The notes under the pieces were generated by a model. That model was not told where the DNA came from and made no database searches. It saw only the letters and a list, made by a program, of their open reading frames with translations. Shown here one piece after another: positions 1-39,480 of a stretch of DNA of 39,480 nucleotides. How positions within the stretch are numbered: the first letter of the stretch is position 1; every line of letters starts with the position of its first letter. Origin of the DNA: a virus. Its lineage: Duplodnaviria; Caudoviricetes. The stretch covers positions 1 through 39,480 of the IMG/VR virus record IMGVR_UViG_3300012890_000003. The stretch is one strand, 5' to 3'. The translations under genes and the position numbers were made by a program.

Positions 1-123
1 CAAGTACGCCAGCGCGGGCGGTATTCCCTGCTACGAAAATGCCCCCACCAACCGGGCGCTTAAGGAAATTGGGGCCGTGCTAGGCTGGCCGCTCGAAGTG
101 ACGCACCACGCAGCCCGGCGCAC
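1..123. repeat. Terminal overlap, left copy (circular assembly redundancy)
   Basis: Bases 1-123 are identical to 39358-39480, and the integrase reading frame runs continuously across the join. Confidence 0.97.
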
Positions 124-316
124 GTTCGGTATGTTCCTGCTCAATGAAGACCTGCCGCTCGAAACCGTGTCGGCGGTGCTCGGCCACAAGAATATGCGCA
201 CCACGCAGAAATATTACGCCCGCTTCATCGAGCGCCGCAAGATTGAGCGGGATTTTGCCGCGCTGCGCGCGCGGATGGAGGCACGGAACAAGCCGGATGA
301 GGAGCAGGCAGCCTAA
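1..316 (+). CDS. int: Tyrosine integrase, C-terminal part (continues from 38375)
   Basis: Frame from base 2 reads KYASAGGIPCYENAPTNRALKEIG...THHAARRTFG...VSAVLGHKNMRTTQKYYARF, giving the HxxR, LGH and catalytic Tyr motifs. Confidence 0.95.
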   Translation, partial: KYASAGGIPCYENAPTNRALKEIGAVLGWPLEVTHHAARRTFGMFLLNEDLPLETVSAVLGHKNMRTTQKYYARFIERRKIERDFAALRARMEARNKPDEEQAA

Positions 317-325
317 TTTTGCGCT

Positions 326-532
326 ATGCCTACTACCCAAACCCTCACTTTCGTCGGCGATACTGGCCACCACTATTTCGATGGCTACGCCGGCTTTCGC
401 ATTGGCCAGGCCTACACGCTCACCTACGAGCAGGAAGGTGACGAGGTAGTAATACAGCTGCCGCACGCGCCTGGCCGGACTACTAGGATGAGCACGGCAG
501 ATTTCGCCAAGTGCTTTCGCAAATCTGCTTAG
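326..532 (+). CDS. Hypothetical protein, 68 aa
   Basis: ATG ORF directly after int; TAATTTTG (Bacteroidota -7 consensus TAnnTTTG) at 314-321 just upstream. Confidence 0.7.
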   Translation: MPTTQTLTFVGDTGHHYFDGYAGFRIGQAYTLTYEQEGDEVVIQLPHAPGRTTRMSTADFAKCFRKSA

Positions 533-568
533 TACTACTTATCTTAGTAGAAACTTCGATTTTCTACC

Positions 569-772
569 ATGAGCACGCAAAAAGAATGGGAAGAGCAGCC
601 GACCTATGAGGAAGTAGCGGATGCGGAATTTGAGCAGGGCCCTGACCCTGAGTACGACGAGGCCAGCCAAGCCGAGTACGACGAAGCCAGCCAGCGCGAC
701 TTTGGCGATGACGTAAGCGACCCTGACGCGCCCGAGGCCAGCCAGGAGTGGTACGCCAGAAAGCAGAAATAA
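569..772 (+). CDS. Highly acidic 67-aa protein with tandem EYDEASQ repeat
   Basis: ATG ORF with 22 of 67 residues D/E; 24-bp-period duplication at 650-694; followed by a terminator hairpin. Confidence 0.7.
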   Translation: MSTQKEWEEQPTYEEVADAEFEQGPDPEYDEASQAEYDEASQRDFGDDVSDPDAPEASQEWYARKQK

Positions 773-811
773 AAAGAGCCCCGGCTGGTTAGTCGGGGCT
801 CTTTTTATTTC
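766..811. terminator. Bidirectional intrinsic terminator hairpin, copy 1
   Basis: GAAATAAAAAGAGCCCCGGCT-GGTT-AGTCGGGGCTCTTTTTATTTC, with A/T tracts on both sides. Confidence 0.85.
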
Positions 812-991
812 CAAGAGCACGTCGTTCGATTTTTGGGCCTCATGAGTGAATTTTTGGTGACACCTAATAATCTATTGTGGGACTGCTGCTTATGATGATT
901 AATTATCAGAAAAGCTGTGAAAATCATTGCGCCTATCCTGTAGGTTACTTAGCCTAGTTGTAACTTGGTGTTTCACAAACTCCAACAACTC

Positions 992-1738
992 ATGCAAGAG
1001 TTAATCATCAAAAACTATAATGGCTTTGCCATTGAGTTCGAGCTTATTGATGGCCAACTTATGGCCAATGCTACCGCTATGTGTGCGCCCTTTGGCAAAA
1101 AGCCATATGAGTGGTTACGCTCAGTATCTGGTGCGCGTTATGTGGCTGCGTTAGAAGCAAAGGGTAAAATCCCCGCTTTGGTCGAAACACGTCAAGGTGG
1201 CTCTAATCCAGGCACTTGGATAAATGAGCGCCTTATTCTCAAGATGGCCCAGTGGCTAGATGTAGACTTTGAGATTCAGTGTGATGAATGGATAGCAGAG
1301 CTTTTACGTACTGGGAAAGTCGAGTTAAAAGTATTGACACCAGCTGAACTGCTATTAAAGCAATGTCAGCAACTCGTAGAGCATGAACGACGGGTACACG
1401 ACTTGGAAGTAAAGCAAGAAGCCGACCACCAGCAAATTGGTATGCTAGGTGAGCAGGTAGCCGAGGTTGCAGCAAAGCAAACAACTATCGACAGCAAATA
1501 CTATGCGATATCAGGTTATGCCAACTTAGTTAAAGTTAGACTGCCAGCATCAGCGGCTACCACCTATGGTAAGCTTGCGGCTCAATTAAGTCGTTCCCAG
1601 GGATACACAGTGGGAAAAGTATTTGATGGCAAATACGGAGAGGTAAACAGTTATCACACTGAAATCTTGAAACAAGTATTTGCAACGCCTATTCCGCCAA
1701 GTCAACTAAATCAAAAACGCCCTGCCGCTCGTCGTTAA
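992..1738 (+). CDS. KilA-N domain antirepressor-like protein
   Basis: NATAMCAPFGKKPYEWLRS...GTWINERLILKMAQWLDVDFEIQCDEWI is KilA-N-like, followed by a coiled coil and an antirepressor-type C-terminus (GKVFDGKYGEVNSY); AT-rich relative to the genome. Confidence 0.88.
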   Translation: MQELIIKNYNGFAIEFELIDGQLMANATAMCAPFGKKPYEWLRSVSGARYVAALEAKGKIPALVETRQGGSNPGTWINERLILKMAQWLDVDFEIQCDEWIAELLRTGKVELKVLTPAELLLKQCQQLVEHERRVHDLEVKQEADHQQIGMLGEQVAEVAAKQTTIDSKYYAISGYANLVKVRLPASAATTYGKLAAQLSRSQGYTVGKVFDGKYGEVNSYHTEILKQVFATPIPPSQLNQKRPAARR

Positions 1739-1742
1739 AGAC

Positions 1743-1777
1743 AAAAAAGCCCCATTCTAGCCTAGCCAGAATGGGGC
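1743..1777 (-). terminator. Intrinsic terminator with U-tract on the minus strand
   Basis: Stem GCCCCATTCT/AGAATGGGGC preceded by A6 on the plus strand. Confidence 0.8.
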
Positions 1778-1815
1778 ATTGTTCCCAACAGGCCATGCAA
1801 GGAGCCAGAGAACTA
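1743..1815 (-). ncRNA. Putative ~70-nt small RNA
   Basis: Lies between a consensus promoter (1821-1851) and the minus-strand terminator, with no credible ORF in between; a 5' stem GUUCUC/GGGAAC can form. Confidence 0.55.
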
Positions 1816-1820
1816 CTCTG

Positions 1821-1851
1821 CAAAGCTACAACTTAGTTTCTAGCGTTCCAA
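1821..1851 (-). promoter_or_regulatory. Bacteroidota primary-sigma promoter TTG-N20-TAGCTTTG
   Basis: Minus strand reads TTG (1851-1849), a 20-nt spacer, then TAGCTTTG (1828-1821), matching TTG-N19/21-TAnnTTTG. Confidence 0.65.
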
Positions 1852-1857
1852 TGCTAG

Positions 1858-1901
1858 AAACAGAAAGAGCCCCGACCGGTTGGTCGGGGCTCTTTCTGTT
1901 T
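1858..1901. terminator. Bidirectional terminator hairpin, copy 2; ends the late/lysis operon
   Basis: Perfect 20-bp stem AAACAGAAAGAGCCCCGACC-GGTT-GGTCGGGGCTCTTTCTGTTT, immediately after the stop at 1903. Confidence 0.88.
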
Positions 1902-1902
1902 A

Positions 1903-2292
1903 TCATTTACCAATCACCAACCACCCGCCGCCTGCCACGCACGCCACCCACACCACCACCCGCACCCGCTCGGCTGGCCAGCCCACCCGCAGCGCCACCC
2001 ACTGCAACGCCCGGTCGCTGGCGGCCGTCTGGCCCACGGCGAAAGCATGGTCGCCAGCCGCCAGGTTCAGCACGGGGTCGAAGAGCAGCACCCGGGCCAG
2101 CACGGCCGCCGACCAGGTGCGCGGGGCCAGCGCAAGGGGCGCATAGTAGGCAGCCGTCAGCAGCCAGTGCAGCGCGAAGGCCTGGCGCTTCGCCTCCGCC
2201 CCGGGCTCTGTGCGCCGGATGGCTGGCAGTAGCAGGCCCTGGCCGGTGGCCATCAGCAGCACGGCCGGCAGCCAGTAGAGGTCGGCAATCAT
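1903..2292 (-). CDS. Membrane protein at the end of the lysis cassette
   Basis: 129 aa with several hydrophobic segments; start overlaps the upstream stop (ATGA). Confidence 0.75.
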   Translation of the reverse strand: MIADLYWLPAVLLMATGQGLLLPAIRRTEPGAEAKRQAFALHWLLTAAYYAPLALAPRTWSAAVLARVLLFDPVLNLAAGDHAFAVGQTAASDRALQWVALRVGWPAERVRVVVWVACVAGGGWLVIGK

Positions 2293-2501
2293 AGTTCAGC
2301 CTCGTAGCCTACCTTGGCGAACAGCGGAATGTCAATGGCTCCACCTGCGCGGTAGCCGCTGAATTCTTTCTCGAAATCTTCGTACTCATCAAGGCCACCG
2401 ATACCCAGTAGCTTATCGAAGATGGGCTCTTTGTGTGCGGGAATCACGTATTCGTGCCCGTCGTCGTCACTCTTAATGACGACTTGAATCAGGCCCTCCA
2501 T
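2289..2501 (-). CDS. Hypothetical acidic phage protein, 70 aa
   Basis: Translationally coupled at both ends; lower GC. Confidence 0.75.
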   Translation of the reverse strand: MEGLIQVVIKSDDDGHEYVIPAHKEPIFDKLLGIGGLDEYEDFEKEFSGYRAGGAIDIPLFAKVGYEAEL

Positions 2502-2665
2502 TATCGTACGGGTGCTTTGCGGCTTTGCAGCCAGATGAGTAGAGCCTCCAGCGCGACCAAGCCAAAGAAGATGAGGCCATCAGCCGTGTGGCTTTCGCGG
2601 CCGGTGAGGTAGAGCACGAGCCAGACGAGCACGGCCAGCACAAGAAGTAAGATGCGGTAAAGCAT
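2501..2665 (-). CDS. Small 2-TM protein, holin/antiholin candidate (54 aa, absent from the ORF track)
   Basis: MLYRILLLVLAVLVWLVLYLTGRESHTADGLIFFGLVALEALLIWLQSRKAPVR; two TM helices, basic tail, TAATG coupling to the next gene. Confidence 0.7.
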   Translation of the reverse strand: MLYRILLLVLAVLVWLVLYLTGRESHTADGLIFFGLVALEALLIWLQSRKAPVR

Positions 2666-2678
2666 GGCAGAAAAGATT

Positions 2679-3146
2679 TTAATTGTGAAAAATGAAAAGC
2701 TTAAGCAGTACCACCGCCACGGCCCCGAGCGCCGCCCCGGTGTAGGTATGCGAGTCGAGCAGCAGCGGCGGCTGGGGCGGCGTGGCCAGCGCCTGGCTCG
2801 CTTGCCCGGCCAGCTTTTGAAAGTCGGCCTCGTTGGCGCTGGCCGTGGCGCGCTGGCGGCGCAGCTCCGCGCTGGCGGCGGTGGCTAGCGAGTCGCAGAG
2901 CCGGCCGCTGCGCTCCAACTGGGCAATGCGGTCGGCACGCACCAGCAGCAGCTGGCCAGCGGCGGCTACGTACTGGCGGGTGTGGCGGTAGGTGGCCGTG
3001 TCGAGGCCGACGAGCGGCTGCTGGGCCACGTCGCCGGCGGCCATCTGCACCACCACCGGGCGCAGTGGCGCCACGGCCTGGCTATGGGCGGGGCGGCACA
3101 GCAGGCAGAGCAGGAGCGGCAGGCAGGCGGTGATGGAGCGAGTCAT
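2679..3146 (-). CDS. Spanin-like protein (signal/possible lipoprotein Cys, coiled coil, C-terminal TM)
   Basis: Likely start MTRSITACLPLLLCLLC; Ala-rich coiled coil; C-terminal hydrophobic GAALGAVAVVLLKLFIF; overlaps the 3' end of the i-spanin-like gene. Confidence 0.6.
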   Translation of the reverse strand: MTRSITACLPLLLCLLCRPAHSQAVAPLRPVVVQMAAGDVAQQPLVGLDTATYRHTRQYVAAAGQLLLVRADRIAQLERSGRLCDSLATAASAELRRQRATASANEADFQKLAGQASQALATPPQPPLLLDSHTYTGAALGAVAVVLLKLFIFHN

Positions 3147-3429
3147 CGAGGTGTTTGATTTTGGCGAGGGTGCGGGCCAACTCGCGGCGCTGGCCGGCCT
3201 GGCTGTAAAAAGCGCTGTCGAAATTGCTGCGGTGCCGGGCCTCCCCGGCGGCGCGGGTAGTGTGGGCGCGCACGGTGGCCTTAGTGGCTTTGGCCAGGCG
3301 CCGGTGGGCCCACCAGGTGCTGGCATAGTCGCTGGCCTGGGTGAGCAGCAGCACGGCGAAGATGATGGCCAGGGCGAAGGCTACCCAGCGCCATTTGCTG
3401 GCCAGGAAGGCGGTAAGCAGGCTTACCAT
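3082..3429 (-). CDS. Inner-membrane spanin-like protein
   Basis: N-terminal TM, helical periplasmic part and Pro-rich end; directly after the endolysin. Confidence 0.6.
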   Translation of the reverse strand: MVSLLTAFLASKWRWVAFALAIIFAVLLLTQASDYASTWWAHRRLAKATKATVRAHTTRAAGEARHRSNFDSAFYSQAGQRRELARTLAKIKHLDDSLHHRLPAAPALPAVPPRP

Positions 3430-4394
3430 GTGGCGGCGGCGTAAAGGCTTTCGGCGCTGTAGGTCACGTCATGCACGCCTGCCCCCTCACGCCCGCCGCC
3501 GCTGCCAGTATTACCCGCCCGCACCAAGTAGGTGCGCGGTGGCCGGCCTGCCCGCAGTGGCCGGCCGGTGGCCACCACCATGCCCACGTGCCCGACCCGG
3601 CCCAGATTACTGTAGAAAAACGTCACCGTGTCGGCAATACGCAGGCTGTCGAGCTGGCCGCGCTGGCCGCGGATGTAAAACGTGCGGGCACTGCTGGGCT
3701 TGGTCCAGTTGGCGGCGGCAGCCGGCCAGGCGGGGCAAGCCCGGCCGGCCTTCACATTCCACCAATTGCGCTCACAGCCGCACCAGGGGTCGATGCCCAC
3801 GCGGGCGCCGGCCAGCCGCTGGGCTGCCTCCACCTCTACGCCATCGTTGCGGCCGGTGGCTTCGCGAACCCGCAGGCGGCTGGCGCTCACGGCTAGCAGC
3901 TTGGCCGTACCCGGGCGCGGGGCCTGGGCCTGGGCGGGGCTGGCCAGCAGCACGAGCACGAGACAGTTGATGAGCGCGGCGGCCAGGATGCTGATGGCGA
4001 TGCGGAAAGCGGCGCGGTTGTCTACGCGAGATGCTTCGGCAAGCTGCTCATCAGGACGCCGGCTGTTGAAAATGTTGGTGTAGGCCGATGCTTTCCACCG
4101 CGCCACGGCCGGGTGGGTGAGCTTCTGCATCAGCCAGGGTAAAATGCTGCTGAGCACGAAAAAGGCGGCGGCCATGATGAGCTTGCCCGTGGCCCTGCCC
4201 ACGCTGGGCCAGCCGCTGAGCTGCGCCTCGGCCCACACCTCGGCCGGGCTGGCGGCGTCGGGCGTGGCCAGCGTGCTCAGCCCCCGCAGGTGTACGGCCA
4301 GCCAGTAAAGGCAGTCGTAGGCAATAGGCTGGCTGAAAACGAACAAGAAGCCGAGGGCGATAAAAATGAGGTAGGGAGCGAGTTTACGCAACAT
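3423..4394 (-). CDS. Membrane-anchored CHAP-type endolysin
   Basis: C-terminal VREATGRNDG...PWCG...GHVGMV...AGNT is CHAP-like (Cys/His); the N-terminal half has three hydrophobic helices, the last ending in AQA-Q. Confidence 0.8.
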   Translation of the reverse strand: MLRKLAPYLIFIALGFLFVFSQPIAYDCLYWLAVHLRGLSTLATPDAASPAEVWAEAQLSGWPSVGRATGKLIMAAAFFVLSSILPWLMQKLTHPAVARWKASAYTNIFNSRRPDEQLAEASRVDNRAAFRIAISILAAALINCLVLVLLASPAQAQAPRPGTAKLLAVSASRLRVREATGRNDGVEVEAAQRLAGARVGIDPWCGCERNWWNVKAGRACPAWPAAAANWTKPSSARTFYIRGQRGQLDSLRIADTVTFFYSNLGRVGHVGMVVATGRPLRAGRPPRTYLVRAGNTGSGGGREGAGVHDVTYSAESLYAAATW

Positions 4395-4400
4395 GGTTTT

Positions 4401-4417
4401 TGCAGAAAAAAGGTGAG
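4401..4417 (-). promoter_or_regulatory. Conserved late leader motif CTCACCTTTTTTCTGCA (endolysin)
   Basis: Identical 17-mer at 15327-15343 and 18877-18893; 6 nt before the ATG. Confidence 0.7.
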
Positions 4418-4427
4418 GGTGAAAAGC

Positions 4428-5198
4428 TTACATGGAATAGCTTAGCTCGCGGGCGTAGGTGAGCAGCAGCTGCTCCAGGGGCGCATCGATGGCGCGGGTA
4501 GGTCCGTGGTGGCTGGCGGGCAGGCTGCTGGCCTGGTCGGGGCGGTAGACCTCGCACTTGCGCCAGCTTACCACGAACATGCCGATGACGCCCGTTTCGG
4601 CCCCGTTCGACTTCAGGGGCCGCCGCAGGAACACGGCCACGCTCGACGTGTAGTCGCGCTCGCTCATCATCTTGTTCACCTTCCAGTCGTCGCAGCGCCC
4701 GCGCCAGAGCAGCAGGTAATGCTGGCTTTCGAGCGCCAGCACCAGGCGCGGAATGTCGGAGGCGAATACCATGCGCTCCACATCCATGTAGCGCGGGTCG
4801 CCGGGCTGGCTGGCCTCAGCTTGCATGACGAACTTGTCGATGCCCTCCCCCGAGCGCAGGTACTCGCCGTTCTGGCAGCCGTAGACGCTTACGTGGTCGC
4901 AATCCAGCTCCAGGCGCAGGCGCTCCGCGGCTTGCTCCAGAATAATGGCCTTCTGCGCCTTGCGCGTGAGGTCGGCGGCGCTGGCCGGCTCCTTGCTGCT
5001 GCGCTTGATGCGCTCCACAAACGACTCGATGAGCTTGGTGAGCAGAAATTGAAACGGCTCCTTGAGCAGCCAGGCCAGCACCGCCAGCACGGCCAGCGCC
5101 AGAATGACGTGCAGCGGCAGGCTTTCCGCCCAGCGCAGAAACCACGGGGCGGGGGCATACTTAGACGGGGCGGTTTGCAGCAGCAGGGTTAGGAGCAC
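4428..5198 (-). CDS. Single-TM protein with GAF-like domain, putative holin
   Basis: N-terminal TM; LRLELDCDHVSVY...SSVAVFL...VIGMFVVSW fits the GAF-fold pattern; first gene of the lysis cassette. Confidence 0.6.
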   Translation of the reverse strand: MLLTLLLQTAPSKYAPAPWFLRWAESLPLHVILALAVLAVLAWLLKEPFQFLLTKLIESFVERIKRSSKEPASAADLTRKAQKAIILEQAAERLRLELDCDHVSVYGCQNGEYLRSGEGIDKFVMQAEASQPGDPRYMDVERMVFASDIPRLVLALESQHYLLLWRGRCDDWKVNKMMSERDYTSSVAVFLRRPLKSNGAETGVIGMFVVSWRKCEVYRPDQASSLPASHHGPTRAIDAPLEQLLLTYARELSYSM

Positions 5199-5223
5199 GT
5201 CGGTAAAGGGTTAGTAGCGGTGG

Positions 5224-7224
5224 CTAGTAAGGGATGGCGGCCGCGGCCTTTAGCATATCGGCCTGTTGCAGGAAGGGCGCTTCGTCGCCGTTGAAGCGCA
5301 CCACGTAATCGGTGAAAGTGAGGTCCGCATCCTGCAAGCCGGGGTCGAAGGAGTAGCCTCCGATGCCCAGGGCTACCGGCGTGTCGGACAGCGTGTTGGT
5401 CAGCGGGTAGGGGGCCGTGAAGGTGCCGTTGTTGAAGGTGCGCACGTTCGTGCCATCGTAGAGCGAGCCCAGCACATGGAACCCGCTGCTCAAATCCACC
5501 ACCGGCGTGTTGCCGTCGAACGCCTGCCCGTTGTGCGTGGTGAGCTTGCCGTTGAATAGCAGCAGGTCGAGACAGTGGCCGGGGTTGTTGTCGTTGGTCA
5601 CGAGGCCGGCAATGTTGTAGTTCTGGTCGGCGTTGTTCGACTTGCAGGCCACGAGCAGGGCGCAGGGGTTGTTGCCCATCACCGAGCCGTTGAGCGTCGA
5701 AACCAGGCTCGCCCCGTTCAGGCGCACGGTCTGCTTGCCGTTGTTGCCGTTCGGAATCAGCTGCGGGGTGCCCGTGGCCGCCACGAGCTTGGCCCCGCTA
5801 CCCGCGTGGTCGAGGATGCTGAACACGCCGTTGCCATCAATCACCGCGTCTTCAGCGCGGAACCAAAACCGTGTGTAGGGCAGAATGCCCGACCCGCCCC
5901 CGCCAGCGGGCGTAAAGGGCACCTGGTGGGCCACCGCTACCTGCCCGAGCGTCACGCGCTCCAGAGCCGCCATGCGGCCGTAAAATGCCTTGTTCGGGTG
6001 AATGCCATCCGCCGAGTCGGAAAGCGTATTAAAGCCCAGCCCATCGTAATCGTCCACGCCCGCGCAGCCCCAGTCGCTGACGGCCTTGGCTTTTATCCCG
6101 GCGTTGACAGCCTGCCGCTTGGCTTCCTGCGCGGCGGGTAAGTCCCGAATAGGCAGAATGGTGCCGGCGGCCGTGACAAAGCCCGCCGTGTGCAGGCCCT
6201 GGTGCAGCTGCTGGAGGCTCAGCAGAATCTCATCGGCCGAGGCGTAGGTGTTGTAGAGCAGGTCATTCGTGCCGCCCAGTACGGCGGCAAAATTCACGTC
6301 GTAGCTGGCATCGTAGAGCGGGTAGAGGAAGGTGCTGGCGTCGTCGCGCATGGCGCTGACCTGCTTGCCGGATACCCCTTTGTTGGTCAGCTTGTAATTA
6401 GTGGCGGGTAGGGTGGCCTGCTCCTGCGCCGGGTAGCTATCCGTGTCCTGGTTGGGGTCGGTGCCGATGCCGAAGGTGATGCTGTCGCCCACCGGTACCC
6501 AGTTCATGCGCCGCGTGCGCGCCGCCAGAAGCTCATTGCTGGCAGGGGCGCCCGCCGGGTGGCTGGCCGTGGCCTTGACGCGGAATTGCAGCTCGCCGGC
6601 CGCGTGCTGATTGTCATCGACCTGTACCCCGCCGGCGGGGTAGGCCACGTAGCTGCCGGTGCCCTGCTTATACTCAAAATCGCTGTCGGCATAGCCTGCG
6701 AGCACGGCTACGAGCTTGCGGGCGGCGGTGAAGGTGAGCGTCGGGGCGGCGGGCGTCGGGAGCGCAACTGCGGCGGTCACGGCCACGAACTTGGCGGGCT
6801 GGAGCCCGCGGCCACTGGCCCCAAACGTGCCGTCGGTCCACACCCGTAGCGGCCCCGCGCTGTCGTACACCACGCGGTACACGTTCACGCCATCCGGGTC
6901 GGTATTAGCCCAGATTTGCGTGCCCAGGGCCATCGTGTCGCCCTTCAGCTCCGCCATGACCTGGGCGTTGTACAAAGCGGGGTAGAGCTGCTGCTGCTCG
7001 GCGCGGGTGCGAAACTCCACGCTCTTATAGAGTGATGGCAGGTCGTTGGCGTTGAGGCCCAGCGTGGCCAGGAAGGCGGCCAACTGCTCCACCGTCAGCT
7101 TTTTATTCTGGAGGCTGCCGCCGGGTCCCGTTTTGGTTTCGACCTCCATCAGCCCCCCGGGCAATTCCGTCTTAGGAGTTGCCACCGCGGGGAGGTCGGA
7201 GATATAGAATGCCTGCGTTGCCAT
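5224..7224 (-). CDS. Tail spike/receptor-binding protein with SGNH esterase and LamG/ConA-like domains
   Basis: SGNH blocks GDSIT, KGVSG, LGGTND and DGIHP; beta-rich C-terminus (WFRAED...FHVLGSLYDGTNVRTFNNG). Confidence 0.82.
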   Translation of the reverse strand: MATQAFYISDLPAVATPKTELPGGLMEVETKTGPGGSLQNKKLTVEQLAAFLATLGLNANDLPSLYKSVEFRTRAEQQQLYPALYNAQVMAELKGDTMALGTQIWANTDPDGVNVYRVVYDSAGPLRVWTDGTFGASGRGLQPAKFVAVTAAVALPTPAAPTLTFTAARKLVAVLAGYADSDFEYKQGTGSYVAYPAGGVQVDDNQHAAGELQFRVKATASHPAGAPASNELLAARTRRMNWVPVGDSITFGIGTDPNQDTDSYPAQEQATLPATNYKLTNKGVSGKQVSAMRDDASTFLYPLYDASYDVNFAAVLGGTNDLLYNTYASADEILLSLQQLHQGLHTAGFVTAAGTILPIRDLPAAQEAKRQAVNAGIKAKAVSDWGCAGVDDYDGLGFNTLSDSADGIHPNKAFYGRMAALERVTLGQVAVAHQVPFTPAGGGGSGILPYTRFWFRAEDAVIDGNGVFSILDHAGSGAKLVAATGTPQLIPNGNNGKQTVRLNGASLVSTLNGSVMGNNPCALLVACKSNNADQNYNIAGLVTNDNNPGHCLDLLLFNGKLTTHNGQAFDGNTPVVDLSSGFHVLGSLYDGTNVRTFNNGTFTAPYPLTNTLSDTPVALGIGGYSFDPGLQDADLTFTDYVVRFNGDEAPFLQQADMLKAAAAIPY

Positions 7225-7228
7225 GCCC

Positions 7229-7282
7229 CGAAGTTCCGGCCACCCCCCGCCCGCCGGGGTGGGTTGGCGGGGAAAAGCGGGA
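7229..7282 (-). promoter_or_regulatory. Putative late promoter 3
   Basis: TCCCGCTTTTCCCCGCC-N29-GAACTTCG, 4 nt before the ATG at 7224. Confidence 0.78.
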
Positions 7283-7286
7283 CAGC

Positions 7287-10200
7287 CTAGTGCCGCACGC
7301 GCACCCCGCCCCCGTGCACGCGGCGGGCATAGTGGCTGTACTTGCCCGGGGCGTAGGCGTAGGCCTGGTGGGTGATGCGTACGCCGTTGGGCAGGTCGAG
7401 CAGCGGGTCGCGGGCGTCGGCGCCGGGGCCGATTTCGACGAGCGACACCTCGCTGCGGGCCAGGCGCAGGTTCCAGGCTGTAGCGCCTACCCCAAAGCGG
7501 CGGCCGGGCACGTCGTACGGGGTATCTATGCTATCGAGCAGGTAGGGCGGGGCCAGGCCGTCGTGCTTGAGCACGCCGGTTAGCAGCCGGCTGGGCCCCT
7601 CGCGCAGGGCCAGCGCGTCGTAGATGTTGGCCTCGAAGAGGGGGGCCGGCAGTAGGTCGAGCTTGCGGGCCCAGGCCGTGCTGAGCGAGCCGTCGGCCAG
7701 GGCCACGGCCTTACTGAAGGCGTGGCGATTGCCTTCGAAGAGGCCGGCGGCAATCGGCACGTCCGGGTGGTACACGGCCAGGGCCTCGGTGGGCCGCACC
7801 GTGCCGGCTGGGCCGTCGGCGCGGAAGTTATCGGCCCCATCCCAGGTGGCTTGCTGGGGGCGTAGCTCAATGCCGATTTGCGAGATATGCAGCTGGGCAT
7901 GGGCAGTGGTGAAGTCCAGGGCCAGCCAGTTCTCATCCTGGGGCTTGGGCAGGTCAGCGGCCGCGACGAGCAGCCAGTTGACATCGCTGCCCGTCGCCGG
8001 TGGGGCGGGTACGGGGTCGTACAAGTCGTATTTGGCGCGGTAGTATTGGCCTGCATACGTCACGTACTCGTCGAGTCGAAAATTGGTATTGGCAACATAG
8101 GCGCGGTAGGTGGGCGCCGTGGGGCCAACGCGCGGGTCGGGCACGAGTGGACTGAGGTCGCGCTTGGCCTGGTAGTAGTCTCGTGGTCCCGTGGGGCTAC
8201 CACCAAGCTGAATGTAGACGACCTGCCCTTTCTTCACGCCCGTATTGGGGTCGTAGAGGGTACTGGTCACGTAGTTGCCGCCCGCGTCTTTCGTGGCCAG
8301 GCCGCCCGTCCACGGCCGCACGTACAGCACGGCCTGGCTGGCTCCAGTAGGCAGCGATGGCAGCACCACCTGCGTGGTGCTGGCCTTGTCGGTAGCGCTT
8401 TTGGCCAGCGGCAGCTGGAGGAGTAGGGGGTAGGCCGGCCGAAGCCCATCCACCACCACTTCCACGGCCAGCGTAAGGCTGGCCGGCGAGTCGGCCGCGG
8501 CCGTGCCGTCGTCCTGGTAGTGCGTGGGCGTGACGCGCGCCACCACCGTCAGGAAGGCCGGGCAGCTTTCCGGGCTCGGCACCAGGGGCAGGGGTGGGCT
8601 TTTCAGGTAGCGCTCATCGGCGGCCCCGTTGCTGGCCGGCCACTTGGTTACGTAATCCATGCCCTTCTCGCCGCCCTGCTCCAGCACCAGCGCAAAGCCG
8701 GCCGCGGTGCCGGACACCCAGCCCGCGATGGGCCGCAGCGCCCCGCCGTTGGCCAGCCAGCTATCGGGGTCACTGAATACGTCGCCGGCTGGAAAGGCGT
8801 TTTTCAGCCAGCCCACGTCGGTGGTGCCGGCCAGCGACTTCCAGCCCGGGCGCAGCTGCAGCTGCTGACCTGCCGTCACCCAGCCCCAGCCCGGGCGCTC
8901 GCTACGCGGTACGAGCGTGCCGCTGGGCGCCGGCGCCGTGACGGCGGCCAGGGCCGTGCCGGCGGGCCGGTAGGCGCGGCCCGGCGCGTCGTCGAGGGCT
9001 TCGAGCAGGCTGCGCACCTGCCACTGGCCCGCGCGCTGGCAGAGCGTGCCGCCCAGCGCCTGGGCCAGGGCCTCCACCACGGTGCGGTCATCGGTGGGCG
9101 CCTTTTTATCCGCTTCCCAGTAGCCGGCGCGCTCGGTGGTGGCGGCCAGCTCGGGGGCGTCGGCGTCGCTCATCTCCGTGCTGCGCCGGTTCACGAAGAA
9201 AGCCAGCGGCAGGCTGACCCCGCACCGACTCAGGGCGCAGAGCAGGGTGTTACGCAGCGGCCGGCGGCCTTGCAGGCGCTGGCCGATGTGGCCCAGGAAG
9301 AAGGTGTCCTTCAGCCCGGCCAGCCCATCGGTGGCCGTGAGCGTGACGGGCAGTAGCCCGCCCAGCAGCGGCTCGTGGTAGACGTCGGGCTGCACGTAGC
9401 CCCGGAACTGCAGCTTGTCGTCGTAGTACACGTCGCAGCGGCAGGCCCGGTCGTCGTTGACCACCACTTCTTCCAGGGTGCCGGGCAGCACCAGCAAACT
9501 CAGCTCGCCGGCCGTGCCCACCACGGCCGGCACGTCGCCCTGCCCGCCCAGGCTGCCGCTCAGGCCATCGGACTTCAGCACTACCGGGCTGCTGCCGTTG
9601 CCCTTAATGGCCTCCACGGTGCCGGTGTAGTCGCGCAGCCACAGCTCCAGGCGGCAGGGCACGCCGGCCGGGTCGCTGAAGGCGAGCTGCCAGCGCCGGC
9701 CGTAGCGCAGCTTCAGCGAAAACGGCACGTCCAACTTGTTGCCCACGGCGTCGGTGCAGGTCACGGTATAGTCGTCGGCCGGCAGCCCGTCGAAGCTGCC
9801 GGTGGTGTTGCTGCCGTGGCCAGGCAGGGCGAAGGTGACGGGCAGCGCCGTGGCGTTCAGTTCGACCAACACCCCGCCGTTTTGCTCGGCCGTGCTGTCG
9901 GGGTTGAACAGGATGAGGTTGTCGAGCGCCAGCGTGGCGGCCCCACTGGAGGCGGCCGGGCCACTCACGTCGGCATCGCTGTAGTCGATGAGCGGCGGGT
10001 CGGTCACGCGCCAGGTGCGAAGCGTGACCTCATCGGCCAGCAGGTAGGCATCGACGACGGAGCCGGCCGGCAGGTCGTAGAAATAGCCGTCGCCGGTGCC
10101 GTCCGGCCCGTAGCCGTAGTGGTCGGTGGTTTTGGTGGCGGGGTTATAGAGCAGGATGGTGCCCCGGCCGGTCAGGTCATCACCCGTGTAGGTCTGCTCC

Positions 10201-10802
10201 AGAATCACCCCGTACGGGATGCCGGTGGGCTCGCCCAGCACCACGTTGAAGGGCCGCGTGCTCGTGCAGTTGTCGGCGTCGGTGGTGTGCACCACGTAGG
10301 GCGAAAGCGCCGTGTCGAGGTTGAAAAGCTCCAGCGGCAGGGCCGCCGTGCGGCGGGTAGCCGTGGCCACGGTGGTCCCGTTCTTATCCTTGACCACGAA
10401 CTTGTAGGGTGGCGTGCCATCCTGGCCGAACACCTTCACGTACCCGTCGGGCGGGCCGACGGGTACGCTGCTGGTATCTATCGTCACGAGGCCGCGCTCG
10501 GGCACCGTCACCGCCGGCCGCAGCGTGCAGACGCTGGGCCCGGCGGCGGCGCCGGTCAGGTTGCTGGTGTTCACCTGCCCGTGGCCGGCATAGTGTACCA
10601 CGCGCACCTTGCCCGTGGCAAACTGCCAGCGGTCTACCTCCACCCCCACAGCCAGCTCGGCCGGGTTGCTGGTAGCCGTTTGCTCTTGGGTGTGGTAGTA
10701 GGTGCGTTTCTCCGTGTCCCAGTAGTCGGTGGTGGCCACGTAGGCCAGGCCGGTCGTGTCGGGGTTGTCGAGAAGAACGCGGCGTAGCTGAACGTAAGAC
10801 AT
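7287..10802 (-). CDS. Large tail tip/baseplate protein with SprB-like and CBM5/12-like modules
   Basis: 1171 aa, downstream of the tape measure gene; GTPPYKF...TDADNCT and FDGLPADDYTVTCTDAVGN are SprB-like; YVANTNFRLDEYVTYAGQYYRAK...NWLLV is CBM5/12-like. Confidence 0.78.
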   Translation of the reverse strand: MSYVQLRRVLLDNPDTTGLAYVATTDYWDTEKRTYYHTQEQTATSNPAELAVGVEVDRWQFATGKVRVVHYAGHGQVNTSNLTGAAAGPSVCTLRPAVTVPERGLVTIDTSSVPVGPPDGYVKVFGQDGTPPYKFVVKDKNGTTVATATRRTAALPLELFNLDTALSPYVVHTTDADNCTSTRPFNVVLGEPTGIPYGVILEQTYTGDDLTGRGTILLYNPATKTTDHYGYGPDGTGDGYFYDLPAGSVVDAYLLADEVTLRTWRVTDPPLIDYSDADVSGPAASSGAATLALDNLILFNPDSTAEQNGGVLVELNATALPVTFALPGHGSNTTGSFDGLPADDYTVTCTDAVGNKLDVPFSLKLRYGRRWQLAFSDPAGVPCRLELWLRDYTGTVEAIKGNGSSPVVLKSDGLSGSLGGQGDVPAVVGTAGELSLLVLPGTLEEVVVNDDRACRCDVYYDDKLQFRGYVQPDVYHEPLLGGLLPVTLTATDGLAGLKDTFFLGHIGQRLQGRRPLRNTLLCALSRCGVSLPLAFFVNRRSTEMSDADAPELAATTERAGYWEADKKAPTDDRTVVEALAQALGGTLCQRAGQWQVRSLLEALDDAPGRAYRPAGTALAAVTAPAPSGTLVPRSERPGWGWVTAGQQLQLRPGWKSLAGTTDVGWLKNAFPAGDVFSDPDSWLANGGALRPIAGWVSGTAAGFALVLEQGGEKGMDYVTKWPASNGAADERYLKSPPLPLVPSPESCPAFLTVVARVTPTHYQDDGTAAADSPASLTLAVEVVVDGLRPAYPLLLQLPLAKSATDKASTTQVVLPSLPTGASQAVLYVRPWTGGLATKDAGGNYVTSTLYDPNTGVKKGQVVYIQLGGSPTGPRDYYQAKRDLSPLVPDPRVGPTAPTYRAYVANTNFRLDEYVTYAGQYYRAKYDLYDPVPAPPATGSDVNWLLVAAADLPKPQDENWLALDFTTAHAQLHISQIGIELRPQQATWDGADNFRADGPAGTVRPTEALAVYHPDVPIAAGLFEGNRHAFSKAVALADGSLSTAWARKLDLLPAPLFEANIYDALALREGPSRLLTGVLKHDGLAPPYLLDSIDTPYDVPGRRFGVGATAWNLRLARSEVSLVEIGPGADARDPLLDLPNGVRITHQAYAYAPGKYSHYARRVHGGGVRVRH

Positions 10803-10805
10803 GCC

Positions 10806-10859
10806 CGAAGTTCCGGCCGGGTCGGGAGCAGGGGCCGGGCGGGGCGGGGAAAAGCGGGA
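10806..10859 (-). promoter_or_regulatory. Putative late promoter 2
   Basis: TCCCGCTTTTCCCCGCC-N29-GAACTTCG, 3 nt before the ATG at 10802. Confidence 0.78.
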
Positions 10860-10881
10860 CAGATGCTACTATATTCGGCGA

Positions 10882-10992
10882 ATGAAACGCCGCCCGCTTG
10901 CCGTCTATATCCGCTACTGGGGTGGCCCGCTGGTCTGGGTGGTTTGCACGGGCGGGCTGTTGCTACTGGCTATTGAGCTTTTTAAAAGATGA
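10882..10992 (+). CDS. 36-aa single-TM peptide (moron gene 1)
   Basis: MKRRPLAVYIRYWGGPLVWVVCTGGLLLLAIELFKR; TATATTCG -7-like box at 10870-10877; ATGA coupling to the next gene. Confidence 0.5.
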   Translation: MKRRPLAVYIRYWGGPLVWVVCTGGLLLLAIELFKR

Positions 10993-11447
10993 AACACCTC
11001 TTACTCGCTGGCCTGCTGCTAGCTGGCGCGCCGGCGCTGGCGCAATCTACTGCACCAGCCAAAGGGGCAACGACAATCATTGTACACAGTCCTGATAGCG
11101 CAAAAGCCTGCTACACTAAAATGCTAAAGGGTATCCTGCTGGCTGGCTACGGCATAGACAAAAGCGACAAGGAAGCACTGTTTGTGAGTATGCCAGCCAA
11201 ATCAGTAGATGGGGCCGTCTCGGTTAAACTTCAGGCCGTAGTTACTCCGACACCAACTGGGAGTGACATGATTTTCAGAGGTGTCTACACTTGGGTGAGC
11301 GCGCTCACCATACAAGCTCATATAGAGAATAGAGAGTTGCCAATTCAATTTGCTGGTGGTGAAAATGGCCCCAGCAAACGGGCATGGCGAGAGCTACAAA
11401 AGGCGGCTGGCGCCGCCTTGCCAGGGGCCAGTGTTACCTACCAATAA
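10989..11447 (+). CDS. Secreted/periplasmic moron protein
   Basis: Sec signal MKHLLLAGLLLAGAPALA-Q; lower GC; opposite strand to the tail operon. Confidence 0.85.
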   Translation: MKHLLLAGLLLAGAPALAQSTAPAKGATTIIVHSPDSAKACYTKMLKGILLAGYGIDKSDKEALFVSMPAKSVDGAVSVKLQAVVTPTPTGSDMIFRGVYTWVSALTIQAHIENRELPIQFAGGENGPSKRAWRELQKAAGAALPGASVTYQ

Positions 11448-11449
11448 GT

Positions 11450-14071
11450 TTAGCCTGTGCGCTGCACCCGGTAGTCCTGCGCACGTCCGATGGCTACCAA
11501 ATCTGGCCCACGCAGCTTGAACTCGGCAATAACCTTCACCGTCTGCTGGCTGCCTGCCTGGCCCACATTGCTGGCGCGGGGGCTGTTGGGCGTGCTGCTG
11601 CTCGAACTACTGCCGATGCTGCTGGCGAAAGAGCTAGCCAGCCCAGCCGCTGCCACCAAGGCCACGCCGCCAGCAATTTGTGCAATGCCCAGTCCCTGCA
11701 TACCAGGTATGACGAGATTGGCCGCGCCCAGGGCAATCAACAACTCACCCTCCTGCTCAGCAAAGCTGGCCAGAGCCTTAATAATGCCCGCCCCGGCGGC
11801 GGCCAGCACGTCGCCCCCGTCGGCGAGCGCGCTGCCAATGCTTTGGCCAATGGAAGCAAAGGCCGCCGCTGGAAAGGCATCCGTCAACTCCTCGGTGCGG
11901 GTGTTAAAGTCGGCCATTGCCTGCGTAAACACCGGGTACTTCTGGTTTTGAATCGCGTGTAAACGGTCGTAGCCGGCGGCCAGGCCCTCGGCGCTCAAGT
12001 CCAGTCCCGTCAAATCCATCGGCACCACGTCGGGCAGCTTCAACGGCTCAGGTGTTTGGAGCTTGAAATCAGGCGTGACATTCATTTTTTCCAGCCCCTT
12101 CGCCACCCGCGTGCTCAGCATCTCATTGTCGCCGAGCGTTGTGTTGAGGTTGCGCAGGTCGGCCACCAGCCGTTGCACGGCCACCGAAGCTGGCGCAAAG
12201 CCCGCTGCAATTAGTTTTTTGATGCCCGACTCCGTGGCGCTTTGCCGGCTCTTGAGGTAGTCGTACTGGTCGCCTAGGGCTAGGCTTTCGTTGGCCACCG
12301 TACGAAGCGACTTCTGCACGTCGGCGTACGCCTTTTGCATCTCTTTCGAGGCAACACCAAGTTCGTTGAGCCGCTTAATCTGGGCTTCGAGGCTGGCAAT
12401 AAGCTGATTGCTAGCGGCGATATCGGCCTCAGTAGTAAGGTTGGGCTTCGCCTCCTTCGCCGCCTTCAACTCATCCTCCAGCTTTTTGAGCAGGCCGATT
12501 TGCTTAGCAGCCTCGCCCGCCTGCGCAGCCACCACATCAAGGCGCACACCATTGAGAAGCGCCAGGTTAGCCGCAAACTGCGCCCCCACAGCGTTGAACT
12601 CCTTGGCCTGCTGCGTGAGCACGTAGATGCCGCTGTCGGTAGGCGCCTTTTTGCTGAAGCCAAACAGGTTGGCAATGGGGTCGATAAGGCTATAAAATGC
12701 CTGTGCGGCGCCATCGGCGGCGCTCACGGTGTCGCCAGTCAGCAGGCCATTGATAGCCTTCACGCTGCCGGCTAGCACGTCGAGGGCGGCCGTAACCCCT
12801 ACGGCTAGCTCCCGAAACACGGTGCGAAACACCGTGGCCGCCGACACCATCTGGCCCAGGTTGCCGCCCACGTTGGCCCGGATAGTGCTGAATGCTTCGC
12901 CGATGGCGCTGGCCGCTGAGCGGGCGGCGCCGGCCAGGTCACTAAACAGCGTGCTGCCCTCGCCTGAGCTGAAGTAAGCCGCAATGGCGCTCCAATTATC
13001 GTAGATGAGGTAGGCAGCGGCGGCCACGGCAGCAGCAGCCGGGAGAATCGGCCCCAGGGCCGCCAGCGAGCTAACGCCTAGCACCTCAAATCCGGCCGTG
13101 AGGGCGGGTAGCGCAGCGCCCAGCGTGCCCACGGCCACCAGCACCGGCCCCACGGCGGCCGCGATGCCGCCCAGTGCGACAATGAGCGTCTGGGTGCCCG
13201 GCGTGAGGCTAGCGAATGCGTTGGCAGCCCGCTCCACAAAGCTGCTGAGGCCCGCCAGGATGCCTGGCAGGTTCAGGGCCTTGCTGATGCCGTCGCCGAA
13301 CTTGGCCAGCGCCAGCGTGCCCGTATCCACAAAGTTTTCCAGCCCGTTTTTCAGCCCGCCTGTCACCTGCGGCAGCTTGGCCAGCTCATCGGTGAGCACG
13401 GCGATAAAGTCGGTGCTGCTCTTCCCCTGCTTAGCCAGGCTGGCCGAAATGGTTTCGCTGTCCACCGTGCCGTAGAGGCGCTGAAGTGCGCCCGATACGG
13501 CCGGGGCCGCCTCGATGATGGGGCGCAGGTCCTGGGCCAGCACCTTGCCCTTGGCGCTGAGCTGGGCTAGCTGTACTGTTACGCGGTCGAACTCGTTCTT
13601 GCCGCCGCCCGTGGTGGCGATGGCATTGGCGAAGGCCTTGATGCTTTTGGCCGATTGCTCGGCCGAGATACCCACGGCCCGCAGGCGTACGTCGCCCTGC
13701 ACCGCACCCTCGAAGCCCAGGCCTGGCAGCTTGGCAATTTCTTGCAGCTGCTTCATCCGTTCAGCCGTGCTCTGGGCGGCGGCCTGCACCGCATTCAGCC
13801 CCGTTACGCCCTGCTTGCCCAACTCTTGCAGCGTGATGGCCTCCAAGCCCTTTTTCAGGCTCTCAATCTTACCACTAGCGGCTACGGCGGCCCCGCTGAA
13901 CAAGGCCAGCGGGGCCGTGACGTACTGCGTGAGGCTGGTGCCGATATCCTTCAGCCCCTCGCTGAACTGCACTAGGCCCTTCAGCTCACGGCGGGCCTGG
14001 GCCATCGCGGCGCGGAAACCCGAGATTTCGGCCCCTAAGACAACGGAAACGGAGGCTAATACATCGGCCAT
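11450..14071 (-). CDS. Tail tape measure protein
   Basis: 873 aa, Ala/Gly-rich; tape-measure motif QLAQLSAKGKVLAQDLRPI; follows the tail chaperones. Confidence 0.93.
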   Translation of the reverse strand: MADVLASVSVVLGAEISGFRAAMAQARRELKGLVQFSEGLKDIGTSLTQYVTAPLALFSGAAVAASGKIESLKKGLEAITLQELGKQGVTGLNAVQAAAQSTAERMKQLQEIAKLPGLGFEGAVQGDVRLRAVGISAEQSAKSIKAFANAIATTGGGKNEFDRVTVQLAQLSAKGKVLAQDLRPIIEAAPAVSGALQRLYGTVDSETISASLAKQGKSSTDFIAVLTDELAKLPQVTGGLKNGLENFVDTGTLALAKFGDGISKALNLPGILAGLSSFVERAANAFASLTPGTQTLIVALGGIAAAVGPVLVAVGTLGAALPALTAGFEVLGVSSLAALGPILPAAAAVAAAAYLIYDNWSAIAAYFSSGEGSTLFSDLAGAARSAASAIGEAFSTIRANVGGNLGQMVSAATVFRTVFRELAVGVTAALDVLAGSVKAINGLLTGDTVSAADGAAQAFYSLIDPIANLFGFSKKAPTDSGIYVLTQQAKEFNAVGAQFAANLALLNGVRLDVVAAQAGEAAKQIGLLKKLEDELKAAKEAKPNLTTEADIAASNQLIASLEAQIKRLNELGVASKEMQKAYADVQKSLRTVANESLALGDQYDYLKSRQSATESGIKKLIAAGFAPASVAVQRLVADLRNLNTTLGDNEMLSTRVAKGLEKMNVTPDFKLQTPEPLKLPDVVPMDLTGLDLSAEGLAAGYDRLHAIQNQKYPVFTQAMADFNTRTEELTDAFPAAAFASIGQSIGSALADGGDVLAAAGAGIIKALASFAEQEGELLIALGAANLVIPGMQGLGIAQIAGGVALVAAAGLASSFASSIGSSSSSSTPNSPRASNVGQAGSQQTVKVIAEFKLRGPDLVAIGRAQDYRVQRTG

Positions 14072-14077
14072 GGTAGC

Positions 14078-14443
14078 TTATTCTAAGCTTGCAATACGGG
14101 CAAATTCTTCTTCACTCATTACCTCAGCCAGGACGGGCGGGCCATCGCCGTATAGGGGCAGCCATTCTTCAGGCACCACGGACGGGGTATTCTCACCCCG
14201 GTTGATGTTCAGTAAAATGGCGCCCAGCAGGCGCGTGCGCCGCCAGGCGTCGGCGGTGCGGCGGTGGTAGCCCCGGCAGCGGCGGTCGAACTCTGAGAGT
14301 GACATCTCCCAGAACTCACCCGCTGGCAGGGCCAGCTCCCCGAACGCGAAGTCGAGGTGCTGGTCCCACTCCTCAGTGGAGCTTATGCGGCGGGGGCTGG
14401 CTGCGGCGCCACTTTCGCCAGCAGGGCCCCCATCAGAGGGCCC
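14078..14443 (-). CDS. Tail assembly chaperone, -1 frameshift extension (gpGT-like)
   Basis: The -1 frame is open from G_GGC_CCT (14443-14437) through ...EEWDQHLDFAFGELALPAGEFWEMSLSEFDRR. Confidence 0.72.
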   Translation of the reverse strand, partial: GPSDGGPAGESGAAASPRRISSTEEWDQHLDFAFGELALPAGEFWEMSLSEFDRRCRGYHRRTADAWRRTRLLGAILLNINRGENTPSVVPEEWLPLYGDGPPVLAEVMSEEEFARIASLE

Positions 14444-14760
14444 ACGCGCAGGGTTTCCTTCAGCGCATCGGCCAGGGCCTCGTTATTGGCCGGGTTCAGG
14501 CTATCAATCAGCTCGCCAGCATCATCCTGGGTGAAGGCTTCGCAGCCTGGCACGTAGCGCCGCACGGCGCAGCTTACTAAAGCGGTAGCGGCCTCGTTGA
14601 AATCGGTGCTGAGCAAGCTAGCAAATTCGCTCGTGCCCAGACCTGTGAGCTTGGTCACGTCGCGCATCACGTTCATGCCGAAGCGTAGCTTGTGGGGCTG
14701 GCCGTTGATGGGCATCGTTACTTCGCCGCGGGCAGCATTGGGGAGAGTGTTGATTTCCAT
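14383..14760 (-). CDS. Tail assembly chaperone (gpG-like)
   Basis: 125 aa between tail tube and tape measure genes; INGQPHKLRFGMN motif. Confidence 0.85.
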   Translation of the reverse strand: MEINTLPNAARGEVTMPINGQPHKLRFGMNVMRDVTKLTGLGTSEFASLLSTDFNEAATALVSCAVRRYVPGCEAFTQDDAGELIDSLNPANNEALADALKETLRVGPLMGALLAKVAPQPAPAA

Positions 14761-14792
14761 GATTAAGCAGAAAAAAGGAATGGGTTTCGCCC

Positions 14793-14823
14793 AAAAAGCC
14801 CGCCCGGAAGCCGGGCGGGTTTT
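14793..14823 (-). terminator. Intrinsic terminator after the tail tube gene
   Basis: GCCCGCCCGG-AAG-CCGGGCGGGT stem with an A5 tract on the plus strand (U-tract on minus). Confidence 0.75.
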
Positions 14824-14845
14824 CTGGACATGGATAGCTACTTTC

Positions 14846-15322
14846 TTAGCTGGTGAGGGTCTTGGTCAGCTCCCCGGTGCCTTGCAGGCTCACCGCGTAG
14901 GTGGCCAGGCCCTTCTGCTGGCCCTTGAAGTCGGACTTGGTGATGAAGCAGCTGCCCGAATAGCGCGCCCGGCCCGTGCCGGTGCCCAGCGTGAAGCTCA
15001 CCTTCATCATCGTCTGGTTAAGCTGCAAATCGACCATGTTCTCGGCCGTCACGTTGTCGGTGGCGTCGGTCTGGGGCGGGCTGGCGGCCGGGTCGTCGGT
15101 GGCCTGGCGCACGTTGAGGCTGGCGCTGATGGTCCAGTCGGTCTGGCCGGGCTCGTACTCCTTGAAGTTGCCGCTGGCCACGCAGGTGGCTTCGTCGCTT
15201 TCGGTGTTGATGCTCAGGCCCATGTCGGTCGAGCAGCCGACCACCACTTGGGTAGGCGTGTTGTTGATGGTTTTTTCGACCGCCAGCTTGACGTCACGGC
15301 CGCGGATATTGGTGAGTGCCAT
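14846..15322 (-). CDS. Major tail (tube) protein
   Basis: Likely start MALTNIRGRDV; GCSTDMGLSI...DWTIS...ATYAVSLQGTGEL is a siphoviral tube pattern. Confidence 0.9.
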   Translation of the reverse strand: MALTNIRGRDVKLAVEKTINNTPTQVVVGCSTDMGLSINTESDEATCVASGNFKEYEPGQTDWTISASLNVRQATDDPAASPPQTDATDNVTAENMVDLQLNQTMMKVSFTLGTGTGRARYSGSCFITKSDFKGQQKGLATYAVSLQGTGELTKTLTS

Positions 15323-15326
15323 TTGA

Positions 15327-15343
15327 TGCAGAAAAAAGGTGAG
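15327..15343 (-). promoter_or_regulatory. Conserved late leader motif CTCACCTTTTTTCTGCA (tail tube)
   Basis: Identical 17-mer, 4 nt before the ATG. Confidence 0.7.
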
Positions 15344-15354
15344 AAAGCGGGTGA

Positions 15355-15729
15355 TTAGGCGGGTAGCTCCAGCAGGTAGTCCTGGCTTTTGAAGTAGCAC
15401 AGGGCCTGGTCGTGGTAGTGGTCCTGCTCGTTGTCGAGTTCCAGAAACACGTCGGGGGCGGGCTGGGCGAAGTGCAGCACCGCCCGGCAGGCGGCGGCCA
15501 GGGCCGATACCTCGGCGTAGGTATCGGCAAAGAGCGAGAGCTGCACCCGGGCCACGTCCCCGAAGTGGCAGGCGGGCGACCCATCGGGCACGCGGCTGAT
15601 GAGCTGATAGCACACGTAGGGCCGGGCCTGACCCTCGGGGGCGCGCAGCGGGTAGATGCGCGCGCCGACCAGGGCCGCGACGGGCGCGGCCTGGGTGAGC
15701 AAGGCGAATAAGAGCAGGCCGGGCTCCAT
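15355..15729 (-). CDS. Tail terminator/completion protein (DUF3168-like)
   Basis: ALVGARIYPLRAPEGQARPYVCYQLIS...RVQLSLFADTY; expected position. Confidence 0.85.
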   Translation of the reverse strand: MEPGLLLFALLTQAAPVAALVGARIYPLRAPEGQARPYVCYQLISRVPDGSPACHFGDVARVQLSLFADTYAEVSALAAACRAVLHFAQPAPDVFLELDNEQDHYHDQALCYFKSQDYLLELPA

Positions 15730-15924
15730 TTAATTAGCAGCAGCGTAAGCAACTGGGTCTTCTATGTGTAAAACCTTTGCTGTACAGCCTTTTTGGTACA
15801 CACACCCTTTATCTAGTCTAGACTTAGGAATTTGGTATATTCCGTGGTTTTCACAACGATGCGAACTATAATTCGCATCTGTTAGCTCCAAAAGTGTGCG
15901 CTCCGTCTTAGTGAGTTTTTTCAT
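15730..15924 (-). CDS. AT-rich 64-aa Cys/His protein inserted in the neck operon
   Basis: Coupled to both neighbours; HRCENH...CVYQKGC; low GC. Confidence 0.65.
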   Translation of the reverse strand: MKKLTKTERTLLELTDANYSSHRCENHGIYQIPKSRLDKGCVYQKGCTAKVLHIEDPVAYAAAN

Positions 15925-16409
15925 TTAAAAACGTCTTTAAAGCCACTGATAATTATCTCCTTACACTGGCTCTTGATGCTGTCCACCACGGCGCCCTTAG
16001 TCGAGTCGTAGGCGGGGCGCATGAAGGGCTGGGCGACAATGCCCGGATGCTGCACCTGGTAGGCGGCCCCGCCGTTCCAGACGAGCAGCTTGCCGGGCTT
16101 AGCCCGAATGGTATGCGGGGCGCCGCCGTGCTCCAGAATGTGCGCGTGCCAGCCCTTGAAGGGCCCGCCGCGCCGGGGGCCGACGGTGATGCTATTGGTT
16201 TTGCGGTTGGCGATGATGCCGATGCTCTTGGTCGTGTCGCCCGTCACGTCGGCGTGGCTGCTGTTTTGCTTGGCGGCCTGAATGAGCGGCTGGGCGGCCC
16301 GGCGCAGAATCTTATCCACTACCTGGTCGCCGAAGCGGCCGGGCAGTCCGTCGAGCACCTGGCCTAGCTCCTCGATGCCTTGAAAGTCGATGCCGGATGC
16401 GTTAGCCAT
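15921..16409 (-). CDS. HK97 gp10-like neck protein
   Basis: GIEELGQVL...HILEHG...AQPFMRPAYD motif. Confidence 0.9.
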   Translation of the reverse strand: MANASGIDFQGIEELGQVLDGLPGRFGDQVVDKILRRAAQPLIQAAKQNSSHADVTGDTTKSIGIIANRKTNSITVGPRRGGPFKGWHAHILEHGGAPHTIRAKPGKLLVWNGGAAYQVQHPGIVAQPFMRPAYDSTKGAVVDSIKSQCKEIIISGFKDVFK

Positions 16410-16411
16410 TT

Positions 16412-16753
16412 CTATAATGCCCCACTCGGGGGAGTGCCGTGGGTGTAGCAGGTGAGCAGTAGGCCCCGGCGCCGGCCGATTTCGGCCACGTCGGTAAGCT
16501 GAAAGGTGCGGCCCTCGTAGGCTATCCGCCAGGCGGGGCGCACGTCGGCCCGGTAGCGAATGGTGAAGAGGATGCGCTGGGTCGGGGTGAGCTGGTCGGC
16601 CTGGGTGGCCTCGCCGCCGGGCTTGTACTCGACGCCGGCCGCCACCGTGGCCACGTCGGTGAAGGCAGCGGGCGCGGGCTCGCCGAAGCCGTTTTGGGGC
16701 ACTGCGGCGGGCTGTTGCAGCGTGAGTTGGCGGTCGAGGCGGCCGATGTTCAT
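16412..16753 (-). CDS. Head-tail adaptor/closure protein (SPP1 gp16-like)
   Basis: Likely start MNIGRLDRQLTLQ; FTIRYRADV...RIAYEGRTF. Confidence 0.88.
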   Translation of the reverse strand: MNIGRLDRQLTLQQPAAVPQNGFGEPAPAAFTDVATVAAGVEYKPGGEATQADQLTPTQRILFTIRYRADVRPAWRIAYEGRTFQLTDVAEIGRRRGLLLTCYTHGTPPSGAL

Positions 16754-17136
16754 AGCGTGGGCTCTCGTAGTAGGTTCATCAAATACTGGGCGGCCATCGG
16801 CACCTGCACGGCCACGGCACGCACGTCGGCTACCACTTCCTGCCGGTTTTCGTAGAGGTGGCCAATCACGAAGAGCTGCCACTGGTCGGCTAGCTTTTGC
16901 TCATCCTCGCTGAGCACAGCCGGGTCCACGTAGGCCACGAACTGGTACACCACGGGGTCGGCCAGCGGGTCCACGGCCACCGTGAGCGTGGGCTCACCCT
17001 GGGCCGGCCAGCGCCGCTTGCTTTCCTTTCGAAAGGCCGCCAGCGCTACGCCCTGGTAAAGGCCCAGCAGGTCGTTCTCGCTGTCATCGGACAGCGAAAG
17101 CTTCAAATGCGCCTTTACTTGGCTGAGGGTGGGCAT
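16750..17136 (-). CDS. Head-tail connector (HK97 gp6-like)
   Basis: TLSQVKAHLKL...IGHLYENRQ. Confidence 0.9.
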   Translation of the reverse strand: MPTLSQVKAHLKLSLSDDSENDLLGLYQGVALAAFRKESKRRWPAQGEPTLTVAVDPLADPVVYQFVAYVDPAVLSEDEQKLADQWQLFVIGHLYENRQEVVADVRAVAVQVPMAAQYLMNLLREPTL

Positions 17137-17141
17137 TCTGC

Positions 17142-17438
17142 TTACTTTTTAGCGTCTTTTTCGGCTTTTTTCGCCCCTTTTTCAAGGAGTTTGGCAGCCT
17201 CTTCGGGCGTTTTGGGGGCGGCAGCCGGCACTACAGCCTGCTCGTCAGCCTGTGGCACGGTAGCCGTTTCCAGGGTGGCGCTGGCGGCTTCCACTTCTTC
17301 AGCAGTGGCTTTGCGGAAAAAGCCCTCATTTTGGGTGTATTTCTCGAACGTATCATCACTCAACTCCACGACTTCGCCCGGATGGTGCGAAAAGTCAGGA
17401 TGAGAGCGCAGTACTTTGGCGTGCACAGTCTTGGGCAT
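17142..17438 (-). CDS. Small head-associated/packaging accessory protein
   Basis: Likely start MPKTVHAKVL; PGEVVELSD motif and Lys/Ala-rich tail; directly after the capsid gene. Confidence 0.72.
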   Translation of the reverse strand: MPKTVHAKVLRSHPDFSHHPGEVVELSDDTFEKYTQNEGFFRKATAEEVEAASATLETATVPQADEQAVVPAAAPKTPEEAAKLLEKGAKKAEKDAKK

Positions 17439-17501
17439 GGCTAGAAGAAGGGAATAAGCTGCCAGGCTTTGCAGGCCCGGCAGCGGGTTTATCACTAAAA
17501 A

Positions 17502-18866
17502 CTAGACAGTTTGCGGCTGCAAGCTGCCGATTTCGGTGCTGGGCACCGCGCCCACCATCAGGGCAAAAGATTCTGGGCGACGTATCAGCACATCCCAGAA
17601 GGAGTTCACGATGAGGCGGTTCTGGCCGTTGGTGGCCAGCGTGTAGGGGTCCATCAGCAGGTCAAGCCCACCCCACTGGCCAATTACCATCTGGCTCCAG
17701 TCGCCGTAGGCTACTACCGAGGCCTGGGTGGAGGTGCCGCGTACCTGGTCGGCTACCATGTTCGACACCACTAGCTTGTGGCCGTTCAGCTCGTTGTTAT
17801 CGGTGAGCAAGTAGATGGGATAGCCGTTCTGCAAGGGCGTCGTTTTGAGCGTACCCTTGATTTTGCTGTTCATCAGGTAACCCAGCGAACCCATCGCTGC
17901 GTTACGTACCTCTACCGATGCCTCCAGGCTGACCACATCGTTCAGCGTCGGAATACGGCCGTTGGTGCCGCCGGCCAGCACGAACACGCCGTCGGTGTTG
18001 AGCAGGCCCAGCGGCTGGTTGTCGGCTGGCAAGCCCGTGCCAAATACAGCGGCGCGGTCCACGGCGTGGTCCACCGAGAGTTGCAGGTCCTGGCGAATCA
18101 TCGCCTCAATGTCGGGCGAGGTCTGAATGAGAAACTGCTTGCTGAGCAGCAAGTAGGTGCCCAGGCGGTGCGGCGTCATTTTCGAGCGCCGGAACTTAAC
18201 GTTCGACTTGGGCAGCTCAGCTACTTCCGGTACCCAGCCACTTACTGCGCCCTGGCTCATGGCCGGAAACGGCACTTCACCCACCAGGCCGGTGAGCATG
18301 CGCGCGCCCAGCGCCTGGCAGGCCAGTTGCGGGCGCAGAATGCCCAGCATTGGCTGGGCGGGGTCCTGGAATACGACCGACGAGCCATCTTCGGGCTGCG
18401 TGGGCATTGTCACCGAGTTGTCACGGCGTTCCGTACGCCCCGGAGCGCTGCGCTGCTGCATAGCCAGAAAGCTGGGCACGCCCACGCCCTCGATGGCAAT
18501 GCCGAGGCTGCGGGCTTCGCGCTTGGCTTCCTGGTGCATTTCGCCTTCCAATCCAGTCGGCTGGCGGTTTTCCATCACATCAAGGGCCAGCTTGCGCAGC
18601 GAGAATTTCGAGAGGTCCTTTTCGTCTTTGGTGCTGTGGCGATTGGCTACGCCAGTGCCGGCGGCAGCGACAGCACGGGTGTTCTCGACTTCGCGGGCTA
18701 ACTCGATTTTCTTGTCGAGGTCCTTGATTTCGGCAGTAGCCGCACGGTAGCTGGTTTCTTCTTCCGCCGAAAGCTCGCGCTTTTCGGTTTCCGCCTTATC
18801 GACGATGGCCAGGGAGGCGGCGAGCTTGGCGGCCCGCTCTTCCAGCAGTTCTTTAAGTTTTTTCAT
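17502..18866 (-). CDS. Major capsid protein, HK97 fold with N-terminal scaffold (delta) domain
   Basis: 454 aa; coiled-coil N-terminus; GWVPEVAELP, PLGLLN and YGDWSQMVIGQWGG motifs. Confidence 0.95.
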   Translation of the reverse strand: MKKLKELLEERAAKLAASLAIVDKAETEKRELSAEEETSYRAATAEIKDLDKKIELAREVENTRAVAAAGTGVANRHSTKDEKDLSKFSLRKLALDVMENRQPTGLEGEMHQEAKREARSLGIAIEGVGVPSFLAMQQRSAPGRTERRDNSVTMPTQPEDGSSVVFQDPAQPMLGILRPQLACQALGARMLTGLVGEVPFPAMSQGAVSGWVPEVAELPKSNVKFRRSKMTPHRLGTYLLLSKQFLIQTSPDIEAMIRQDLQLSVDHAVDRAAVFGTGLPADNQPLGLLNTDGVFVLAGGTNGRIPTLNDVVSLEASVEVRNAAMGSLGYLMNSKIKGTLKTTPLQNGYPIYLLTDNNELNGHKLVVSNMVADQVRGTSTQASVVAYGDWSQMVIGQWGGLDLLMDPYTLATNGQNRLIVNSFWDVLIRRPESFALMVGAVPSTEIGSLQPQTV

Positions 18867-18876
18867 GGGTACTGTT

Positions 18877-18893
18877 TGCAGAAAAAAGGTGAG
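18877..18893 (-). promoter_or_regulatory. Conserved late leader motif CTCACCTTTTTTCTGCA (capsid)
   Basis: Identical 17-mer, 10 nt before the ATG. Confidence 0.7.
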
Positions 18894-18905
18894 AGAGGGG
18901 ATTAA

Positions 18906-19784
18906 TTAGTTAGAAAGCGCCAGCAGCTCAAGCCGGCGGCGTTGAATGGAGAGCGGAATGGGTGCGAGCTCAGGCGCGGTGCGCTTTGCGTCCAAGTCAG
19001 CTAGCCACTGCTTCATCTGGTCAATTTCGGCGCCCTGGTCGTCGATGATATCCTGCGCAAAGGCGCGGATATCTTCGTTTTCAACCTTTTCGAGCGCCGT
19101 TTTGGCCATCGTGAGCGCCATCTCATGGTGCGGAATCATCGCCTCCAAAAAGGTGCGAGTGGCCTTGTCAGCCGCCGAAACCTTGGCTTTTTTGCCACCT
19201 TTATCGCCCGCCTGCATGTCTTTCATGCGGAATTCTTCTAGGCTGCGTTTGGCCGCACTGGATTGCGCATAAGCTGGGTCGGTGACGGGGCACACATCGG
19301 CCACCTTGCTGATTTTGGTGACCGTGCGCACGTAGATGCTGCTGGTGTCGGTTTCCTCCTTATCCCAGCTGTCGCCATCGGGCCCCACCCGAAATGCGAA
19401 CGACGAGCCCACCACATCGCCACGCAGAATCTTGGCCATCACGCGCTGGTGGTCAGGGTCGGTGGCGTCATAGCTGATGCGGTAGCTCAGGCCCCCATCA
19501 GCATCGCGCGTCAGGGTCATCGTGCCCGAGGTAGTTCGGCCCAGCACGCAATTGCGGTCGTGGTTGAACAAGCCCACCACGTCGCTCAGGTCGGCGTTGT
19601 CGAGGGCCTTGGGGTCGATGATTTCCACAAAGCCACCGAGGTTCTTGCTGCGCGAATTGCACACAATGGCCTTGCCGGTAAAGGCAGCCGGCTCTTTGGC
19701 GTCGCCCTCCCCCCGGTATTCAATCGTAACGTGGGCGGCGGCATTTTTCAGGAAGCGGCGCTCCGTAGTGGCAGGCTTTTTCAT
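18906..19784 (-). CDS. HK97-family prohead protease fused to a DUF305-like domain
   Basis: LFNHD...LGRT...GSSFAF...VTDPAY is the protease; FLEAMIPHHEMAL...AQDIIDDQGAEIDQMKQWL is DUF305-like. Confidence 0.9.
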   Translation of the reverse strand: MKKPATTERRFLKNAAAHVTIEYRGEGDAKEPAAFTGKAIVCNSRSKNLGGFVEIIDPKALDNADLSDVVGLFNHDRNCVLGRTTSGTMTLTRDADGGLSYRISYDATDPDHQRVMAKILRGDVVGSSFAFRVGPDGDSWDKEETDTSSIYVRTVTKISKVADVCPVTDPAYAQSSAAKRSLEEFRMKDMQAGDKGGKKAKVSAADKATRTFLEAMIPHHEMALTMAKTALEKVENEDIRAFAQDIIDDQGAEIDQMKQWLADLDAKRTAPELAPIPLSIQRRRLELLALSN

Positions 19785-21085
19785 GGGGTGGGCGCAGCGA
19801 TTTTTTTAGTAGTGGCAGTGGGTTTGAGCAGCACGGCCTTGACCATGCTGGCGGGCACCATGTTGAGCGGCACGTAGCGCTCGTCGCCACCGGCCACGTG
19901 GTCACGGTCTTCCATGTCGGCGATGTCGTTGGCGCTGAGCACGCCCATGCCCCAGAGGGAACGGTAGAAGTTGCCGCGGGCCGTCACGTCGCCGCGCAGC
20001 AGGCCATCGTAATCAAACTTGATGGCGTAGGTCGGTTTTTGGCGCTCGGTGAGCAGCTTGCGTTTGCATTCCTGCTCAATACGTACCAGCCAGGGGCCGA
20101 GCGTGTCGGTCACGAACTCCAGGCCCTGGTGCTCAATGTTGTTGTTGGTCGAACGGTCAAGAATGCCGATTTTGTGCTGCGGCACGCGGAAGGCGCGGGC
20201 AATTTCTTCGGCCTGCACCTTGCGCGTTTCGATGAATTGCGCATCCTGAGGTGGCATACCCACCCGCTTATAGGTCAGGCCCTGCTCCAGAATCAGCGGC
20301 TTGTGACTGTTTTGCAAGCCGCCATTATTGGCAGCAAACTGTGCACGCAGTCGGTCAAGCACCTTATCGTCAATCTTGGCCTCCGTCTCGAGTACGCCGC
20401 CGATGTTGGCGCCGTTCTCATAAAAGTTAGTGCCAAACTGCTGCGCCGATAGCCCCAGGCGCATATTTTCGGCCATCACGCTCAGCACGGAGCGCCCGGT
20501 TACGCCGTTGAAGCCCAGGCCGGCGATGTGCAGCATCTCGTAGCTCTGACGGGGCAGCTTTTCCCCCGCAATCTGATAGAACAGCTCGCCGCCGTACTCA
20601 ATCACTTCTACGTTACGCGGGTGCACCCAGTGCAGGCCTACCAAGTTGAAGCGGGCATCACGCTCAACAATGGCGTAGGCATTACCCCACAGCACACAGG
20701 TAGCCACCATCAGCTCCCAGAAGTTGAAAGCCGACTGGCGTGGGTTGGGCTCCAGGGTAAGCAGGATATAGGCAGGGTGCTCCGTGGCCAGCCGGCGGCT
20801 GCCGGTAGTGCCCTTGTCGAGCACGAGCAGCGGCAGCTGGGCCACGCTCTCGGCAATTACCCGCACGCAGGCCCACACAGCCGAAAGCGTGACGGCGGTT
20901 TGCTCATTGACCGTGATAGCCCCCAGCGTGCCGGTGGAGCCGCTGTTGAGGTAGTTCAGCAACCGCGTATCGAACACGCCGCCGCCTTCGCCTACCACCG
21001 TAGCGGTGCCCGACACATTGTTCGGGTCGCCGGCCAGGGCCTGCGGCTTGGATTTGGCGGAAGAGAAGAAGTCGAACAGGCCCAC
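19781..21085 (-). CDS. Portal protein, HK97 family
   Basis: SAVWACVRVIAESVAQLPL, WGNAY and DAQFIETRK...IARAFRVP motifs; GTG start. Confidence 0.96.
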   Translation of the reverse strand: MGLFDFFSSAKSKPQALAGDPNNVSGTATVVGEGGGVFDTRLLNYLNSGSTGTLGAITVNEQTAVTLSAVWACVRVIAESVAQLPLLVLDKGTTGSRRLATEHPAYILLTLEPNPRQSAFNFWELMVATCVLWGNAYAIVERDARFNLVGLHWVHPRNVEVIEYGGELFYQIAGEKLPRQSYEMLHIAGLGFNGVTGRSVLSVMAENMRLGLSAQQFGTNFYENGANIGGVLETEAKIDDKVLDRLRAQFAANNGGLQNSHKPLILEQGLTYKRVGMPPQDAQFIETRKVQAEEIARAFRVPQHKIGILDRSTNNNIEHQGLEFVTDTLGPWLVRIEQECKRKLLTERQKPTYAIKFDYDGLLRGDVTARGNFYRSLWGMGVLSANDIADMEDRDHVAGGDERYVPLNMVPASMVKAVLLKPTATTKKIAAPTP

Positions 21086-21104
21086 GGCGTTGGATTAGCT
21101 TGTT

Positions 21105-21158
21105 CAAAGCTCCGAACCGGCCTGACCGGGTGCGCTATACAGGCGGGGAAAAGCGGGA
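21105..21158 (-). promoter_or_regulatory. Putative late promoter 1 (portal/head-tail operon)
   Basis: TCCCGCTTTTCCCCGCC-N29-GAGCTTTG, 19 nt before the portal GTG. Confidence 0.78.
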
Positions 21159-21167
21159 AAAGCTGGC

Positions 21168-22985
21168 CTAAATGGTTAGAAAGCCGCGGCCGTCCTGGTA
21201 GATGTACTCGGGCTCCTTGTCCCGACTCATATACCCGCCCAGTGCTTCGACGAGCGCCACGGCACCGTCTACCTTCTCCTTGCTCTTGCCCTTATTGATT
21301 TTGATGTTGTCGGCCGGGTCGCGGGCCAACTCTACGTTACCCATCATCCAGGCCAGCACCGGGTTGCCGTAGTGGTGAATCTTGCCGTCGAGCACCAGCT
21401 TCTCGAGCTCCTTAGTGGGGGCATTCATCGACACGAAGCCCTGGCCGAACGGCTGCATAGGTACGCCCGCCTCGGTCAGGTCAATCACCATCTGCGAGGC
21501 GTTGAAGCGGTCGTACTCAATCATCTGCACCAAATACAGCTCGCACAATTCCGCTATCTGGGCCTTGATATAGTTGTAGTCGGTGACGTTGCCGGGCGTC
21601 GTGAGCAGGTAGCCTTCGTCTACCCACTGGCGGTAAGGCACCCCATCTTTCTTGGTGCGCTCATCGACCGAATCCTCGGGTACCCAGAACCAGCACAGCA
21701 CGTCGAAGCCGCCGCCATCTTTCGGGAAAATGAACACCAGGGCCGTGATGTCGCGCACGCTGGCCAGGTCGAGCCCGCCCCAAGCCTTACGGCCGGCCAA
21801 CTCCGCTACGGCCGTGCCGTGGGCGCCGGCCATCCACAGTTCATTGGGTAGCCACACGGCCGAGGCGTCGGTCCACAGGTTGAGGTGCTTGGTTTTGAAC
21901 GGCACTTGCTGCGAGGGCGTACGCACGGCGGCGGCGTACTGCTCACGCAGGTAGTCGAGGCCTACGCTTACCCCAAGATTCGGATTAGCCTTCTGCCAGG
22001 TGCTTTCGTCGTTCCAGTCGTCAACCGCCTCGTCAAGGGCGTAAATCAGCACGAAATAGGAGTCATCATGGTACTTGCCTTCCAGCAAATCAATGCAGGC
22101 CTTGCGCAGTTGGGCGCAGGGGCCGAGCCGGTTGAAGCCCGCCGTGGTGATGATGCTCAGTAGCGGCTGCGAGCGGGCGCCGGTGGCTGACTTGAGTACC
22201 GAGTAGAGGCCGTCGTTGGGGTGGGCGTGGTACTCGTCGATGTAGATGCCGTGCGGGTTGAGGCCGTCCTCGGTTTTCGAGTCGGAGCTCATCGGCTTCA
22301 TGGTGCTCAGGGTCGAGGGCATGAAGATGGCATTCTGCTGCACCTTGATTTTCCTGAGCAGCGCCGTGGACTTCTTGGCCATGTTCTGAGCGTCGCCGAA
22401 CACGATGCGGGCCTGCTCTTTCTTGGTGGCCGCCGTGTAGATTTCGGCCCCGGCCTCGCCGTCGAGGATGAGCAGCTCCAGACACACGCCCGAGCCGACG
22501 GTGCTCTTGCCGTTTTTGCGGGCTACCTCCAGGTAGGACTCCCGGAATCGCCGCGTACCATCGGCCCGCTTCCAGCCGAAAAGGCTGGCAATGAAGAACT
22601 GCTGCCAGGGCTCCAGCGTGAGCGGCTGGCCTGCCCAGCGCCCCTTGTTGTGGGTGAGCAGGCTGAAGAATTTAACGGCGACGGTGGCGGCTTTCTCATC
22701 AAAGCGTAGCCCGCGCGCCGCCCCGCTTTCGAGGTCGCGCAGGTGGCGCTCGGCGGCAAGGTAGGTGTAGCGGCCCACGCGCAGTGGCAGGGCGCGCAGC
22801 TGGGCGCGCAGGGGCTCGGCCTTGCGCTCCAGGGCGGCTATCTGGGCCGTGTGGTCGGTGTCCTTGTCCTTTTTCAGCGTGCCGATGCGCAGCACGATGG
22901 GGCGCAGCTTCTCCTGCACGGCAGCTTCGGCGCGGCCGGCGCTCGCCACGTCGTGGGCGTATTGGTGCCAGGGGGCGAGGCTCAT
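21168..22985 (-). CDS. terL: Terminase large subunit
   Basis: LEPWQQF, Walker A VARKNGKS, Walker B IYIDEYH, ITTAG, GLDLAS and KVDGAVA motifs. Confidence 0.97.
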   Translation of the reverse strand: MSLAPWHQYAHDVASAGRAEAAVQEKLRPIVLRIGTLKKDKDTDHTAQIAALERKAEPLRAQLRALPLRVGRYTYLAAERHLRDLESGAARGLRFDEKAATVAVKFFSLLTHNKGRWAGQPLTLEPWQQFFIASLFGWKRADGTRRFRESYLEVARKNGKSTVGSGVCLELLILDGEAGAEIYTAATKKEQARIVFGDAQNMAKKSTALLRKIKVQQNAIFMPSTLSTMKPMSSDSKTEDGLNPHGIYIDEYHAHPNDGLYSVLKSATGARSQPLLSIITTAGFNRLGPCAQLRKACIDLLEGKYHDDSYFVLIYALDEAVDDWNDESTWQKANPNLGVSVGLDYLREQYAAAVRTPSQQVPFKTKHLNLWTDASAVWLPNELWMAGAHGTAVAELAGRKAWGGLDLASVRDITALVFIFPKDGGGFDVLCWFWVPEDSVDERTKKDGVPYRQWVDEGYLLTTPGNVTDYNYIKAQIAELCELYLVQMIEYDRFNASQMVIDLTEAGVPMQPFGQGFVSMNAPTKELEKLVLDGKIHHYGNPVLAWMMGNVELARDPADNIKINKGKSKEKVDGAVALVEALGGYMSRDKEPEYIYQDGRGFLTI

Positions 22986-23341
22986 TTAGTGAAACTGAGG
23001 TAGTGAGTGAGGAGCCCACCAGTCAACTCCTCATAATCATCATAGTTGTAAATGCCATGTACGGGGCAATAAATATCCCCTGTGTCGTATACTACCCAGT
23101 GCCCAGTGTATTTAGACCTGAGTAGACACAAGGCGGGCAATTGTGCCTGTTTTTTAAAGCGTAACAGCCTTTTGTGGGGCTGATAATGGTAGTATTTCAA
23201 CGCCCAGCGCACGGCCCGAGGGGATGCCTCCCAATCGTGGCAAAACACCGTCAGGCAGGAATTGAGTGACACGCCCACCAGCATGGCCACGCAGCACTGG
23301 CCGCACACGAATGAGCCTTCCGGCTGGATAATGAGCTTCAT
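22982..23341 (-). CDS. Peptidase C39-like small protein between terS and terL
   Basis: IIQPEGSFVCGQCCVAML...GHWVVY...IYCP gives the Q/C/H papain-like pattern; lower GC; ATGA-coupled on both sides. Confidence 0.7.
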   Translation of the reverse strand: MKLIIQPEGSFVCGQCCVAMLVGVSLNSCLTVFCHDWEASPRAVRWALKYYHYQPHKRLLRFKKQAQLPALCLLRSKYTGHWVVYDTGDIYCPVHGIYNYDDYEELTGGLLTHYLSFTK

Positions 23342-23814
23342 TTCGCTTCGTCAAAAAGGGCTGATAACGGGTCTTTTTCCTCGGTGCTACCAAGGGCTGA
23401 CACCTTGCTGCGGCTAGCTGGCGTCAGGCCAAACTCTACCAGCATTCGGTGAGCGCGACGCCAGAGGTCGGCCTCCATCGCCACCTCGGGCCGAGCTTTG
23501 TAGACCTTGCCGCCATCGGTGAGTAGCTCGTATACCCGGCCTCTTTTCTTAATTATCGCCCTCACGCTACACCACTCGGCGAGCACATCAGTCAGCAGTA
23601 CTAAGGCGGCTTTATCTCCGAATGAAATAAGCTTCATATCCAGCAGTAGGCCGCCAATCTCTACCCAGTATTCTTTTGCGGTGGCACTCAGCCAGCTAGG
23701 CGGGGTAGCTAAGGCTACTTCGGGCACTGGCTCCAAGGCATTAGTGCGGCTCGGCTGCAAGGTGCCGCCAAGTTTTTTAATCGAAGTAGGTTTGGGTGGA
23801 CGGCCGGCTGGCAT
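23338..23814 (-). CDS. terS: Terminase small subunit, P27 family
   Basis: GRPPKPT...PPSWLSATAKEYW...EFGLTPASRSK. Confidence 0.93.
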   Translation of the reverse strand: MPAGRPPKPTSIKKLGGTLQPSRTNALEPVPEVALATPPSWLSATAKEYWVEIGGLLLDMKLISFGDKAALVLLTDVLAEWCSVRAIIKKRGRVYELLTDGGKVYKARPEVAMEADLWRRAHRMLVEFGLTPASRSKVSALGSTEEKDPLSALFDEAK

Positions 23815-23929
23815 ATGGAATATTTTGGGTTGAATTATGCACGCGTGTGTTTGGGACGCTGGGCTACGGTCTAGACGAGGGCAGGCCCAAGGATTTTGAC
23901 CCCCTACCCCCTGGGGTGGGTGCTGCTAC
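23815..23929. other. Probable cos packaging site region
   Basis: Non-coding gap between HNH and terS containing GGGGGTAGGGGGTCAAAATC on the minus strand; the usual cos position in HK97-like phages. Confidence 0.55.
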
Positions 23930-24253
23930 CTACTGCCCCGCTGGGGCCTGTTGCGTGCGCTCTGACGCACTCTTAGCCTGGTGACAGGGGCGGCACAGGC
24001 TTTGGTGGTTGGCCGGGTCGTAGAAGTCGCCACCGAGGCGCACGGGGGTAATGTGGTCGGCTACCGTGGCAGCCGTGGTGCGCCCCTGCTGGGTACACAC
24101 TACGCAGCAGGGGCAGCGGGCCAGCTGGGCCAGGCGGGCGCGCTGCCAGCGGGCCGTGCTGTACTCGGGGCTGCGGGCCGCGTGCTGCACGTACTCGCGC
24201 TTGGGGGGCGCGGGCTGCCAGGGGCGGCGGATGGGCTTAGGCAGCGAAGGCAT
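23930..24253 (-). CDS. HNH endonuclease (HK97 gp74-like terminase cofactor)
   Basis: CxxC...VADHITP...NHQSLCRPCHQAKS, directly upstream of terS. Confidence 0.92.
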   Translation of the reverse strand: MPSLPKPIRRPWQPAPPKREYVQHAARSPEYSTARWQRARLAQLARCPCCVVCTQQGRTTAATVADHITPVRLGGDFYDPANHQSLCRPCHQAKSASERTQQAPAGQ

Positions 24254-24596
24254 TGGCAGGGAGTAAGGGGTAGTAATTTTCATAGGCAGGCTCGCCGGGG
24301 AGCAGGTGCAGGGTAAGCGAGTCCTGCACTAGGTCAGGGGGCAGGATGATGCCGGTGGCGCGCACCCGGCTGTTGTCGTACCACAGCACCCGGCGCAAGG
24401 CCGTGGGGCGCAGGTCAAGAAACCAATACACGCTGTTATACCAGGGCGCAATCAAGTCGATGGGCTGGCCATGCCGTAAGCCCAGCTTCTGACGCAGGCT
24501 CGCGTGCAGTTGCAGCACACCCCGGTTGTTGACCGTGAGGGTAGGCATGGGCGCAGGTGGCGGGGGCAGAGTCAGGGTACTTTGGGCAGGCAGCAT
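24237..24596 (-). CDS. AbrB-like DNA-binding protein, candidate late regulator
   Basis: TVNNRGVLQLHASLRQKLGLRHGQPIDL resembles the AbrB/MazE swapped-hairpin motif. Confidence 0.55.
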   Translation of the reverse strand: MLPAQSTLTLPPPPAPMPTLTVNNRGVLQLHASLRQKLGLRHGQPIDLIAPWYNSVYWFLDLRPTALRRVLWYDNSRVRATGIILPPDLVQDSLTLHLLPGEPAYENYYPLLPANAFAA

Positions 24597-24659
24597 GAGC
24601 AGAAAAAGCGTGTTTGTAAGATACGAATAAAAAAGCCCTTTAGTGCTTTGATTTAACCG

Positions 24660-24911
24660 CTACTCGCCGCTGGGCGGCGGCAGCTTGAGGTAGTTGAGCA
24701 CCTGCACGGTGTTATCGCTGAGGTAGCGGCCCTGGTGCTCCCAGCAAGCCCAGCCGGCGTCTAGTGGGTCGAGGTTCCAGTAGTCGAGCTGGGGCGCGCT
24801 GAGCGTCACGCGCTGCCAGCATTGGCGCTGGCCGGCTTCGCGAATAATGCAGTCGGTGCCGCCGGTGAGCGGCGGGCAGATGAGGCAGAGGGCGGGGGTC
24901 GGGCGGCTCAT
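24660..24911 (-). CDS. Hypothetical protein, 83 aa
   Basis: ATGA-coupled to the VRR-NUC gene. Confidence 0.7.
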   Translation of the reverse strand: MSRPTPALCLICPPLTGGTDCIIREAGQRQCWQRVTLSAPQLDYWNLDPLDAGWACWEHQGRYLSDNTVQVLNYLKLPPPSGE

Positions 24912-25372
24912 GCGAGGTACTCGGTCAGCAGGGCGATGAACTCGGGCAGGCTGCGCACCACCTCGACGCGGTAGCCAGCCAGCCGTAGGCGCTGATGCCA
25001 GGCGGCTTGCTCGGGGGCCACGCGGCCGGCGCGGGTTTTGAGTTCGATGAAGAGGCCGTGGCTCATCAAATACGGGTCCCTAGGCGGGTTCATTCCTGGC
25101 TTAGCCAGCAAGTAATCCGGCACGCCCGCCTTGGCATGTTGCATCTTGAAGCCGTGGCTTTCCACTGCGGTGCGCAGGCCGCCGTTGGGGATGTGTAAGA
25201 ACAGCGCATAGGCGGCCGGGTAGGTAGCGGCTAGCCAGAGGCCACATTCCTGGCCCAGGCGGGCCTCGCTCCAGGCGGCTTGCTCGACGGCCGTGGGCAG
25301 GCGGTAGAGCGGGGCGAAGGGCAGCTTTTCGGCGGGCGAACTGGTGCCGTAGGGGGCGGGTTGGTGAGGCAT
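24908..25372 (-). CDS. VRR-NUC domain nuclease
   Basis: HIPNGG...AGVPDYL...LFIELK...GRVAPEQAAW...GYRVEVVRS. Confidence 0.92.
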   Translation of the reverse strand: MPHQPAPYGTSSPAEKLPFAPLYRLPTAVEQAAWSEARLGQECGLWLAATYPAAYALFLHIPNGGLRTAVESHGFKMQHAKAGVPDYLLAKPGMNPPRDPYLMSHGLFIELKTRAGRVAPEQAAWHQRLRLAGYRVEVVRSLPEFIALLTEYLA

Positions 25373-25406
25373 TTTTACAACTGACTGATTAGGTGATTAT
25401 TATATA

Positions 25407-25589
25407 AAATGCCCCAGGTGCCCCAGGTTGGTTCCTCTGTTGGGCTAGGGTACCCTCTTTATTGCATTTCTTCTTTTGGTTTTGTCTTTTTCTTATATTC
25501 TTTCTTTTGTACAATCGCGAAAGAAGAAAAAGATAAAAAGAGAGAAAAAACCAAACAAAAGGAACCAACCTGGGGCACCTGGGGCATTT
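25407..25589. repeat. Probable replication origin: 30-bp perfect inverted repeat around an AT-rich core
   Basis: AAATGCCCCAGGTGCCCCAGGTTGGTTCCT (25407-25436) and its exact reverse complement (25560-25589) flank T-rich then A-rich tracts, right after the primase stop. Confidence 0.78.
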
Positions 25590-25594
25590 GCATT

Positions 25595-28054
25595 TTATTG
25601 AGGCGCGTTTTTGTCTTTTGCCAACATTATCCAGCGCATCTTGCGGTTGTCACCCGCGCTGTCCTGCCCGCTCTGAAAATCCGTGCTCAACTCTTTGTAT
25701 TGGCTGAGCCACTTGCCGAACTTCTCGGGCGTGAAGGATTTCTCGTCGTAGCCCTCGGCCACGCGGAAGGCGCTCAGTAGTTCCGTGCGATAGAGCACCT
25801 GCCCCCGCGGCTGGGCATCCATGAAATCGACGAAGCCGGCCGAGGTGGCGGTGAGCAGCCGGCGGCGCTCCAGGTTCTCGGACGCGGGCGCCACCAGCCG
25901 CTTGTGCAGCTTCAGAAAGAGGTGGCAGCAGTAGAGCATGAGGTTGTCGAAGCGCGCCCACTCAGCGGCCGCCCAGCCCGAAAAGAAGTTGTGGCCGAAC
26001 TCGTCACGGGGCTGATGGCCGGGCCCGTAGTGGGGCGCCACCTCCAGCTCGTACTTGCGGCGGTCGTGGCTGCCGCCTTGGCCGGACAGAATGCCGTTGG
26101 TCGTGATGCCGATTTTCGGGCTCACCTCGAAGCCGTAGCTCTGCTGGCCAGTGTACAAGCGGTCCACGGTGAGCGTGTCGGTGGCCATGTTGAACAGGCG
26201 GTCGAAGGGCACGCGGTGGGTGTCCCAGTCGTTGAAGAAAATCACGCGGGTGGCGTCGGTGACCTGTTGCAGCGCCTTGGCATTGCGCGGGTCGAAGCCC
26301 TTGCCGTCCACCTCCACCACCTCCACGATGTGGCCGATGGCTTTGAAGAGCAGGCTCTTGCCGGTGCCGCCGTTGGCCTGGCCCTCGGTGCCGAGCAGCT
26401 CATCGACGAGCACCCCTATTTTGGGCGTGCTCGGGTCTTTGAACGTGTGCAGGTAGTAGCCGATGAAGAGAAACAGCGCCTCCAGGCGCGGCTCCTGGTG
26501 GCCGGCGATATGCCAGAGGAAGCGAAAAAACTCGGCCTGCTCCACCTCTTCGTGCGCCAGCAGCGGAAAGGGCCGGTCGAGTACCTGCGACTCCCACACG
26601 AGGCCCGGCAGTTCGGCGTAGGGCCGCAGCGCCACGCCGGCGGCCGTGACCTCCGCCCAGCCGTTTTTGTAGAAAAAGCGCCCGGCGGCCTCGGTGGCCC
26701 GCACGAAGTCCTCGCCTAGGAACGGCAGAAACTCCCAGCCGCTTTCCTCGAACAGGCTTAGATGCTGGCGGCGCACGGTTTCCTCTAGCTGCGAGCGGTA
26801 GATGCCGTCGAACTCAAACGGCAGTTCGTCGAGGTACTCCAGCACGAAGGCTTTCAGGCCCGAGCGCACCAGCGGGCGCACCACCTGCCCGTCGAGGCGC
26901 ACCAACTGCGTTTTGGTGCCGGCGGCGCGCTGGCGAAAGCCGTGCTCGGCCAGCCACTTGCCGAACTTGGTCAGGTTGAGCACGAGCTTCTGGGGGCCGT
27001 CGCGCTTGGGGCCGTCTACTAGGTCCCAGAAGGTGAGCAGGCTCACCTCGTTGCGGCGCTCGGCGGCAATGCCCCCCACGGCCTCGGCAATTGGGTCCTG
27101 GGGCAGGCCCTCGCTGCCGGCGATACCGGCGGCAATCTGCTCGGGCGTGTTGCCGTCGGCCAGGCGCGTGCGCACGTGGTACTGCAAGTCGTGGGGCAGG
27201 GCGGGCTTCAGCCGGCCGGCGGCCAGCCCGTCGTCGATGGTGCGAAACGCCCCCTTCAGGTCATCGGCCCCGCGGCGGGTGATGGCGTCCTGCAACACCT
27301 GGCGCCCATCTTCCTCGCTGATAAAGCCCGAGGCCGCTACCCCGCCGAGCAGGAACGCCATTTTATTCAGCACCACGTGCTTTTGCCCGTCGGGCGCAGC
27401 CAGCACCTTGCCGGCGGCCCGCTCCAGCGCGGCCTCGCCGTAGCTGGCCTGGGTAGCCCGCCGCGGGCCCGTGCCGGGCGGCGGTGGCGGGGGGCTGGCC
27501 TTCACGGGCTCCGCCTCCACATCTTCCCACAGGCAGGCGGCGGGGTTCAGGAAGAGGGCCGGGTCGTAGCTCACGTAGCGCGGCCGGCTGACGTCGGGCA
27601 GGTCATCGGCTTTCAGGCCGTAGTGCTGACGGTAGTAGGCTTGCAGGCTGCGAAAGCTGCCCGCGTGGTCGGCGCCGGGGATGGGCACCAGCACGCACAG
27701 GCCCTCGCCGCTGGCGCTCACGAACACGGCGAAGGTGTAGGTATCCTGGGCCAGCTGGGCTTTCACTGCCGCGCAGTCCAGGCCGGGGTTGTCGTCGGCG
27801 TCGAGGTCGAGCGCCACAAGGCCCGAGTGCTGGGCCAGGCCGGCGTCGTTGCGGGTGCCGGGGAAGGTGCCGCTGGCCGTGAAGTAGGGCAGACTCATTT
27901 TGAGCTGGCGGCGCTCGGTCTTGCTCTCGGCCCGGCGCACGGCTTCCACCTCACGCTGCCAGCGGCCGGCGCGGATGTCAGCGAGCACCGCCTCCACCGC
28001 CACGGACTGCCCGCCCGTGGTGGCCTTGATTTGGGGAAATAAGCTGACCATCAT
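25595..28054 (-). CDS. Primase-helicase (BT4734/VirE-N primase plus P-loop helicase)
   Basis: LKMSLPYFTASGTF...HSGLVALDLD...SASGEG...DVSRPRYVSYDP; C-terminal Walker A GGTGKS. Confidence 0.9.
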   Translation of the reverse strand: MMVSLFPQIKATTGGQSVAVEAVLADIRAGRWQREVEAVRRAESKTERRQLKMSLPYFTASGTFPGTRNDAGLAQHSGLVALDLDADDNPGLDCAAVKAQLAQDTYTFAVFVSASGEGLCVLVPIPGADHAGSFRSLQAYYRQHYGLKADDLPDVSRPRYVSYDPALFLNPAACLWEDVEAEPVKASPPPPPPGTGPRRATQASYGEAALERAAGKVLAAPDGQKHVVLNKMAFLLGGVAASGFISEEDGRQVLQDAITRRGADDLKGAFRTIDDGLAAGRLKPALPHDLQYHVRTRLADGNTPEQIAAGIAGSEGLPQDPIAEAVGGIAAERRNEVSLLTFWDLVDGPKRDGPQKLVLNLTKFGKWLAEHGFRQRAAGTKTQLVRLDGQVVRPLVRSGLKAFVLEYLDELPFEFDGIYRSQLEETVRRQHLSLFEESGWEFLPFLGEDFVRATEAAGRFFYKNGWAEVTAAGVALRPYAELPGLVWESQVLDRPFPLLAHEEVEQAEFFRFLWHIAGHQEPRLEALFLFIGYYLHTFKDPSTPKIGVLVDELLGTEGQANGGTGKSLLFKAIGHIVEVVEVDGKGFDPRNAKALQQVTDATRVIFFNDWDTHRVPFDRLFNMATDTLTVDRLYTGQQSYGFEVSPKIGITTNGILSGQGGSHDRRKYELEVAPHYGPGHQPRDEFGHNFFSGWAAAEWARFDNLMLYCCHLFLKLHKRLVAPASENLERRRLLTATSAGFVDFMDAQPRGQVLYRTELLSAFRVAEGYDEKSFTPEKFGKWLSQYKELSTDFQSGQDSAGDNRKMRWIMLAKDKNAPQ

Positions 28055-28221
28055 TTCTTGTTGGGAATAGCCTGGGCCTTGCGGCGGGCGAGTTCAGTTT
28101 TTATCGTGGCCAGCAGGTGCCCTTCGGGGCCCCGCTGGCGGTGCAGCAGCTGCCGGTACCAGGCGGCCAGCAGGTGCGTGGCGTAGGCGCGCGGGTTGGT
28201 CAGGGGTGGGATGGCGCTCAT
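28051..28221 (-). CDS. Hypothetical 56-aa protein (absent from the ORF track)
   Basis: MSAIPPLTNPRAYATHLLAAWYRQLL...PNKK; fills the gap with ATGA overlaps at both ends. Confidence 0.72.
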   Translation of the reverse strand: MSAIPPLTNPRAYATHLLAAWYRQLLHRQRGPEGHLLATIKTELARRKAQAIPNKK

Positions 28222-28754
28222 GGGGTAGCGCCTTCCTCAAAAGCCAGATGAGCGTGCTCAGGCAGGTCGTGGCTGCCTTGGTTGAATACCTTGTACATCA
28301 GGCTGCGGGCCAGTCTGCGTAGGGTCTTTTCGCTGCATTTATTGGTATGCAGGCGAGGGGCCATCCTTACTATCTCCACCCGCTCGTACTTGCGGCCGTA
28401 CTCGGTGGTACTGTGGATATAAATCAGCCCGCAGTAAGCTGGCACTTCCTCTGTTTTCACCATGCCGGCTGGCATAGCGAAATAGAAGTAGTTGGGCTGG
28501 CCGCGCCAGTGCATTTTCTTGCCAGCCGCCAGGCCAGCGTGCTTGGCCGCCTTTTTGAAATCGGCTTTGAAATCCGAGCGGCTGACCTTGATTTCAATCT
28601 CGGCCAGGTAGTCGGTGGGCTGCAATACCACCAGGTCAGCCTCCCAGCCGATGGCCTCGGTATTCGGGCAGATGACAATATCTGAGCGCAGATAATGGCT
28701 GAACAGAATGCGCTGAATATCGGCACAGGTGATGGGGTTGATGGTAGTACTCAC
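28218..28754 (-). CDS. PD-(D/E)XK nuclease, MmcB-like
   Basis: EADLVVL...EIEIKVSRSDFKADFKK...NYFYF; GTG start overlapping the helicase stop. Confidence 0.8.
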   Translation of the reverse strand: MSTTINPITCADIQRILFSHYLRSDIVICPNTEAIGWEADLVVLQPTDYLAEIEIKVSRSDFKADFKKAAKHAGLAAGKKMHWRGQPNYFYFAMPAGMVKTEEVPAYCGLIYIHSTTEYGRKYERVEIVRMAPRLHTNKCSEKTLRRLARSLMYKVFNQGSHDLPEHAHLAFEEGATP

Positions 28755-30196
28755 GCCGCTACGCTCCCCTCTGCCTCTGGCCCGTGCGTCTTCTGCCACT
28801 CCAGTTGGTGCGACTCCCAGCCCGACTTATAGCCGCTGAGCCGGCGCACCTGGGCCCACTGGGCTGCTGTCCACTGCCAAGGGCTGACGTTCTCCAGCTC
28901 GGGCGGCACGGCCTTAAAGCGCTGGCGCTTCTTCACCGCCGGCGGCAAAAACTGGCGGGTGTCGGTGACCACGGTGAACGTCACCTCTTCGGGCTTCGCC
29001 ACCTCCACCGGGTACGCTGCGCCGCAGGCCTCGCAGGCCGTGGCGCTGATGGGGTCCCACAGCCCGCAGCTGCGGCACATCTTCATCGGTCGCACGCCGA
29101 CGCTGGCGCCCTTCTTTTTCTTGCTGGCCTCCAGCGAGTGCTCGGCCGGGGTGTCAAGGAAGCTATGCGCCTTCACGTTGCCGCCCATGTCGATGATAAG
29201 GCAGCGAGACTTGCCCGGTGAGGGCCGCAGGCCGCGCCCGCCCATCTGCAAGTACAGGGCCTTTGACTTGGTGGGCCGGTTGAGAATGACGCAGCTGATG
29301 TTGGGCAGGTCAAAGCCTTCGGTGAAGAGCGCCACGTTGCTCAGCACCTGCCAGCGGCCGGCTGCGAACTCCTCCAGCACTTTGCGGCGCTGGGCCAGTG
29401 GGGTAGCGCCATCGAGGTGGGCGGCCGCAATACCGCGCTCGTTGAATGCCTGCACGGTGGCAAGGCTGTGCTCGACGTTGATGCAAAAGCAGATGGCCTT
29501 TTCGCCCGGGGCGTGGTTCTCGTACTGCGTCACGGTGCCGGCGTAGAGCTGGCGCTTGTTAAATTTCTTGAAAGCCTGGTCGGCCGCGTAGTCGCCGCCG
29601 CGCTCGCCTAGTCCTTCGAGGTCCACCTCGGCCAGGGCGTAGTGGGCACGCACCAGGTGGCCGGCGTCCATCAATTCGCCGATGGTGATGGGCTCCACCA
29701 TGCTTTGGTACCACTCGCCCAGCGCCTTGCCGTCGAGGCGGTAGGGCGTGGCGGTCAGGCCGATGCGGCGGGCTGTGGGGCAAGCGTCGAGCACCTTCTG
29801 ATAAGTGCCGGCCGCCGTGTGGTGGCCCTCGTCGAAAAAGATGAAGTCGGGCAGTTCATGGGCGGGGATGCTGGCGATGCGGCGGGCCAGCGTCTGCACC
29901 ATCGCGCACTGCACCGGCCGGCGGCCGTGGTAGTGGGCATCGGCGGCAATCTCCCCCACGGTGAGCCCGAAGGCTTCCATGCGGGCGCGGGCCTGGGCTA
30001 CGAGTTCGTAGAGGTGAGCCACGAACCACACGCGCTTGCCTTTGGCCACCATGAGCCGGGTCAGCTCAGCGGCCACCGTCGTTTTGCCGGCGCCGGTGGG
30101 CAGCACCAGCACGGCCGAGCTGGCGGGGGCGGTGAGGGCCTGGCGCAGCTCGGCGATGGCTTGGAGTTGGTAGGGGCGTAGGGTGATGCTAGGCAC
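28751..30196 (-). CDS. SF2 DExH helicase with C-terminal Zn ribbon
   Basis: LRPYQ, PTGAGKT, DEGHH, TATP, EGFD, QMGGRGLR and CxxC...CxxC motifs. Confidence 0.95.
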   Translation of the reverse strand: MPSITLRPYQLQAIAELRQALTAPASSAVLVLPTGAGKTTVAAELTRLMVAKGKRVWFVAHLYELVAQARARMEAFGLTVGEIAADAHYHGRRPVQCAMVQTLARRIASIPAHELPDFIFFDEGHHTAAGTYQKVLDACPTARRIGLTATPYRLDGKALGEWYQSMVEPITIGELMDAGHLVRAHYALAEVDLEGLGERGGDYAADQAFKKFNKRQLYAGTVTQYENHAPGEKAICFCINVEHSLATVQAFNERGIAAAHLDGATPLAQRRKVLEEFAAGRWQVLSNVALFTEGFDLPNISCVILNRPTKSKALYLQMGGRGLRPSPGKSRCLIIDMGGNVKAHSFLDTPAEHSLEASKKKKGASVGVRPMKMCRSCGLWDPISATACEACGAAYPVEVAKPEEVTFTVVTDTRQFLPPAVKKRQRFKAVPPELENVSPWQWTAAQWAQVRRLSGYKSGWESHQLEWQKTHGPEAEGSVAA

Positions 30197-31061
30197 GGGG
30201 CACCTCCATTCCGAATAGTGGGCCGTTACACTTCGCAGCTACAGCCCTAGTATTCAGCCATAGTACTTCAGTGCGCGCGCGCGCGCCGTCGGCATGAGTA
30301 GTGCACTCAACGCGCTCCCAATCCGGGAAAAGCTCCTGGTCATAGAGGTCGCAGGCGTAGCCACTCAGTACCACAGCCCCATGCAGCCCACGCAGCACAT
30401 CTGCCAGCTCACGGTGGTCGGCGTCCGCTAGTTCGTAGCGATACTTGCGGCGCACGCCATTATTATTGCCCCGGGTGCCTAGCGGGTACGGCGGGTCTAC
30501 ATAATGCAGCGTGGTTGGGCTGTCATGCTTGGTTAGTACCTCGGCGGCCGGGCGCTGTTCCAGCACCACTCCACGCAGCCGTGCCGTAATGGCGGGAATG
30601 CAGTCGGGGTAGCCGGCCCACTCGTGGGCCGGGCCGCGTTGGGCCTTACCGCGCTTGATGCAGCTATGAAAACCAGTGTTGTGGTCTTCGTTGACACCAG
30701 CGCTGCCGAAGCTCATAAAGCTGCGCACTACAATACGCCGTGCCCGCTCTACCGCATCTTCGTGATGCTCATAACTGGATTCGAATTCTTCCCGGGAGTA
30801 AGGCGTGAGCAGCAGTTGTGCTTGCAGTTGTGCGGCCAGTTCTGGCGAGCGCAGCACCCAGAATAAATTAGCCAGGTCACCGTTCAGGTCGTTATATACC
30901 TCGCCCACAGACTGAGGCTTGCGTAGCAGCACGCTGGCCGCGCCACCGAAGGCTTCGGTATAGTAGTCGTGGGCGCCAAAGTGGCTGATAATCCAAGGGG
31001 CCAACTTCCATTTGCCGCCGTGGTAGCGCAGCACGGGCCGGTTCAGTTGGGCCGTGCTCAT
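30189..31061 (-). CDS. DNA adenine methyltransferase (Dam/D12 family)
   Basis: LRYHGGKW, EAFGGAASV, YNDLN and YVDPPY motifs. Confidence 0.93.
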   Translation of the reverse strand: MSTAQLNRPVLRYHGGKWKLAPWIISHFGAHDYYTEAFGGAASVLLRKPQSVGEVYNDLNGDLANLFWVLRSPELAAQLQAQLLLTPYSREEFESSYEHHEDAVERARRIVVRSFMSFGSAGVNEDHNTGFHSCIKRGKAQRGPAHEWAGYPDCIPAITARLRGVVLEQRPAAEVLTKHDSPTTLHYVDPPYPLGTRGNNNGVRRKYRYELADADHRELADVLRGLHGAVVLSGYACDLYDQELFPDWERVECTTHADGARARTEVLWLNTRAVAAKCNGPLFGMEVPRA

Positions 31062-31771
31062 GGCTGCACCTCCCCCTTCTGCTGCGCATACTCCGGCAGC
31101 CACGCCCCATAGCTGTTCCGGCTGCCCGCGTGGTAGGGCGCGGGGTAGCGGTTCACCAGCTCACGGCAGATAAACGCCTCGGCCCCATCGGGCCCCAGCC
31201 AGCCCTGATGTTGGCTCTCGGCCTCGTAAAGCAGCTTGCCCAGCAGCTCGGCCGTGGCCAGCACGTCGGCCAGCGCCCGGTGGGCGCTGGCGTTCACAAT
31301 GTCGAAGTGCAGGCAGAGGTTGGCCAGTTGATACGGGCCGTAGGGCTTGCCGGTGCGCGGGTCGGCACCCAGCGAAACCACGCCCGCCGTGTACTGCTGG
31401 GCCAGCAGCACCGTGCACAGGAAGGGCGAGGCCAGCGGCTGGCTGGCGCCGTAGCGCACGTACGAGCGGTTGAGGTATGCCACGTCGAACGGGGCATTGT
31501 GCGCCACCACCGTGTCGGTGCCGATGAAGTTTCTGAGCAGCGCGAAGGCGTGACGCGGCTCCCGCCCCCTGCCGCACATCTCGGTGCTGATGCCGGTGAG
31601 GTCGGTGATGTGCTGGGGCACTACGCCGCCGAAGTCTACCAGCGTGCTGAAGGTGCTCGTCACTTCGCCGTTGCGGAGACGGGCCGCGGCGATTTCGGTC
31701 ACGAAGTGGTGCTCAGGGTCGAAGCCTGTCGTCTCGAAGTCGAGGACGGTGAGGTGGTCGAGGCTATGCAT
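31058..31771 (-). CDS. DEDDh 3'-5' exonuclease (DnaQ-like)
   Basis: LDFETTG, VAHNAPFD and HRALADV motifs. Confidence 0.93.
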   Translation of the reverse strand: MHSLDHLTVLDFETTGFDPEHHFVTEIAAARLRNGEVTSTFSTLVDFGGVVPQHITDLTGISTEMCGRGREPRHAFALLRNFIGTDTVVAHNAPFDVAYLNRSYVRYGASQPLASPFLCTVLLAQQYTAGVVSLGADPRTGKPYGPYQLANLCLHFDIVNASAHRALADVLATAELLGKLLYEAESQHQGWLGPDGAEAFICRELVNRYPAPYHAGSRNSYGAWLPEYAQQKGEVQP

Positions 31772-32474
31772 TGGAGGTCTCCTTTCCGTCAATCACTTTG
31801 AACTCGACTACCCACACCCAGGGGTTGGCGGCCCACGACTCGGGGCCGTTGATGCTGGCCCAGAGGGTTTGATAAGAGTGCTGGGCGTCAAGCCCGCCAC
31901 CGCCTTCGGTGTAATGCTTGTAGCGATTGATGTACTCGCCTTTACTGGTTACCTCAATACCCTCCGCCACGGCATCGGCCTCGCTAATTTCCTGCAACCG
32001 CTCGACGCGCACGGCTGTTATTTCGAGCAGCAGGCGGCTGGCGGCGCGGGGCATGAAGATGCTGGGGCGCCACTTCGGTTCGCGCTGGCTTTGCTCGCAG
32101 CCCCCACGAATGGCATTATCAGCGCGGTAGAAAATGCACTCGCCGCCGTCGAATATGATTTCCGAAGGCTTCGCGCCTGTCCATATGAAATGAGGTGCCC
32201 ACGTCTCCCGCACCCACAGCCGGTCGCCGGGCTGGCCGTAGGGGCAGCGCCACAGTTGGTCTTCATCTTGAAACCCGTAGCCCTGGTACGCTTGCGTTAG
32301 CCAGTCTTGCAAGTCATAGGCTGCGAAGCTGGTGCCGTTGTGCATTATTTCAATGGCGCCGCCTTCCGGTTGGTTTGTCACCGCCCGCCGCGTCTGCGTC
32401 TTGGTGCCGGCCAGTAGCGCCTGCACCATCGGGCCGCTGAATAGAATGGGGCGCTCTTTTACTACACTACTCAT
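31764..32474 (-). CDS. Conserved phage protein, ASCH/PUA-like
   Basis: ERPILFSGPMVQALLAGTKTQTRR, GDRLWVRETW, WRPSIFMPR and NPWVWVVEF motifs. Confidence 0.85.
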   Translation of the reverse strand: MSSVVKERPILFSGPMVQALLAGTKTQTRRAVTNQPEGGAIEIMHNGTSFAAYDLQDWLTQAYQGYGFQDEDQLWRCPYGQPGDRLWVRETWAPHFIWTGAKPSEIIFDGGECIFYRADNAIRGGCEQSQREPKWRPSIFMPRAASRLLLEITAVRVERLQEISEADAVAEGIEVTSKGEYINRYKHYTEGGGGLDAQHSYQTLWASINGPESWAANPWVWVVEFKVIDGKETSNA

Positions 32475-32742
32475 TATCGGGACTCATAGTAGCCAGCCCA
32501 CTAGGGGCCGGCTGATGGATATTGATAGAAGGGCTGGGCTCCAGGCTCAGCGGGTGCGGCGGGCACGGCCAGAAACTGCCGGCCAGCACCAGGCCAGCGA
32601 TGGCCAGCAGCAGCCAGAGCGTGAAGCGGCGGGCCTGGCCTTCGATGTAGGCGACGGCGGGCGCGGGCTGGGGCGGTGGCGGGGTCAGCAGTTGCCGGCG
32701 GCGGTAGCGGTCAGCGGCGGCGCGGGTGGGCAGGCTATGCAT
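32467..32742 (-). CDS. Small single-TM early protein
   Basis: Likely start MHSLPTR; TM segment FTLWLLLAIAGLVLAGSFW. Confidence 0.6.
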   Translation of the reverse strand: MHSLPTRAAADRYRRRQLLTPPPPQPAPAVAYIEGQARRFTLWLLLAIAGLVLAGSFWPCPPHPLSLEPSPSINIHQPAPSGLATMSPDNE

Positions 32743-33628
32743 TGGGGCATACCTCCTTCCCAGCGCAGCCCACGCAGGGCCCGAGTTCATCTACCAAGAT
32801 TGCGCAGCCACCGAGTTCGCAGTTATGCGGCTTTGTTGCAGGTGCTACTTCGCACTTATTGCAGTTATCAGGACCCTTGCGTGACCAATCTGTAGCGCCG
32901 CACTTGTGGCAGTCATTGCTACACGCGTCGAACTCTTTTGCCACGGCCACTACCTTCCGGTGGTATTGCTCGGGCCGCAGGCCGACGGCGAAGTGGTGCT
33001 GGCGCAGCCAGTTGATTTCTGCCAAGTGATAGCCCACATCGCCCTTGATGAAATCGTGTGGCCACAAAGACCACATATGCCGGCCGTAGGCCGTGAGGCT
33101 TATGATAGTCAGCCCATTGACGCCCGGCATCAGTTCGGCGCCATCTATATTATCGTGGCCCCCGCCTAGCTTCGCCACCTCCACCGCCGGCACCACCCGC
33201 CGCCCGTCGGCCAGCGTTAGCTCGGTGGCCAAATCCTCAAAGCCATACAGCACCGGCAGAATCTTGCTGGCCGGCTCGTTTATATCGCCGCCGCCCTCTT
33301 CGCGGGCATCAGCATCGGCGTAAAACTCCACATCCGCCAGCGGCTCGCCCTGGCCTTCGTAGGTGGCGGGCAGGCCCTTGAGCTTGCCGTAGCGGCCGGT
33401 GGCGGGGTGGTAGATGTCAATACCTTCAGCCAGGTAGGGCGCCAGCACCCGCAGAAAGGCGCGCTGGCCGCTGAGCGGGAAGTTGGCGGCCTTGGGCCGG
33501 TCGTGGAAGCCCCGGTGGTAGGCCGTTTCGTAGGTATCGACGAGCGGCGTGAGCGCGGCCTCGCTGTGGTCGGTGGTCAGCAGGCGGGCGTGGGCGAGCG
33601 CGGCGGCGTGGATTTTGGCACTAAGCAT
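32735..33628 (-). CDS. Hypothetical protein with Cys-rich C-terminus
   Basis: 297 aa, coupled within the early operon; several CxxC motifs at the C-terminus. Confidence 0.75.
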   Translation of the reverse strand: MLSAKIHAAALAHARLLTTDHSEAALTPLVDTYETAYHRGFHDRPKAANFPLSGQRAFLRVLAPYLAEGIDIYHPATGRYGKLKGLPATYEGQGEPLADVEFYADADAREEGGGDINEPASKILPVLYGFEDLATELTLADGRRVVPAVEVAKLGGGHDNIDGAELMPGVNGLTIISLTAYGRHMWSLWPHDFIKGDVGYHLAEINWLRQHHFAVGLRPEQYHRKVVAVAKEFDACSNDCHKCGATDWSRKGPDNCNKCEVAPATKPHNCELGGCAILVDELGPCVGCAGKEVCPNA

Positions 33629-34187
33629 TGGGCTGGCCTCCTTTCACCGTTTGGGTAGCCTCAAATGCTTTTTCGATGCGTGCCCGCAGTTCATCGCGCT
33701 TAGTTGCGCCTATCAGGCCCCGCAGAAAAAGGCGGTGAGTAGCCTCCAAATCCAGCTGGCGCTGCACAGACGGGTCTTTATAATCGGGCTTCGCCTCCGC
33801 TGCCCGCACCCGCGCCAGCAGGCAAGGCAGGGCGTTACGCACAGCGGCCACGAAAGCGGCATCATTATCCCGGTTATCAGCCCAAACTGCATCGCTGCTG
33901 TTGTTGCCTACCCATTTTTTAGGATTAGTATTTATAACCCACGGCCCAGCGGTAGCCCGTTGCTCCAGCGCCTCCAGCTCCGCCAGCGCGGCGTCGGCCA
34001 GCGGGGCGGGCGGGGTAGTGGCTAGGCGCTGCACCTCATGCACTAGTTCAGGGATATAGTGTACTGCTAAGTCAGAGAGCTTTGCTCGACCTATTTCAGC
34101 ATCGGATGGGCTGCCAGCACTAAGCGATAAGCGCTCATGCGCAACCTCTTCTAGTAATTTGGCTAGGCGTTCAGGACGGAGTTTCAT
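33621..34187 (-). CDS. Ead/Ea22-like protein
   Basis: ELEALEQRATAGPW...DAAFVAAVRNALPCLLARVR motif. Confidence 0.7.
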   Translation of the reverse strand: MKLRPERLAKLLEEVAHERLSLSAGSPSDAEIGRAKLSDLAVHYIPELVHEVQRLATTPPAPLADAALAELEALEQRATAGPWVINTNPKKWVGNNSSDAVWADNRDNDAAFVAAVRNALPCLLARVRAAEAKPDYKDPSVQRQLDLEATHRLFLRGLIGATKRDELRARIEKAFEATQTVKGGQPNA

Positions 34188-34207
34188 TATCTTTGTAGGG
34201 CTCTGAA

Positions 34208-34483
34208 TTATGAATGGGCAATTTTTTGAGAGGCCCCGCAGCTTGTTCCTGTGGGGCCTTTTGGCTTTTCGCTCAGCCAGCAGCAGCTGCTGAGCACGTA
34301 GGTATCGGGGTAAGTGGGGTGGGCCGTGAGCCAGCCCGCGCGCCGCAGCGCTGCCAGTAGGCCGGCCGCCGTGAGCTGCTGGCCGCGAATGCCAGCGAGT
34401 CGGCGGCTAAGGGTGCCCGGCGTGAACCACGTATCGCAGTCCAGATTTTTGAGCACGAAGTCGGCAAACTCGCTGGCAGTCAT
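34208..34483 (-). CDS. Small winged-helix-like protein
   Basis: WFTPGTLSRRL...LLAALRRAGWL pattern. Confidence 0.6.
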   Translation of the reverse strand: MTASEFADFVLKNLDCDTWFTPGTLSRRLAGIRGQQLTAAGLLAALRRAGWLTAHPTYPDTYVLSSCCWLSEKPKGPTGTSCGASQKIAHS

Positions 34484-34496
34484 GGGCTAGGGCAGC

Positions 34497-35090
34497 TTAG
34501 AAAGGCAGGTCGTTATCGTCTACCGGGGCCAGGCTCTTGGCCTGCTCGGGCGTGGGCGCTGCGCCTGGCTTAGGCTGGGTGTCGAAGGGGTTGCCGCCAT
34601 CGATGAGCGCCATCAGGTTGACGGGGCTGGCATCGACTACCGCCTGCACATCGGCGGGCAGCGGCGCCGGCTTGCCGGGCATCACCGAGTATTTAGTCTC
34701 CAGCTTCTGGCCCGTCTTGGTGATTTTCAGGCTGTAGCCCATCGGGTGGCCCCAATCGGCGTCGCGGCTCAGCGAGATGATGGCATCCTTAATCTGCGCC
34801 TGGGTTACTTCCCAGAGCTCTACTTTTTTGGTGCCGATGTTGTAGACGGCCATTGCCCAGAACTCTTTTACCTTTTCGGGTTTGCCATCGGTGCCGATTC
34901 GGATGTCAGCCGGCTGGCCAGGGTGCTCCAGCGAGCGCACGGGCTTGCCCGCCGTGTTCCAATAAGCCCAGCCGATAAGCGGCAATTCAGAGAGGATGCG
35001 CAGGCTGTTGGCCCCGTCGGCCAGTTTGGTGAAGTCGCCACCGCCCGAGGTGGGCGCTACATAATTTGCGGGAACGAAAGAAGCTGTCAT
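34497..35090 (-). CDS. Single-stranded DNA-binding protein-like
   Basis: FTKLADGANSLRIL...KITKTGQKLETKYSV, with the SSB-type acidic tail DDNDLPF. Confidence 0.78.
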   Translation of the reverse strand: MTASFVPANYVAPTSGGGDFTKLADGANSLRILSELPLIGWAYWNTAGKPVRSLEHPGQPADIRIGTDGKPEKVKEFWAMAVYNIGTKKVELWEVTQAQIKDAIISLSRDADWGHPMGYSLKITKTGQKLETKYSVMPGKPAPLPADVQAVVDASPVNLMALIDGGNPFDTQPKPGAAPTPEQAKSLAPVDDNDLPF

Positions 35091-35191
35091 GATTTTGCGG
35101 GTTTGCCCGTAGGCGGTTTTTGTGAGATTTGGGTAGGTTTCGTAGTGCGGTGGCGGGCTGCCGCTAAGGGGCGCGGGTGGTAGTCATCAGG

Positions 35192-35395
35192 CTAAGCGGG
35201 CGCAAGGGTGGCGAGGTCGCGGGCGGCCTCGAAGGCGCCCGATTCATGGGCCAGCCGCAGGGCCTCCACCACGGCCGGGTGGCCGGGCCGCTGTTTGCGC
35301 AGGGCCTTGCTCACGGCCTGCTTACCGAGGCCGAGCTTGTTGGCGATTTGCTGAATGGCGCCGTGGGGCAGCAACGAGGCGAGGGAAGTAGCCAT
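35192..35395 (-). CDS. Small HTH protein (Cro-like or excisionase candidate)
   Basis: LPHGAIQQIANKLGLGKQAVSKAL is an HTH pattern. Confidence 0.75.
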   Translation of the reverse strand: MATSLASLLPHGAIQQIANKLGLGKQAVSKALRKQRPGHPAVVEALRLAHESGAFEAARDLATLAPA

Positions 35396-35400
35396 AAGAC

Positions 35401-35904
35401 TTAAGCCGCTTGCGCCTGGGCCGTGGGGGGTACCATTTCCACACTCCCCATCACGGCATAGCCGCGCCCTACCGCCTCACGCCGCCGCAGCTCCTGGCGA
35501 AAGGAGAGCGGGCCGTCGGCCAGCATGTCGGTGGCCTGGGCCTCGGTGTAGCGGTCGATGCTCACTAGCATCTTCGTCTTCTCCCAGGGCTTCACCTGGT
35601 GGTGGTTGTAGAGGCTAATAAGCTGCTCTTTCTGGGTGCCGGTGGCGAATACCACAGCGGGCAGCGGGTAGGTAGTGCCTACTTTCTGCGCCAACTTGCC
35701 CAGCACCTCTTCGCCCGTGTCGCCGTAGCTCAGCGAGAAATGGCAGTCGAGCGGGTTGCGCTTCGCGCAGGGGTCCCAGGTGGTCAGCCAGTAATTGAAG
35801 CTGCCCGAGCGGCGGCGCGTAATCTGCGCCTCTACCTCAAAGTCAGCTTTGCCCGTGGCGGCCAGGATGGCCAGGGCGGCGGTGGTGAAGTCGTCGAGTG
35901 ACAT
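35401..35904 (-). CDS. Hypothetical protein, 167 aa
   Basis: ATG ORF tightly packed after the C5 methyltransferase. Confidence 0.75.
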   Translation of the reverse strand: MSLDDFTTAALAILAATGKADFEVEAQITRRRSGSFNYWLTTWDPCAKRNPLDCHFSLSYGDTGEEVLGKLAQKVGTTYPLPAVVFATGTQKEQLISLYNHHQVKPWEKTKMLVSIDRYTEAQATDMLADGPLSFRQELRRREAVGRGYAVMGSVEMVPPTAQAQAA

Positions 35905-35905
35905 A

Positions 35906-36871
35906 CTAATAAGGAGTGGAGAGGGTGGCCTGAATAGCTTGAAAAATCTGGAAGGCGACCTGCGGCACGATGGCGTTGCCGTAGGCTTTTAGCTGTTTAG
36001 CGCGGGGGCTGGCAGTTCGCACCAATCGGCTGGGAAGCCCATCATCTGGGCCACAAAGCGCGGGTTCAGTGAGCCCCCCAGCGTGGTATGCAGCATCGGG
36101 TGGGTGCGGGGCTTGGCCAGTTCCGAGGGTGCGGGCCGGTTGTGCTTGGCATCGTTGGCCTGCGGCGTCGGCAGCAGCGCACTGCCCGCTACTGGAGTGG
36201 GGAGCAGCAACGGGGCCATTATTGCCAAGCCAGGAGCATTCCTCTTGGCTTGGCAAGCACTTGGTATAGCATTCTTTGCATCGTTGCAGGTCGGCGTCGG
36301 CAGCAGGTGCACGGCCAGCGTCAGCGGCATCCCGCCCTGCGCATAAGGCTTGCTGCGGTTCCCGTTGGCCGCGTCCGTGGTGGGCGTGGGCCACAAACCA
36401 AAAGCGGTCGCGGCGGTGGATGGCATCGACACCGCAAGCTGGAAGTAGAAACGGCTGAACGTCGTAGCCTTCAGCTTCCAGCTCAGCACACACCTGCTCG
36501 AATGCCAGCCCCCCGTCGTTACTAAGCAGGCCGCGAACGTTTTCGCCCACGACGTAGCGCGGCTGAACCTCCCGAATGACGCGACGCATTTGCGGCCAGA
36601 GGGCCCGAGCATCGGCTGTGCCAAGCCCCTGCCCTGCGGAGCTGAAGGGCTGGCAGGGGAAGCCTCCGGAGAGCACATCAAGTCTTCCGCGAAAAGGGAG
36701 CCCGTCGAATGTGCAGACATCGGTAAAGAGTTGGGAGTGAGGAAAATTCTTGTGGAGCACCTGGCGGCAGAAGGGGTCTAGCTCGACCTCGAATACATTT
36801 TGCCAGCCCAGCCACTCGGCGGCCAGCGAGAAGCCGCCGATGCCGGAAAAGAGGCCTGCGTGGGTGAGCAT
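35906..36871 (-). CDS. C5-cytosine DNA methyltransferase, alpha chain (motifs I-VIII and X)
   Basis: LFSGIGG, GGFPCQPFS, ENV, HRRDRFW and YGNAIVPQVA motifs; no motif IX visible in this frame. Confidence 0.93.
   Translation of the reverse strand: MLTHAGLFSGIGGFSLAAEWLGWQNVFEVELDPFCRQVLHKNFPHSQLFTDVCTFDGLPFRGRLDVLSGGFPCQPFSSAGQGLGTADARALWPQMRRVIREVQPRYVVGENVRGLLSNDGGLAFEQVCAELEAEGYDVQPFLLPACGVDAIHRRDRFWFVAHAHHGRGQREPQQALCAGRDAADAGRAPAADADLQRCKECYTKCLPSQEECSWLGNNGPVAAPHSSSGQCAAADAAGQRCQAQPARTLGTGQAPHPPDAAYHAGGLTEPALCGPDDGLPSRLVRTASPRAKQLKAYGNAIVPQVAFQIFQAIQATLSTPY
35989..36720 (-). CDS. C5 methyltransferase beta chain in an alternative frame (PTP repeats plus motif IX)
   Basis: 243-aa ORF nested on the same strand; four (W/L)PTP repeats; LNPRFVAQMMGFPADW is motif-IX-like. 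Confidence 0.78.
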   Translation of the reverse strand: MSAHSTGSLFAEDLMCSPEASPASPSAPQGRGLAQPMLGPSGRKCVASFGRFSRATSWAKTFAACLVTTGGWHSSRCVLSWKLKATTFSRFYFQLAVSMPSTAATAFGLWPTPTTDAANGNRSKPYAQGGMPLTLAVHLLPTPTCNDAKNAIPSACQAKRNAPGLAIMAPLLLPTPVAGSALLPTPQANDAKHNRPAPSELAKPRTHPMLHTTLGGSLNPRFVAQMMGFPADWCELPAPALNS

Positions 36872-37026
36872 TAGCCGTTGTGCTCCTGCCACACGGCCCA
36901 CATCTGCGGGTAGCAGCGCTTCAGGTCTTTCTTAGCCTGTTTGATATCCTGCTCGCTCACGCGCTCGGGGTTGTTGAGGATGGCCAGCAGGCTGGCGGCA
37001 GTGGGGACGGTGGAGGTAGTGGCCAT
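36871..37026 (-). CDS. Hypothetical 51-aa early protein
   Basis: MATTSTVPTAASLLAILNNPERVSEQDIKQAKK...; TAATG coupling to the methyltransferase. Confidence 0.7.
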   Translation of the reverse strand: MATTSTVPTAASLLAILNNPERVSEQDIKQAKKDLKRCYPQMWAVWQEHNG

Positions 37027-37048
37027 TGGGGAGGGGTGTTTGTGCGTT

Positions 37049-37095
37049 TTGTAGTTGTGCAAATGTAGCATTACAAAAGCTACAAAGCGCACAAA
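37049..37095 (-). promoter_or_regulatory. Early promoter with operator-like TTGTAG/CTACAA half-sites
   Basis: TACATTTG -7 box on the minus strand (37067-37060), embedded in TTGTAG/TGTAG...CTACAA repeats. Confidence 0.62.
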
Positions 37096-37116
37096 GCAAA
37101 AGAAATTTTTTTAGCC

Positions 37117-37410
37117 TCAGCCTATCATCTCCATTCCCTGTAACTTTTCATTTAGCTCCAACAGGCGTTGCTGGCTGGCTTTTTCAGCCCTATCCAGGTC
37201 AGCCACCACGATTTTTAGAGCGGCCAATACTAATTCGTTTTCATTTCTGCCTGCCACGGCGCCGTGAATTTGCGCTTTGGTCAGTTCTGGAACTAGTTCT
37301 TTTACAGCCTTGCAATAAGGCCGGCCATTCAATTGTAGCCGTAAAGTGCTCATTTGCGCCACGTAAGTAGGCTGCGTGTGCTCAGTCGGTAAATTTTTAT
37401 TGCTGGCCAT
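37117..37410 (-). CDS. Cro-like regulator
   Basis: 97 aa, divergent from the repressor; ELTKAQIHGAVAGR is HTH-like. Confidence 0.65.
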   Translation of the reverse strand: MASNKNLPTEHTQPTYVAQMSTLRLQLNGRPYCKAVKELVPELTKAQIHGAVAGRNENELVLAALKIVVADLDRAEKASQQRLLELNEKLQGMEMIG

Positions 37411-37435
37411 ATTGCTGATAATTAAAAATCCTTTG

Positions 37436-37546
37436 CAACCTTTGTAGTGCGTTGTAGTTAAAATGAGCTACAAAGCCCTCTTGATGTGCAAACGATTAAT
37501 GATGCATCAAAGATACAAAAACCTACAATAGTTTCTAAGCCTACAA
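37436..37546. promoter_or_regulatory. Immunity switch region: operators and promoters
   Basis: TTGTAG-N10-CTACAA palindrome (37452-37473), extra half-sites at 37442, 37523 and 37541; TATCTTTG -7 box on the minus strand (37515-37508). Confidence 0.65.
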
Positions 37547-37566
37547 CAATATTTTTTCACCTCATC

Positions 37567-37989
37567 ATGGAAAAGACATTAGGTCAGCACCTTACTGCCT
37601 TGCGCGAATCCAAGGGGCTCACGCAGGAAGACCTGGCCGACAAGTCGGGCATCAGTCGGCCACAGATTTCCCGCCTGGAGAATAACGAGGTAGAGGCCCC
37701 GCGCCGCACCACGCTAGCCAAGCTGGCCCAGGCGCTGGGTGTGAGCGTGGACAGTATTCAGGTTGAGAGCCTGGCAAAGCGCCCTGCCACGGTAGCTGGC
37801 CGCTTCGCCAGTGCGCAGGACACGGTGGACGCTGCGGTCAATGCGGTGCTGAAGTCTGAAAATGAATTCCTCAAAGCCGAGAACGCACGGCTCTGGGAAA
37901 TGCTGGGAAAGTCCTCAAGTAGTTTAGGTGCAGCCTTAGCGGGCTTGTTCGGTGCTGGCCAGCAGGTCAGCACCCAACTCGCTGCCTAA
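37567..37989 (+). CDS. XRE-family HTH prophage repressor, 140 aa, no S24 peptidase domain
   Basis: LGQHLTALRESKGLTQEDLADKSGISRPQISRLENN; coiled coil LKSENEFLKAENARL; ends STQLAA. Confidence 0.92.
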   Translation: MEKTLGQHLTALRESKGLTQEDLADKSGISRPQISRLENNEVEAPRRTTLAKLAQALGVSVDSIQVESLAKRPATVAGRFASAQDTVDAAVNAVLKSENEFLKAENARLWEMLGKSSSSLGAALAGLFGAGQQVSTQLAA

Positions 37990-38007
37990 GCTGAGCTACT
38001 TTTTTTT
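37905..38007 (+). promoter_or_regulatory. Putative -1 programmed frameshift signal and terminator in the repressor 3' end
   Basis: In-frame G_GGA_AAG (37905-37911), a 6-nt spacer, a long hairpin at 37918-38000, then a T-tract; the -1 frame stops at TAG 37920-37922. Confidence 0.65.
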
Positions 38008-38093
38008 GCCCGTAGCATACACCTACCAGTACCTAAATCGGTAGACAACGGGTAAGCTGCTAATTGTAAGCACGTTAAGCGTCAGGTTATTGA

Positions 38094-38110
38094 CCCCAGC
38101 GGAGCCACAA
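38094..38110 (+). other. Probable attP core resembling a tRNA 3' end
   Basis: CCCCAGCGGAGCCACAA fits a T-stem 3' half (CCCAG), a 7-nt acceptor strand (CGGAGCC) and discriminator A; it lies upstream of int and is followed by a terminator. Confidence 0.6.
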
Positions 38111-38115
38111 TTAGC

Positions 38116-38148
38116 ACCCTCGCCCTACCAGGCGGGGGTATTTTTTTT
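38116..38148 (+). terminator. Intrinsic terminator after the attP core
   Basis: ACCCTCGCC-CTACCA-GGCGGGGGT followed by A and T8. Confidence 0.82.
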
Positions 38149-38374
38149 GCCATTCATTCTCAATTCATTGGCTTTTCATGCCAATGAAATTAGCAACATG
38201 GGGCTAAGGTGCGCGTTCTCAAGCCACTTCCAGCTTTCGGGATTGCGCACCGCGTGCGGCTAGGCAGCCGCCCCACCATCGGCAACGACGCGCAGTACAA
38301 CGGATTTCCCTGGCAGTACCCGAGTAGTCATGCCCGCCCGCCGCTTCTGTACACCTTTTCCGAGTTTCGACTAC

Positions 38375-39480
38375 ATGGATATCCGCTTCTGGCTGCGCCG
38401 CTCTAAAAAGGCTGGCCAGCCGGGTACGGTCTACTGCACCCTGACCACCGGGGGCATTGAGGCCGTGCCGTTCTCGACTGGCATTGCGGCCTGGCCGCCG
38501 GTAGTGGCCGGCCGGCCCACGCCGCGCAGCTGGCAAAACGCGCCAGTGCAGCGCCTGGCCGGCGACTCGGCTGATGTGCAGGCCGACAACGACACGCTCA
38601 CCACCCTCTACCAGCGCCTGCGGAGCCTGCGCACGGAGCTGGAGGCGAAAGGACTGCCCCACGATGCCCATTCTGTGGCCGAGGCCCTCAAGGCGTTCGG
38701 AAAGGCCGCGCCGTCGCTGTTGCAGGCGGCTGAGCTGTTCATTGCGGCCCGCCAGAAGCAGGTGCGGCCAGCCGATGCGCCCGCCTGGGATAAATCCGGC
38801 TTCAGTGCGGCCACCATTACCAAGTACAAGGTACGGCTGGGCCTGCTCCAGGAATACCTCAAAAAGGCGCAGCACGTGCACATGCCGCTGGCCAAATTCA
38901 CCGCCAAGCACGCCGATGCCCTGGCCGAGCTTATCAGCTCGCGGCCGGCAACGGCTGGGCGCTACGCCGGGGCCGCCAGGGGCAAGGGCGGGCCGGCCTA
39001 CGCGGGCAAGGTGGTGGGCTGGGTGAGCCAGGTGCTCGACTACGCCATCAACCAAGAATGGCTCGCGGTAAACCCCCTGGCGGCTTGGTCGCCGCCGAAG
39101 ACATTTGAAAAGGAGCTGATTTATTTGGAAGTGGAGCAGGTGGCCGCGCTGGCCGCGCACCATTTCGGCAGCGACTATTTGCAGCGCGTGGCCGACAGCT
39201 TTCTCTTTTGCTGCTGGACTGGCCTGGCGTGGGCCGACCTCAAGGCGTTCACGCTGGCCACTGAGCAGACGCCTGGCGGCTGGCTCCAGATGCTGCGCAC
39301 CAAAACCGGCACCGCTTTTAACCTGCCACTGCTGCCCGGCGCGGTGGCCCTGCTGCGCAAGTACGCCAGCGCGGGCGGTATTCCCTGCTACGAAAATGCC
39401 CCCACCAACCGGGCGCTTAAGGAAATTGGGGCCGTGCTAGGCTGGCCGCTCGAAGTGACGCACCACGCAGCCCGGCGCAC
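38375..39480 (+). CDS. int: Tyrosine integrase (432 aa when joined across the circular junction to 316)
   Basis: Starts MDIRFWLRRSKK; open frame to the window end; DSFLFCCWTGLAWADL and RTKTG motifs; missed by the ORF track because it is split. Confidence 0.93.
   Translation, partial: MDIRFWLRRSKKAGQPGTVYCTLTTGGIEAVPFSTGIAAWPPVVAGRPTPRSWQNAPVQRLAGDSADVQADNDTLTTLYQRLRSLRTELEAKGLPHDAHSVAEALKAFGKAAPSLLQAAELFIAARQKQVRPADAPAWDKSGFSAATITKYKVRLGLLQEYLKKAQHVHMPLAKFTAKHADALAELISSRPATAGRYAGAARGKGGPAYAGKVVGWVSQVLDYAINQEWLAVNPLAAWSPPKTFEKELIYLEVEQVAALAAHHFGSDYLQRVADSFLFCCWTGLAWADLKAFTLATEQTPGGWLQMLRTKTGTAFNLPLLPGAVALLRKYASAGGIPCYENAPTNRALKEIGAVLGWPLEVTHHAARR
39358..39480. repeat. Terminal overlap, right copy
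   Basis: Identical to bases 1-123. Confidence 0.97.

Follow-up and report, generated by a model that had tools for sequence, protein, structure and literature searches.

A conserved -1 frameshift-type signal in repressor genes of Bacteroidota temperate phages, and a proposed role in removing a putative degron

The window analysed here is the complete circular genome of a temperate phage, 39.5 kb in length, whose ends share a 123-nt terminal repeat and join as a circle. Toward its right end lies an XRE-family repressor-like gene followed by an attachment site and a tyrosine integrase gene (Table 1). Pfam and PHROGs both assign the repressor an XRE/CI-type helix-turn-helix (HTH); its 0-frame stop is at 37987-37989 and its product ends in QLAA. 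The original prediction described a repressor without an SOS-cleavage domain, and the Pfam search agrees, as the HTH is the sole match and no S24 autopeptidase (self-cleavage) domain was found. By domain content the protein would not belong to the lambda-type, SOS-cleaved CI class. A structure model (mean pLDDT 70, pTM 0.43) shows the HTH, a disordered linker, a helix spanning residues 85-130 and a low-confidence end, and a homodimer prediction for residues 1-115 gave a score of 0.07.

Table 1. Features of the repressor-attachment-integrase region (coordinates refer to the window)
Feature	Position	Strand	Basis
Operator-like repeats YTACAA/TTGTAR, nine around the divergent genes	37049..37546	.	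Motif count; 28 in whole window
Divergent ORF, 97 aa, Cro position, without family match	37117..37410	-	ORF call, Pfam, PHROGs
XRE-family repressor-like gene, 140 aa in 0 frame	37567..37989	+	Pfam, PHROGs, translation, model
Repressor parts: HTH (residues ~5-62), disordered linker, long helix/coiled coil, 25-aa tail ending LAA			
Slippery heptamer G_GGA_AAG, in phase	37905..37911	+	Sequence; conserved in relatives
Spacer, 5 nt	37912..37916	+	Distance from slip motif to stem 1
Stem 1 (S1), 5' arm	37917..37927	+	Fold, covariation
-1 frame stop TAG (shifted product 118 aa)	37920..37922	+	Sequence
Predicted pseudoknot stem 2 (S2), 5' strand GCAGC	37930..37934	+	Positional pairing rule; mostly unpaired in local fold
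Variable structured insertion (inner hairpin), encodes tail and stop	37935..37990	+	Fold
C-terminal Ala-Ala codons, putative ssrA-like degron	37981..37986	+	Sequence, family statistics
Stem 1 (S1), 3' arm	37991..38001	+	Fold; kept in variant contigs with other inner sequence
U8 tract, possible partial terminator, unconserved	38000..38007	+	Sequence
Stem 3 (S3) hairpin domain, paired arms 38006-13/38048-55	38006..38055	+	Fold, relatives
Predicted pseudoknot S2, 3' strand GCTGC	38056..38060	+	Complementary to GCAGC 37930-34, right behind S3
attP core, tRNA 3'-end remnant, ~106 nt past repressor stop	38095..38108	+	Left- and right-junction contigs; same layout in G306
Intrinsic terminator-like site between att and int	38116..38147	+	Terminator scan
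Tyrosine integrase, across the 123-nt terminal repeat, ends EQAA	38375..39480 and 1-316	+	PHROGs, ORF

The surroundings of the gene are those of a phage immunity repressor, with a small divergent gene in the position of cro, operator-like repeats and adjoining att and int. On domain and context the gene is likely a phage repressor. A small divergent ORF also lies upstream of the repressor in 33 of the 39 element-bearing genes described below. None of the 29 such proteins scanned had a significant Pfam match; those of the window and 32 relatives are possibly an HTH family so far unrecognised. Elsewhere in the window, PHROGs labels a 257-aa ORF (965-1738, +) a transcriptional regulator, which we take to resemble a KilA-N-type antirepressor and which may offer another route of induction. 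The major tail and tape-measure genes flank overlapping tail-chaperone G/T-like ORFs (14071-14846, -), whose G stop shows no canonical slippery heptamer. Two long ORFs on the same strand overlap in different frames (35906-36901 and 35989-36720, -), one of them DNA cytosine methyltransferase-like, and a prohead protease-like ORF (18906-19784, -) has a C-terminal segment that we presume to be DUF305-like.

The codons ATG CTG GGA AAG TCC of the repressor gene set G_GGA_AAG in the X_XXY_YYZ phase, as originally predicted, and the translations confirm both proposed products, 140 aa in the 0 frame and 118 aa in the -1 frame, where K-V-L-K precedes TAG. GGGAAAG occurs twice in the whole window, both strands counted. 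We take G_GGA_AAG to be the slip site of lambda G/GT. At least 39 distinct repressor genes in Bacteroidota carry a slip motif, the basal stem S1 and an early -1 stop: that of the window, two from viral contigs, 28 from loci of one family and eight from elsewhere in the order. In all 39 the motif (Z_ZZN) sits after the coiled coil, and its phase is kept throughout. The expectation of a conserved GGGAAAG held for phase and in part for sequence, as G_GGA_AAG is found in 24 of the 39 and the others have different strong motifs, namely G_TCT_TTY (6), G_CCT_TTT (1), A_AAT_TTY (2), A_AAA_AAG (2), C_CGA_AAG (2) and C_CCA_AAR (2, one of them C_CCA_AAG). The A-site tetramers are A_AAG (29), T_TTT (7), T_TTC (2) and A_AAA (1), a class that accounts for 1.2% of background codons. 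Measurements in E. coli rank the tetramers A_AAG >> U_UUC > U_UUU and put C_CCA_AAG, G_GGA_AAG and A_AAA_AAG at the top of the heptamers (PMC4066793); CGA_AAG is used by IS1222, and a review names GGGAAAG as the slip site of HCTV-5 (PMC5009743). The family motifs thus appear to be almost always among the strongest E. coli shift motifs, although the family belongs to Bacteroidota, where efficiencies may differ from those measured in E. coli. An SD-like motif precedes the slip site in only 10 of the 39 genes. We rejected transcriptional slippage as an alternative because the runs of identical bases in the motifs are not longer than about six.

Homologs were collected by protein-profile searches that covered one genus (165 genomes), its family (274), the order (201) and Flavobacteriaceae (171). 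The matches listed were 150 of 588 and 150 of 564 in two of the profile searches, and 162 fetched XRE loci were examined. Members were chosen partly by eye and partly by a motif-plus-stem detector, which missed two members and fired in 12 of 52 non-members, two of these with a -1 stop within six codons. As controls we used 116 distinct XRE genes without the element; L200, a near-duplicate of L198, was dropped. The first 31 members share a median of 28% identity in the HTH region, the slip-motif types are scattered across the tree, and 19 homologous proteins with an invariant L-G-K after the coiled coil come from several HTH clades. By these comparisons the signal is conserved across a Bacteroidota order. 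In the 171 Flavobacteriaceae genomes the best 30 HTH loci were chromosomal-type genes without the element, under a query that favours such genes. Two single-protein scans returned, respectively, two irrelevant loci and only the window's own contig; a scan of genome contigs and one viral scan gave generic HTH genes, and tblastn against phage and plasmid sequences gave HTH-only matches. One DNA pattern search found no locus and another only the relatives G306 and G307, while a viral pattern search returned 15 matches, three of them repressors and 12 due to chance. G138 and its eight-genome genus proved a wrong lead for homologs. One homolog is labelled 'Janthinobacterium lividum' at NCBI and probably comes from a mislabelled bin.

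The question raised by the original prediction, whether homologs use synonymous Gly-Lys codons freely, was answered in the negative. Among the first 31 members Gly-Lys is written G_GGA_AAG in 18 of 18 unselected cases compared with 1 of 140 in the background, Lys-Lys is A_AAA_AAG in 2 of 2 (background 3 of 105) and Arg-Lys is C_CGA_AAG in 2 of 2 (background 1 of 112). Eight different codons precede GGA, and each of them ends in G. L243, in which the 0-frame stop falls at LGK, has unshifty codons. The in-phase motif is thereby conserved beyond what codon chance would give. The outcome in the -1 frame also appears selected. This frame is closed within 1-6 codons in all 39 genes, by TAA (19), TAG (15) or TGA (5), whereas the +1 frame is closed equally early in only 7 of the 39. 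Since nine later members were chosen with a near -1 stop as a criterion or by eye, the unbiased figure is that of the first 31 members, for which the stop was not a selection criterion: 31 of 31 have a -1 stop within six codons versus 24% of the background, in line with the early stop expected in homologs. The -1 product ends just past the coiled coil, as do many relatives without the element.

The second component of the signal is a structure 3' of the motif. The segment 37900-38020 folds with -52.1 kcal/mol (z -3.8), and 0 of 200 shuffles were as good. An ~83-nt hairpin six nucleotides downstream of the motif had been proposed, and the RNA does fold as described, but the spacer is 5-6 nt, the inner hairpin is unconserved and the likely stimulator is larger. 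What is conserved is the basal stem together with GCAGC, which is predicted to pair with GCTGC. S1 starts 5-7 nt after the slip motif across the family, within the 4-10 nt range, and closes an insertion of 49-175 nt that is unalignable between relatives. As MAFFT left these insertions unaligned, pairs were counted by script on the anchored arms. With both strands scored alike, 210 of 234 pairs in the S1 core are Watson-Crick, 21 are G-U, none is A-C and 3 are other, with 3-7 pair types per column; the covariation anticipated for the hairpin is thus found in its base. The excess of G-U (21) over A-C (0) points to pairing on the sense strand.

The remaining, predicted pairing follows a positional rule in which the S1 3' arm is directly followed by S3 and then by a strand complementary to sequence a few nucleotides past the S1 5' arm. 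Of 30 loci, 29 conform to the rule, compared with a shuffle mean of 8.2 (max 12) and 5-8 for slid windows. Among correctly placed, held-out loci from outside the family (L355 left out of the count), 5 of 7 pass versus 8 of 54 swapped partners, and 16 of 40 canonical windows on held-out regions also pass. The S2 sequences at these held-out loci are new (GCCT/AGGC, CAGG/CCTG, CGACA/TGTCG, ACCTG/CAGGT), and one subgroup uses GCCC/GGGC. S2 is short (4-6 bp), and its score hardly exceeds that of shuffles when position is disregarded (14.6 vs 13.7). Because S2 is near chance when unpositioned and the rule was written after seeing the data, we regard a pseudoknot with a second stem crossing the first as likely rather than established. 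The stimulator is likely a covarying stem plus a pseudoknot reaching 38060, ~70 nt past the stop. The window and 16 member loci gave no Rfam match at the gathering score. A stem order similar to that of HDV-like ribozymes, which are recognised by a P3/L3-sized loop and a conserved catalytic C, led us to consider such a ribozyme; the candidate was rejected as the element is without either.

A simpler reading, that the hairpin and U8 tract serve only as a terminator or mRNA-stabilising end next to an incidental slippery site, seems very improbable. The U-tract claimed to follow the hairpin is indeed present directly 3' of the stem in the window, but a tract of at least six U near the stop recurs in only 7 of the 39 genes and is missing from the other 32; the terminator scan skips the U8 hairpin and calls a canonical site at 38116-38139, 11 of the 39 have an S1 3' arm that finishes within the ORF, and this reading leaves the codon bias and the -1 stops unexplained. 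Four loci (L341, L342, L356, L357) have a U-tract within the insertion, between the repressor stop and the S1 3' arm. A transcript that ended at this point would lack the stimulator, a possible attenuator-like control.

The attachment site lies close by. Left- and right-junction contigs related to the window diverge from its sequence at ~38108, going over into a different terminator, and enter it at 38095 from a loose end that resembles a tRNA T-arm. A search of five genomes for the exact 14-nt core in a tRNA found none, its one match being due to chance and outside any tRNA. In G306, a relative whose integration site is tRNA-Ser(TGA), the whole repressor gene and its tail are retained at the right junction. 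About two thirds of the elements are followed by a tRNA- or tmRNA-like 3' remnant, as judged by eye, and the remaining ones abut the starts of host genes (e.g. GMP synthase-like, CTP synthase, IMPDH, LpxD, polyprenyl synthetase). At L185, L195, L209, L213, L215 and L226 the element stands directly upstream of host housekeeping genes, and what we take to be a TAnnTTTG-like promoter box follows 22-24 nt after the S2 3' strand. This arrangement suggests integration into promoters, not tRNAs, at such loci.

This proximity raises the question of whether the paired segments are DNA-level inverted sites of the att region (integrase arm, IHF) placed in the repressor 3' end, with no recoding. Several relatives have an S1 3' arm that forms one copy of a direct repeat and an S3 with short direct repeats, which may be integrase arm sites, and GCTGC of the S2 3' strand lies ~25-35 nt before the att core in an A/T-rich site (around 38056-38060) that we presume to be IHF-like. 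We nevertheless consider this explanation improbable. It does not account for the sense-strand bias of 21 G-U to 0 A-C pairs, for unrelated shift-prone motifs that interchange in one phase at a fixed distance, or for a -1 stop retained through all three stop codons, and S1 is unlike the local repeats in many loci. The att arm region does overlap these signals, and constraints on the DNA itself may contribute to their conservation. Taken together, the motif, codon bias, stops and stem indicate that the repressor gene very probably undergoes programmed -1 frameshifting.

The gene order rep-att-int also recalls mycobacteriophage BPs, in which integration cuts the tag off the repressor. Both Rep (QLAA) and Int (EQAA) carry ssrA-like ends by sequence, the Int of G306 and G307 ends in RLLAA, and Int may also be degron-tagged. 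Integration-dependent immunity is nonetheless hardly credible here. The att core lies outside the repressor ORF, ~106 nt past its stop, and the tail is intact in the G306 lysogen, so integration does not trim the repressor. In addition, the Int of a relative carries an Arm-DNA-bind_5 domain, a Pfam match that the Int of the window is without.

If trimming occurs, it would then concern the tail translated by unshifted ribosomes. This tail is 12-80 aa long across the 39 genes, falls into 31 clusters and contains more Pro + Gly (16%) than the helix before it (4%). The C-terminal LAA had been named an ssrA-type ClpXP degron, a claim that fits the statistics without being universal: tails end in AA in 16 of 39 genes compared with 0 of 116 other XRE genes and 8 of 134 other ORFs (Fisher p 5e-7, relatedness of genes not corrected for), and the last residue is Ala in 24 of 39 versus 3 of 116 controls, but 15 of the 39 end otherwise, some in LD or GE. 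The AA ends are written in 10 different codon pairs, which points to protein-level selection for an ssrA-like end, and are found in 13 of the 31 tail clusters; among 19 close protein homologs only 5 end in AA. We infer that the tail is probably a ClpXP-type degron.

It is also conceivable, though unlikely, that the frameshift is real and the tail mainly something else, either a regulatory extension (antirepressor or Cro contact, dominant-negative form, altered oligomer) or a by-product of mere repressor dosing. The 15 tails without terminal Ala, acidic-ended ones included, would agree with this, as would the first tail residues, conserved as x-x-[GS]-[SN]-x-x-A-A in the 19 close proteins and modelled as a continuation of the helix. 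This start is, however, explained by the RNA, as stem 1 and GCAGC constrain it, and the rest of the tail varies, with the bias restricted to the last two residues. P0014 and P0019-P0023 carry a near-identical tail on unrelated HTH clades, and the shift-plus-att module thus appears to move between repressors by recombination.

We therefore propose a model in which a frameshift gives a short, stable repressor and unshifted ribosomes add a degron, a two-form scheme that we hold to be somewhat better than evenly supported. In this model a slip motif, a 5-6 nt spacer, S1 and an early -1 stop, as present in the 39 genes, would be joined by a predicted three-stem pseudoknot (S1, S2, S3) that ends ~70 nt past the stop and stalls the ribosome on the motif. 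By analogy with E. coli data, the tRNAs would re-pair in the -1 frame and translation would terminate 1-6 codons on, just past the coiled coil. The unshifted tail, unconserved and often AA-ended, would act as a ClpXP-type degron. One mRNA would in this way yield a 118-aa stable and a 140-aa proteolysis-marked repressor, and their ratio would bias lysogeny versus lysis; that the frameshift ratio controls this decision is a prediction whose chances we regard as evenly balanced. More speculatively, as the pseudoknot would depend on RNA beyond the stop, would be opened by 0-frame ribosomes and shares sequence with the att arm, it could be modulated by transcript length, ribosome density and att-bound proteins. 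Truncation of the 3' end, traffic of ribosomes or occupation of the att arm by proteins might then lower the shift rate and drain the stable repressor.

Several known systems share parts of this scheme. The repressor of phage Mu reportedly has frameshift vir mutants and is subject to trans-targeting. Like the repressor described here, it is non-LexA-type and controlled by a C-terminal ClpX signal; unlike the present proposal, that signal is exposed conformationally, with no programmed recoding in the available part of the account (PMC10584840). The closest parallel in recoding is E. coli dnaX (tau/gamma), where ribosomes enter the -1 frame at an A_AAG-type heptamer followed by a 3' structure, meet a near-immediate stop and yield a C-terminally shortened product; the present case differs in that the gene is a phage regulator, the predicted pseudoknot is long and three-stemmed, the SD-like motif is infrequent, and the part lost is an unconserved degron-like tail instead of a domain (PMC5009743, as far as the available text goes). 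A -1 frameshift in a phage switch gene has been described for cro of Lactobacillus phage A2, whose product is 12 aa shorter and whose shift was seen in E. coli but called apparently irrelevant in L. casei, and proposed for lambda cI, where the shift would fall early in the gene, is untested and makes the short product the degraded one. For either case the available portion of that review mentions no conserved pseudoknot and no removal of a degron (PMC5009743). The stimulators of IS3-family elements (pseudoknot/ALIL) use the same Z_ZZN and heptamers with structure 4-10 nt downstream and long-range pairing, but their shifts give a longer fusion protein and their stem topology differs (PMC4066793, PMC5009743). 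Longer products are given by 146 of 146 GeneTack clusters, and the cluster tables of that paper include five prophage and four regulator clusters, mostly from E. coli genomes (PMC4066793). As truncating frameshifts leave no broken ORF, frame-transition screens miss them, and the family may be much larger.

BPs, Brujita and Charlie resemble the window in their compact cro-rep-int switch with tagged Rep and Int C-termini, and in them removal of the tag yields a stable repressor. Here, by contrast, rep does not contain att, the tail survives in the lysogen and an arm-binding domain is present in the Int of a relative, and the tag would be removed by degrees during translation, not by recombination (PMC3694055, PMC9635641, in the parts available). 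The element would thus be a dnaX-type truncating frameshift in a phage repressor, doing by recoding what BPs-type phages do by integration. The original prediction knew of no description of such a mechanism, and our search of the literature (mostly open papers) likewise found none; the available portions of PMC3711429, PMC10274946 and PMC8138137 add no repressor frameshift case.

Most of the frameshifts known from phages tune structural proteins, and the repressor-degron switches described so far work by recombination or cleavage. Tentatively, and with somewhat less confidence than in its parts, we suggest a new class of switch in Bacteroidota temperate phages, in which a three-stem pseudoknot built in part from att arm sequence sets the rate of a degron-removing slip, and translation state or att occupancy decides between lysogeny and lysis, with neither SOS cleavage nor integration-dependent trimming involved. 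The predicted pseudoknots would supply a new natural family with built-in compensatory variants. If the proposal is true, translation itself becomes an input to the lysis-lysogeny decision, and this could account for the control of Bacteroidota prophage repressors that have no self-cleavage domain.
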